Shown here: one piece after another, positions 1 to 64,000 of the stretch
Numbering within the stretch: position 1 is the first letter of the stretch
How the letters are laid out: the number at the start of each line of letters is the position of its first letter
NCBI GenBank assembly: GCA_030141605.1
Contig: JAQGDQ010000152.1
Span: 424,957-488,956 of the forward strand
Direction: 5' to 3'
Length of the DNA: 64,000 nt
Source: Tubiluchus corallicola
Taxonomy: Eukaryota > Animalia > Priapulida
Program-made: the position numbers and the translations under genes
Notes under the pieces: generated by a model
What the model saw: only the letters and a program-made list of their open reading frames with translations
Databases searched by the model: none
What the model was told of the DNA's origin: nothing

Positions 1-239
1 ATAAATTGTCGGATTGTCTCAAAAATGTCTAGTACGGGCTGCTTGTGACATACAAGCCACACACGTGTCGTAACATGCTGCTTGGTTGCACAAAAGTAAT
101 GATGTAAACAAAGTGATGGCCCGCCAACATTAGTGGTCAGCTCGCGAAACAACGCACCGTGTCCAAGATATGAGTGTGCTTATTTAAATAAGCATCGTAG
201 ATAGCATCATTACGAAAAATATTGTTTTTGTTTATGTAG

Positions 240-3200
240 GCAGTCACAGAGACTACTACAGGCAATAATAATCCGGCTCTTTGGCCAAAAGTGAAAGCTC
301 GTGGTCAAGTTTTTACGTGGTTGCGTACATTAACTGCTACTAGACTGGCCAAAACTGGACTTGACTGGACAGATATATTTCGCAAATTCAACAGCGGAAC
401 GTATGTATGAAAACAATGCATGGAAATGCTCACACATTAAATAGGTTTATGCAGATATGTAATTATTTAATTAGTTTTTTATTCAGTTTTGAAAAAGATG
501 GCTGTGTTTTGCAAACAAACCATTTCTTCTTTTCATTTTCAGGTACAACAATCAGTGGATGGTATTAGATTACAAGGTGTTTGAACCGGGCAAAGCCTTA
601 CCCAAGAAAGACTTGCTGCACATATTGGAGCAACTACCGTGAGAAATTTTTTAAAAGTTTTATTATTACCAATGTAAATGATTTTCATTAAAAGGTTTTA
701 GCACCTGGGAACAGTTGTACAAGTATAGAATTTGTATTTGTGTGCTTGCATAACAAAATCGTCCATAAGTCGGCAGTTAAGCTTTTCCAGTAATGCACAT
801 TCCTCGGAATCTTCATTTCATGAGGATCATTTTGATACCAAGTTCATCGCTCTATGTTATTTCTAAGCTGAGATAATCCACGTTGAAGTTGAGGTTTCTA
901 AACTGAGATAATCCATGTTGCACGGTACACACTGGAAAACCTTGAGAAAATCGCTGTTAAAGTTAACCATTGTTTTTCGTCACGTTTCTACAATTGTACA
1001 AATGCCAATTGCTGCGGGCTTTGCGAGAACATGTTGAAGTTATGTTTAGATCCAGTAGATGACTCTTCCTGATGAAGATCTGGGCTTGGCAACAGAAAAC
1101 CCGGAAGCGATTTTTTTACAATTGCAGTACTAGTTTCTAGACAGAAAAGTAGATATGGAGTTATAAAATTAAATTTTTATATTTTTAAACATTTTCTTGA
1201 TAATTTGATGCTAGAATGTAAAACTCCATTAATTTAGTTTGTTTGACATTTGACCAAATTTTTGGTGCATTCTACTTTGACATGTCATAGTGCAGTTTAT
1301 GGACGATTTTGGTTTGCAAGCACACATTTTTTTACTTTTCAAGTTATAGTTCTGATTTTTGTGATAACTAACTCTTGCAGGGGAATGATAATAGCAAGAG
1401 ACATGACGTCACTTCTACTGAAGCAATCTTATTGGCCGAGTTACAATGCGCCGTAAGTAGAATACACCTGTCACACAACACCTGATCCACTGGGAGAAGT
1501 CAATTGGATTCAGTCTAATAGCAATGCTCCAAATTTTATGAAATGTATATTAGACTGTAGCAAACAAAACCAGAAAATTGTTAGATTATAAGTGTGTAGC
1601 AATGATAATCAATAACGAACTATTTTTGGATCTGTGACAAAGAATGTATCAGTGCATACAGTAAGTGCTCGGTTAACGACGCAAATGCGTTCCAGCAAAA
1701 TGCTCCATTAAGGCGCAACATTGTTATATGAAACAATGCCTTCCATAGAAAACAATGCAATTTATCTCGCATATAAGGGACACCTCTGGACCCGAAAAAA
1801 TCGCCCCTTATATCTGATGTCCCTTATAGCCGAAGTTGAGACCGAGGGTGTATCTAAACCTGTGCGCTCTATATACTTTATCTGGTAGCCTATTGCCCAA
1901 TGTACCATTTGTCGCAATGTATGTAATGTATTGTACAGCCACAAGACTCGACTGTAGTCCAAGGGAATACAATCGGACCCGCGTGGGAGTCTCGGCATAG
2001 ACTTTTTAGGATGTAAAAAATATTTGATTTTAGGGTCCCTTATATGCGAGGTAAAATTTACCTGGGTTTCTATTATGCAGGACCTGAAGATATCGTTCCT
2101 TATAACTGAAAGTTCTTTATATCCGAGTACCTTACATACAACCAAAGATTTTTATAAGGAAAAACGTTACGAAAAATTGGGACTGGTCCCTTATAAGCAA
2201 GTACCTTAAACCTGAGGTTGACTGTACTAAGCGGATATGAAAAGGTCAGCGGATGTTTTATATCAAAATACAAATATTTTATCACCCATTACGTGAGCCC
2301 CATCAGTGTAATTAATGAAAACCGTTTTCCCGTATTCCATATTTGAATAGAAAACCATCCATTGACCCGTTCATATCTGCATAGTGGTTTATACAAAGTA
2401 TTTCAAAGTAGCAAGATGGGAAAATAAGTTCTTGTATCTACGTTTTTAGTTTGAGATGCAATTTTTTGCAGCTATTTTAAGGAAATTTTCAATGCTAGTG
2501 GTTTACCAGCAATGGTCAAAAAGTACGGAGACTGGTTCAGCTATGATAGAACACCCCGGGCTTTAATCTTCAAGCGTGATCATAAGAAAGTAGTAGATAT
2601 GCCCTCTATGATGAAATTGATGAGGTACTTTTATTCTTTACATTTACTTGATAGATTATATGTTGTTTGAGTGACTAGTGGTTCAAGAATTTAAAAAAAT
2701 TAACTCCTTGCTTCATAAGGACCATGCATTCTGGCAAAATACTACGTTAAAAGAAAACCGGATAATTGTGTAAACATTAGTTCAGAATAAAGAATGCTCT
2801 AAAATATTGAAAACTACAACGGCTTTTTTTGAATCAAAGCTTAGGTTAACTAATAATTATTCCAAATACTCAAATTTCGTGAAACTTTCAAAGCTACATG
2901 CGGCTCAGTGAATCTACTAAGATTGGCAGCGGTGCCTTTTTGTCACATTCCGTGGCTGACAATTAGAAGACGGTACGGTGATAAGCGTGATCATGAACTG
3001 CAGTGTTAGTTTCTGACGTCATATGATGTAAAGCCCATTTTTTGTGACATCATACATTTAAGCAGTAACGCTTATGCAAATGTACTTGACGTGTAAGGGA
3101 AGATGCCTGTCATTGCATAAACTGTGGCTAGTTTCTGACGTAAGAAATACTGTGTTCGGTTGCCGTTAATTAACTTTCTAAGCTAATTATTCAAATATAA

Positions 3201-5974
3201 GAAACAATTGCTAACTTTATAGGCAAGAAAACGTACATTTTGGACAGTAAATTAAAATGAGATTGAGTATAAACAATCATCCGGTTTTCCTTTAAGGGAT
3301 CCAATGTTAAATAAAGCCATAGTCCTATAATACAGACAGCCAGTCCTTAAAGTCATGAACGGCAACTGACAGTTATCTGCTGTACTCAGAACTGTGCCTT
3401 TCTAGAGCACAGATTACGCCTACAAGTTTTACAGTGAATAAATCTAATATTCTTAGTCACCCTAAGATTTTATGCTGTGAAAGCTTATATTACAATAAGG
3501 TTTAGTTTGACTTTAAGAAGAGATCCATTCTCAAATAATCCTATACGTACATGTAAATGTTTGGGGACTGGTTTCAGCAACATAAAATGGGTGAAAAATT
3601 GATAATACTTGGCTCCTAATCTTAGCAGACAAATTAATCATTAAAACATTAGTTGAGTTTTATTGCTTGTATTAATATGTTTGTTGTTAAACAAAAGAAC
3701 GGCCTTTCATGTAGTAGTTATAGAATCGCTATGCAGTTTGCTTAAGACTAGGAATTTTTGGAGCTACGTATTATAGTACAGTATAGTAAGAAACACGGTA
3801 AGGCAAATCATTAAGGCTCGGTGAGTGTAGGGCAAATAATATAGGCTATTACAGAATTCAGTTAGTGAAAGCAGCTGATGATAGTTCACGTCAAAACGGA
3901 GACTATATTATTTTTAACACAGTTATCTTTTGCATACTGAAATGACACATTTTAATTTTGATATGATAAGATATTTGACCTATAATGCTGCAACCTTGTC
4001 ATCAGAATTAGTGTTCTGTAATCAGGGCCAGGTAATCCTATAGGCTAGTATAGGCTGCAGCCTAGTGTCCCTATAGGCTAGTATAGGCTGTGGCCTAGGG
4101 CCCTATAGGCTAGTATAAGCGGTGGCCTAGGGCCCCTATAGGCTAGTATAGGCTGCAGCCTAGGGCCCTATAGGCTAATATAGGCTGCGGCCTAGGGCCC
4201 TATAGGCTGCAGCCTAGTGTCCCTATAGGCTAGTATAGGCTGTGGCCTAGGGCCCTATAGGCTAGTATAGGCTGCAGCCTAGTGTCCCTATAGGCTAGTA
4301 TAGGCTGCAGCCTAGTGTCCCTATAGGCTAGTATAGGCTGCAGCCTAGTGTCCCTATAGGCTAGTATAGGCTGCAGCCTAGTGTCCCTCAAGCTTGGGGG
4401 GCCTCAAGCTTTGGTAACATTTGGGAAAAATCTGTTTTTTCGTTACGGTTGTGTTGAAATATGTGCTAATTTGGTTTGCAATAAATAATGTAGTGTTATT
4501 TCTTAAAGAATATTTTTATTGACATACAAAAGATTGTTATTCTAGTTTATTTAAAGAATTTGCAATAAATTTACTTCAAACTGTGTAAATGTTGCTAAAA
4601 TATATCATGAGTAAGAAACTATTCCAGATGGGTGAGGACAAGTTAGAGGGTGGCTTTGTCTGAAGGGAGCCCATAAGCTCACTAACCTGGGGGCCCCAAA
4701 AGGTCATAATCCGGCCCTGCTTGTAATGTAACAAAGCACACTTTTTTCTTAGATACAATGACTTCAAACATGATCCGCTGTCCCGATGTAACTGCACCCC
4801 ACCGTATAGCGGAGAAAATGCCATCTCTGCCCGCTGTGATCTGAATCCTGCTGATGGGACTTATCCGATTGCTGCGCTTGGTCATAGATCACATGGTGGT
4901 GTTGATATGAAGGTAACCATGACAACGCGACTATTGTCGCACGTGTACAAAAAAAGTATTGTTATTTTTGATAAATGTGTATGAGAAATGAATTAAGGAA
5001 GTAGAGCACTGTAATTTACCAAGGTGCCTGCAAGCACTATGTTTGCAAATACATATTTAATATATACGTATGTTTATTTCCTGGCAGAGGAAAAAAGATG
5101 GCCTGGGAAACCTGGAAGTATATATATATATATATACATATTTGCAATTACATGTACATACAGTCAAACCTCGTTATAACGCCCGCCTTATAATGCATCC
5201 TTCTCTTAATGCCCAGCAAAACACAATGTCTATCTTTGGATAAGCATGTATGTTTTAATGCACTTCGGTTATTATGCCAACTTTTTTGTAGTCCTTGAGT
5301 AGGCAGTATAAAGAAGTTTGATTGTACATAGATATATACATACATACATACATATGTAGGTATATAGCATTATATAGAAAAATAGCAAAGGATGGGTTCT
5401 TCTGTTTAATTTTAAGATGAATTTGCTTATTAATACTCAAAGTAGTTTGTTCGTGGGTATTCCACACCTCAGAGAAGTGAGGCTGCAACTTCGCAGAGTA
5501 TGCAAGGTGTCAATGTCGTGAGTGACAGTTTTATAAAATTCACTCCTCCCTATCTGTTTTGCTTGTTTTATCCATGGGCTGTAGCACAGCTTAAAACTGC
5601 AGGTATTGCCAATCGTATGTGCAACTTTTTCTAGCACATAATGGGTGCAGTCAACGCATTAAATCACTGTGCGAAGCTTAAAAATCCGCGTAATTTTTGT
5701 TTTATTCGTATGCTAGACAGTGGACATACTGTACTTGCTTCTGTTTTACTTTTTGGTTTATCTGCAGGTGACTACGCACAGATTATTTCAAAAATATGAA
5801 ATGGTTGCTATCGGCGGACCAACGTTTGATCCATTGCCTCCCTTTCAGTGGTCCAAGTCAGATTTCCGTCGAACGACTCCTCACTTGGGCCACCCGGATT
5901 TGTGGAAGTTTGACCCGGTACATGTACAATGGAATACTCCACGTGCCTTTGCTAAATGTGAAAACTGCCTCTAG
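240..5974 (+). CDS. PLBD2: Phospholipase B-like 2 (Ntn-hydrolase), 3' part; exons 240-400, 543-638, 1381-1452, 2472-2624, 4753-4912, 5768-5974; 5' exons lie upstream of the window
   Basis: All introns are GT-AG with matching phases. Spliced translation contains ETTTGNNNPALW, FNSGT|YNNQWMVLDYK, SYWPSYNAP|YF, KYGDWFSYDRTPRALIFKRD, LMR|YNDFKHDPLS, ENAISARCDLNP, HGGVDMK|VT, GGPTFDPLPPFQWS and HLGHPDLWKF, matching recalled PLBD2 motifs. Confidence 0.95.
740..1325. mobile_element. Non-autonomous TIR element, family A, copy 1 (PLBD2 intron)
   Basis: About 28-bp imperfect TIR (gtgcttgcataacaaaatcgtccata / tatggacgattttggtttgcaagcac). An inverted homologous copy lies at about 23616-24278; both give the spurious ORF start MTKFLVHSTL. 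Confidence 0.8.
1659..2224. mobile_element. Composite Tigger/pogo-like MITE remnants
   Basis: Left end TA|cagtaagtgctcggttaacg matches the reverse complement of the right end of the 7709-8411 element. Right end gaggttgactg|TA resembles the cagtcaaacctc TIR at 5161. Confidence 0.55.
2751..3291. mobile_element. Kolobok-like non-autonomous DNA transposon
   Basis: TTAA on both flanks; TIR aagaaaaccggataattgt versus reverse-complemented aggaaaaccggatgattgt, with purine-purine termini. Confidence 0.65.
4023..4719. mobile_element. hAT-like MITE containing an internal tandem array
   Basis: TIR cagggccaggtaa / taatccggccctg; degenerate 8-bp TSD tctgtaat / cttgtaat. Confidence 0.7.
4037..4388. repeat. 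Minisatellite, about 31-33-bp unit (ctataggctagtataggctgcagcctagtgtcc), about 11 copies
   Basis: Directly visible; many units contain the 14-bp palindrome TAGGCTGCAGCCTA. Confidence 0.95.
5161..5324. mobile_element. Small Tigger/pogo-like MITE
   Basis: TA|cagtcaaacctcgttataac ... gtataaagaagtttgattg|TA imperfect TIR with TA flanks. Confidence 0.6.
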
Positions 5975-6637
5975 TATTTTGTGTTAGAGTGGTGCATATC
6001 CTTCATGATTTAAATCTCCAACAAACAATGTCTGCCACTGGTTCTAATTTTGTTTTTTCATTTAATGGCGATATAAATTATCGTATTTGTTTGTACATCC
6101 AAACTGTCAATTAGGCACGAAATTTTCACCAAAACAGTCAAAGTCGTTTTTTTCACGTTTCATTGTTTGAAAAAATCGTCAAAAAGTATATAACCATGAT
6201 AATGGTTATGACTCTTCTCGGTTGATGAAAAAAAGTAACATATAATTTGCTTGCATGTATATAGTGCATAGTTGCTTTGGTGTCAATTATGTCCCTGGAC
6301 AGTACTATTTATCAATAGCATTTATCAAAAATAATAATTAGTACGAATCGAATTGCAAATATTTAAACATATTATTGCCAAATAACTTTGTCAATGTCAA
6401 ACTTGTAACATTGATGTATTTTTTGTATCTTAACTTCGTAATCTTTTTAATTCAGTTTTTTTTATAAAAATTTCAAAGCTTGTGTCTAAAAATGAGTGGT
6501 GATATTTTTGAGCTTTCATAACACTGTAACTTTCATCTAATAACTGTAAAAAGCCCTACTGTATTTTATAAATGTGTTGATCTCAGTATTAATATTGAGC
6601 TACTTAACAATTGAGTTAGGTGTTGAGTTTTTGTCAT

Positions 6638-6661
6638 AATAAATAGGAAATTATGAATAAA
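6638..6661 (+). terminator. Candidate PLBD2 polyadenylation signals (AATAAA at 6638 and 6656)
   Basis: Two AATAAA hexamers about 670 nt after the stop, followed by T/GT-rich sequence. Confidence 0.5.
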
Positions 6662-7708
6662 CTTCGGCACGATGCATTATTTTTAATGTGTTCTTTGCTG
6701 AATTACCTGACTAGCCATGTTTGAGAATAATAGTACAAGATTATTTCCCAAAAGTCGTGTCAGAACTTTACTGAGTAACGTATAAGCAGTGGCTCCATCT
6801 ATGTTTCTTGCATCACTTTTTATTTGGACATTTTGAAGGAATATTCAAGCAGATATATAAACATTTTGTGCTTATAATCAATATTGAGCCAAACATCTCA
6901 AACTTAAAACTATATACATATTTCAGCCAAACTTCAATTCAACTAAAATATGTATGGGTTAAGGTTATGCAGTAAACAAAACTGAAAATGCCTCAAGTGC
7001 AATAAGAGTAATAAGTAAAAAAATATAAGTAATCAGTAAACTCACAATACCAACCCGGATCGGTTTTAAGTCAATTTGACAGATTTCTTCAAATTGGCTC
7101 TGCGCCAAGAAGGGCCTCGCTTTTACACGCTTGAGTCAAGAACACTATGAACAGTTAATAGCGTCCAGAGTGCACGAAGTTTCTTGATACAGTGAAACCA
7201 TGCAGTCTGATATCGTATATGTATGTTTCTATGTTTTTTACTGATATGTTTGTTCTTTTGTTTTGTAATTTCAGTTTATCGTCTGTTTTTACAAGGTACA
7301 TGCACAAACACTATGTCAGTAATTATCTTGACTTGTAACAAAACATTAAATATTTCATGCACATTTTCTATTGTTCTTACATATCATTGCGGCTAATGGT
7401 GGAGCCACAAACCCTCAACGCTTTTCCGGTTGCAAGTACTACAGGAAGCATAAAACATCAATTTTCAACTTTTGCAAGATAGAGAACACCACTAACAATT
7501 TTCTAATTGGGCCCCTCACTTCCTAGTACTGGCCCAGATACCAACCCATATTGTAAGAATTATGTGCAAAAATAATTCTGTTTAACAGAAATGACAGTTA
7601 CAGCCATACTAACATTAAATTGTGATTATAACTAAACACAATTTCAACAGGTAATGTTAGAATGAATAGCTTCTGAATTTATATAACAAACTATATCATA
7701 AGGTAGTA

Positions 7709-8411
7709 CAGTAAGTCCTCGCTTAACGCGTCCCCATTTAGCGACGTTTCGTTTTAACGACGCCGAACATTTCACACCGTTTTTTTCACTTAACGACACT
7801 GTTTCATTTTAATGATGTTTTTTTTTTACTTTGGTCTAAGCCAATTTTTATTTTATGAACAAGTTTTTTACCCAATTTGATGAATTAAAGCAGTACATAT
7901 TGCATTATTCTGTTCTAAAAACGCACAAGTATAAACAGTGCAATTATTACACAAGTAAATGTTTTTGCTTCCCGACTGACCACTAAATGCTAGCCATTTG
8001 GCGTTTGTATCATGCATGATCTAGGAGCAAACTTTATGCAAGGAATTTTGCCTGCAAACTGTTGCTATAGCAACCAGACCAGATAAAATTACAAAGGTCA
8101 GCCAGGGCTTGGCTTTGACTATGCTGCAGGGTTACCGCTACCTACACTTAAAGTTTAATGAAAGAGGAACCGCTAGCTATGTAAATATAGGTGGTTTCAA
8201 GCAAGCAGAAAGAAATTAATCAGTAGAAACACGAGTAAAGCTGATAAAACTTTTAATTTATATGATTTAAGCAGCATTGAGTCTTGCCTCTGGAACGTAT
8301 CTCAGCTCTTTTACATTACTTTCTATGGAAGTCAAGGCTTCATTTAACGACTTTTCGCTTAACGTCGCGTTTTGCTGGAACGCATTAGCATCGCTAAGCG
8401 AGGACTTATTG
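7709..8411. mobile_element. Tigger/pogo-like MITE (703 bp)
   Basis: TIR cagtaagtcctcgcttaacg / cgctaagcgaggacttattg, TA TSD, subterminal ttaacgac repeats. Confidence 0.85.
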
Positions 8412-9128
8412 TAATTTATTAAATCTATAGTGCACAGTTCATATAGAGCAAGGTAATAATTACTGCAGCAAGTGATATGATGGAAATTTAACTGATGTGC
8501 CTGATAAAATTTTGCTGAAAGCTTAACACACAGTGAGAGCCCATGACGTGTCCTAAAGCAAAAAAAAATGCGTAACGGGTGCAGTGAACTTTGGAACTGC
8601 TGCAGGAATATTGTGATTCATATATGCCTTCCCATGTATGTTTACATATAAACTTGTAGTAAATGACAGTACCACATTCACAGTTTCTTAGTGATACTGA
8701 CATCCAGCATCATTGTTGAGGCATTAAAGGTGAAATACAGCATACTTTTACAAAAGAGCAGAAAGAAAATGCTCGAAGATTTTGTGATACTTTCAACTTG
8801 TTCTTGGTGTTTCATCTGAGAAGAAATCGGGTGTGAAGATGTCATTTGATGAATTGAAGAAAGTCTGGAGCATGTTTTACTCGTTACATGATGCTAGCAA
8901 AATTCATGTATAATTACGCCAGTGTTTGCGTTTAGTTATCACGGGTCATATTTCACCGTGTTCACAAATTCAGCATCACAGAAACGATGCGGATATCCAA
9001 GGAAGCCATTGCTAGGACATTTATTTAACCCGCGATTTTCTGGAGTTTCATGAGCAAAACGACCAAAATGTTTGGGGAACTGTTTTAAAAGAAAAATATG
9101 ACACGTAGAGTAGCAAACTTTAGCACAT

Positions 9129-10205
9129 TCACAAGCAACTCAAGTTATTACCCTTTCTTCGATTTGACAAATGAGCTTTGATGATCTCACTGTACAAGTT
9201 TCTACCAATCAGCTCATAACCCAGTGGCAGCAATCTCAACACGGTCTTTGTAAGATAATTCGAACCGTAACAAAACAGATCGAGGCCCAACTCTAGCCCC
9301 ATTCCATAGTCACATTCATCGTTTGCAAACTGAACAAAGCTAAGCAGTTCTTGCAGAGGATCAAAAGATTTTATTCTATCATCATCGTTCTCGGCTTCGT
9401 CGATGGCCTTCAGCATTTTCTTCAAATCGGCATGACTTTCGGTCACCTCTCTATAGCCGACATCGTTTGCATCAACGGGGACGACCAGACCCGCTCTGTG
9501 AAAAGTCTTACACACGACATCATCTTTCCAGCGCGCCTTCATTTCTTTCGTTTTCTTCTCCATGTTATAGCCTTTTCTTTTAGCCCAATCAGTGACTGCT
9601 TTATAGATCCTTTCAACGGACATCCTTTTCGAAGGTTCTAATCTCCCGCCTATCAGAGATGTCAGGTGCAATTTTACAGCTGCAAAGAGATTCTGGCCTT
9701 CCGGTTCTATTCTACAACCTTTGTCCGGATCATTTGAGGCCACAAACGCCGGCATCGCAGATGGGTCGTCTCTGAAGTAACCAAAATGAAGTCCGGAGTC
9801 GCTTAGAGACCTAAGAACTGTCTGAAACTCTGGCGGGTCATAGAAGAATCTCCAATGAAGAAAACTGTCTTCCTTTTGGAAACTTTTTCCTTCAGATTTG
9901 CCTGCTAAAATATCAAAAGGACCAACAAGCTGCAGAAAAGCAGATTCTAAAGCGTCTTCTGGTTTATCATTCTTCAGTGACTTACAAAAGTCCCAAAAGT
10001 CGTAAAAGTCGGCCGGCATGTCCATACCGTAAATATCCTTGATTTTTTCTTTCGGTTCTTCACTTCCGGGTTTGAATCGCTTTTTTGCAGGCTCTTCAAT
10101 TTCAGTTCTTGCCTCCTGTTCCTTGACGCTGTGATTGTACATGCTTCTATGCAGGGAATTCTTCTGGTAACACTTGGCACCATATTTGCACTCGGGTTTA
10201 CTCAT
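9129..10205 (-). CDS. HPF1: Histone PARylation factor 1 with N-terminal PBZ zinc finger, 358 aa, intronless CDS
   Basis: Motifs MPADFYDFWDFCK, LVGPFDILAG, LHWRFFYDPPEFQTV, HFGYFRDDP, KTFHRAGLVVPVD, DVGYRE and FANDECDYGMGLELGLDLFCYG (catalytic Glu). N-terminal CKYGAKCYQKNSLHRSMYNH is a PBZ pattern. AATAAA on the minus strand at 9020-9025. Confidence 0.96.
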   Translation of the reverse strand: MSKPECKYGAKCYQKNSLHRSMYNHSVKEQEARTEIEEPAKKRFKPGSEEPKEKIKDIYGMDMPADFYDFWDFCKSLKNDKPEDALESAFLQLVGPFDILAGKSEGKSFQKEDSFLHWRFFYDPPEFQTVLRSLSDSGLHFGYFRDDPSAMPAFVASNDPDKGCRIEPEGQNLFAAVKLHLTSLIGGRLEPSKRMSVERIYKAVTDWAKRKGYNMEKKTKEMKARWKDDVVCKTFHRAGLVVPVDANDVGYREVTESHADLKKMLKAIDEAENDDDRIKSFDPLQELLSFVQFANDECDYGMGLELGLDLFCYGSNYLTKTVLRLLPLGYELIGRNLYSEIIKAHLSNRRKGNNLSCL

Positions 10206-10273
10206 TGTTATTGGTAATTAAGACTTATGCACAGGTAAACAGCTTAAAGGTGAAATGCGGTAACTACAAGCAC

Positions 10274-11625
10274 TTATTTTTGTGACGATCTTGCCGTGCT
10301 TACGGCAGCCATACTATGAACCATCTGAGCCACAGCCGAGGGTGCCACACTCATTCGTAACAGGTCCACCAAAGATCTAAAACATGACAAGTACACAATA
10401 AAATATGCAATAAAATATATTTTAATATATACCGTATATACGTGTGTAAAAGTCAATGAGTATTTTAAGACCAAAAACTGCATCATTTTATATATTACCT
10501 GTGTACAAACCGACCATAAAATATTAAGATCTTCCAGAGTAAATGATGTGTTAGTGTGTAAGATACCTGCAAGTGCCTGGGCCGAGTATATATATATATA
10601 CACATGTATATATAGGGCCCTCAATGCAATCCATGATAATACAGCCTGACCTTTCATGGCGCATAATGGTTTGTAATGCCTTTAACTCTAGGATATCGTG
10701 GTCAGTTGCCGATTTCTCACATAAAACTAAAAACCCATAGCAGAAACGTCACAGTTTTATTCAGTAACATCATTGGCGATTTCCATGTTCTGATCGAGTG
10801 CTCCGTCGCTAGTTTATTTACCGATAATATATAAATTTTAACTTAATTTCACATACATTAAAATCAATTACAGTAATATTTCTTAATTTTGTGCAGTAAT
10901 GTCAAGATGCGAACAATCTCTGATGTGAAGTATCACAGTATGAGTGTTCATTCAGTCCAGCGTATAATGAAGGATTATTTCTTTACATATTTGTATTGTA
11001 GACGACTCTTTAGCGACATCTCCCAAAAACATCTCGTTAAGTATAAATCGACCCCAAAAATTTCATCTTAAAATCGCCTCCCAAAAATTCGACTTGTACA
11101 TAAGTATATACGGTAACTCATTTTTATTCTTCAAATGAAAGATACGTGTATAAAACATAAGACCCCAAGGTCAGATCCATTATATAGGTATATGTAATTA
11201 GAAATTAGGATCAATGGCAGGGATCACTAGTCACGACAGATATATTGAGCGTGAAAGAGTATATTGAGAGTGAGACACTAAAAAAGTAAGAAAATGCTAC
11301 ATTACATAAAACAGACAAAAATAAAATATGCAGTAAAATTCATTACTAAATTTAGGCTTTAATAATGTAACTTTCAGATAAAAGTATAGAGATTATTATT
11401 GCAGCAAAACGTTAAAACAGGTGGCTGCTATCACGACAGATTATCTTTTACCAACCAAGAAAGCTACACTAAAACTTACTTGAAAACTTCCGGATCAATA
11501 GTAACACCAGCAAGATTGCAAAGCTCATACAGTTCCGCTTCTTCAGCTGTTAATACCAATCTGTTACGTTTTGTCAGTGTAATTTTACTACTAGCTTGTT
11601 CTTTCTGCTCTTTAAGATGGTCCAT
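10274..11625 (-). CDS. MZT2: Mitotic-spindle organizing protein 2 (MOZART2), 82 aa; exons 11625-11480 and 10376-10274
   Basis: Spliced MDHLKEQ...VLTAEEAELYELCNLAGVTIDPEVFK|SLVDLLRMSVAPSAVAQMVHSM matches recalled human VLSTEEMELYELAQAAGGAIDPDVFK-ILVDLLKLNVAPLAVFQMLKSM. GTAAGT donor and TTTTAG acceptor, phase 2. An acceptor at 11636-11637 implies an upstream non-coding exon. Confidence 0.9.
10432..11113. mobile_element. Tc2/Tc1-mariner-like non-autonomous element in the MZT2 intron
   Basis: TA|ccgtatatacgtgtgtaaaagtc ... gacttgtacataagtatatacgg|TA. Confidence 0.7.
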
Positions 11626-14600
11626 TAAACATGAACTAAAAATAAGAATGGAAAGGAATAGATAAAGCCGTAAAAACAGCATTAAATTCTGAATAAAGAA
11701 CACTTATTTTAATATATGATGTTGCCACTATGATGAATCTCTGAAAATGAGCCAGAGGTAAAAGGAGCAATTGCCTTGGGCCCACTGGGCACTGACAATT
11801 AGTTTGAGAGGCCTTTTAGCAAACTGGCAGGGGCGCCCAGGGAATTGCCCCTTTTGTAACATATAGCGCAATTTAAAAAATTATAACTTATTTTTATTCT
11901 TCAAATGAAAGATATATGTATAAAACAAAAATGACACCAGGTCAGGCCCATTATAGGTACACGTACACTAATATCTCGCGGACCTCGCTTTTACAGACAT
12001 CGGAAGAATCAGACAAAATCTAGACAGCTAGTTGGCAGGCCGTCACTTTGTTTACATCATTACATCAGTGTAACCAAGCAGCGTAATGAGAAGAAAAATA
12101 TAGAGTCAATTATGCGGAGTTATTTGAGTCAATTGCCAGCAACTTTTATATAATTTTGCATTAGTAATATAGACTTTTGTGTAAATTGGCTTCTAAGTAT
12201 GTACTTGTTTGTGTGGGTGTGCGTGCATGCATGAGGGCATATATGTGTGCGCATATGTATAAATAAAACTAATACTCAATATCAGTGTTTAATAAGAAAT
12301 GGCTATTTCTTTAATTACAAGACTAATTACTATTGGTTTTAGTAACACACCACAAAATTATAGTCAAATGTGCAAAAGCCAATGCAGCCCTGTTAAAAAG
12401 CAACTATGTACTGAAAGGGTTAACTTAGTATTGGTAAATACGAACAAACGGCAAATTTGGACCAACGTGTCCCTGCTTTTGTTTGGTAAACCCGGATATA
12501 AGTGTAATTACAAGTATGCAATGTACACACGCACGCACATATATGTAAAATAAAATTACAAAATTAGTTAAGTTGTGAATATTTTAAGCTGTTAACTGAA
12601 AGAGATGAAAGTAGAGATTGCAATAACCATAGATATGATGCAAAATCCATTTTTTAATCACTACATATAAGTAGGTCTGTATCACAGGACTTAAATTTAC
12701 CAATATCCACATATGAAGCCTATGAATACGAAATCATAATACCATACATTATATTAATACCAGATAATAAGAAGATTATGCTTCTCAGATTTAGTTTGCA
12801 CTTAAGGCTTCCATAATAGGTTCAATGTGAGGACTGCCCTTGCCTGACTTAAGTTAATTTAACTACCTGTTGCTGTAATACTGACTCTATTTGATGTATC
12901 AGCTCAACAATCCACAGCTGAAATAATACTAGTACTAGTAGTAACAGGTTAGTTTACACAATTCAATATTAATATTATATTGGCTTGTCAAACCACTACG
13001 TCTACTAATATAGTGAAATAGTGAAAAAGTACAACTGCAAGTACAGCCTACAGCCACAGGACGTAAAAAAACTAAAAAATTTAAACTTTACGACAAAATT
13101 AATATCGAGACTGAAGGTATTATAGTTTACCAGGAAACAACTGAAAGTCACAAGAAAGTTTAAGAAACTGAAATGTCACAGATACGATGAAGTTCCGCTA
13201 CAATATAAATGACATAATAGTTAAGCTACAAAGCTTGGAGAGATTGCGGGAAATCCAAAAAAATTTGTCAATAGCAGAAATCTTTTCAGTTATCTAAACC
13301 ATTAAGCGATTCCTCTTATGCCGCACACTCCCTTGCTGGCTTTCTTCCCCTCTCTCCACACCAATCACCAACCAGGATGGAGCTGTTGCAAACTGGAGAG
13401 TCTGCTAACAACTTGACAAGTGGCTGACATGAACTATTAAATTTATTTCACGCAATAAAATACACTAACCGTCTAACAGACACCCCAAAAAATTTGAAAT
13501 AAAACAAAAATTAATAAGTAGACAGTGTGTATGACATGGTGCTCAGTGTCTAATGCGCTGCTGAGTTAACTGTGTATAGTTGAGGTAGGAATTCGTATTT
13601 TACCCGAAGTCTGTAAAAGGTAAATTGTCAAATCCATAAACAAATTCAGTTACTTGAGTTTGCGCCTTTGCTTAAACTTATAAATAGTAAAAACTGCATT
13701 TCATAAACTTTTTTTCAGTTCTTCCAAATTGACAGTTGTAAACATTTAATTAATTCAGCACTTCGTTAATTAATTGCAATTGTGTTTCATTGTATCATAC
13801 AATGTCAATACTAATTTTGGCTGCTTTCTCAGTAATGCTGATTCCCTAAAATGAAATTGTGACTTCATGTACAAGTGTCTTAGTCATGTTTAGGATAATT
13901 TCATTGTGCTAACAGTTGTGCATTCATAATCATAATTAGCTTTAAGTAATGCCTGCTTCTCAGAAACACATCGCCGTTACTTTTCACTGCGCAAAAAGCA
14001 CTATGCTAGGACAGCAAAAGTATGTGTAACATGCATGGAACCCAGTCATAGTGTCCCAAAATTACACTTACTTTTGTGGTGTGTCTGTAGCTCAAACAAG
14101 ATACAGATGAAAATTTCTTGGCATATGACATCATCACAGGCCACACTCACAGGCTGTCGATTGCACTAATGTTTCATTACAGGAAATATTATTATTGTCA
14201 CATTAAATTATTATGGGTAATCGCATTATAGACCACAATCTAAGGGAGATGTAAGTATGGCACTTGTTTAACATCACTAACAGGCTGTGTAATGTTACAG
14301 AGCAATTTATTAGATCAAAGTTTCGCAGAATCAGTGAAGAATCTGTCTTGTTTCAGTATTAGTGTGGAAGTTCTAAAATGGATTTAGCAGCTTACAGTCT
14401 CTCTTGAGAGGTATCATTGGAACAGATTGAAATTAATGTCCTGGCTGCCCTGAAAGCAATATGTCTCTGATTCAAATCCAGATTGTATTCTATCTTTTTC
14501 ATATTTCCTGCATATTAAAATTCAATTAATTGTGAGGTTGTACCATGTTAGTGATATTCTAGACATGGTTAGTCTGAAAAATGTTTTGTTGTAGTAGTTC

Positions 14601-16566
14601 AGAAAATTGTGTTTTAAAAACATTTACTGCTGTTTGTGAAGATGCTTATAATTTATAGCAGAGTTAATTAAGACATTTGTATCACACTGTACGATCTTAA
14701 CTTGCTGCCTGTCAGGGATAGCAAAACCCGCGTTATAAAAGTCACAATTACTGTATGCTTCAATGTGGCACCCAGAACTGTTTTTACATTGATTTGGTGA
14801 TTTTAATGAACTCAGACATAGGGAAAATATTTCAATTACATTATATATGTAATTATTATTTTTCATCATTCTTTCGTTAGCTTTCCTGCATAGTGATGCC
14901 AATATATACTTGCAGACACTTTGTTAAAATATAATAAACTTTGCATTTTTAGTGCTTGAAATCAAAACAGGTTCTAAAATGTGTATGCATATTCTCTGAC
15001 TTGCTTTCACATGTCAACTAGATTCACTTGTAAATTCCTGCATTTTGGCAAGATACACAACTGATAACACAGAGAGATATATTTCTCATACAGTTGGCTG
15101 GAGCCTGCTTGCCCCCTGCTACAATAGTAGATTTGTCATTGCGACACTTACAAGTTGCATATTGTGCAAGATGAAGTGTGAAACCATCGAGATTGGTATT
15201 GAGAAAGCATATAGATGATTACATTACATGATATCAACCAGAAATCAATTACACCTGGGACGTGCTCATTCAAGGGGTACTTTAGCAATAAGCATAGATC
15301 GTCAGAGTATAAAACGTTATTGGTCGAAATGACTTCGTAATTATATTATCATTCAGAGTTGTATATTCTTGTTATGGCTAATACTGTTGAAGCAACAAGC
15401 ATTGATAACTTAAAAGACCATTTCCAGAACTTGTGTACGATTCTCAATTTTCCATTGAATATACCTCAACCATTATCCATACTAATATTTTGTTTCTCGA
15501 GTGGCTCATTCTTGGACCTCACTCTCAACTGATACTATAAGTGAACCATCTATAGTATTGATTAATTAAAAGTAAACAGGAGAAGAGACTACACATACAG
15601 GAGTTATAAACTGTTAGGACTCTTCATTATAAAGAAGATTGTAAAGATATTTTAAGCGAAAGTGCCTTATTTTCGGGTAACTTCATATCTTATCAGGTTT
15701 TCAAAATTTAATTAGTCCTGGTGAATTTGTTTGTAGCATGTACCAATACATTACGAAAGGAACGGCACGATATGGATTCCTCTAAATCTGAAATCAATTT
15801 TTAGCTCGCGATCGGTAGTCATAAGAAAGATTTCTTGAATTTATTTCGTGGACTTACTCATGCAGAGGAGGGAAAATTATACTAATTTAATTTAAAAAAA
15901 GGTTTTTAAATTGTATACAGAGTTCTCCTCATTTTTTTCTGAATTTTAGTCTTAATTTTCATTTAGTACAATAAGTAGCTATACATGCGTTGATGCTTCG
16001 CTATTTTTATTAAATTAGTTTAAGTACATTTGGATTATTCTCCGGTATGACTAGTAGTAGTACTAATAGTAGTACTGGATTACTCGGGCTCGGTGTCTTG
16101 TAACGTTTAATTTATTATTTCGTTGAGCCCTGCTTTTTGATTGCCCACAACACATTTACATTCGTGTATAAGTAAATAGTGCTTGAGGCTTTTCTGTGCA
16201 GTATTTTTTATTTGTGTTTTATCCATTGTAGGCCCTTTCACTGATATTGTATATGTAACCTGTAAATGTGTATGGTGAAATAAATGACTATGATGATGAC
16301 TATGATATCATGCTTAGCGATATTTAAATTTAGTCATTAGGCGTGACTATAAAGTGTATGCTTTGCCTGAATAAAATCAGATATTGAAATAATTTAGAAA
16401 TCAATTTAATTGACATGCATTAATTTATCAGGTACAGTAGTAAGCTAGATACTAACAGAAAGCATGCGGTAAGATGACTTTAGTTCACACGCTGTTCCAG
16501 TGTCCACTTTCTTGTAACCTTTGCCCATTCTACTGGGTTGTGCATATTAGGCATTGACACAAACTG

Positions 16567-17301
16567 GACGCTATTACACTTTCGCACCGCCTAGTTTTTC
16601 CTGGCCTATTGGTTGTTTTCACGCCTGCAGGCCAGAAAGCAGACCAACAGGCGTAATATACACCATATTCCCATAATATTATTGGTTTTTAGGCTTTATA
16701 ATTCCAGATAAAATCATACATTACTTACCGACGCCATTACGCAAAAAGCTCCACGTGAATAAACGTGTTTACACCACTAATGCGCAATCGCTCTCGCGCA
16801 GTGACGATGTCGCCCTTAACATGTATTTTTAGTTTCTTCGCATAATTTATGATTATTAGGGTTGCAGCCACGGGACCCAAGCTGGCATACGAGGAAATTA
16901 TTTTAGATGACTACAGTTATTTATCATTAATTTTATTTATGACTGTAGTATTATTACTATTAGATTATAAAAAAAAGTAAAGGTTTTTTCTTTATTTCGT
17001 AAATGCGGTGAAGATGAAAGTGTGTCACATGCTTTTAAGCTAGGCCCTGATAATGCATAAACTAGTACGAAATTCGTCACGTGACTACACACACAAACAA
17101 GATGGCGATATGAACTGTATAGGTGTAGAACTGTGAATACAGCGTAATTATTGGTAATTATACCTAAATATATGATTAAATTACAATTAGATTAGCGGAA
17201 ACATTCACTGATGACGTAAGAATAATAGAATAATGACGTACGAGCCTAGAAACAAGTAATAACCTACAAAAAACTAGGCGGTGCGAAAGTGTAATAGCGC
17301 C
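16567..17301. mobile_element. Mutator/MULE-like non-autonomous element (735 bp)
   Basis: About 32-bp near-perfect TIR g(a/g)cgctattacactttcgcaccgcctagttttt; perfect 9-bp TSD cacaaactg at 16558-16566 and 17302-17310. Confidence 0.88.
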
Positions 17302-18338
17302 CACAAACTGTCTGTAACTTGTCTTTAGTTTTTACCGTTTAACTTACCACCTCTGCTATGGAGCTCGTTCCTAGGACATGCAGTTTTCAGCATTAATTAG
17401 TTGCTCAGTAAATATTATTTCGTGTTGAATCTGACATCAAACTTGTGTTGTATGACTTGGATTGTAGCTTAGCACAGTTAAAGAACAAGAAAACAGAACT
17501 GAAGTTCATAAAGCTTAGAAAATTTGATTTGAAGTTTTCTATTACATGAGTTCTGATTTACTGCACACGTAACACAGCATAAAACTTGTAAATTAAGATC
17601 TTGCACTGACATTTTAACAGTCAGACGTTGAGTAAGAAGTTGAAGCAAGTTCAGCTGGCAGAATATTTTTAGTGTAGCTGTTACTAACTGGGTAAAAGTG
17701 TAAATTACTTTATCTTGTTAGTAAGATAGTAAAATTATTTTGGTGAGCCTGTGGCATTTTTGTTTGCACTGGAATGGTGACTAGTAGAGTTTTTACCAGT
17801 TGGTGCAAACATTTTAACTAGCCTGCTAAGAATTTTCTCTTTCAGTTATAACGTATAAGTCTCTCTACCATTACCGTTACCGTCGAAGGATAGAGGTTAA
17901 GCATAAATAGCTTATGGACCTCTCCACTCTTCCTTGTTTACTTTATCAATATCAAAAAAGCAGGTTTGCAAGCATAACGCTAAATGACGTAACTTTGCGT
18001 GGAAAGTTTCATGGGACATACTTTAAGATTCCTCTTTCTTCCTCTTGAAATAAATGTTGCATAAAAATTGTTTGACCTAATATTGCTGTTCAAAATATTG
18101 GTATTCGGAATATTTTCAGATACCAATAGGATAGTTATTGTTCAGTTCAAGTTAGTAATTAGTAAGCTTACTTACACATCACCTATGACGGCGCATAATT
18201 TTCTAGTTTTTTGGATTGTGTATCTGTAGAGAAATAATCAAATTTATATTTTTGCAATTTTATTCTTGATCTTTGTACAAAAATTACATTTTAAATATTA
18301 TAGGTTAAGTATTGGATGGTATTACGTGCAGACAAGAA

Positions 18339-21300
18339 ATGTTTGATTTAGAAGCTCCAAGTATTTCTCTTGCTGCTCCAGCCCTCTACCCTGCACCTCT
18401 TATTTTAGAGAAACTTTACCCAAGAGCTACTCTTGCTAGATGGAATACGCCTCTAGGTCAGGAGCTCAATGTTCCAGTCAACATATGGAATCCGTCAGTT
18501 CCTGCTTCTTTTGAAGGTATTTCATTTAAAGCCAAGTCTCTTGACAGATTGAGCTCATTCTAATATTTGAGAAAAAATGTTAGACAGTTTCAGCAATGAA
18601 ATTGTGATAAGCGCCTCGTGTAATTAATAATTTCAATTTAAAATTGCAATAACTTCACATTTGGGCGCGCTCATTTTGGTGAAAAATGGCGTCATCTGGT
18701 TACGTTGCAAAATAGACAGTTATTCTGCCAAGTGTTTCAGCAATCTTTTTTGGACTTATAGGGCGAACTCTATAAGCTAAGTAACCCACCCGATACCTTC
18801 TGTATGCTCTCAAGTTTACATGTGTGTCTGAAAGTGAACAAAAGTCTATAAATTAATTACATTTACATGATTAATGTATACTACTTACACATTTTACGGT
18901 ATAATCCTGTGGGTTAAAGCTATGTAACAACTTTAATCTTTGTCATAATTGATCAAATGACTAATTTTTACATAAACACAGTTAAATACAAAGCTAGAAT
19001 AACTGAACTTTTGAGCGAACTGTAGAAATTGCTCAATACGTACCTTCATCAACCTTGGCTTTGCAGCATTCATGGTGCCCAGCAGTCACCAGCTTGCGTC
19101 ATTTTTTCAAAAATGCCGGCAGCGATGTTCGTTTGGCGGGAGATAAAAAGTATTTAAATTTCTTTTACATTTTTAAGCAAAGCATTCTATGCACATATCT
19201 TGTATTGTGCTTTCAATATGTTTAATTGTACATTAAAACACAATAAATCTTGTTTGAGGGTTGGTTCTTCCTTCACAACATTGCGGCATCAGTTCAGGCG
19301 GAAGACTGTACATTTTTATGAGATCCTCTTTTTACCTTGGTGCATTATGCACAAGGCGGTCTTCAGATGCCACGAGTCTTCAGATATTGCCATGGTGATG
19401 TTTTGGTTATGCTTCAGGTTTACCATACATCTGATACTACAAATAATACTATCACAAGAAAAGTGATCTTTTTAAGTGATGCATTTTTCTCTGGTGTAAT
19501 GTTTGGGAGCTGATTTCACCCAGTCGGACACAAAAGTTTGATCCAGCTTTATGCCAGGCTGAGTGAAACCAGTTGTGTATTTCTAACTTCCAGAACGAAT
19601 GGACACTGCCATGTTTTACGCTAGGAGAGCCACAAAAAAGAAGAAATTAGCAGAAAAAGTTCGGGAATCGTTAGAGCGAGATGATCAGTCAAATCAAATT
19701 CATTCCGTTCAAGGTTTGATAAATGTTTTTATTGATTTTTTTTTGTTTTTTATATCACACTCTGTTATGTACATGAATTTACGACTGTTATACAGCACCT
19801 TTGCAAATAGTCAGCTTCGTTACAGTTTAAAGTTTATTTTGTACAAGAACTGAATACAACATATTAAAATAATATCAGTGGTGCTGAACAAAAATAAAGG
19901 AAAGGCACCTAAAGTCTAAAAAATACTTTAAATTATCATCAAGAGCACAAAATCACAGGAAAAAATTTATCAGAAAGAAATTGCATGATCACACCAGTAA
20001 AACATTTTTGCATATAATGATAGACAATTAAATTACAAAAATGCTTGCTGAAACTGGTGAGTCTTAAGTAGTTTCTTAACTTCATTAACATTTTTAGCCA
20101 GTTTTAGGTTCATAAGCAACTGGTTCCGTAAACGCGCTCCACAAACACCGAAAACTCTATCCCCAGATGTTACGCACTTAGTTTGTGGTATCTTAAGATG
20201 TAGATTGGCAACAAATCTTAAAGTGATAAATCGAACATCTCAGTCAAATATGATGGTGCTTCCCTTTTTCATGATTTAAAAGTAAGAACAAGAACTTTAA
20301 ACTGTATGCAATAGCTAATTGGTAACCACTGCAGCAAGTCAGCTTAGTGACTGAAACAAATGAACAAACAATTGCAAAAATGACTGTATTTTCTGAACTC
20401 ATCAACACTTCACAGTTGATCTGCATTGGCTTAGTGTGTGTTTAAATGATCGCATTTAGACTTATAATGTTTGCCTAATTACTGATAACATTGATAAATG
20501 GCTTGACACATATGCACTTGTTCTAACACAGTTAGCTGATCACTTAAATTACTCCAAGTTTTGATATTAATGTCACCAAAGTTTTTTCATAAAACTGCAT
20601 TCGGTGTCAACACCAAAGTTTCTACCACAATTTTTGTTTTGAAATAAAAAATTTTTACCTTCTACTAAGTCAACAATGTACATGCTTTTTTATAGTTGTA
20701 AATGTAAGTGAATGTGTTTAACATAATTTTTCATTCTCTATAGATTCTAGCAGAATTTTAGCATCAACATCAGCTGCACATGTACCTAGCAAATCCGCAA
20801 GCAAACAGCAACTCGGAAAAGCTGCTGTACCAAAGAGAGATGTCAGGCCTTCCACTAATGTAAAGAAGCCACAGTTTCCAAAGAGTTCCCCAAGTGAGCA
20901 GTTTTGCAAGTTCTTTGCCTTACAGCTTATGAGAATTTAAAAACTTACTTTATTTTTCTGCTGTAATTTATTTCATGACTATAACTTGTCTGCTGCATTA
21001 TTCTGCGAAAGAGAAGGAATGTGAAACAAATTGAGACAGAGCTGGATTTGAACCAAGTACCTTTGGATTATATGGTAATCAATTGATTACGGAGGTAATC
21101 AACCATTTTGCTACAAATAGATTATTACGTGTGTTGCTGTCAAATGCTTTTTTCTTCCTGTAATTGCTTATAGCCTGTTTTAAGGTTGTTGCTGCTTTGT
21201 AGGAAAATACGTTGGCCGTTCTTCAATTATGGATGCAAACAAGGTGTTGAAATTGCAGGAGCGATTTGATGAATATGTACAGCGGATCAGAGATTTGGGT

Positions 21301-22149
21301 AAATCTATAGCCAGTTGTAATTTTCTTGCTAAGTATTAAGATTCATGAATTTTCGACAGATCAAAAAGTTGTTTTGAAATCATGTTTTGTTTACGCCATG
21401 TAATATTCTTAATGCTAACCTCTCTTACCACCAATTTTTCTGGAGTCCAAAGTGAGCTGTTTAAAGAGATTTAGAACTGGTATTTTAGAACTGCTGTCTC
21501 TCCCATTTGACTTGGCAAAATGTCCCGTAATAACAATAACAACACGTAATGTCGAAATTACTGTTTTGTGCTAAGCATGCTAATCCGTTTAATAATTTTT
21601 ATTTATGTTTTGCAACTGTAATAAACTGGTGATGATTTATTATTTACAGACTACAAAAGTGATGAAATAGTTGAGGAAGAAGATGTGATTAGGAGGAGGA
21701 AGCTGAGGCAAGCGGCAGAGCAAACGACTGCCTCTGTGCGCTGCCTGTATAACCTTCAGCAACAAGCTCATAAAATCCATGCAGACATAAACAGAACAAA
21801 TCGAACACAAGATCAAGTGTGTATATTAGAATATTGATTGTGATTTATGATTAATGATATTGAATATCGATTAATGAGTTGTTATTAATTCTTGTTTACT
21901 TGTTAGCATTGTTTACTTGTCTCCTTTTTTCATTAAAGCCATTCAATTTAATCCTGCACATATAGTAGAATATTCAGTTTTGACAAAATTAATGAGTCAA
22001 GATGTAGCAATGCTTCTGTTTTTGATTAATTAGTATTTACGTATTATACTCAAGTGATTACGTGCTTAATGGTGCTTGTTTATGCAAATTAGATTTAATT
22101 TTTGCAGCATTACAAATTACGTAAACTCTTTTAAGTACTTAACAACAAC

Positions 22150-22196
<47 letters not shown>

Positions 22197-24605
22197 CAAT
22201 AATAATAATAGTAATAACTATTAAAAAGTTATTACCAGTAAAAAGGTGCAAGGTACAAAACACTATTTAAAGCTACACGATTAAAATGAATAATTATTAC
22301 ATAATTTTAAATAAGACTGTGTGCTATAGAATTTTTCCCCTCTCAGATTTGTTAAATGAACATGATTATTAAAAATCATTCCTATAATATGATGTCAGGG
22401 ATGGCTGACTCGATGACCTTCTGGTCTTTCGCCACCCCATCTTTACACACTTTATATAATTTGTTGTAATTGTCTTATGAATATAGTATTGGAGATAAAT
22501 GGACTTTTGAATTGAAAAAAAAATGAATAATATCCTCTGGTTATAAAAAGGTTATTAAAAATATGCTTAAAATAAATGCACATTTTAAAGATTTTTAAAA
22601 CGTACATAAAATTACAGCAATGATCTATATTTCTCTAAAAAAAATTTGACCCTTTTTAAAAACATGCACACTAAAACAATTTTTTAGATCTTCATCCATA
22701 TTGTTTTATAATTTGTTACCAAAAGACTTATCAATATCAATGCTTTACTAGAAAGTGCAAATGTTCTTGAACGTAATAATGGTCTGAACTCATTCAAATT
22801 TACTTAATTTTCGAGTGTGAAATACTTGGATAAGTGATAAATTAATTTATTTGTCAGTTTGAGTGATAACTCATGCTCACTTTTTGGTCATTTAAACGAA
22901 GACAGGATGATTTTTCATACACTACCTCATTTTCAAGTCCGATAAAAAGTATACATTTTAACACAATTAATACTGTAACAGCTTTTTTGATAATTAAATG
23001 ATAGATTACTAACTTAACTAACGGCGGGCGAGCTAATATAAAACTAATATAATTTTCAACAGCAAAAATATTCCAAAATATTACCTGAGAGGTACAGCAC
23101 CTGTTTTTATGCAATGCGTTTCTGAAATGCAGGCGCGGCGCTTATACCCATCTAACTAGCGAATGGCGAAATGCACTTAACAGCGAAGAACTAGTGGCAC
23201 GAATGCGAAATTGTATTTCTGTGGTAATAATTCTCTCAAGTAAGTCATTTTAGAAAAAAATAGTATGTTCCCTTTTAATATTTTAAAGAGTAGATTGTTT
23301 AGACCTACACTTTAAGATTGGGTCTGGTTCTGCTTTACTCACTTTTGAACAAATCTTGCTTTTACAGGAACATTTTGTGAACAGGTTATTCTTTGTCTAC
23401 CAAGCAGCAGCAAGAACATTGGAGATTTTTGTAAAGCACGCCGGCTACCACAAGATTGCAGACAGGGAACGCGTGTTTCGTGAACTCGGTCATTTACTAC
23501 AGCTGTTGTCCACTTGTTGTGACCAGCTGGATGTCTGTGACGACCAGTTGCCATCATCAAACAACTTACAGGTTTCCTTATGATATTACTTAATGATGTT
23601 GTTTCAATTAATATACGTGTGTTTGCAAACCAAAACCGTCCGTATGTCGGCATAGTTAGAACTACGTTATGATGCTTCAAAGTAGAATGCACCAAAAATT
23701 TGGTCAAATGTCAATGTTTTGTTTTTATAAAAACAAACAATGCTAAATATATGGACCTATATATTGTAGCATGAAATTATCAAGAAATTTTTCAAAAAAT
23801 ACTAAAAATTTAATTTTATAGCTCCACACTCACTTCTCTGGTTAGAAATTAGTACTAAAATTGTAAAGACTTTGTTTTTTCAAACTCCGATAGTAGCTCG
23901 TGGAAGCAGTCATTTGGCTTGGGTTTTTTTCTGCTATCAAGCCCAGATCTTCATCTGGAAGACCCATCTACTGGATTTAAACATAATTTCAGTGTGTCTT
24001 TGTAAAGTCCGTAGCAACCAGCATTTGTATGGTTGCTAAGTGTTTTGAGAAAACGAGACAAAAAACAATGGCTAACTTTAACAACGATTTTCTCAAGGTT
24101 ATGTTTTTCACTGCATAGCCTGCACTTCAACTTCAACGTGGTTTATCTCAGCTTAGAAATAACATAGAGCGATGAGCTTGGTATCAGAATGATCCTCATG
24201 AAATGGAGATTCAGGATACGTAAATAACTAGAAAATATTAATTGCCGACTTATGGACGATTTTACTATGCAAGCACGGATATAACAAGTTAAATTAATGT
24301 AGCTCAGTATTCAAAATCTGTGACCGGCAGTGAATGAATGGACATTAGCATTGAAAGCTGCTTTACTCTTTATTAATTTGTTGCATTTAAATCTACAAAT
24401 TTGTTTGCTGTTTGAGTGCTCACTTATAGACATGTCAATTTTTTGTTGAATTTTGAGAATTTATTTACCTGTTTAACCCTTTTACTACGTTGTTACTTTT
24501 TAGCTGGGCCACATTGACTTTTGCACATTTGACAATAACTTCTTCTGGTGTGGTACTAAAACAAAATCTTGTAATAGTCTTATTTACACACATGCATGCA
24601 CTCAG

Positions 24606-24670
<65 letters not shown>

Positions 24671-27667
24671 AGCGTTTATTTATATTAAGAAACCACTCTA
24701 ATCCATAATATGCAATCATTTTCATTTTATAAGAATGCAGAACAATGAACTAAACATACGTTTCATCAACGATCTACAAGTGATTTTGTTGTGGGAACAT
24801 ATCTTACAGTACAGTATTGTGGAATACATCTAGCTTCAGATGCTGATTGGCTTGTTAGCATTAGTTTTTGCGAAGCAACACCAAGTCTACAGCTGTTAAA
24901 ATTTTTTACAATGTACTGCATGGCCATAGCAATGAAATAAACAGACTTGGGTGACTGCACTTAGTGCTGAGCTTGGGCGGCAGTCTAATGCCTTCCGTCC
25001 CTTGCATGAAAATATAGGCAGCTGTGTGCCGCCTTAAGTGGTGAAAGGGTTAAGCGTTGTTGGCATTATATTTAATATATTTGGAAAGGAAAAGGCCATT
25101 TTCAAATCAGGGCATTTTTGTCCGAAAATTAGAAAGATTGTAATATTTTCTTGATTTTTCTATAAATTTATGCAAACTTTTATTTCAATAATTTTTTTAT
25201 TAGGCCCCATCTATTTGAGTTTGCAGAAAAAAGTTTGTAAATCATTTTCCTTACACCTGTGTGAAGCTTCATGATCAAATTCAGAACATCGTTCCAAATG
25301 ATTTTGGCAATGAAACTTTTGAGCATAATAGCTGGAAAAAGTAATGCAGCTATTATGAGATCAGTTTCAGGGCTTTTTTTGTCCAGCAAACAATGTGATC
25401 AGTCTGAGTTAGATGGTTAGTGTTGCATTAGGATCCGACTGGGACTCTATAGCCAATAGTCTCAATTAAAATTAATCTGCAAAATACACTTGGTCGTGAA
25501 TTTTGCTTTGTTTTAATGTGAAAACCTGACAGTAATTTCATCTAGCACTAAAACTTTTCTTTTGCTTAGTTGAGATTTTACATAATTTTCTGCAGATTTT
25601 AAAAACAGCACTAGCAAGCGATAGCTTTGATACAAGGCTGCAAAGTGAAAGTGAACCCGTCATGAGGCGTACGTCAAAATTAGATGGTAAGTACTATGCA
25701 AAGTTGTTACAATTACGAAAATAATTACTTAACCTTTGAAAATATAGTGGGTTCTGGGAAATGGTTTGGTTTTATTAGTGGTTTGTGCTGTTCCAAAAAC
25801 TTTGTGTTGTTAATTATATTATATTTCTTATTCTTATTCTTCTTCTAATAATAATAATAATAATTTATTGAATATTTAGAATGCATTTTAACCTTTAAAT
25901 CTTCATTGTAACACAAATTAGTTTTAATTTACCAGCTATCTGTCATTTATAAAGGGCAGTAAATCGTTTTTGGTCCAAGGAGGTTGTACAAGAGCAAGCT
26001 ACCCTACAAAAGCTCTTCAAATACTTAAAGGAAAAACATCGTAACAGCTTCATCTTTTGTACAAATTACAGGAGCACCTTCATCTTTCATCCAATGTAGT
26101 GGCTTAGCCAACAAGTTCTTTTTGTTAAAGTGAACAGCTCATTTCTGCCACTGAACTGAACACAGACCATCGGTATTTGAAATTAAAGAATGTAGCTTAT
26201 ATATTCATACATCTCATAAAGTTATTTGATTGTTTTTTTTTTGTTTAGCGAAACCACCGAGTCAGAACATGGTGAGGTTTGATATTTCACCTACAAGAAA
26301 ACCAAAAATGGTAAAATCTTCCGGAAATCTAGAAGCAGCTAAGGTAAACCAAATGTTCTATGTTGATGTTAAATGAATAATTTCTTTTAAGGAGGGGCGA
26401 ATAAAAATGTTGAGCTGCAATTCTACTAAAGTGGAAATAGACATGATTTGCACACATTTTTTGTGCACTTTTAAGATGATTTCCAGAACTTATTTTGTTC
26501 TTGTGATGTTCTTTTAAAATAAAGCAGTTTTCTTTTTCAAGTGCAACAAAAATTTGAGATCCTTTCACTTAAGATTTCTATGCGGCAACTTTACCAGCTA
26601 GGTTTCTTCATTCGTGTCTATGTAGTTCAAGTAAAACCAGATCCAATCTTAAACTGTAGGTCAAAATAATCTACTCTTTAAAATATTGAAAGGAAACATA
26701 CTATTTTTTCAAAAAGGATTTATGTGAAAGAATTATTACCACACAAACACAATTTCATGTTCGCGTCACTAGTTCATCGCTGTTACATGCATTTCGCCAT
26801 TCGCTAAATGGGCACTAGCGCCTGCATTTCGGAAATGCATTGCACGAAACAGGTGATGTACCTCTCAGTTCACATGTGTTAGCTTGTGACTAACTACACA
26901 CATCCGACAGCTCATGCGTGAGCACAGCGGTAAATTTAAAATTTGAATTTTCATCTTAAAACTCGCCTAGTTTTAGTACAACAAACTGGATATCTTACAG
27001 TAGCACTGTTCTTCAATTTTCGCTTTCACAAATACGTGCAACAAGCTCGTGGAATATTTTTGCTGTTCAAAATTGTGTTAGTTTCCGATGTCATCAATAG
27101 TTGGGCTCGTCCGCTGTTAATTAAGTTTTTAATCTTATATTTAATTATCAGAAACAGTTTGGTAGTATTAATTGTGTTAAAATGTATACTTTATATCGGA
27201 TTTGAAAATGGGGTAGTATATGAAAAATTGTCCTGTCTTCCTTTAAGTTGCTAATCTGCTGATTTAGTATTTTGCTGGCATGCGTTCCTATGGTTGATTT
27301 TATTTTGTCTTCATGTAACGTTTCCGCTTTCAAAGAGCCCTCTTGTAGCAGATAGTGTAACGTTTAACGTAGCTTCTGGAAAAGCAGAAGGCACCAGGTT
27401 CGATTCTCAGTGGAAGTGCCAATCTTTTTGCTTTCTAATTTGGTATTGCTTTCATGCACTTATGTGGTTTCATATATCTGGCACAGATAAAACGTGATAG
27501 AATTCGATCAAATGCTGGACATCCTGGTGGCTTGCTGAAATCGCAGCCTGCAACTCATTTCCGCTCTTCCTCTATGCCGTCAGCGGGGAGGAGAAGTACC
27601 CCACTCATGTCCACACCTGTGCCGAGATTTAGAAAACCAAAGAAAGAGCAGTTCGACGACTGGGCCG
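18339..27667 (+). CDS. KIAA0753: Moonraker/OFIP-like centriolar protein, 5' exon block: about 18339-18516, 19594-19713, 20744-20893, 21203-21298, 21650-21816, 23368-23571, 25596-25686, 26249-26343 (alternative donors 26271, 26310), 27487-27667
   Basis: All GT-AG, phases 1,1,1,1,0,0,1,0,1 are consistent with no stops. PAPLILEKL, EERMDTAMFYARRATKKK, VLKLQERFDEYVQRI, EEDVIRRRKLRQAAEQTTASVRCLYNLQQQAHKI and RTLEIFV...RELGHLLQLLSTC align in order with recalled Moonraker blocks ([56 protein letters not shown]). Start codon uncertain (in-frame TAA at 18306). Confidence 0.8.
20040..20225 (-). mobile_element. CR1/L2-clade LINE ORF2 3'-end remnant
   Basis: Minus-strand translation LHLKIPQTKCVTSGDRVFGVCGARLRNQLLMNLKLAKNVNEVKKLLKTHQFQQAF resembles the L2/CR1 C-terminal consensus (GDRAFS-A-P-LWN-LP...FKK-LKTHLF--AF). 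Confidence 0.75.
22141..22218. repeat. (AAT/AAC)n microsatellite
   Basis: Directly visible. Confidence 0.97.
22885..23338 (-). mobile_element. Interspersed repeat family B, copy 1
   Basis: Reverse complement aligns to about 26628-27245; the parallel spurious ORFs 22854-23114(-) and 26943-27254(+) share ARP.L.K, VLIVLKCIL.IG.EN.VVYEK.SCL. Confidence 0.8.
23616..24278. mobile_element. Non-autonomous TIR element, family A, copy 2 (inverted relative to 740-1325)
   Basis: TIR gtgtttgcaaaccaaaaccgtccgta / tatggacgattttactatgcaagcac; shared internal sequence such as ctcagcttagaaataacatagagcgatg. Confidence 0.8.
24477..25049. mobile_element. piggyBac-like MITE containing a (CA)n tract
   Basis: TTAA|cccttttacta ... 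tggtgaaaggg|TTAA. Confidence 0.65.
24607..24666. repeat. (CA)~30 microsatellite
   Basis: Directly visible. Confidence 0.98.
26628..27245 (+). mobile_element. Interspersed repeat family B, copy 2 (has an extra internal segment of about 190 bp)
   Basis: Inverted homology to 22885-23338. Confidence 0.8.
27346..27428 (+). mobile_element. tRNA-derived SINE head or degenerate tRNA-like fragment
   Basis: A-box-like tagtgtaacgttt, B-box ggttcgattctc, followed by a T-run; no complete cloverleaf. A similar B-box fragment occurs on the minus strand near 21040-21070. Confidence 0.4.
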
Positions 27668-28120
27668 GTAAGTACTTATTCGTTTTTAAACTATTGCACG
27701 TCATCGTCGCTTTGTTTCATGTCTTTTGCAACACTAAATGCATCGAGAAAGGGGGTGCTTTAACGTTTGGTTGGCAGCTCACTTGAAAAACTGTGTGCCA
27801 GATTTCAAAATTCAGTAGCTGAACTAATAAATCACTGGTTTTTTAATTTTATTCTTCGCTGTGGCCGCCTTATTTCAAGAATTGAATGTAAAACTGCACT
27901 TTGTTAAAACGCAAACCTGTTATTAACACCTAACGTAACCATTGTGACAGCTGGGCCGAAGATACATAAAAAATGAGCACTTTAAAAACACAAATTTGGT
28001 TATATTACGTCTGTTCCAGAATCAGTTAGTTCATGACAAGCAATTTAGGTCATAGAAATCTGACTAATGATCTAAATAAACTTTCAATTTTTCCGCAAAA
28101 TCCATAAGAATAGCGTAGAG

Positions 28121-28534
28121 CAGGGGTGTGCAAATTATCTGACTACCCGGGCCACATTAAACATTCCCGCAATTCCTGTGGGCCACATGCAGTTTGGTCA
28201 AGGAGCCAAGTACAGTAGGACCTAATAACGATTTTTTTGCATCCGATTTGCGCACATCATCACTACTGCACTACTACACTCAAGAAACAATTTTAGAAGT
28301 TATTAAAATTTATATTAAAAACCATATATTTCGTCATGTCCGACAGTGACATTAAGTGACATAGGTCTTGTAAGGGTTAATGCCATCCGATCTAGAGGAA
28401 AAACTACCCGCACTATCTTTGCGATATTGGCGCAGACTTCAGCTGGATCGCGTGGGCCGCACTTTCATTACGTTGACAAACCTCTTCGCGGGCCGCACAA
28501 GATCTCTCGGCGGGCCGCAGTTTGCACACCCCTG
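28121..28534. mobile_element. hAT MITE (414 bp)
   Basis: TIR caggggtgtgcaaa / tttgcacacccctg; perfect 8-bp TSD gcgtagag; subterminal cgggccgc repeats. Confidence 0.93.
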
Positions 28535-30921
28535 GCGTAGAGCAAAAACCGCCAATTTCAACATTTTACTAACGGTCTCATAGCCCTTTACGTACGATCG
28601 TCATGTATCTTAAAGGTGCACAATTGTCCTCGCAAACTATGTTACAGTTTTAGGAAGGAACAGGAACTCCATGTTGGTCTAAAGAATAAATAACCTTTGC
28701 TACGTGTTAATTCAATATGTTCTCTAGGCATTCTTAGTGTTGGTTTGCAAGATGGCAATTAATGTCTCTTTAAACATGGAATACCGCGCAAGCTCGTTTT
28801 AGACCGGTTCACTTAGACAATTCTTTTCGTATCGTAATCTGAACAGTTTTCTTGGTTATGGATTAAAATAAGTTTGTAATAGCATTGGTCATATAATTAA
28901 GAGCAAATAGTAATAGAGCTGTCACAGCTGCACTAACTTGTATAATTTTTTTCACTGACGGCCATCTTGTTTCAGAACACTTCGTTTACTGATTTTTTTT
29001 AGCTTTAGTCGTCATTAGGAAAGATCAACAGGTTGATCTTATTTGTTAATAGTAAGTATAAATTAAAACATTGTGTTCTAAAAATCTGATGTTAAAATGT
29101 TTTCTGAAAGTTTTTAAAAAAGTTGAACAAACAAGAGCATGTTGTGTTTTAGCAGGGCAGCAGCTCTGTCCCGCACTCACTAACACTGTGTAGCATGATT
29201 GGCTAAAATCTTAACCACACTGAATTAATCACTGTGTACCATAGAGTTACGTTCAATGTGGGCTGATTATTGTATTAGTTATTAATAATATTACTTAGGG
29301 GGTTTATTTACCATTAGGCTAACTAGGCTATAGCATAGTGTGCCATATTTTGAGAATTTCCAGATTTTAGAGACCCAGTCAGTGGCAGCTTGTATATATA
29401 AATATTGTATTGCAGCACCCCTATTTTCACTCATTATTACCAATAATGTTCAATATAAAGTCTTTTTTCTTTAGTTAGTTCTTTATATTTGTACGGAACC
29501 GCATCACGTGAGGGTAGTACTGTTTGCTTTGCAGCCCAGCACAGTGCACTCCAGCAGTGCGATATTTGGGTGTCGTGCGCATGTACACGTTTGAGATACG
29601 ACAGTGCACTTTAGGTGGAGAGTACTGTCGCTCACACAGTTTGTTGTCAGTTGTCACGTGCTTACCGTGAATGGATTTAACTGTGACAATTTAGGCTATT
29701 AATAAGCAAAAAACATTTCTTTTTGTTTAGGATTTTTTCTAGTTTCTTTATAAACTTTCATGTCCGTTTGTTTGTTTAAAATTACAATTCATATAAAGCG
29801 CATATTTTATAACACACCACAAGCAGTTACCGAGTCCGCTTTTACCACATGCACATATATGTAAATAACAATCAAATAGGTGCTACTAATAATAATCGAA
29901 CACATAAATAATGAGTGCTGGCCTCAGAAATTCAGGAACTGTCAGCCTAGGGTGTCTTAATGTCTTGAAATTTAAGTTGACTTTGTCATTTGTACGAAAC
30001 TTGAGCAGAAGCAAATGATTATTATTAAAGTAAAATTTGAGTTTAATTGAGCTCTCGCAAAATGAAAGTTCAAGCCGGTGAACAACACGTGAACTCTAAA
30101 TGTAGATTGCATAATAGCCTTTGCACTAATCCTTTAAAATTCAGATAAATTTCCAAATGGAAAATATTCAGATTACTCAATTCGTTAGAAAAGAACAGAT
30201 TCCCACCTCCAGTTTTCAGTACGAGAAATAGTTTTTTGTGTCATTAGTGCTTTTACCCTGACAACAATATAACGTTTTTCAAGTTTTTTGTGTTCTGAAT
30301 ACTGTTTACAAAGCTATCTTATGATTGTGTACTATATATAAACATGGTAAGACTCAGCTGCAAAGAATACAAAGCAGAGAATATCTTATACATAAATTAA
30401 AATTAATTTAAAGTTTATTATTTATCACACTAGTAATACAATAGCACATCAAACATACAAATGGCTGGAACGCTTCTATAAAAATTTACATGTTGCGAAT
30501 GTTGTAGCACGAATCACATATAAGCTATACAACAAGGCTAGAAACACTCAACGTTTTAAAATCCAATATACATGATTGTAACATTCTAGTGTAAAATCCT
30601 GCAATAAAATCGATAAATAAGAATAAAAGGAAATGCTTGCTGCATCAGGACTTTCATCCTTTTCAAACAGTTATAATAATCAAGCAAGATGCCATCTGAG
30701 GTAAACTAAAAGAAAAGCAATCACTTCCAACTCTCTGTAGTCTGGCGACAGTTCTGGCATATTTCAACAATGCTAGTGAAATGATAAATGCTACCTAATG
30801 CACATTCATGATACTACATAGCACAATCACAAATGTGTCTATAAAACTAGTGCTTAAAAATGAAGCAGCGCACTTTCGACGTGATGCATCTACAAATAGT
30901 GATAGACTAGCTAGCTGTTTC

Positions 30922-33900
30922 CTATGCATAATAGCTTGGTGAGACTAGCAAGTCAGTCAACACGGCCACCTGATCATCGGTGAACTTCAACTTATGATCT
31001 TGCCAGTTGTCGTGATGGGTTCGTCGGAAGTTGCTGAGGGTCTTCTTCACCGTCATCTGTATAGGTTGAGGATCGTGGATGTGGTCACTCAGTGCCATCA
31101 GGACATCCGGTATGAGTTCAGGAACGTCGTACGGATGTGCACCGACGTACGAACACAGACCCAGAATGCCAGCGTGCCTCTTTATCAATGCAGTTTGGTC
31201 AATCGGATCTCGTTTATTGTTCTACAGTTAAAAAACAAATCAACCTTTAATACTTTAAGAAATGAGCAGTAGAGTAAAATCCAATTTAGTAATATGAATG
31301 TTTTAAGATTGGCATATTAAATTTTTTGCCCACTTTTGAGCTTCGGCAGTGCAAGCTTATGTAACACGGAATTTAGCAGAAATACAAAATTAAATAGCAG
31401 AAATTAAATGTGTGGTGATCACTCATACTTACAATAAGAGGAAAAGTTATTTGATTGCTAAAAGTGATTCAAGTCAACAACTGTGACAAGCATCTGTCTC
31501 ATGCACCATCACCCCATTTAAATCACAACTCTTTTTACCTCGATTAACGAAATATGTTGGCCAATGTGATACTACTACGGCAAGAATTTCTATGTTTTGT
31601 ACGTACAGGTTTTCGAATTTGCATTAATTTTACAGCGGTCTGCTCACTTGGCGTCATTGCCTAATGCGGTTTTTCCTTGTGAAATAAGAGATTAGCTACA
31701 ATGACATTTCAGGCTACCAACATTGTTACACAGCTGCCATTTTGTAAAAACAGCACAACCTTTAATTACTTTTGTTTGACTGAGACTCAGTGCGACTACA
31801 TTGATTGAACATATTGGCACAGTTTGCCTTCGCCTCAATTAGCATTTTCGTTAAACGTGAACTACTAGTAATTATATCAGTACCATAAACGAAGTTACCT
31901 TTAGTTTAGTTTTAGACCACTTTTTAAACATATCCAGCAGCTTAGCGTCCATGGGGAATAGATCACAGTGAATGAGTCCGGTAAATGTAACAGCTGCCAT
32001 GTCTCTCACCTAAGAGCAGTAAACAGTTTTTCAAGATACAGATCTTGCAAAGACAAATACTTAATATGAGTTGTCAAGCAAACATGCATGCAATAAATTT
32101 ACATGGAAAATACCTCTAAAATATGGTAACAGTTTAGCCATTCATAATCGAAGTCAACCGAGAAAGGTTACTGCTTGATTATACTTTTCCTATCATTGTT
32201 CAAATAACCATGACTGGTAAGAAAGAATACTGCAGAGGAACTGCCGGCCAGCCATTATATTGGACGTGCAATCGGCAACTTTTATGTGAAGAAGCCTCAA
32301 ATGTGGTAGCAGTTTTTCGAGTGGCTCGTGAAAAATCACATTTATATGTGGTGTGTGAAAATGGAATTCTAATGAATAAAAGCATTGCTTGATTACACAT
32401 GTTATTTGCCTCTTAAAAATTCTTACCTCCAATTGTTCGTTTCTCATCATTTTGAGGACCACATCTCTGATGAATTCGACCCACTTCTCATTTTGCATGA
32501 TATTGAAAAGATTGCAAAATACCATAACCTACATGACAGATAACATAGACTTTTTATAATATTCTGGTAAAGAAGAAGAATGAAATATTAATCACCATAA
32601 ATCTAAGAAGTAATGATCATAAAGGTAGGAGAGTAATCCATAAATATGAAAGGTAAATCAATTTATGCTCTTAAAGTTAATTACGGTTGTATTTTCATAT
32701 TCAGTGACAGAAGCAGAAGTCAGTTAAGTTGCACATTTTAAATGAATTACCCTCACAAGCAGTTTTCCAAACATTTAAAGTTAACAACTAAGTGTCACCT
32801 TACCTGTAGATAAGCTAGAACAGAAGATTTACTTCGCCACGACGTTCCATCTGTAATTTTCTTCACTTCGTCTAATGCTACGGTGATGACTTCTGGCTTA
32901 AGGTATGCCTGAGCAAGGCAAGCAAGGGTCAACGCACATTCCTTTTTTAATTCCTCATCTGTCGATTCATGTTCTAGTTGAGAGATCAATGGAAGGAGAC
33001 GGAAAACTTCAGGTGGTGCACTATAGTGCATTCTGGCTAGTGAAGCTTGGAGCCACTTTAGTGTCGTTTCAAATAGACGTTTGGCTTCTGTCTTTTCGGG
33101 TTTTTCATCTGATATTTCCTGTGCTCCATTCAAACCATTTTCTAACAATATCATCAACTTTGGAACAATTTCGGCAATAAATTCCTTCCGTGAAGGGCAA
33201 AAGACATTACTAATGTGCTTTAGTTCAATTTCAAATAGAAATGTATTAGCTAGAATGCTGCCTAAACGATCACGTACATTCTTAAACGAGTTGCTTAGCT
33301 TTGGTTTAATCACATCATATAACGTTTGTAAGAGTTTTGAAGCACGCCATTCTTGCTGAGATACTGCACCTTGGAGCAGATACAAGCGTCCTGCAACATG
33401 AAATGAACCTTCAGAGTTATCTTGAAATGGGTTTTCCAACAAAACTTTGAACAGCCAATGCAGTTTTCTAATATCCATGCTTTCCGAAGCAGTTGCTACA
33501 CATGTTCCCCAGTCTTGAACTGTCTCCAGTGTCATACTTTTTAGCACCTGACGTAGAAGAGGATCCAGCCATTCCCAAAGATCTTGGAGTTTTTCAAATT
33601 TCCAATGTTTACTGCCTTTGACCAATGCAGCAATCATTTCTGATGCGCAGCGCTGGCTACTTTCATGACTGTCCAAAGCGAGCCTTTCTATATGTGGGCG
33701 CATAAGTGGTACAAAAGTGTCACCAAAATTGCGAAACAGTGCCCTCAGAAAATTGTACTTTCTTGCATCAAATTTGTCCTTTCCTTTTGTCTCTTCCAGA
33801 GAGAAAAAGTTTAGGAGTTTTTCCAGGAATGCTTCACTAGTGAAAGCATCATAAATTGGGAGCTCCTCTTCCATTAGTTCTTCTCTAGTTCTGTCTAGTG

Positions 33901-36900
33901 ATGGTTGCTCACTATCTGGTGCACAGGACTTTAAAGGAGATGGCCATGCATAATACCCAACATGGGTTTTTTCAATGAAAATACAACTGTTCCATTTCTC
34001 AGCTGTATCAGGAACATCATGTGGATCATACAATAACCAATTGTTGTCTGGTTGAGTCAGCAAATCTACTCCAGTGCTATCATGTTCACCAACAGCATTA
34101 TTATCATCTCCATCTTTATGTTTGGTAATTACATGATTGGGCATATTCTCGAAAGACTTTTTCCTGGTCATTGTTTTTAAATCCACTTCAACTTTTTTCC
34201 ACTTTTGTTTTTGTTGTTTTAAAATAGCTCCTAATGCAGCAACCCCCAATTTTCTGACTAAAACTGCTTCTCCAATCGTGCTCTGTACGAAGACTGAAAC
34301 CCCATTAGCTGACATTTTCTTGTCTTTTCTAATCAACAGTGTGAGGCATCCTAATGCTATCTGGTAATGTCTCCATCGTAATGTGCCTCCATTCAATAAG
34401 TCAACAACTTTCTGAAGTAGACTGCTGTATAGTTCACCATTTTCTCGGTTGTCCTGTTCCACCAGCTCGTGTTGTTTGGCTATTTCGCTATCTGTTGGTA
34501 TGGACTGCTCAGGTTTTGGTTCAGATGACCATAACTCTCTTGCCGAATCTGTAACTGTTTCAGGTATTTTCAGATCAATTGCAAATGTGTCAAAATTCTT
34601 ATGAATTTTATCTATAACCTCTTCGGTGACCCTAGTTATGGATGGTTTTTCGGAATGCTGTGCCTGTATGAGTACTGGCCAAACCTCTGACACCACTTTC
34701 CAATCCCGTTTTGTGGCAAAACACTGTGTTTTTCCATTTCCCTTTAATACATACAAAGCACCCTTAAACTGTTCGTGGGAAATTTTATCGTCTTCTTTCA
34801 GTAATTCCAATGTTTTTGGTAGTATATATCTGTAGGTGTGTGGGAATAGCTGCAGGACAGCCGAAAGCACTGCTTGTGATTTACTTCGAACTTGACTATA
34901 ATGGCTAGTCGCAAGCTGAAAAAGATCATCTAGTACAAGCTTGTGTAACTCTGTGAAGATGTACTTCGACTTGTCTAGTATGCGGCGCTCGTGTTGTAGC
35001 AGCACTCTGTCAATTAAAAGTGCTCTTATGTGCCTCTTTTCTTGAATTAGTTTGTTCTCCATGGCTTTTTTGACAACCTGAAAACTTTTAAAACGTGTGT
35101 CAAAGTCATCACTCTGAACACCTTGAAACTTAACAATTGCAGAATAGATTCGAATCATCGTGAAAACTGATTTGATATCATCATCACTCGTCACATTAAT
35201 ATGCTGCAGGAGTCGATGCATAGTATGAAGTATAACCTCTCTGATATTTTTGCCTGCCAGTGTTAATACGTCTTTGTGGGAATACCCGTATGTAATAGCA
35301 ACTTTATCCAATCCTACTTTACTTTCTACTAGCTGTACTGGATTTTCTTCTAAAAGAGGTAGCATTGTACCCGTACCCAAGATGCATTCTAAAACTGTGT
35401 TCAAGCTCTGTTGCAATTCAATACGAGACAGACGTTTCTCTTCTGTCACAGAATCTAACTTTTTCAGTTCTGCTTCGAGAAATATATCTAAAAGCTCTTG
35501 CGCAAACTCCCTTTCTTTGTCACAAGGAATATGCCATTGAACATTGAGACTATTAATATCACCTGGTTTGGCCCAGTCATTCAGGGGTAGGTAATCGTCG
35601 GGTGGACACTTAAAATTTGTTGCTACACTGCGAAATTCAACTGGATATATTAGTGTTAGTGATTTCAGTGTATTTCTCAACATTAGGCCAGCCAACTCGA
35701 AACCATTTCTTGCTTTTAGGCAAAGAGTTCGTTCCAGTACTTCTGTTATCAAAGTCTTGTATGGCAAAAGACATTCCCCACTGCATCGTACAACTTCACA
35801 CAGTAACTGCAAGCAGTACAGAAGTTCATGGTCCGTTTCTTCTTCTCTGTACGCATCCTCACTTTCTGATAACAGCATGATCTGCTTGTGAAGATGCGGC
35901 ATAAACAATTTTAATGCTTCGGGTGGGTTAGCCTTTGATGCTGCCCTGCACATATTAGCTACAAACTTTCCAGCAACAGATATATTAAAAACACTGCTTC
36001 TTACAAATGAGAACAACATATCAAGTGCAGAACGATAGATGCTATCAGAGCTTTGGGTTAAAACAGAAGTAATCGTAGAACTTATTCCTACTTCTAGCAT
36101 ACCTTCTTCCAAGTTCAATTTTTCAAGGCTGTATGGCCCAGCATTATGGTATGCACCACCATGATCACCACAGTTTCTCACCAATTCAAAACATTTGTCC
36201 ATAAACTGTAGCACAAATTCTTCAAACCCAGCTGTTGTCATACAAACTTCTTTGTCTACCTCACTTAAGTCATCCCTGTTTGAAGCTTCAGAACACTCTA
36301 CCAGTGGCACTAGCGTTGAAAATGTTGAAATTAACTGAAACGTAACCATAGATTTTTTGATATCGTTAGAGTCAATACCGGGCAATGACGACATCAACAG
36401 TGGTAAAAAATGCAAACGTCCTTCTTTGTAATCGTCACTCCCGAGCATATGCCTAGACACTGCTACAATGCAGTTCATAGTAGAGACTAGCCGATGTGGT
36501 TCTGTTAGAGTTTCCAGTGCAGGATACAATCGCTCTAATATTTGTGGAATAACTATCTTGGGCCTGACTGTGGCTAAATTCTGAAAAGCGCCGGCAGAGT
36601 CACCACTTCCGGCTTTGCTAAACATAGCTAATAAAACAATCGGCGTCATGGCTTCCACAAAACGTGTGATTTCATTTTCACTTAATTTGTGACTTTCTGG
36701 AATAGGAGGTATCCAACTTGGTTTACTAAACCTTTCATCATGTAGTCGCCGGACAAATGATCCAGACAACTTGCTTAATAACCTCTGAAGCTTCAATATC
36801 CACCTAAAACACAAATTGGGAATCTGTTATTTTGAGTAGTTATTCGTCCTTTGGAATACTTCTGTAAATTTAATATCAATTTATGTGGTACATAATACAG

Positions 36901-38079
36901 TGTGGCATAGCTAATAGGAGAGCAACTGCTCTCCAAGCACATTTTTGAATAGTGGCACTTTTTCAACAGATACTTATTACTCTTTGACCAACCTGCCTCC
37001 TTTGTTTTTGAAATGAGCGAGACATCAATGTATATATCAAGAGTTATTGGCATCAATCAACTATGAATTACATAAATTTAACAAATGTCTCACCTTCCAG
37101 CATTGGATGGATGAAAGTAAGACTCTAAAGCTTTAAAAAGCTTTTCAATATGATCTATTGTACCATGGTTGCCACCCATCATATAGACAATCCAAAGAGC
37201 TGTATTTCCTATGTCGAAACTGCAGTTTGATCGTCCTACTTGTATTTCTCTTGACCCAACAGGCAAGTTGAAACTGCGCATGAGTCGCGTAAAAATTTGA
37301 GAAACATACGTAGTCCAGTTGATGTAGCCAGCATTATCTTTTGCCAGTCGTGCAAACAAATTTACCAAATGTACTTCCCACGAAGGCACATTATGACAGG
37401 CCATCCAGATGTCAATAAGTTCGTTCAGCCACAATTTGAAGCCTTTGTCGTGGTGTGCTGGAGGAATCACTGTGGGGAAAAACAATTCAAACAGTTGCAT
37501 CGCTTTTCCCATTGATGTATCAAATGGACACAACAATGGCCGCCACTCCTTTAACATCTCTTGTGTCGCACTGAGTGGAAAATAAGATCTCGCTGCCCTA
37601 ATCAAATTTTTGATCACAGCTTCTGCAACATTGGGATAGAGCACCAAGCCCATCTGTTCACCACCACTGTACACAATGTCGTCATATATTTTGTACAATG
37701 GACGCCATGGTATTTGGATGTCATTGTACGAAAGCAAAGTTTTCTTTTTCAATAATAGTGTAAGATGCGAAGCAAACTTTACAACAAGTGACATTTCCAT
37801 ATCTTCAGCTATAACAATATTACAAAATAAGTTTATGAAAGCTATATGGTCTTCTTTGCTAAAGTTGAATCCATACAAGGAAATGTATTTCGTTAGCCTA
37901 GAAGCCCAATACGTTGCTCCCGGCCGCATCTCCTTATACAAAGTGGCTGTTCCTAGCTTTTCCTTAATTTTTGAAATATGCATTTCTGCTTGTTCTTGTA
38001 AAGTGTCACTGTATGGCAGCAACCGATTATATGGTAGCAGCTTCTGGGGACGAAACTTTGATTCCACTGCCTCCATCAT
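30922..38079 (-). CDS. PSME4: Proteasome activator PA200/Blm10, 1832 aa; exons 38079-37094, 36803-32804, 32528-32427, 32009-31899, 31221-30922
   Basis: GT-AG introns with phases 2,0,0,0; total 5499 nt. Motifs [38 protein letters not shown]|[37 protein letters not shown] and C-terminal HbYX motif SPSYYA. Acceptor at 38089-38090 precedes the ATG; minus-strand AATAAA at 30414-30419. Confidence 0.97.
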
Positions 38080-40819
38080 GTTGTCAGACTGAAAAAGCAG
38101 ACAAACAGTTAAAAAAAAACAAATTGCCATTAAATTTAAAATTATTAAACTCTTTGCTAGCACACTACACAAAGACAATGCGTGGGCTAATAGTGACAAA
38201 AGCCCTAACTGGATTTTTTTGTTTCCATTTTACTGTATGGATGTAATTAGACTAAGTTGGAACCGTGTTACAGAAAAATATGTTTAATTTTAAGCAGTGA
38301 AAGTGCAAAATTACGCATGTACTATTATGGTAGAATGCCAGTAATTTTTTTTTCAGATTTCTGAGGATTAAAAATTCTGGTGTTGTCATTATACCTAAAT
38401 ATTTTACCTTACGAATTATTTGGATTAAGGGTTAAGCTTAGCTCCGCATTAATTTTAATGTAAAAAGAAAGGTTAAGGATGCATTTTCCAAACAAGCATC
38501 AGCAATAATAATGCTTCATTGTTTTCATATTTTAATTACTAACAAAAATTATTATTTGTCACACTAACACCACACTGCTGTAAGGTTTTATATTTACGAG
38601 TACAAAACTACTCAACTTTTATTAATAAAAGAGTAAGCAACTGTGTGCATAAATGTTTCCTCTTTTTTATCCTAATTACTAACGAAAATTATTATTTATC
38701 ATACACCATACTGCTGTGTTAATTTCTATACGAGTGAATATAAAATAGCTTGAAACTTAGTAAGTAATAACTGCAAAATTAACTGTTGTCTGATAAAGAT
38801 GTGGTATAATATGCATTGTTTATAGCTATGTATGTGATGCTGGCTATTCATGAGCTTTCTTTCCTGTAGCACAGAAAATGTTGACAATCCATCTAACTAA
38901 CCAGCATAACCAGCATATGTCACGCAATGGAGTCGTGTATTGATGCACTGAGCTTTTAATTGAACACATTAAATATAAGGATGATTGCAGAATTTCGTGT
39001 TCTGGTTAGCAACAGTCAATTTATAATTAGAAAAGGAAGTGAGCCAAGCTCAATGATCTGGGATCTATGCCACTAACCTTACTCTCACTTGTACGCATGT
39101 GCAGTTAAGCTGGCCCTCGGTGATGAAATCACGCACATTCTTTCTTCATTAGAAATGTTCCAGTACTAGCAGCAGGAGGTCAGCATAAGCGTATCAACAT
39201 ATCACATTATTTATTTAAATTATTCAAGAAAAAATTATTTAAGTAGACTGACACACTAGATTTCATCACAGGTTGCAGTACGTTCACAGCACCGTCTTGC
39301 CTGTTTATACTTCACGGAGGCCTAGACATTAAATATAACGTTTTAGTATAAACGTGCTGAAATTTCTTTCTGCTTTAACACTTTTATATAATACTATTTA
39401 TTTAGTACTTTAATATCTTTATATAACCATTATATGCCGTTCATAGACTTTGACTTCAATAATGCTACTGATTTCGTTCGATACACATGTATTTAAAACA
39501 TCAACGGTTCTAAAATTATTGGCACAGATAAAAATTACGTGATTAATCAGTGCAGTACATTAGCATGCTGACGTCGTGTTTAATAGGAGGCAAGAAAACC
39601 ACAGTAACTGTATTTATAAGTGAAAATTCATGACAGTGTGCACACAGTGGTTAATTTAGTTCGGAAAATATTGATCATTTTGAACATGTTACTAGTTTTT
39701 TCATCTTGTTTAGAAGACGACTGCACTAAGTTTTCCTTATTTATAAAACTCGAAGCAGTGAAGATTATAGATTCTCTAAGAAAGAGTTAAGACAAATAAA
39801 CAGCAAGAACTGTGGAACAAAGACAATACAGTATGCACAGATGTATATTGCATAGCAGTAAAATAGAAGAGATTCCTGGATGAAAACAATAAACCGGAAC
39901 TGCTGTGGCAAGTTGTTTCAACACAAACTTTTAGTGAACTGGTAGGCAGCTTCAAGACAATTTCTCGACCAACCAGCTTCAGGGGAACAAATTTTTTGAT
40001 CACGTTTTCAAAATGTCTGGAAGGGAAAACTTCGTAGATTTGTCAGTATTCCAGAGCATTTAAGTTTTCTTTGAAAACTGATTATATCTACGATGACTGA
40101 GCAGTTTACTGAAAGGCCAGTAAGGAATCAGTCTATTTAGTGTTTACATGGATGACACACAAGCCTTGCGAACAGTAGCCACAAGAAATAATATTAGCAG
40201 AGATAAAAAACTTTGAAACGACGCAACGAAAGTTTAATATCTAATTAATGGATTACGATGATTTACGATTAGTCTGGCCTTGAACCGATGAATTTCGAAT
40301 TTGCGCGTAGTTTTTGTACAAAGCGATGAGTTGACCTCTGCAACACTTTTTGACGTGCAGCATGTGCGCAGCTGCTCATAATTAAGGAAATGCCGACGCA
40401 AATGAAAGCGTTTTTTTTCAGAATTGTAGCCGTTCTTTGCTAGCGTATTAAACGCGGATTTGTTTATTAGAACACATGCCGCAAATAGTCAGACGCATCT
40501 AAAGACGCCCTGTACCATCATGTACATGAGCATGATAGCCTTCGCATCTTTCCACCAAATCAAATCGAACTGTATTTAAAGTCGGGTTTTACATAAACGT
40601 AAAAGACACTAGCTCATGAGAGCTATTAAGCCGACTCATTTAACAAAACAAATCTACTGAAATAAAATAGCGAATTTGGGAAAATGGTGACTCCACGGAT
40701 TAGAAAGTTATAATGTTGGACTTTTGTTGCTCAGTAAACTGTAACTATTGAATCAAAAATGTGTTTATTTCTGGAAAGCAGATACATGAGACGTTACGGA
40801 AAGACTATCGGTTTTTTTA

Positions 40820-41577
40820 ATCATAGTGTATCAGTACATAAGTCTATATCATAGTGTATCAGTACATAAGTCTATATCATAGTGTATCAGTACATAAGTC
40901 TATATCATAGTGTATCAGTACATAAGTCTATATCATAGTGTATTAGTACATAAGTCTATATCATAGTGTATCGGTACATAAGTCTATATCATAGTGTATC
41001 AGTACATAAGTCTGTATCATAGTGTATCAGTACATAAGTCTGTATCATAGTGTATCAGTACATAAGTCTATATCATAGTGTATCAGTACATAAGTCTATA
41101 TCATAGTGTATCAGTACATAAGTCTATATCATAGTGTATCAGTACATAAGTCTATATCATAGTGTATCAGTACATAAGTCTATATCATAGTGTATCAGTA
41201 CATAAGTCTATATCATAGTGTATCAGTACATAAGTCTATATCATAGTGTATCAGTACATAAGTCTATATCATAGTGTATCAGTACATAAGTCTATATCAT
41301 AGTGTATCAGTACATAAGTCTATATCATAGTGTATCAGTACATAAGTCTATATCATAGTGTATCAGTACATAAGTCTATATCATAGTGTATCAGTACATA
41401 AGTCTATATCATAGTGTATCAGTACATAAATCTATATCATAGTGTATCAGTACATAAGTCTATATCATAGTGTATTAGTACATAAGTCTATATCATAGTG
41501 TATCAGTACATAAGTCTATATCATAGTGTATTAGTACATAAGTCTATATCATAGTGTATCAGTACATAAGTCTATAT
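40820..41577. repeat. 28-bp minisatellite (atcatagtgtatcagtacataagtctat), about 27 near-identical copies
   Basis: Period 28 is directly visible; only occasional single substitutions; no spacers. Confidence 0.98.
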
Positions 41578-41719
41578 AAATCGTACAAATTGCGCAAACT
41601 GAGAAAACTGAAGTACAGTATTAAGAAACATTTGGAGCACTATCTCAATGCAATATCTGTGTAAATGGCATCATATTATTCTGATTAGAGTACAGGATTT
41701 AGAATTTTTATTTACTTAT

Positions 41720-42072
41720 ATTAACACTCGCCAACATAAGTAAGGTGTCTAGTCACATCTGTCTGTCTGCCGGTTCATCCACATGATAAAATGAAACAGC
41801 TGAACCGCCAATCTTCAAATTTGAAGCTACAATCTTTAACTTGTCACATTGACACATAAATTTTCATGCCTGGGAACCCACTGATTTTTGTGTCAAGAGG
41901 CCTAAGAAGTCAAGGTCAAGGCAAAAAACGTAAAAAAAATCAAAACGTTGATCGTCAAACTGCCACAGGGATAGGACAAGATGGTCTTAGAATGTCAAAA
42001 TGATACATTTTTGTTCGTAGCAAGAGATTAGCGACTACACATCGAAGTGTGGTCAGTGCCCTCCATCTAGTT
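41720..42072 (+). mobile_element. Possible Helentron/HINE-like non-autonomous element
   Basis: 5' short (ctgt)n microsatellite, internal aaggtcaaggtcaagg, 3' end ctagtt; pattern recognition only. Confidence 0.35.
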
Positions 42073-43156
42073 TCTTCTGAACTTTAATGCTGGGCGACTC
42101 AACAAACTATGAAAAATTATAGGTTCGAGCCCTGCTGAATACTACAGATATAAAAATCGTGATTTTAAAATGATGATAGCGCACGTTTGGATTCCTACTA
42201 AAATAAGACCACTATGAAATAAACGAGCTCTGCAGCAGTTTTTTGCTTGTCTTTCTCAGTCAAACTGCAATTTAAATTTTTGAAGACTGATAAAAATATA
42301 CTTGCTCTGGCTTGTCATCAGCTTCCAAATAATATCTCGCTGCAACGTATAGAAAACTTTGCAAAATCCCTCTGACTCAACCACCCTATGACATACTGAA
42401 GGTCTTCATAAATAGACATTTTTATCCCATTAAAGGGATCTAACTAAGTTCATCTGTTTGCAGTTAAGTGGCTTCAATCAACTTCTGCTGCACCACTTAA
42501 CACATTATTCAAGAAACCTTGATCAATGTACAAAGTTCATAAGTTGTGAAAGCAAACAAGTGTTTTGATGATCTTTAAAAAGGGGAGAACTGAGTTTTGG
42601 AGAGCAAGTCTCCCCTCTTTCTTTGTTGGTTTGGGGCTTTAACAGGTAATCCAGTTGGCTCTTTTGCAGTTTATTTCGGTATGTAATTCCATTTAATTAC
42701 AAAGTACACTGGCATTCAGCCTAAGCATACACAGCAAATTTAGAATCAAATTGCGCATACCACATCATTGTAATTCAACCAGGTGCTTCAGAAGGCACAT
42801 CTGCTACTCACGGAGTCACCGAAGATATCGCTGTGACCACCAAACAAATCAGCTTGGCTCAATAATGATATGGGCCTCTTTTGTTATGTATAAAAAATTC
42901 AACAGATGTACTTTTGTCGGTTCCTTTAACGAGGCTTAAAACTACATTTACAGCTAGACTTGAGGAATAAAACCAGAATTTACCAAATCCGTGAAACTAA
43001 TTATTACATGTGTAATCGCCTGCGTGTTGTAGATCTAACACACTGCAAGCAGTAGCAGGATTGCAATGCTGAAATGCTTAAGGCACACGAGTGCCTTAGA
43101 GAAAAATTGTATACCAGATAAAAACTCTTGGAAAAATGTATTGATCGGGTATCGAA

Positions 43157-43654
43157 CAGTGTTGCCTCGGATACACTTTTTTGCCGGATAGCAAATACCG
43201 GATATCATCGAATGACTTCCGGATTCGGATTATAACCGGATACGTTAGCTAAATTCGGATCGAATATGGATCGGTTTGGATAATGAAAGATTAGTAAATG
43301 TTTGCAAACTTTAGCACGTTCATTTAGTCTGTCAGAAAAAGATTATCATCTTAAAGGACCTTGCCCGAAGATACACCATATTGCCACACACAAATGAAAA
43401 AAGATGTGTGTAAAATTTTCGTCTTGAAAACACTAACATGGGCTAAAACAATCGCTAAGTTTTTTGGTAATATTTTATTTAGTTATTTTTAGATTGTTAA
43501 ATTATTCGAAAACCGTTTTCAATTGTACATTGCAAAAACCAGATAACGAATATTTTCGAATATCAAATTTTTATAACTATCAGATATGAACACTTGTAGA
43601 GTCTTGGGAATATCACCATTTTCGGATACGAATCGGATATCTGAAGCAACACTA
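43157..43654. mobile_element. hAT-like MITE with subterminal cggat(a) repeats
   Basis: TIR cagtgttgcctcggata / tatctgaagcaacacta; 8-bp TSD gtatcgaa / gtattgaa (7 of 8 match). Confidence 0.8.
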
Positions 43655-45658
43655 GTATTGAACAAATGGGAGGAGGTGGTCCTTGGTCCTAGAGCAAATG
43701 GAAGCAGTAAGCACAAATGATGGGATGTTAGCTAAAATCTACCATATATAATGCTTGATATGTCACCTGTCAGCATGTCTGTTTACCAAAATTACGATTA
43801 CGCCCTTAACTGGGAAAATTCTACCCTTTTAAAGTGGTATAATGCTATTGAGTAACAATTAACAATTTGCCAGTCATTCTAGAGTCTGTGTAAAAAGGTA
43901 CAGTCCTGGTCTGTTTTTCCTAACTTTAGATGTTATATGATTTGTCAGCATGTGTCTTTATCTCATACTCTTCTCTTTTAACTTTACCCTGAGATGTTTC
44001 CACGTGGAACTTTATATATCGGCATCATTTGGGTGAATTAAACTAGTAATAAATGTAAAATGGTTTAGAACTTTTAGCACCAACACTGAAGATTTGCACA
44101 TTGCAAGTCCAGGGACTTAAAAATCATTTCAAAAATTTCATGGTTTTATTACTTAGGTGTGACTTACTGGATCTTAATGGAAGCACCCTGGGACAATGTC
44201 TGAAAACCTTTCTTCCTTGCCTGCCATAAGTAAATTGATATTTGTAGGGCATTCGTACACATTAAGCAGAAAATCTATCCTTGCTTTCTGCTTAATGCCA
44301 AAATAACTTGCTTTCTTTCAAAACGAGGTAACGAAAATAATAATGTATCAATGTACAGCAGACTGATAGATGGGTCAGTTTACACATATTTAAGATTTAT
44401 AACACCCTGCAGCTACTGCTAATTGTCTTAAATCAAACAAAATGTTCAAAAACACAAATTATGTAGAATGGTGAATTAAACAATGACAAACTTAAATTAC
44501 AAGCACATATCTTAATTAAATGCCTCTATTAAGTTTTTTGCAAATTTGGATAGGCCGACTGTAAATTTCGTTATACAAAACCTTTGAAAACCATGGGTTT
44601 TGAAAGTAAAATCACTAAACTGTCAAGGCAGTGAAAGCAGCATGCACTAATAGCCAGCATCTAACAGCCAACAAAAAAGATGAAACAAATATTCATTTCT
44701 CTCTATGCGGGAGCATCATACTATATACGTTTGAAAAGCTAAGCAGATGATCAAAACATGTCAAATTCTTACTTGGCATATAGGCAAAACTATAAACATA
44801 AAGAACAAGTTTTAAACTCTTGCTAAGTACAGACTGACAAAGTACTTTTAAGACAGTTGAATGTTGTCCACTGAAACAAAGCAAGTAAACCATATTTTTA
44901 GACATACCCCTGTTTTAGGAACACTGCATTTTATTTGAATATGTTTTCTATGATTACACCACTTACCAGAAGAGTAAATTTTCAAAAAAGAGATATCGCA
45001 GTGTACTCTGAATCATAAATCAGCATAGGTAGGTATAGTTCATCCAGGCAAGCAGTATCATTACGTATTAAATGAGGCCTTTTGAAGATTTTTGTTAGTA
45101 TATTTGCCAGCTTTGTCAGAATTTTCCTCAATTATATAGGTATGACACTTCACCAGCATTAGTACTACACGACGAATTGTCTGGCAGGTCCAATCACTCA
45201 GTATTGCCAGTCCAACACAGGGCAGGTAACAGACTTGTATTGTAGTCAATCGATGCGGATAAATGATTTAATAACAGATATTCATAACACGTGTAATAAA
45301 ATACTTCGTAAATTTTACTTTTACAGTAGTTAATCAAAGGAATTACAAATTTGTCAAAGCAACACACATCATTCATACCGTACAGTTTTACTATAAATAA
45401 AGAACAACCTATGCTATATAACAATTTTATGCCCTTGGGCCGTGATGGCTTACCTGATCACTTTCTGCCATTTAATAAAGACGTAAACTATACAAAAATG
45501 GTACTACATCTGCTGCGAAATCGCTGCGTCATACTAATGCAAAATCACTCAAAATCTGACAGTCATCGTGGAACAGCAATGATTGAAAAATACAGTGAGT
45601 CTTAAAAGTTCATCGTAAATAAATAGAATCAACGTTCTTGTGTTACGTGTTTCATGTC

Positions 45659-45750
45659 ACTTCCGGTGGGAGCGCTGTAGTGCTGTAGCCTCGCGGGAAA
45701 TAGGAAAATAATAGTAAAATCTTTACTACGGAAATTATTGTAGTTTTGAA
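45659..45750. promoter_or_regulatory. Candidate CHK1 promoter: ETS site ACTTCCGG (45659-45666), E2F site GCGGGAAA (45693-45700), CHR-like TTTGAA (45745-45750)
   Basis: Consensus motif matches in a GC-richer patch about 300 bp upstream of the CHK1 ATG; CHK1 is an established E2F target in other animals. Confidence 0.55.
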
Positions 45751-45998
45751 GGCTAAAATCAATTTGAGTACTTTTTCCTTGGTTTGTTTAAAAGTGCTTC
45801 ATTGTGTGTAGCCAAAAATGAATAAAACGCGATGTATACTTCCAGATGGTGAAATCCTAACGTTATAGCCTGTTATAGTAAAATAACTGGAATATTCGAA
45901 CTACCCCATTACATTGAATAGGAATTGCAATACGTTTTTTTGGGTAAGTGAACCATGTTAGTACATTGACTTCACCGTTTCAAAGCAAGTGTGCAGAA

Positions 45999-47480
45999 AT
46001 GGCAAGTCAGATAGGACATGAGGTAGAAGAGTTTGTAGAAGGTTGGGATTTTGTGCAAACACTTGGGGAAGGTGCTTATGGAGATGTAAAACTTGTTATC
46101 AATCGAATGACACAAGAAGCTGTAGCAGTAAAGGTTATCGATCTGTCAAGATTTCCACAAGCTGTGATGGATGTCAAGAAGGAAATAGCCGTGCATCGTA
46201 TGTTAAAACACAAAAATGTAATCCAGTTTTTTGGAAATCGAATAGAAGATAAACTGTATTACATGTTTATTGAGTACGCTGCTGGTGGAGAACTTTTTGA
46301 CAGGATTGAACCTGATGCTGGCATGCCACAGCCTGACGCACAACATTACTTTAGACAACTGCTAGATGGTGTTTCCTATCTGCATGAACTTGGAATAGCA
46401 CACAGAGATATTAAACCTGAAAACCTACTTTTAGATGCAGATAATAATTTGAAAATTACAGACTTTGGTTTGGCAACACTTTTCAGACACCAGGGAAAGG
46501 AACGAAAATTGACAAAGCGCTGTGGAACCTTGCCGTATGTAGCACCAGAGGTTATGAATAACAAAGAATACAGTGCAGAGCCTGCTGATATCTGGAGCTG
46601 TGGAATCGTACTTGTAGCCTTGCTGGCTGGTGAGTTACCATGGGATTACGCTTGTTCTGATAACAAAGAATATCGTGACTGGAGTGACTGTAAAATAATG
46701 TCTACTCCGTGGAATAAAATCAACAATCTGGCGCTATCAATATTGCGTAAGATTTTAATGCCCATTGTGAGTAAACGTGCAACGATTCGGCAAATTCAGA
46801 ATCACGTTTGGTACACGAAAAATTTTCATAAAAATTTACAACACTCGCAGCACTCGTTATCGTCGCCCGAGAATTCAATGAAAAAGTTGTGTTCTGAGAT
46901 GGATGTATCACCATCCGCAAGTCGTTGCCCTAGCAGCCCTACTGAAAGAATGTCCGCATCACAACCAATGTTCCATTCCTCTGATACTACTGATAATGCG
47001 GAAGAGAAACCGCTTATGGACAACCTCCTCCATGGGGCATGCTTTTCACAACCAGTAAGTAAAGCTGAAGACATGTTGCTTAACTCTCAGCTGACTCCGA
47101 CACAGAGTTCACAAACACCACTGCAGAGACTCGTTAAAAGAATGACAAGATTTATCGTCACCACATCGGCAGAGGAAACTGTCGAAAAACTAAAATGCGC
47201 AATCAAACGTCTTGGCTATCATTACAAACAGAATTCTCTAGGCGAAGTTACCATAGAGATGCAAGACAAGAGAAGTGTCAGACTTGTTTTCAAGGCTTGC
47301 CTGCTCGAGATGAACTCACAAATTCTGGTTGATTTTCGCTTGTCGAAGGGAGATGGCATAGAGTTCAAACGGCAGTTTCTTCGTGTGAGGGAGCAAGTGA
47401 AAGACATCATCAACAATAAGGTGCAGTTGCCACTACAAACAGTAACGAACACCGTTTGGTCAGAGGAAGTGAAATGCTGA
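45999..47480 (+). CDS. CHEK1: Checkpoint kinase 1, 493 aa, intronless CDS
   Basis: FVEGWDFVQTLGEGAYGDVKL, EAVAVK, GGELFDRIEPD, HRDIKPENLLLD, DFGLATLFR, CGTLPYVAPE, GELPWD, SQ sites (SASQP, CFSQP), QTPLQRLVKRMTRF and C-terminal KA1 domain (VDFRLSKGDGIEFKRQF). ATG at 45999 chosen over the GTG in the ORF track. Confidence 0.98.
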   Translation: MASQIGHEVEEFVEGWDFVQTLGEGAYGDVKLVINRMTQEAVAVKVIDLSRFPQAVMDVKKEIAVHRMLKHKNVIQFFGNRIEDKLYYMFIEYAAGGELFDRIEPDAGMPQPDAQHYFRQLLDGVSYLHELGIAHRDIKPENLLLDADNNLKITDFGLATLFRHQGKERKLTKRCGTLPYVAPEVMNNKEYSAEPADIWSCGIVLVALLAGELPWDYACSDNKEYRDWSDCKIMSTPWNKINNLALSILRKILMPIVSKRATIRQIQNHVWYTKNFHKNLQHSQHSLSSPENSMKKLCSEMDVSPSASRCPSSPTERMSASQPMFHSSDTTDNAEEKPLMDNLLHGACFSQPVSKAEDMLLNSQLTPTQSSQTPLQRLVKRMTRFIVTTSAEETVEKLKCAIKRLGYHYKQNSLGEVTIEMQDKRSVRLVFKACLLEMNSQILVDFRLSKGDGIEFKRQFLRVREQVKDIINNKVQLPLQTVTNTVWSEEVKC

Positions 47481-50271
47481 GCATTTGGAACTTTGCAGAT
47501 TTCCACGTGTTCTTGAATCATACCGATTCTCTGGTATTTAATTCATACAGCCTACATTAGGTACAGTAAATTGTTACTGATTTGTTATTGTTTTTGTGAG
47601 AAATGATGTTACTGTACAGTATAAAGTTTTCATTATTACCAGGGAAAGTTATCTACAGTTTTTCTGAATGTGATACCATTTCAGATGTCCTGTAGTTACA
47701 GTATTTAATACAGGTTGTGTTCTTAATTGCTTTGCAATGCTCCTGTTCCATACTATGACAAATAGTGGTCAAACGTGGTTAGCTAATTTTTAATATATTT
47801 AAATACACGCGAATAACCTGTATATGTTAACAAAATGCTTCATTATGGTAGGTTTCTCATGTTCTTAAATATGGACTTAGAAACTCACCGTAATAAATAA
47901 CTAAATTAGTGAATAGAAATTTATTATTTGTGTTTGTAAAGATCTTTACGTGTTTATAAAACTGAACTTAGTTGTACTGGGGAGAAAAATCTTAAACTGC
48001 TGGAGTTGTAGTTAGCAAATGTATTGGCATAAAGTGCATTGTTACGTGCAAATATACACTACGGAACTATTTCAGCTGTTGATGTTGCAAAGAGTACATG
48101 TAGAAATGGGCTGCAGCCTGTCACTAAGCAAAATAGAGTAAATATTCTATGTCAAGTACAAGTGCATTGTGCAATACTTTATGTATATAAAATAACAGTG
48201 CGTTTTGGAATTCTGCAATATCAAAGGCATCGTTTGATTATATACACATGCTGATATATTTTACATGCATAATGTATATACATACATTATACAATGGCTG
48301 CAGAAAGTCAAGATGCAAAGCCACATTTATTATAAAAAGATTATAATACTTCTCTTTTTGGCACCACATACTTTATATGATATTGTATAGCTTATGCTGC
48401 TTTCTCTTTTTACTGGCACTGCATGTTTTGTATAGTGTTTACATTTATAATGCTTAGTTGCCTCAACGAGCTAGGAATCGTTGTGTAGCTTTGAACAGAT
48501 ACAAGCAAAAATCTTTGCAGCATTTTACAAACATAGATGCTTTATTAAATGATTATAATTTGATAAATAACACAATATTATGCCTGGGGAATACCCGTCG
48601 TAGTTTCTAATTTACATTTAAAAAAGCTGACAATCACAACAAATATTTTGGCCTCTAAGACTTATTTTTGTAGAATGGTGTAAAACAGTAAAAGTGTACT
48701 AATAAAATATTTCTATCAATTTTTTGATTATAATATTTCTTTCTTGCTGTATAATATTATATAATACATGCATTATGGTAAACACGAAGTAGAAATGGTT
48801 TAACAGAAGTTAGATGTCTACATAAATGCAATTGATGTAAATACGCTCGCAAAAAAAAAAACACAATCTTAATAAACTACATTCAGATCACATGTAAATA
48901 ATGAAAATTTAATACCATCAAAACATGATTTTCACAGCAGTTGTCTACACATACATACTTGGCATTATAGCTGACTGTGAATTAATGACCATGTCTGAAA
49001 TTGCTAATAACCTGATCCTCAAAATACTTCATTTTATAATTCAAAAATGTAAAAAATCATTTGCAAATGAACTGAAGCCTGTATAAAATGATGACAGTTC
49101 TGTTTACTAGTCGGAACATTTCAGCTTCGTAAGAGATATAATAACATCCACATCATGATTTGCAGCTTATCAATAGGCTCATGTTATTAATATGTTAGCA
49201 TGTAGAAATAAATACCTTCTAAAAGAACAAAAGGCTGCTAGATAGAATAATGTATGCCCACCTACAATGCAGTTCATGGTCATAACGACTAATGTAATGT
49301 ATAGTGGAAGTTGAAAAACCAAGGTTTTCTGCTTGGACTGAGTTTTTCCTGCATAATGCAAAGATGCAACAAGCTTTGTACCTATCTACATTCCCAGAAA
49401 AAGCATTGGATGCAATTCAGTCAAACAATAGATACATACATGGTTAACTAAGTGTCCATACTGCAAGTCACACGAACTACATGTAGTATTGTTGTTCCGC
49501 TGATACTTTCCTGCACTGTTTGGCATGTCACTAAATAAATTTGACATCCGCCGAGCCATTATATTATGTATTTTAGCCGCTAATGAAGCAAAGCAGATGG
49601 ACAGACTTGGGCAAATGTTAGATGACAATAATAATCAATGAACATAATAATAGGAGACAGCGACATTGCATGAATAGAAGTAAGAGTATGTTGCTGAATA
49701 ATAGTGAAGCCTAAAGAAAATCCTAAGTGGCTGACAATGTCGAACAAATTCTAAAATTGAACTGAATGTCTGTGAATGAAGCTGATGACTTTTTCTCTTT
49801 TATTCAAGATGTGAGAGTGAAAGCTCCCCACGGGCTGCACCTTACGAAATTGCCACAACCTTTCCCACAGGCTTTCTTTGCTGCTCATTTATTAACACAA
49901 TTTTTCTCAAACTCTTGGTTTGTCATAGATGCTAAATCAGTGATAAAGGAGCTACCACATTTACATTTTAGAAAAGATCATGATTCATAAAATACTAGAA
50001 ACATCGTGAATTGCTGTACTACGAATGTAACTAAACCTGGTCCAATACTGCAATTACCTCATTTGCCAATGCGCACAAGAGTGATAGAGTATGTGGATTT
50101 TGCTTCTAACATAAACAAACGGTAATGGTGCACTTGCAATTAAATATACCATGCAGTCTGATAGTGCAATGTTTCTTTACTCTAATATGAGTATAAATGA
50201 AATATGCATATATATATAGTTTACATGCTTTGTTCAAAAAAGTCATGAGTATTCATTTAATCTATTCAATC

Positions 50272-52008
50272 TTATCTGACTGCTACTTGTGGCATACTCC
50301 TCACACTTGTCTCGCTATTCTCATTGCTATCTGAAGCATGACTACAGCTTCCAGAGTTGTTGTCTTGATGTTTTTTTATTCTTTTTGCAACATTTGTGTT
50401 TAGGGCTTTTTCTTGAAAAGAAGTTGCTGGATCGTGGTTTACCAATTCTTCGATCTTTTCGTGTAACTTCTGTTCGGCTTTGCCAAACTTTTTTAAGCGT
50501 CCTGGTATCTTACACTCAGGAATCGAAACAAGAAGCAGTTTTTGTAGCGCTACAGTTCCGCGGTCCATCATCTTAGAAAGGAATTCGGGGTTTGGCCTGG
50601 CAACCACCAAAAAGTATATAGGAACGGAAAGCGACTGAATCACAAAGTTAATTATGAGACCTTCTACGTATTCAGGATAAATAAGTGGTACAATGATGAG
50701 ACATACACTCATCAGCAAAAACACTACAGGTATGAATGTGGGGAATGTCACAGGTCGAGGCAAATCGGGTCTCTTCCAGCGTAAATATAGTTGTGTCACT
50801 ACTCCCATACCCACCATACTCCATCTCAAGCAACCGTAAGAGTTGTGTAAAGCTTCAAGGTTGTTGTCCGATACTATGACATATAAGCTGGCCATCACAC
50901 CATTAAGAATCAGTGCCGGTATGGGTGTAAGATGAATGACGCTGATCATCGCAAATAGTTGGGGTAGATGCTGCCCGTCACGTGCACCCACGTAGTAAAT
51001 CCTGCCACCCATAAAAACGCGACCATTTAGGACGCCTGCTAACGACAATGTTATCAGAGCTGGCATTATCACCACCCACGATCCCATCGTTCTAGCTGCA
51101 AAATCAAGAGCTATAATACGACTTTCGAGAATCTCTTCTTTTGGTATCACAACCATATAGGCGAGGTTGGTCAAAACATAAACGACTGTCACAATGAACA
51201 TAGATATTAAAATTGCCCGTGGCAAAGTTTTGATTGGATTCTTAATTTCTTCCACTGCATAGTTCAGGGTCTCCCACCCCGCATACGAGTACACGCCCCA
51301 ATACATGGCTCTCGCTATTGATCCACCCTCCAAGTTCGTTCCTTCAAATACTGATTTTTGAAATTTAACTGGATATGTTGCTAACGCTACGATACCCATA
51401 ATGCTGATTATGATTAGAGCCAACATTTTGCTGTGAAACGTTAATATCTCGAAATTCACTGCCCATTTCACATTGAAGCAATTAATTACAATAACCAGCC
51501 ATATGACGGCAAGAGCAAAGCAACGTTCGGCTGGTATGTTAGACTCTAGCTCACATCCTGGCAACACATAACTGAATGCAGTGTTATGCCGAGCAAGCGT
51601 TAGAGCAGCGATTGCTTGTGCAACTGGTCTTCTAAGCCACAGTTCCGACCAAAGAAAGAAAAAAGCGGCAAATGGACCAAACGCTTCTTTAAGATACGTG
51701 TATTGGCCACCTGACTTGGGAATAGTCAGACCTAATTCAGCATAGCACAATGCACCAAATAAAGAAAAAATTCCAGACATTAACCACACTATCAACGATG
51801 CGCCGGATGATCCGGCGTGTAGGATCACATTCTTGGGCGTGGTGAATATACCTCCACTGATTACTGAACCAGACAAAAGGGCGATACAGGCGACCAATCC
51901 CAATCTACGATGCAATTCGTGAGGTTCCTCAGCTGACATAAGAACATCTGCTTGTTTTGTAGACGACTTTTCTGTTGAGGCGCCAGATTTATCATCTCCC
52001 TCGGCCAT
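50272..52008 (-). CDS. SLC7 family L-type/heteromeric amino-acid transporter light chain (APC fold), 578 aa, intronless CDS
   Basis: LHRRLGL, GIFTTPK, GALCYAELGLTIPKSGGQYTYL, extracellular Cys (LPGCE), YSYAGWETLNYAVEEIKNP, LPRAI, YVLTNLAY, TPIPAL, LRWKRPDLPRP; about 12 hydrophobic segments. A splice acceptor at 52071-52072 implies a 5' UTR intron. Exact paralogue not assignable. Confidence 0.93.
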   Translation of the reverse strand: MAEGDDKSGASTEKSSTKQADVLMSAEEPHELHRRLGLVACIALLSGSVISGGIFTTPKNVILHAGSSGASLIVWLMSGIFSLFGALCYAELGLTIPKSGGQYTYLKEAFGPFAAFFFLWSELWLRRPVAQAIAALTLARHNTAFSYVLPGCELESNIPAERCFALAVIWLVIVINCFNVKWAVNFEILTFHSKMLALIIISIMGIVALATYPVKFQKSVFEGTNLEGGSIARAMYWGVYSYAGWETLNYAVEEIKNPIKTLPRAILISMFIVTVVYVLTNLAYMVVIPKEEILESRIIALDFAARTMGSWVVIMPALITLSLAGVLNGRVFMGGRIYYVGARDGQHLPQLFAMISVIHLTPIPALILNGVMASLYVIVSDNNLEALHNSYGCLRWSMVGMGVVTQLYLRWKRPDLPRPVTFPTFIPVVFLLMSVCLIIVPLIYPEYVEGLIINFVIQSLSVPIYFLVVARPNPEFLSKMMDRGTVALQKLLLVSIPECKIPGRLKKFGKAEQKLHEKIEELVNHDPATSFQEKALNTNVAKRIKKHQDNNSGSCSHASDSNENSETSVRSMPQVAVR

Positions 52009-52924
52009 TTTTCACTCGGAAAAAACTGCAATTCCCAACATTTCTAATGATATCTAGACTTCAGCTTCTCCTAAAAAGAAAATTTTACAATTAGAATTTT
52101 AGTTAAATCTTTAATTTTAATTTAAAAACTTTGAGGCTGTGCTGTGGATAATATAATGCAAGAAGAAATTAACTGAATTCATTTGAGACCAATGATCACT
52201 AACAGTCACTTTGCTGTATAAATCTGCATATATCTGCAGTGTATTGCTTAAAGAACTATGACAGATTGGCACTACGTATAGATAACACAAAAACACACAT
52301 TGCTGCACGAAAGTTAACTGTAACTATTAATGAAATTTAAGATATTTGTAACATAGGAAGTGTCACATACAACTAACACACTTCTAAACTCCATAGGTTT
52401 TGCATTACCGTACGCATTGTGTGAGCACTCATCACTGTCACATCACACGCCACAAATTTATCAATATTTTTACAGTTTCTATCAACTAGAAACGCTGACG
52501 AAACTCGACAAACCTGATTTCAGCGTACAGTCAGGCAAACTATAGGTCTACGTTGTTTACTACCTAGCATTGATATGTGTTGCTGCTAAATGTTGAAATA
52601 ATAACCACCTTTCCTCATTAGTCGCCTAAAAATGTCAATAATTTTTCCTTCATTTATTTTGTTGAACTGCCTGGCTTGTGTTCCATCAGATTGTTCTAAA
52701 TTCAATAACACGGCTTCCTATTCAATGTGCGGAAGCATTATGGGATGCGCAAGACAAAGAATACTTCACACTTGCATGAGCGCTTCTTGCTTATCCATCA
52801 GCTTATTACTTTGTATTGAGTCTCACACCTCTTAGCTGAGCAAATGCAGGTGCTAGCAGTACTTATTGACTCAGTAATATGGTGATTGTTTGCACTGTAC
52901 TTGAAGTTGCGTTTCTGCATCATA

Positions 52925-53224
52925 ACTGAGGAATTAGGAATGTAGAGTAGCTACATTTATTTTAAAGATGTGTTAATCGTTATGTTAAGATTAGATGAAA
53001 AAACTTTAAATTAGTAAAGAACTGTAATAGTTTAACTTTTAAAACACATAAAATGTCAAATTAAAAAGGTTATTTTAGTTTACTGAGGAATTAGGAATGT
53101 AGAGTAGCTAATAGTTATGTTAAGATTAGATGAAAAAACTTTAAATTAGTAAGGAACTGTAATAGTTTTAACTTTTAACAAACATATAAAACGTCAAATT
53201 GAAAATGTTAATTTAGTTTACTGA
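52925..53224. repeat. Two-copy tandem duplication, period about 157 bp
   Basis: actgaggaattaggaatgtagagtagcta at 52925 and 53082 with shared downstream sequence. Confidence 0.9.
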
Positions 53225-55093
53225 CGAATGTAACAAAACATTTCAATTATTCTGCAGTAATTTTTTCCTTACGGGCCCTAATGCATTCTAGCAAAATGGG
53301 TGTTAAACATCAGTAAAAACGTTATACCTTCAATAATGAATACGTTTCTGTGGTGAAAGTTTTACAGATAATGAAAAACCTGTAATGCTTGGCTCAAAGG
53401 CCTACGGTAAACTTTACGTAATTTGGATAGGTAGGTAGGGGCAAAAGAATTTATTAGAATTTGCAGAAGTGGCGTATTTGTACATTCAATTTGCGGTGTA
53501 TGCAATATATGTTTACATGTTGCGATTTTTTAAGCAAGCAAAGCATTTATTTTGTATTATTAATTTGCTTTAAAATGACTGATAAAATTTTAACGGTTAC
53601 CTTTGCTTGTTTTGAATGATTTATTTAGAAATGCTCAGGAATGATAGCATTTACCATTCATTATACCACAGCTCAGGATGGAACCACTCTGTTATTTGTA
53701 AAACTCAATCAGTGAAATTTCGTATGCAATGCTACATATCAGTCTCAGCTCAAGTGCGAAACTGCTTCATGAAACACTGTCACATATTCTGTATTCTATA
53801 ATTAGATTAACATGCATATCTATGTGTTTATTAAATGCCTGTTAATGTAAAGAGATTGTTATAAGATGACAACTGATTGCAGCTGTAAATCTGTTTTAAC
53901 AGATGTTGAAACATCTAGCATGTGCTAGCACTGTTATTGATTTGCCAGCAGCTAACAGCGACACTAACTTTAATTACTTCCTAGACACAATAAATGTAGT
54001 AGCGAGGCTCACATTGAAAAACATATTACTGTTAGCACTGATAAAAAAGGTTACTTTGTTGATTAGTTTTTAGACTATTTTACCTCTCTGCTGGCAGAAC
54101 AGTTGGGAAAGTATGCAATGCATTGAGAATGTTTCTGCGTGTAAGACATGAGTAGAAGAAATAAAATAGTTTGACACAAATTATTTCACAGAACCGAATT
54201 ATGCAGAGTCTACAGTAATTATACGTTGCTATTTTTGCACTCGAAAGATTTACCATTCAATGCTGCCGCAGCACAATGTAATATTTTTTGATAAATATTT
54301 GGATGTAAGGTCTATAGTTTTACTATAGTTTGGCATTTTATTGCCTGGTTTTGCATTTTGACAAATTATTGTCCAGAGTTTTTAATACTGTGCACTTCTT
54401 TCCAGTTTTATGTTTTATGTTAGCCGCATACATTGTTTTATGCTTCCAATCAGCTTTGATCAATATGAAATGATATGGGTTAGCAATGGGTTAGCTGCCT
54501 CTATGACATTGCAAGCGAGTCCCAGCTCAGTGCTCTTTACCAGACCTGTTTTTTCGTGTAGAGACTGGTTGCTGTGTACCCAGTGTGGCTGAGATATCTA
54601 TGTTTGTGCAGTGAGTCATCCTAGCACTGATGGTGATCTGGATAATGATAGTCTGGTCTCACAATGACCATCCTGTCAGAGTAGGATCTGCCATGCTCTA
54701 GTTTGCAGGATTCCAGGATAAAATTAAAACTTTCTTTTTAGAATTCAGTATCATTTTTTACAAAATACTGTACCTTCAGTAATGGAGTAAAAATTGCATG
54801 GATATCATTCAGGTTGATTAGTCACAGAATCATCATTGCATGAAATGATTACTTTTAATGTTAGCATGGTTAATAAAAAGTAGTGTACCTATAGGCCTAC
54901 AAGCACAACCGTAGGCCATAATGTTTGATTTATATGACTCACTCTAAGCCAGTTATTAATATTATCGACTTCTAGTGAGACGTCTTTGGAATCCATGCCC
55001 TAACACAAATCCAAGCGTCAGAGGCTTCAACTTGAAACACATTACCACAATTTCACAAAGGAGAATATTTATTCCAATAGAAATATTTCTGTA

Positions 55094-55836
55094 GGCCGCC
55101 GAGTAACCCACTAGCCGAAGTAGGACACTTCCGGTAAAACACGTGCTAAATTTGAGGAAAAGCAGTGTCGTACATGGGCAGCCCAAGTCGGGCACTGGCG
55201 ATTTCTGTCAAGAATCGAGATCTATGACGTAATAAAACGTAAAACTAAATTTGTTTTAAAAAAAAGTAACATCATAATAATGATGGATAGTCCTTGACTA
55301 TTTACTTTTTACGACAATATCATCATTATTATTAGTTCCATTAATAATTATCATCATAACATTAAACTAAGTATCTAATGCTTTAAAGAGAGAAACTACG
55401 TAGGGTACATAACTCGCTAACCCGTTTACTTAGTAGAAAACAATTATTTGTCCAAGAGGGAGTGAAGAGAATCACCTGTCTGTGAAGCAAGACAATAAAA
55501 AATGATATACCTTATACTTTAAGCAAATGTTGGAATCACCTAAAAAGTGCACTTATTTTACTTCAAAGAAGATTAATATTGACAAATATTAATTATACTA
55601 ACTCAGAGTAAAATTTGTTTATTTTATCAGATGTATAATAAATTATTCAACATGTATTGACGTGTTTAATTATTATTACATAAACAAGGACAACGGACGG
55701 TGCCAGTACACTTAATGACTCAATTTGCGACCTGTCCCTTGTGTCCTACTTGGGCAGCCCATGTACGACGCGTCCTACTTGGGCTAGCCCATGTATGCCA
55801 ATTGTCCTACTTCGCTTAGTGGGTTGCTCGGCGCCC
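55094..55836. mobile_element. Non-autonomous TIR element with subterminal repeats
   Basis: About 34-bp TIR ggccgccgagtaacccactagccgaagtaggaca / tgtcctacttcgcttagtgggttgctcggcgccc; inverted internal gtcgtacatgggc / gcccatgtacgac; no clear TSD. Confidence 0.8.
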
Positions 55837-55924
55837 AACACTGCTTCATTTTATGGTGATTCCACGTTTAACTGCAATACAGCCTCGACTTGATGCATAG
55901 CAAGAACTTACTGTAAGTAATATG

Positions 55925-56825
55925 CTAGCATACCATACTTCGGTGATGACCAAGTGACCACTATCAATGGCGATTACGCTACTTTTACTACCGTGAGTAG
56001 GTGATTATTTTCAGTAATATGAGATCGCTTGCGAGAGCACTGCAATATTTTTGCAAATTACCGTAATCACAGTATTTTTTGCTGAGCTTTTTTGAGGCTT
56101 CATATTGACTAGATTACTTGACTGAAATAAAATTATTTTATAATTTTTTTATTAACGCTTGTGTACAGACTACATACATGCTTATGCGGGCTGTAGAAGT
56201 CTTTGTTGGCCGTTATCGCGTGCGTGGCTTCTTTTTTGTGATTTTACTACTTCGGGCTTTTCTCAAGGTATAAGTATAGCTCCATAGATTGTGCCTGAAA
56301 AGCACGAAAAAAACAGAGACTCATATTAGATCAGATTTAGACTATTTAGTAATGTCCTAGCATATCCTACTTCGTGACGACCGTGAGTGACCACTATCGC
56401 TGGCGGTTACGCTACTTTTAGCATTAGTGCCGTAAGTAGGTAATTATTGTCAATAATATGAGATCATTTGCAAGAATACTACGATATTTTTGCAGATTGC
56501 TGTAGTCGCAGTCTTATCTACAGAGCTTTTTCGAGGCTTTAGATTGATTAGATTACTATCGCTTGACTGAAATAAAATTATTTTATAAAAATTTCTTTAT
56601 TAACGCTTTTGTACACATACATACATGCTTATGCTGACAATAGGAGAACTCTTTGTTGGCCGTTATCGCGTTCCGTGGCTTCTTTTCGGTGATTTGACCT
56701 CTTTGGGCTTTTCTCAATCTACAAGGGATACTTCGTAGATTGTGCCTGAAAAATATGAAAAAAAAAACAGAAAAGAAGTTAATGTGACTTGACTCATACT
56801 AGATCAGATTTGGATTATTTAGATT
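55925..56825. repeat. Diverged two-copy tandem duplication, period about 430 bp
   Basis: Shared blocks agtgaccactatc, cttgactgaaataaaattattt, ctttgttggccgttatcgcgt, tagattgtgcctgaaaa and gactcata.tagatcagattt recur in the same order. Confidence 0.9.
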
Positions 56826-57294
56826 ATTTTATTTACACTGACTTGCAGCCTAAACACTCTGATGAAGTAGAAATACTATATTCAGGTAAATTGGCCATAA
56901 TACATTGATATAAATACCTGTACCACGTAGGGGTAAAGAATTATCATGTATGTCTGTTATTAATGTTTACAAACGGCTGATTCCATGGCTCTACCCCTAG
57001 CCTTAACATTGGATATGGAATGCACAATCAAGGCATGACATATATAATATGGTATTGTTCCTTGGTTTATATAACTGAGGGTCAGATATGCAAAATCTAT
57101 TTTTAGTAGAAAAATTAGGTCTTTCGCATTTGCAGAAGCTTGCAGAAGTAGATGTGCAGATGTGAACGTCATCATTGCTTTGTTTATGACGAACACTTCC
57201 TTAACTTTTAAAATTCTTTAAATATACCCAGCAGTGACTATGTGTCCTTATCTTATCGTCTTATTAAACTTACTGGTAGTTGCTTTAGTTTCAG

Positions 57295-59403
57295 ATGTCG
57301 ATAAAATAGATGAGAAGCCTGCAATTGATGTTAACAGAATCATTCAAGAAATAGAACACAGACTTCGAGATGTTCTTAATCCACTGCTGGCCGATGCTAA
57401 GAACATTGCAGAGCAACACGCTGCTATCTACAGAAATACTGCACAGTCACTTCGGCACAACTTGTCAGAAAGAGTGACTCAAACTGTAAGAAAACTTGGT
57501 TAAATAAATGCTTCATTACAGAATTGCATAGTGGAGATCATCAATATAATATTATTTAACTATCAGTATATTCTTAGCTAACTATGTGGAATTTGTACCA
57601 TGAGTTTATTAAATTCATTTCATATGAAATTTGATCATTGGACTGTGTGAAGGTAAACTCTAACGTAAATTAATCAAACATCTTCATGTACTAAGTTTAC
57701 AGCAGAATAGGACTATGTATGCCTGGCTTTTGGTATTTTACAAAAAGGTAAAGTGAAGCTGGTGGTGTACATAATGAGATTGAGATAAAGGCGATCAAGC
57801 AGTTTATATCTATATTAAAAAATGAAGAGAATTCGTTTGTTGTTTTAGTTTTAGGCTCCTTGTCATTTTGGCATCATTAAAAGAGATGACAAAAATACTA
57901 GCAGTCAGAGTCAGATTAAGGTTTGTTGGTGCCCTAAGCACAACCCAGCATCTGGTGCCACTGTTCTCTTCATGGCTGAAAGCATACGTTTTGTGTGATA
58001 CGAATTATGTGCCATTATATATAAAACAAACTCCATTGCCCTATATATAAGATTTATACCACTTAAATTCTTAATTGGCTTCAAAATGGAATTTCAGTTA
58101 AATAAATAAGCTATAAAAAAGAAGATATGATGCCTATCAACGGCAAAAAAAACCCAGAATTTTGTTAAACATAACATTAAAGTGATCCCACAGTGTGAGG
58201 TGTTGATCAGGAAACTTTCTGCTCAAGGGCCTTAGCTAATGGTCGCTGCAGGCATTGTGGTTGGCAACTTGCCATGACAGTAGGTGAAAACATGGTGATA
58301 AAAAGTGAAGACTGTACTAGGATGCTATGTAATGATATGAAAAACAATCCTTCCAAAGTGCCTCATTCTTCTATAGCTCTTTTTCACATTTTGTGGTCCT
58401 TAACATACTTTACTAAAATTTTATCTGTTTTCGATTAATTTTTTGCCAGCTTTGTGCCCGCTGAGCCTTGGTGCCTTCAACACATGCTTAGTCCGCTTAT
58501 GTGTTAATCTCTTACCTGCTCATAGTAGGTTTTTATTATGTCTGCAGCACTTTCCTGATTGTTTTCTCAGACATTAGCCTCAGAACTAGCTATTATAGTT
58601 GAGATTAGCATGGATTACCACTAAACTGAAGATCGTCTCTGTCTGCCAAGTATGGATGGTGTGTTAAGCCAACGCTACTTTTGGCTACGTCCAGCTTTCC
58701 TAATATTTGTTGCGTATAAGTTAGCACCTGAGAAATTTATTTTAAGTTGTTTGTTTTTTTTAATTAAACACTGATGAAAGGTAATTGTGTTAATTGCATA
58801 ACTGTTCATTAAGGTTGAGCATAGCTCAGATGTCCTGACTGGTGCGATACTGAACGACTTGCTCACCGACACCGCGCAGGAATTGCTTCGTCTTAGTGCT
58901 CTGAAAGAGGCAGATAAGCATGCGAACGTTCTTGCCATGCAGCCAGACTTGGAGACCATTCTTCAAACTTTGGACAAAATGGAGGTAGCGTTTCAAAACT
59001 GTGTATCAACAATGATTTCTTCATTTGTGTGACTGTAAAAACTCAGAACAACTGTCATCACCTGATATTTCTGGTTTCCTTCATCTGATGAACTTGTCAC
59101 AATATAAACCAGTAAAACAATAAAATTTATTAATGTAATTATTATTATTGTTGTTTTGCTGCTGCTGTTATTGTTGTTATGCATTTTATAAAACTAATGC
59201 TTGTATATAGCTTCTTTTGTACAACTAACTTTGAGAAGGCATTCGTTTCATACTTTGATGTGGAAAAATAGTAGATTTTATTTTCAAGCAAATTGCAGTT
59301 TGTTTACTTTTTTAGAAAGAGAGGGATGAAATGAGAAATAAGTGGACTTCATTGGTTTATGATGACCCTAATTTCAATGCTTCTAGGCAAGCGGACACTC
59401 TCG
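57295..59403 (+). CDS. KIAA0753: Moonraker/OFIP-like, downstream exon block: 57295-57485, 57855-57920, 58814-58984, 59316-59403; continues further 3'
   Basis: GT-AG with entry phase 1 then 0,0,0,1. IEHRLRDVLNPLL and ILNDLLTDTAQEL...QPDLETILQTLDKME|KERDEMRNKWTSLVYDDP match recalled Moonraker ILDDLLEDTAQEL...[31 protein letters not shown]. Confidence 0.82.
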
Positions 59404-60165
59404 GTATGTAATTTCAATGTTGTTCATTTAGTGTGTTGTGTATGTGCGTCAATGGTTTATGATGAACCTAATCTCAATGCTTCTAGGCAAGCGGACACTC
59501 TCGGTATGTAATTTCACATGTTGTTCATTTAGTGTGTTGTGTATGTGCGTCAATGGTTTATGATGAACCTAATCTCAATGCTTCTAGGCAAGCGGACACT
59601 CGGGCTATGTAATTTCACATGTTGTTCATTTAGTGTGTTGCGTATGTGTGTCAATTGTTTCCGATGAACCTAATCTCAATGCTTCTAGGCAAGCGGACAC
59701 TCGGGGTATGTAATTTCAATGTTGTTCATTTAGTGTGTTGCATATGTGTGTCAATTGTTTCCGATGAACCTAATCTCAATGCTTCTAGGCAAGCGGACAC
59801 CCGCGGTATGTAATTTCACATGTTGTTCATTTAGTGTGTTGCATATGTGTGTCAATTGTTTCCGATGAACCTAATCTCAATGCTTCTAGGCAAGCGGACA
59901 CCCGCGGTATGTAATTTCACATGTTGTTCATTTAGTGTGTTGCATATGTGTGTCAATTGTTTCCGATGAACCTAATCTCAATGCTTCTAGGCAAGCGGAC
60001 ACCCGCGGTATGTAATTTCACATGTTGTTCATTTAGTGTGTTGCATATGTGTGTCAATTGTTTCCGATGAACCTAATTTCAATGCTTCTAGGCAAGCGGA
60101 CACTCTCGGTATGTAATTTCACATGTTGTTCATTTAGTGTGTCGCGTATGTGTGTCAATTGTTTC
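59350..60165 (+). repeat. 100-101-bp minisatellite, about 8 copies, derived from an exon 3' end, splice donor and intron start
   Basis: gcggacac recurs at 59391, 59491, 59592, 59693, 59793, 59894, 59995 and 60096. Confidence 0.97.
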
Positions 60166-63100
60166 TGAGGTAAAAAATGAAATATTTCAAACTTTTTTTC
60201 TATTATAATATGATTATAAGTGAATGTAATCTTAAACATAAAATAAATTGGCTGGATTTAATTAATAAATCATTTTCTAAAACATTAAACTTTTGTCGTA
60301 GACCATATCTATACGTTTGCCGGCTATTTTCGATATTCTAAATTTCCAAGAAAACTAAATTCCACGCGCAAAGAGTAAAATTCAACTTAGAGAAAAAAAA
60401 TCCACGGGCAATGATTCATTTGTTTTGAATAAAACCTCTGAATGTTGTTCTACAAGGTTTCGTAATGGACGCGCAAACACGTCAAATTAGGCGGCAAATG
60501 TAATTCTCGTGTCCCGTAGTTTTCGTGATTTCCCTAAAAACCGTGTCACGCTAGAAGCTTCTAAAGTTGTACATCAATATGGAACACTGGCAGCAGAAAT
60601 ATTGTCAATACACCAACCACTCACTAAGGAGGGGTCAAGTTTTCTGTCAAGTTGTTAACAGAATAAGAAAAAAATCCATAAGTGAATCGACTAGTCCGAT
60701 GGTTATTCAATTATGTGAAAGCGAATTATATTGCCAATGCTAACAACAGCAAGAGTTGCTATAGAGATTAATCACTATTCACTTGTGTTACAGTGCTGTA
60801 TATACATGTATTTACATCAAACATGTCACAGTAAAAAGTGCTTAATTTATGCCCACTTAAAAATAACTTAATGTGCTGCTTGTTTGAACTTCCACATCAA
60901 AGCTTCTTTACGAAATCCATAAAATCGGATTTCCTATAATCTTACAGATTATAGGAAAGTTTAAGAAGTGCGAAATGGCTTTGCTGAGCAACGGGCCTCT
61001 CCTTAAATCTGGCTTCCCGAGTTGTGAGGCCAGTAGGTTCTGCTATGCTGGTCATATAGACGCTTTTATACCACTCAAAAAAACGAGGATTATTTGGAAT
61101 GCATAATGTCGCAGGAAGTCAATTTTCTAGAGACTTAAGACAGGAAATTGGAGTAGGAAATCGAGTACTCTTCAAGTTTATGCACACAACGAAGTGACCC
61201 TCAAATTCCGACCTTTAATCTCGATTGTGATAGATCCAACATGGTAGATTTAGTAACGCATTTGCTTGAACGATCTTTTAAAGCCAATAGCAATAACTTG
61301 GACAAAAAATGCTGCAAAGGGAGAGGATGGGTAAATGTTTTAGGCAATATCAATATTTTGCAATAAATACAAATTTACCAGTGAATCTGAATCATATACC
61401 AATTCTTTGTTCTCAAACTTTATCATCGCTGTAGTTAAAAAAACTTACCGAAGCATGATGGCCATCCAGTAAAGAATACTCGTCCTCTATAATATAGGCC
61501 AAATGTCTTCTATTGCTCAGATCTCTGTACTGGACAAGCACTCTCAAACAACACCACTGCTTAGAATCCCGCGTTGTACATCCTGCGGTCTGACAGTTCT
61601 GTTTTGTAGCATCTTACATTAGCGCCTTGTATTATAGTAACAGCAGTATAGATCTGCTGATCTGTTGATATGATATTAATTAGTTGAAATGTGCTTAAAT
61701 AAACAATGAAACATTTTACTGTGTTTGTAAGTACGTATTGTGCTTTCCAAGATATTCATGATTCCAAAAAATTATTTGATTTTCTTAATTTTCTGAAATT
61801 AGAACCTTGTATTGTAACAATAATATTGTTACCTAATTGTAAATAATTTTAAATAATAAAATTTTACCTAATTTTAAATAACTATTTGGAACTTGTTAAA
61901 TGTATTTTTTAAAAACGTATTACCTTAACCAAATTGTGCCTTACAAAAAATTGTACGATTTTCTTAAATTAGCTTCTTGCGTTTCACATTATGTATTATA
62001 ACCAACAATACTGTAAATCTATTGATTATATAATATTGACATAATAATTGTCTAAATGTGTGTTCAGAAACTATTAAGGGCTTTTTGTTGTACTTTTTGA
62101 ATACTTTTTATACTCATGTTCTCGTTCCTCCTCTCCTTTTTCCTTTCCCCTCTCCTCTCTTCTCCGCTGTTCTCCACTCATCAATGAAAACAATTAGTGA
62201 TATTATCTCCTAAGCAACTGTGTACTTTAGTAAATTATACTCCACACTGTGCAGGCTTTGGCAGCGGTGTGTATTCTACTAAGTGTCATTATTGTGTAAA
62301 TAACTTACTCATCTTTTGTTAAATGCATAAAATTTCATGCTTAGATAAGCTGTTGTTTCTATTTTTTACTCATTTTATTAGCGCTGCACCTCATTGAATA
62401 TTTTTGGCCACCTTGAAAACATGATGTAATTGTCACTCAATGTGTTCAGAAGTGTTTATATCTACATTTTTGTCTACTTTTATCTATCGGCACTTTTTTC
62501 GGTTATTATTAGATACATGCACTTTTAGCTGCCACTTATTACAAACTAATGTTTTATCTATGTTATTTTCTTTTGTAAATGTTATTACCAAGTGTGTAGA
62601 AGTTATTATCATTGAATAAGTAGCCTGTGTATGTGTCCTGGGCAACTGTTAAGCTGCAGTTTCTTCTACCACACACATCTTTTAGCAAACTTTTGTCCCA
62701 TGGAATTTAGGAGACAAATGACGGAGATTTCAACTTCTCAAACTCCTCGACCACAAGGGTTGCATAGGAGCTAGACTCCGACAATTGAGTTTATATAAGC
62801 TGTGTCATTGCATTTTGGACACAGCAGATGTTTGTGTTCGTAGTGTTCAGCCAACATTCCTTCCACTCACTAGTGTTACATCACCCACATATGGGTCATT
62901 CTTGTAGAGTGGGGGTGACTAGTTAAACACCTGTAGACGGTACAAGATCATCTTCCATTATGATACCATAGTCTCTTGGTTTTTCTGAAGGCCCAAGAAC
63001 AAGTAAACGATTATAATGAATTCCTCTATTGCGGACTTTAACAAGCACTTCTTTTTTGTGATAAGGCAACTCCAATGAAATAGCAATCGAAAGAGTCCTT

Positions 63101-64000
63101 GGAAATGCGCGGATTTCTGTGTATGCAAACCTTTAATCGTACGTCATCACCGACATGGTTTTGCAGCGGCAGAGAATCTAGCAACTTCGTCAAAATGTAT
63201 ATTTAAAACTTGTCTCTTGTTAGCACCTCCATAAGGAAATTGTACAGTATCTACTCTGTGACTGTAACACCAAGACAATTTTCTAATTAGTGATCTCAGT
63301 AGAGCTGCCAAAGGTATGACTTCACAACAATGCAATTGACGTCAAACATATTGGTTTATCGCTCCATCTCGGCTGTGACGCTCAGCAGCATTCGGGACAA
63401 CAGCTCACGCTGGACAGCAACTGTCTAAATTAAACTAAACTAAACAGCATGACAGTCACAACAAATGTCTGATCAGCAGATAAAAACCCGCCAGAAAAGA
63501 AAACATTTTGAAGAAAACATTTTGTTTTGTCCATATTTAAAGTTAATCAAATAGTTGTTTTTATCTAACTTGCAAAGCCATAAACTAAACTAAACTGTCT
63601 TGATTACAAAATGGTTTAATCAGCAACTCATAGACGTAAGCCTTGTGCATTTTTTCCTATAAACGAAACTAGACTATAGATTTCCGCTGACTCCCTTGCA
63701 ATTTCAATTGAAATAACAAAATCTAGAACCAGGCCAATATTTCACCCGCTAACTAATGAAAATTGAGCATTTTCCACAACAGTATTAGACGCAGCTGTAG
63801 CTAAATGTCACGAACATACCTGCTACTGGGGTGTGTGAAATAACTTTCACGATGATTGGGCTGTCAACGAAAATGATTGACATTATGTTAGACGTCAGTT
63901 AGTAGTATGGGTAGCGCTGTAACCATTTCCTTTGTAGATTCAGGAAGCCAATTAAGGCATTAGGACAATTATTAACTTATTTTCTGATTTAGCAGTGTTT

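What the first reader, a model, noticed from the sequence alone, without database searches (positions are those of the whole stretch)
9129..11635. MZT2 and HPF1 look like one dicistronic or operon-like transcription unit
Seen: both genes are on the minus strand; the MZT2 stop (10276-10274) is only 68 nt from the HPF1 ATG (10205). The spacer has no AATAAA and no ATG; an AATAAA follows HPF1 (9020-9025). The MZT2 ATG has T at -3 (weak) and the HPF1 ATG has A at -3 (strong). Inference: the 82-codon MZT2 ORF may act as a functional uORF on a shared mRNA (leaky scanning or reinitiation), or HPF1 may be released by trans-splicing or alternative cis-splicing to an AG in the spacer (10265-64, 10244-43 or 10225-24). 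This would co-express a gamma-tubulin ring complex subunit with the PARP1 serine-ADP-ribosylation cofactor. I do not know of this pairing being described.
Basis: partly seen in the sequence, partly recalled or inferred. Interest (0 to 1): 0.8.

Follow-up and report, generated by a model that had tools for sequence, protein, structure and literature searches.

The report
MZT2–HPF1 two-gene messenger RNA
In this invertebrate a small spindle-organising gene (MZT2) ends 68 bases before an intronless DNA-repair cofactor gene (HPF1), and the two likely share one spliced messenger RNA, a likely new example of the two-protein messages already well known from fruit flies.

Summary
MZT2 (82 aa, one intron) stops 68 nt before an intact, intronless HPF1 (358 aa); the spacer has no ATG or AATAAA, and AATAAA follows HPF1. 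The best support for one transcript is indirect. A relative's complete, intron-free MZT2 and complete HPF1 each lie on a single Logan contig of 1,538 nt. Equal lengths arose in 3 of 1,176 control pairs, and both ORFs plus spacer need 1,394 nt. I could not read that contig. Another relative keeps 34 nt of the spacer. The three spacer AGs score as poor acceptors, which argues against splicing into the spacer. Six AUGs precede HPF1, so simple leaky scanning is doubtful; low-level scanning plus reinitiation is my best guess, and an internal HPF1 promoter is the main rival. The genes are unlinked in 5 of 5 bivalves. Verdict: a likely new member of the Drosophila-type dicistronic class (159 fly pairs). 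The scan noted other such pairs on other DNA, not this one.

The parts
16729..16790 (-). Candidate first exon and promoter (CpG-rich, ATG at 16737, donor GTAAGT at 16728), head to head with the moonraker/KIAA0753-like gene; the upper bound is approximate and the link to MZT2 is not shown
   Evidence: inference. Spliced directly to 11635, its ATG would open a 10-codon uORF overlapping the MZT2 start, so it may be the first coding exon of another gene
11636..11660 (-). Polypyrimidine tract and AG acceptor 10 nt before the MZT2 ATG
   Evidence: 96th percentile of all AGs; use not shown; the matching flank in run X2 is unlike it
11612..11632 (-). 6-codon uORF (weak context) overlapping the MZT2 start out of frame
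11480..11625 (-). MZT2 coding exon 1 (ATG with T at -3)
   Evidence: Pfam MOZART2 E 3e-8; same start Met in three relatives' proteins; X2 contig 90% alike
10377..11479 (-). MZT2 intron, GT-AG, phase 2, 1,103 nt, repeat-rich
   Evidence: relatives' 82-aa proteins join the two exons at this point
10274..10376 (-). MZT2 coding exon 2 to stop; holds three in-frame AUGs (10354, 10324, 10312), the last in strong context and 12 codons before the stop
   Evidence: Met 57/67/71 kept in P0121 and P0122
10206..10273 (-). 68-nt intercistronic spacer: no ATG, no poly(A) hexamer, weak AGs, little structure, HPF1 out of frame with MZT2
   Evidence: 34 nt align without gaps in run X2; one substitution in X1
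9129..10205 (-). HPF1, single exon, 358 aa, PBZ finger plus HPF1 domain, ATG with A at -3
   Evidence: 20 of 25 listed X2 differences at third codon positions
9020..9025 (-). AATAAA about 100 nt after the HPF1 stop; predicted shared poly(A) signal
   Evidence: use inferred

Best explanation
MZT2 and the intronless HPF1 lie 68 nt apart on one strand and likely share one spliced, dicistronic mRNA, from which HPF1 would be made at a low level by leaky scanning and reinitiation. Shown: both ORFs are intact and under purifying selection, HPF1 has no intron, and there is no canonical poly(A) signal in MZT2 exon 2 or the spacer. Inferred: a promoter upstream of MZT2 drives a transcript that splices out the MZT2 intron and ends after the AATAAA at 9025-9020. 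Most ribosomes would make MZT2. Some would pass its weak start and the weak internal AUGs, initiate at the strong in-frame AUG 12 codons before the MZT2 stop, terminate, and reinitiate at the strong HPF1 AUG 68 nt on. Low output would suffice, since HPF1 works at about 1:20 to PARP1 in human cells. The unit likely arose within this lineage, plausibly when a processed HPF1 copy came to lie in the last exon of MZT2. With no intron after the MZT2 stop, the mRNA would escape junction-dependent decay.
For: (1) P0001 (HPF1, 87% identical) and P0121 (complete 82-aa MZT2 with both exons joined) are each a single Logan record on one contig of 1,538 nt. Equal lengths occurred in 3 of 1,176 pairs among 49 control records (0.26%; 3 of 780 for 900-2,000 nt), and three MZT2-bearing contigs were candidates, so chance is about 1%. 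(2) The ORFs plus spacer need 1,394 nt, leaving 144. P0001's non-HPF1 length is 461 nt, against a median of 196 for 12 other full-length HPF1 Logan records; without MZT2 and spacer it is 144. (3) Run X2, a relative that matches none of P0121, P0122 and P0245, has a contig with 34 nt of spacer plus the HPF1 start, aligned without gaps (at most 9 differences in the 34). In the same run 9 of 17 nearby third codon positions differ and the MZT2 5' flank does not align. (4) X2 keeps T at -3 of MZT2 and shows no change at the HPF1 -3 base. (5) The spacer AGs are poor acceptors. (6) The 68-nt gap lies within the -34 to 319 nt range of exclusively polycistronic fly loci (PMC4528330, passages). (7) eIF3 stays on 80S ribosomes with a half-length of about 12 codons in one study (PMC10275272, passages). 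[quoted passage not shown]
Against: The 1,538-nt contig was never read. That the two records share it rests on equal length; that it is RNA rests on the missing intron (that relative could have lost the intron); and a short-read contig across two genes does not prove one molecule. The second complete MZT2 (P0122) is on a 1,003-nt contig, and no close HPF1 fragment on a contig of that length is among the 120 listed of 742 or the 120 listed of 358. Whether 3'-cut proteins are catalogued is unclear. No X2 contig bridges MZT2 and HPF1 (3 contigs laid). Six AUGs precede HPF1, and out-of-frame AUGs are not depleted (1 seen, 0.9 expected). In fly lemming, with three in-frame AUGs in ORF1, the downstream protein was undetectable from the dicistronic mRNA (PMC3372440, passages). 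Only 45 of 159 fly dicistronic loci are exclusively dicistronic. Neighbouring genes are also intron-poor, so retroposition is not the only reason for an intronless HPF1.
Confidence: 0.52

Rival explanations
1. HPF1 has its own promoter inside the MZT2 intron or exon 2. MZT2 mRNA merely runs through HPF1 to the shared poly(A) site, so a two-ORF RNA exists but HPF1 protein comes from a monocistronic mRNA.
For: It explains the 1,538-nt contig equally well and avoids six upstream AUGs. Of 159 fly dicistronic loci, 114 have monocistronic forms, and those of the downstream gene usually come from an alternative promoter (PMC4528330). In lemming, RACE found a 5' end 107 nt before ORF2 (PMC3372440). 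An X2 contig begins inside the spacer.
Against: CpG counts in the intron and exon 2 are 2-8 per 200 nt, against 11-14 at two candidate promoters and 7 at a third. The intron is largely repeats. X2 contigs are short (mean about 190 nt), so a contig start means little.
Confidence: 0.27
2. The unit is an operon resolved by splicing: a spliced leader, or the upstream first exon, is joined to a spacer AG (most likely 10244-43) and releases a monocistronic HPF1 mRNA.
For: X2 contig 2 aligns from record position 4 at 10239, so it would begin at about 10242, the first base after AG 10244-43, as expected at an assembly branch. The spacer is conserved. The gap size is like that of tunicate and nematode operons (PMC7986045, passages). 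A relative splices MZT2 exon 1 to another gene's exon (P0245).
Against: The spacer AGs are at the 29th-67th percentile. No leader sequence was seen at any loose end. PSME4 has an ordinary cis-spliced, in-frame first exon 7 kb upstream, so acceptors before ATGs here need no leader. SL operons normally cleave the upstream mRNA in the gap, and no poly(A) hexamer is there. A contig start within a few nt of one of three AGs has a rough chance of about 10% (my estimate).
Confidence: 0.12
3. Two independent monocistronic genes packed tightly: MZT2 ends at a non-canonical poly(A) site in or just past the spacer, and assemblers merge the overlapping ends.
For: Short-read contigs can merge overlapping transcripts (tool caveat). 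In lemming a 3' end maps 56 nt into the gap. P0122's contig shows no HPF1 hit.
Against: None of 12 hexamers lies in MZT2 exon 2 or the spacer. The window is not compact: the next gene is 3.2 kb away and introns reach kilobases. A terminator and a promoter would both have to fit in about 170 nt.
Confidence: 0.09

Closest known systems
Drosophila lemming locus, lmgA (Apc11, 85 aa) - lmgB (365 aa) (PMC3372440, passages read; row in the polycistronic-gene table, supplement file 5 of PMC4528330)
   Same: Small cell-division subunit first, an unrelated ORF of about 360 aa second, a short conserved gap (89-92 nt), three extra in-frame AUGs in ORF1.
   Different: The genes are unrelated to this pair. 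LmgB is fly-specific, dispensable and was not detected from the dicistronic mRNA; HPF1 is a conserved enzyme cofactor. Lemming has RACE and RT-PCR evidence; this locus has none.
FlyBase dicistronic gene pairs (159 pairs in R6.04; Snapin, stoned, Adh-Adhr, Mocs2; PMC4528330, passages and supplement searches)
   Same: Two non-overlapping, unrelated ORFs on one processed mRNA, with a stop-to-start distance in range and a small first ORF.
   Different: This pair was not found there (5 terms, 12 supplement files searched, file 1 not searchable). Here the shared mRNA is inferred from a relative's contig length.
Mammalian bicistronic mRNAs SNURF-SNRPN, CERS1-GDF1, RPP14-HTD2 (PMC4705651, passages read)
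   Same: A short protein and a second functional protein from one mRNA, thought to use leaky scanning or reinitiation.
   Different: Different genes. This unit seems lineage-restricted (unlinked in 5 of 5 bivalves).
Green algal bicistronic loci (PMC11892635, passages read)
   Same: Weak ORF1 start context, strong ORF2 context, short AUG-free gap.
   Different: Algal loci are depleted of internal AUGs and those present are weak. Here there is no depletion and one internal AUG is strong.
SL trans-spliced operons of nematodes and tunicates (PMC7986045, passages read)
   Same: Same-strand genes with a gap under 100 nt.
   Different: No strong acceptor in the gap, no leader seen, and no poly(A) signal for the upstream gene.

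Membership tests
Dicistronic mRNA locus (FlyBase sense) | Two non-overlapping same-strand ORFs, each a conserved protein, not fusable in frame | tested here: met
   HPF1 is out of frame with MZT2 and has an in-frame stop just upstream of its ATG
Dicistronic mRNA locus (FlyBase sense) | A processed mRNA that spans both ORFs | tested here: inconclusive
   Favoured by the equal 1,538-nt contig lengths, but the contig was not read; X2 does not bridge; no RNA run of this species was listed
Dicistronic mRNA locus (FlyBase sense) | Stop-to-start distance in the known range and no 3' end signal in the gap | tested here: met
   68 nt against -34 to 319 nt; no hexamer in exon 2 or spacer, though that is common by chance
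Dicistronic mRNA locus (FlyBase sense) | Downstream protein translated from the shared mRNA | not testable with these tools
   needs Ribo-seq or a reporter
Leaky-scanning bicistron (algal type) | Weak ORF1 start, strong ORF2 start | tested here: met
   PSME4's first ATG is also weak
Leaky-scanning bicistron (algal type) | Few and weak AUGs upstream of ORF2 | tested here: not met
   six AUGs, one strong; out-of-frame AUGs 1 seen, 0.9 expected
SL trans-spliced operon | Strong 3' splice site before the downstream gene | tested here: not met
   29th-67th percentile against 95th or higher for 9 of 10 acceptors (small, hand-picked training set)
SL trans-spliced operon | Leader sequence on mRNA 5' ends and an SL RNA gene in the genome | tested here: inconclusive
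   no leader at 2 loose ends; no Rfam hit in the window; no whole genome held
Retrogene inserted into a host gene's last exon | Loss of the introns found in homologues | tested here: met
   single-exon ORF; several metagenome loci match in pieces, and many genomic fragments begin near residue 259
Retrogene inserted into a host gene's last exon | Parental copy, or an outgroup with the empty site | not testable with these tools
   no genome held; neighbouring genes are intron-poor too

The most novel reading that the evidence does not exclude
The MZT2 unit is an operon resolved by spliced-leader trans-splicing at AG 10244-43, in a lineage (possibly priapulid or another scalidophoran) for which my searches found no report of trans-splicing. 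The same unit also splices MZT2 exon 1 onto a membrane RING ligase gene, so one promoter would feed three genes.
Probability: 0.1. Interest if true: 0.7.

Novelty: new member of a known kind. Interest (0 to 1): 0.36.

Why it matters
It adds a specific, testable case of a two-protein mRNA outside insects and vertebrates. The downstream gene is a conserved cofactor (HPF1) that works at about 1:20 to PARP1, so the locus is a neat test of whether a second-cistron position is used to set a low dose. It also warns annotators that one of the two genes can be lost or hidden in a UTR. It does not reveal a new mechanism or a link between the gamma-tubulin ring complex and ADP-ribosylation. Interest would rise sharply only if a spliced leader were found.

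Tried and rejected
No whole genome is held. No RNA holder was listed for this species; this is not evidence either way. Rfam gathering scan of the window: 0 hits. Metagenome scan: 28 HPF1 loci, all distant (38-72% best segment), none with an MZT2 match (best E 0.25). Search for an HPF1 fragment on P0122's 1,003-nt contig: none among the 120 listed of 358; inconclusive. The 30-letter X2 flank upstream of MZT2 has only AT-rich chance matches in the window and none to the candidate first exon. Stop readthrough or a fusion protein: rejected, the frames differ and a stop lies in the HPF1 frame upstream of its ATG. Splicing the candidate first exon to any of five acceptors gives only short ORFs of 4-23 codons. 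An IRES-like fold in the spacer: not supported (-6.0 kcal/mol; no shuffle control run). Deep conservation of the pair: rejected for 5 of 5 bivalves with both genes named (different contig lengths); Priapulus, Tubulanus, hemichordates and annelids could not be tested because only one gene of the pair was identified in each. Taxon: an HPF1 tree of 29 rows groups the window and P0001 with Priapulus and one long-branch fragment (95/96), on long branches, so it is weak. Literature: 0 papers for MZT2+HPF1, MOZART2+bicistronic and C4orf27+dicistronic; priapulid+trans-splicing+spliced leader gave 3 listings, none on priapulids by title or abstract start, and none of the 25 listed of 151 mentions Priapulus. 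No complex prediction was run, as nothing suggests that the proteins bind. Contig depths were not used to rank expression.
Full report
Observation. On the minus strand MZT2 has two coding exons (11625-11480 and 10376-10274, GT-AG intron of 1,103 nt) giving 82 aa. HPF1 is one ORF of 358 codons (10205-9129). The spacer is 68 nt, with no ATG and no canonical poly(A) signal, and an AATAAA lies at 9025-9020. Pfam finds MOZART2 on both MZT2 exons, and PBZ plus HPF1 on the second gene. HPF1 aligns with solved HPF1 chains over residues 48-353 (E 1e-102), and a relative's MZT2 matches solved MZT2A/B. A contig of run X1, which behaves like DNA and may be the source sample, spans 9389-10409 with 14 substitutions and no gap. 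The arrangement is real.

How much is more than chance. The negative features are weak alone. Of 382 non-coding 68-nt tiles, 88 lack ATG and 313 lack AATAAA/ATTAAA. T at -3 also occurs at the PSME4 first-exon ATG. The distance is informative: the window is not compact, the next gene (PLBD2-type, convergent) ends 3.2 kb away, and introns reach kilobases.

Evidence for a shared transcript. No genome is held and no RNA run of this species was listed, so the evidence comes from relatives. The best of 742 HPF1 hits, P0001, is 87% identical and lies on one Logan contig of 1,538 nt. The MZT2 exon-1 search gave 2 hits among 2 candidates: P0121 on a contig of 1,538 nt and P0122 on one of 1,003 nt. Both are complete 82-aa proteins with the two exons joined and the same start Met. 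P0001 and P0121 are single-member, single-contig records without accessions. With three MZT2-bearing contigs as candidates, the match has a chance of about 1%. The two ORFs and the spacer need 1,394 nt. P0001's contig has 461 nt beyond HPF1, against a median of 196 for 12 other full-length records; after removing MZT2 and the spacer it has 144. I infer one intron-free contig with both ORFs. I could not read it, and a short-read contig does not prove a single molecule.

Run X2 (a guessed RNA run; a relative that differs from P0121, P0122 and P0245 at residue 17 or 21) laid 3 contigs at 80%. One covers MZT2 exon 1, one the HPF1 3' part, and one 34 nt of spacer plus the HPF1 start, without gaps. 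In that contig 9 of 17 scored third positions differ, while the spacer has at most 9 differences in 34 nt, and the MZT2 5' flank does not align at all. The spacer therefore seems constrained. X2 keeps T at -3 of MZT2 and shows no change at the HPF1 -3 base. Of 25 listed HPF1 differences, 20 are at third positions. Against: no X2 contig bridges the two genes, and no close HPF1 fragment on a 1,003-nt contig appears among the 120 listed of 742 or the 120 listed of 358 shorter hits. None of the 31 short Logan HPF1 hits I aligned is an N-terminal fragment, so such pieces may be missing from the lists.

How HPF1 could be made. First, splicing into the spacer. A small acceptor model built from 10 acceptors picked by eye placed 9 of the 10 at or above the 95th percentile of 7,283 AGs (leave-one-out). 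The spacer AGs scored at the 58th, 67th and 29th. PSME4 has a normal cis-spliced, in-frame first exon at 45471-45454, so acceptors just before ATGs in this window need no spliced leader. One hint points the other way: the X2 spacer contig would begin at about 10242, just after AG 10244-43, but X2 contigs are short and break often. Second, scanning. From the acceptor at 11636, six AUGs precede HPF1. Five have a pyrimidine at -3; the sixth (10312) has A at -3 and G at +4 and opens a 12-codon ORF that ends at the MZT2 stop. The three internal Met codons are kept in both relatives, and out-of-frame AUGs are not depleted. This fails the algal leaky-scanning pattern of few, weak AUGs (PMC11892635, passages). 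It fits leaky scanning to a short ORF followed by reinitiation, since initiation factors stay on ribosomes for the first tens of codons (PMC10275272, passages). [quoted passage not shown] This step is inference. In the fly lemming locus, of nearly the same build, the second protein was not detected (PMC3372440, passages). Third, an internal promoter, which is common among fly dicistronic loci (PMC4528330, passages). CpG counts in the intron and exon 2 (2-8 per 200 nt) are below two candidate promoters (11-14) but not a third (7), so it is not excluded.

The 5' end is unresolved. A CpG-rich stretch with an ATG at 16737 and a GTAAGT donor at 16728 lies head to head with a moonraker-like gene. 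Spliced to 11635 it would open a 10-codon uORF over the MZT2 start, which is awkward for MZT2, so it may belong to another gene. A third Logan protein, P0245 (1,266-nt contig), joins MZT2 exon 1 at its exact donor to a membrane RING C-terminus. An atlas hit at 0.86 and my recall suggest RNFT (a lead only). That part is not in the window.

Age and origin. In four Mytilus species and Mercenaria the two genes lie on contigs of different length, and none of 28 distant metagenome HPF1 loci carries MZT2. The pairing therefore looks lineage-restricted. HPF1 homologues are often split by introns, so a processed copy in the last exon of MZT2 is plausible. CHK1, an SLC7-type transporter and PSME4 are also intron-poor here, so general intron loss is an alternative. 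The taxon is uncertain: earlier scan notes suggest a priapulid or relative, and my 29-row HPF1 tree is weakly consistent.

Comparison and novelty. It works like a Drosophila-type dicistronic locus (159 pairs; gaps of -34 to 319 nt where only polycistronic forms exist), closest in build to lmgA-lmgB, and like the mammalian SNURF-SNRPN, CERS1-GDF1 and RPP14-HTD2 mRNAs (PMC4705651, passages). Membership awaits a spanning mRNA. It fails the acceptor test for an SL operon (PMC7986045, passages). The pair gave 0 papers in three searches, and five terms found nothing in 12 supplement files of PMC4528330, with file 1 not searchable. The library lacks most subscription papers. The scan has noted several other dicistronic pairs on other genomes but nothing on this pair.

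Verdict. Observation confirmed; interpretation partly supported. Probability that a spliced RNA with both ORFs exists: about 0.8. Probability that HPF1 is made from it by scanning and reinitiation: about 0.5. New member of a known kind; interest 0.36.

Noticed in passing
P0245 (Logan, 1,266-nt contig); matches window 11625-11479: In a relative, MZT2 exon 1 is joined in frame at its exact donor to the last 200 aa of a membrane RING protein (RNFT-like, a lead and recall). That gene is not in the window. It may be read-through splicing, nesting of MZT2-HPF1 in that gene's intron, or trans-splicing.
   Followed up: partly
window 17100-59100 (+): A moonraker/KIAA0753-like gene (three weak Pfam MNR hits, E 0.002-0.008, below cut-off, in profile order) seems to span about 42 kb and to hold PSME4 (-), CHK1 (+) and an SLC7-type transporter (-) inside its introns.
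   Followed up: partly
window 30925-38229 (-), 45948-47480 (+), 50272-52011 (-): Strong intron loss in housekeeping genes: PSME4 has open frames of 1,343 and 379 codons, and CHK1 and the SLC7-type gene are single coding exons, while PLBD2 and the moonraker-like gene keep many short exons.
   Followed up: no
window 45471-45454 (-) and 38089: PSME4 starts with a 6-codon first exon 7.4 kb upstream, head to head with CHK1; it splices in frame to the main exon.
   Followed up: yes
window 16600-17110: CpG-rich bidirectional promoter candidate. The minus-strand exon (ATG 16737, three codons, donor 16728) has no in-frame partner exon identified; strong unassigned acceptors lie at 13611 and 12596.
   Followed up: partly
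window 45943-45998 (+): A perfect donor lies about 55 nt before the CHK1 ATG, followed by several AGs: a possible very short 5' UTR intron.
   Followed up: no
window 10120 (run X2 loose end): The X2 relative has a glycine-rich insert just after the HPF1 PBZ finger, absent from the window and from P0001.
   Followed up: no
window 13300-13450: A GC-richer, single-copy non-coding stretch upstream of MZT2 with no Pfam or Rfam hit; unexplained.
   Followed up: no
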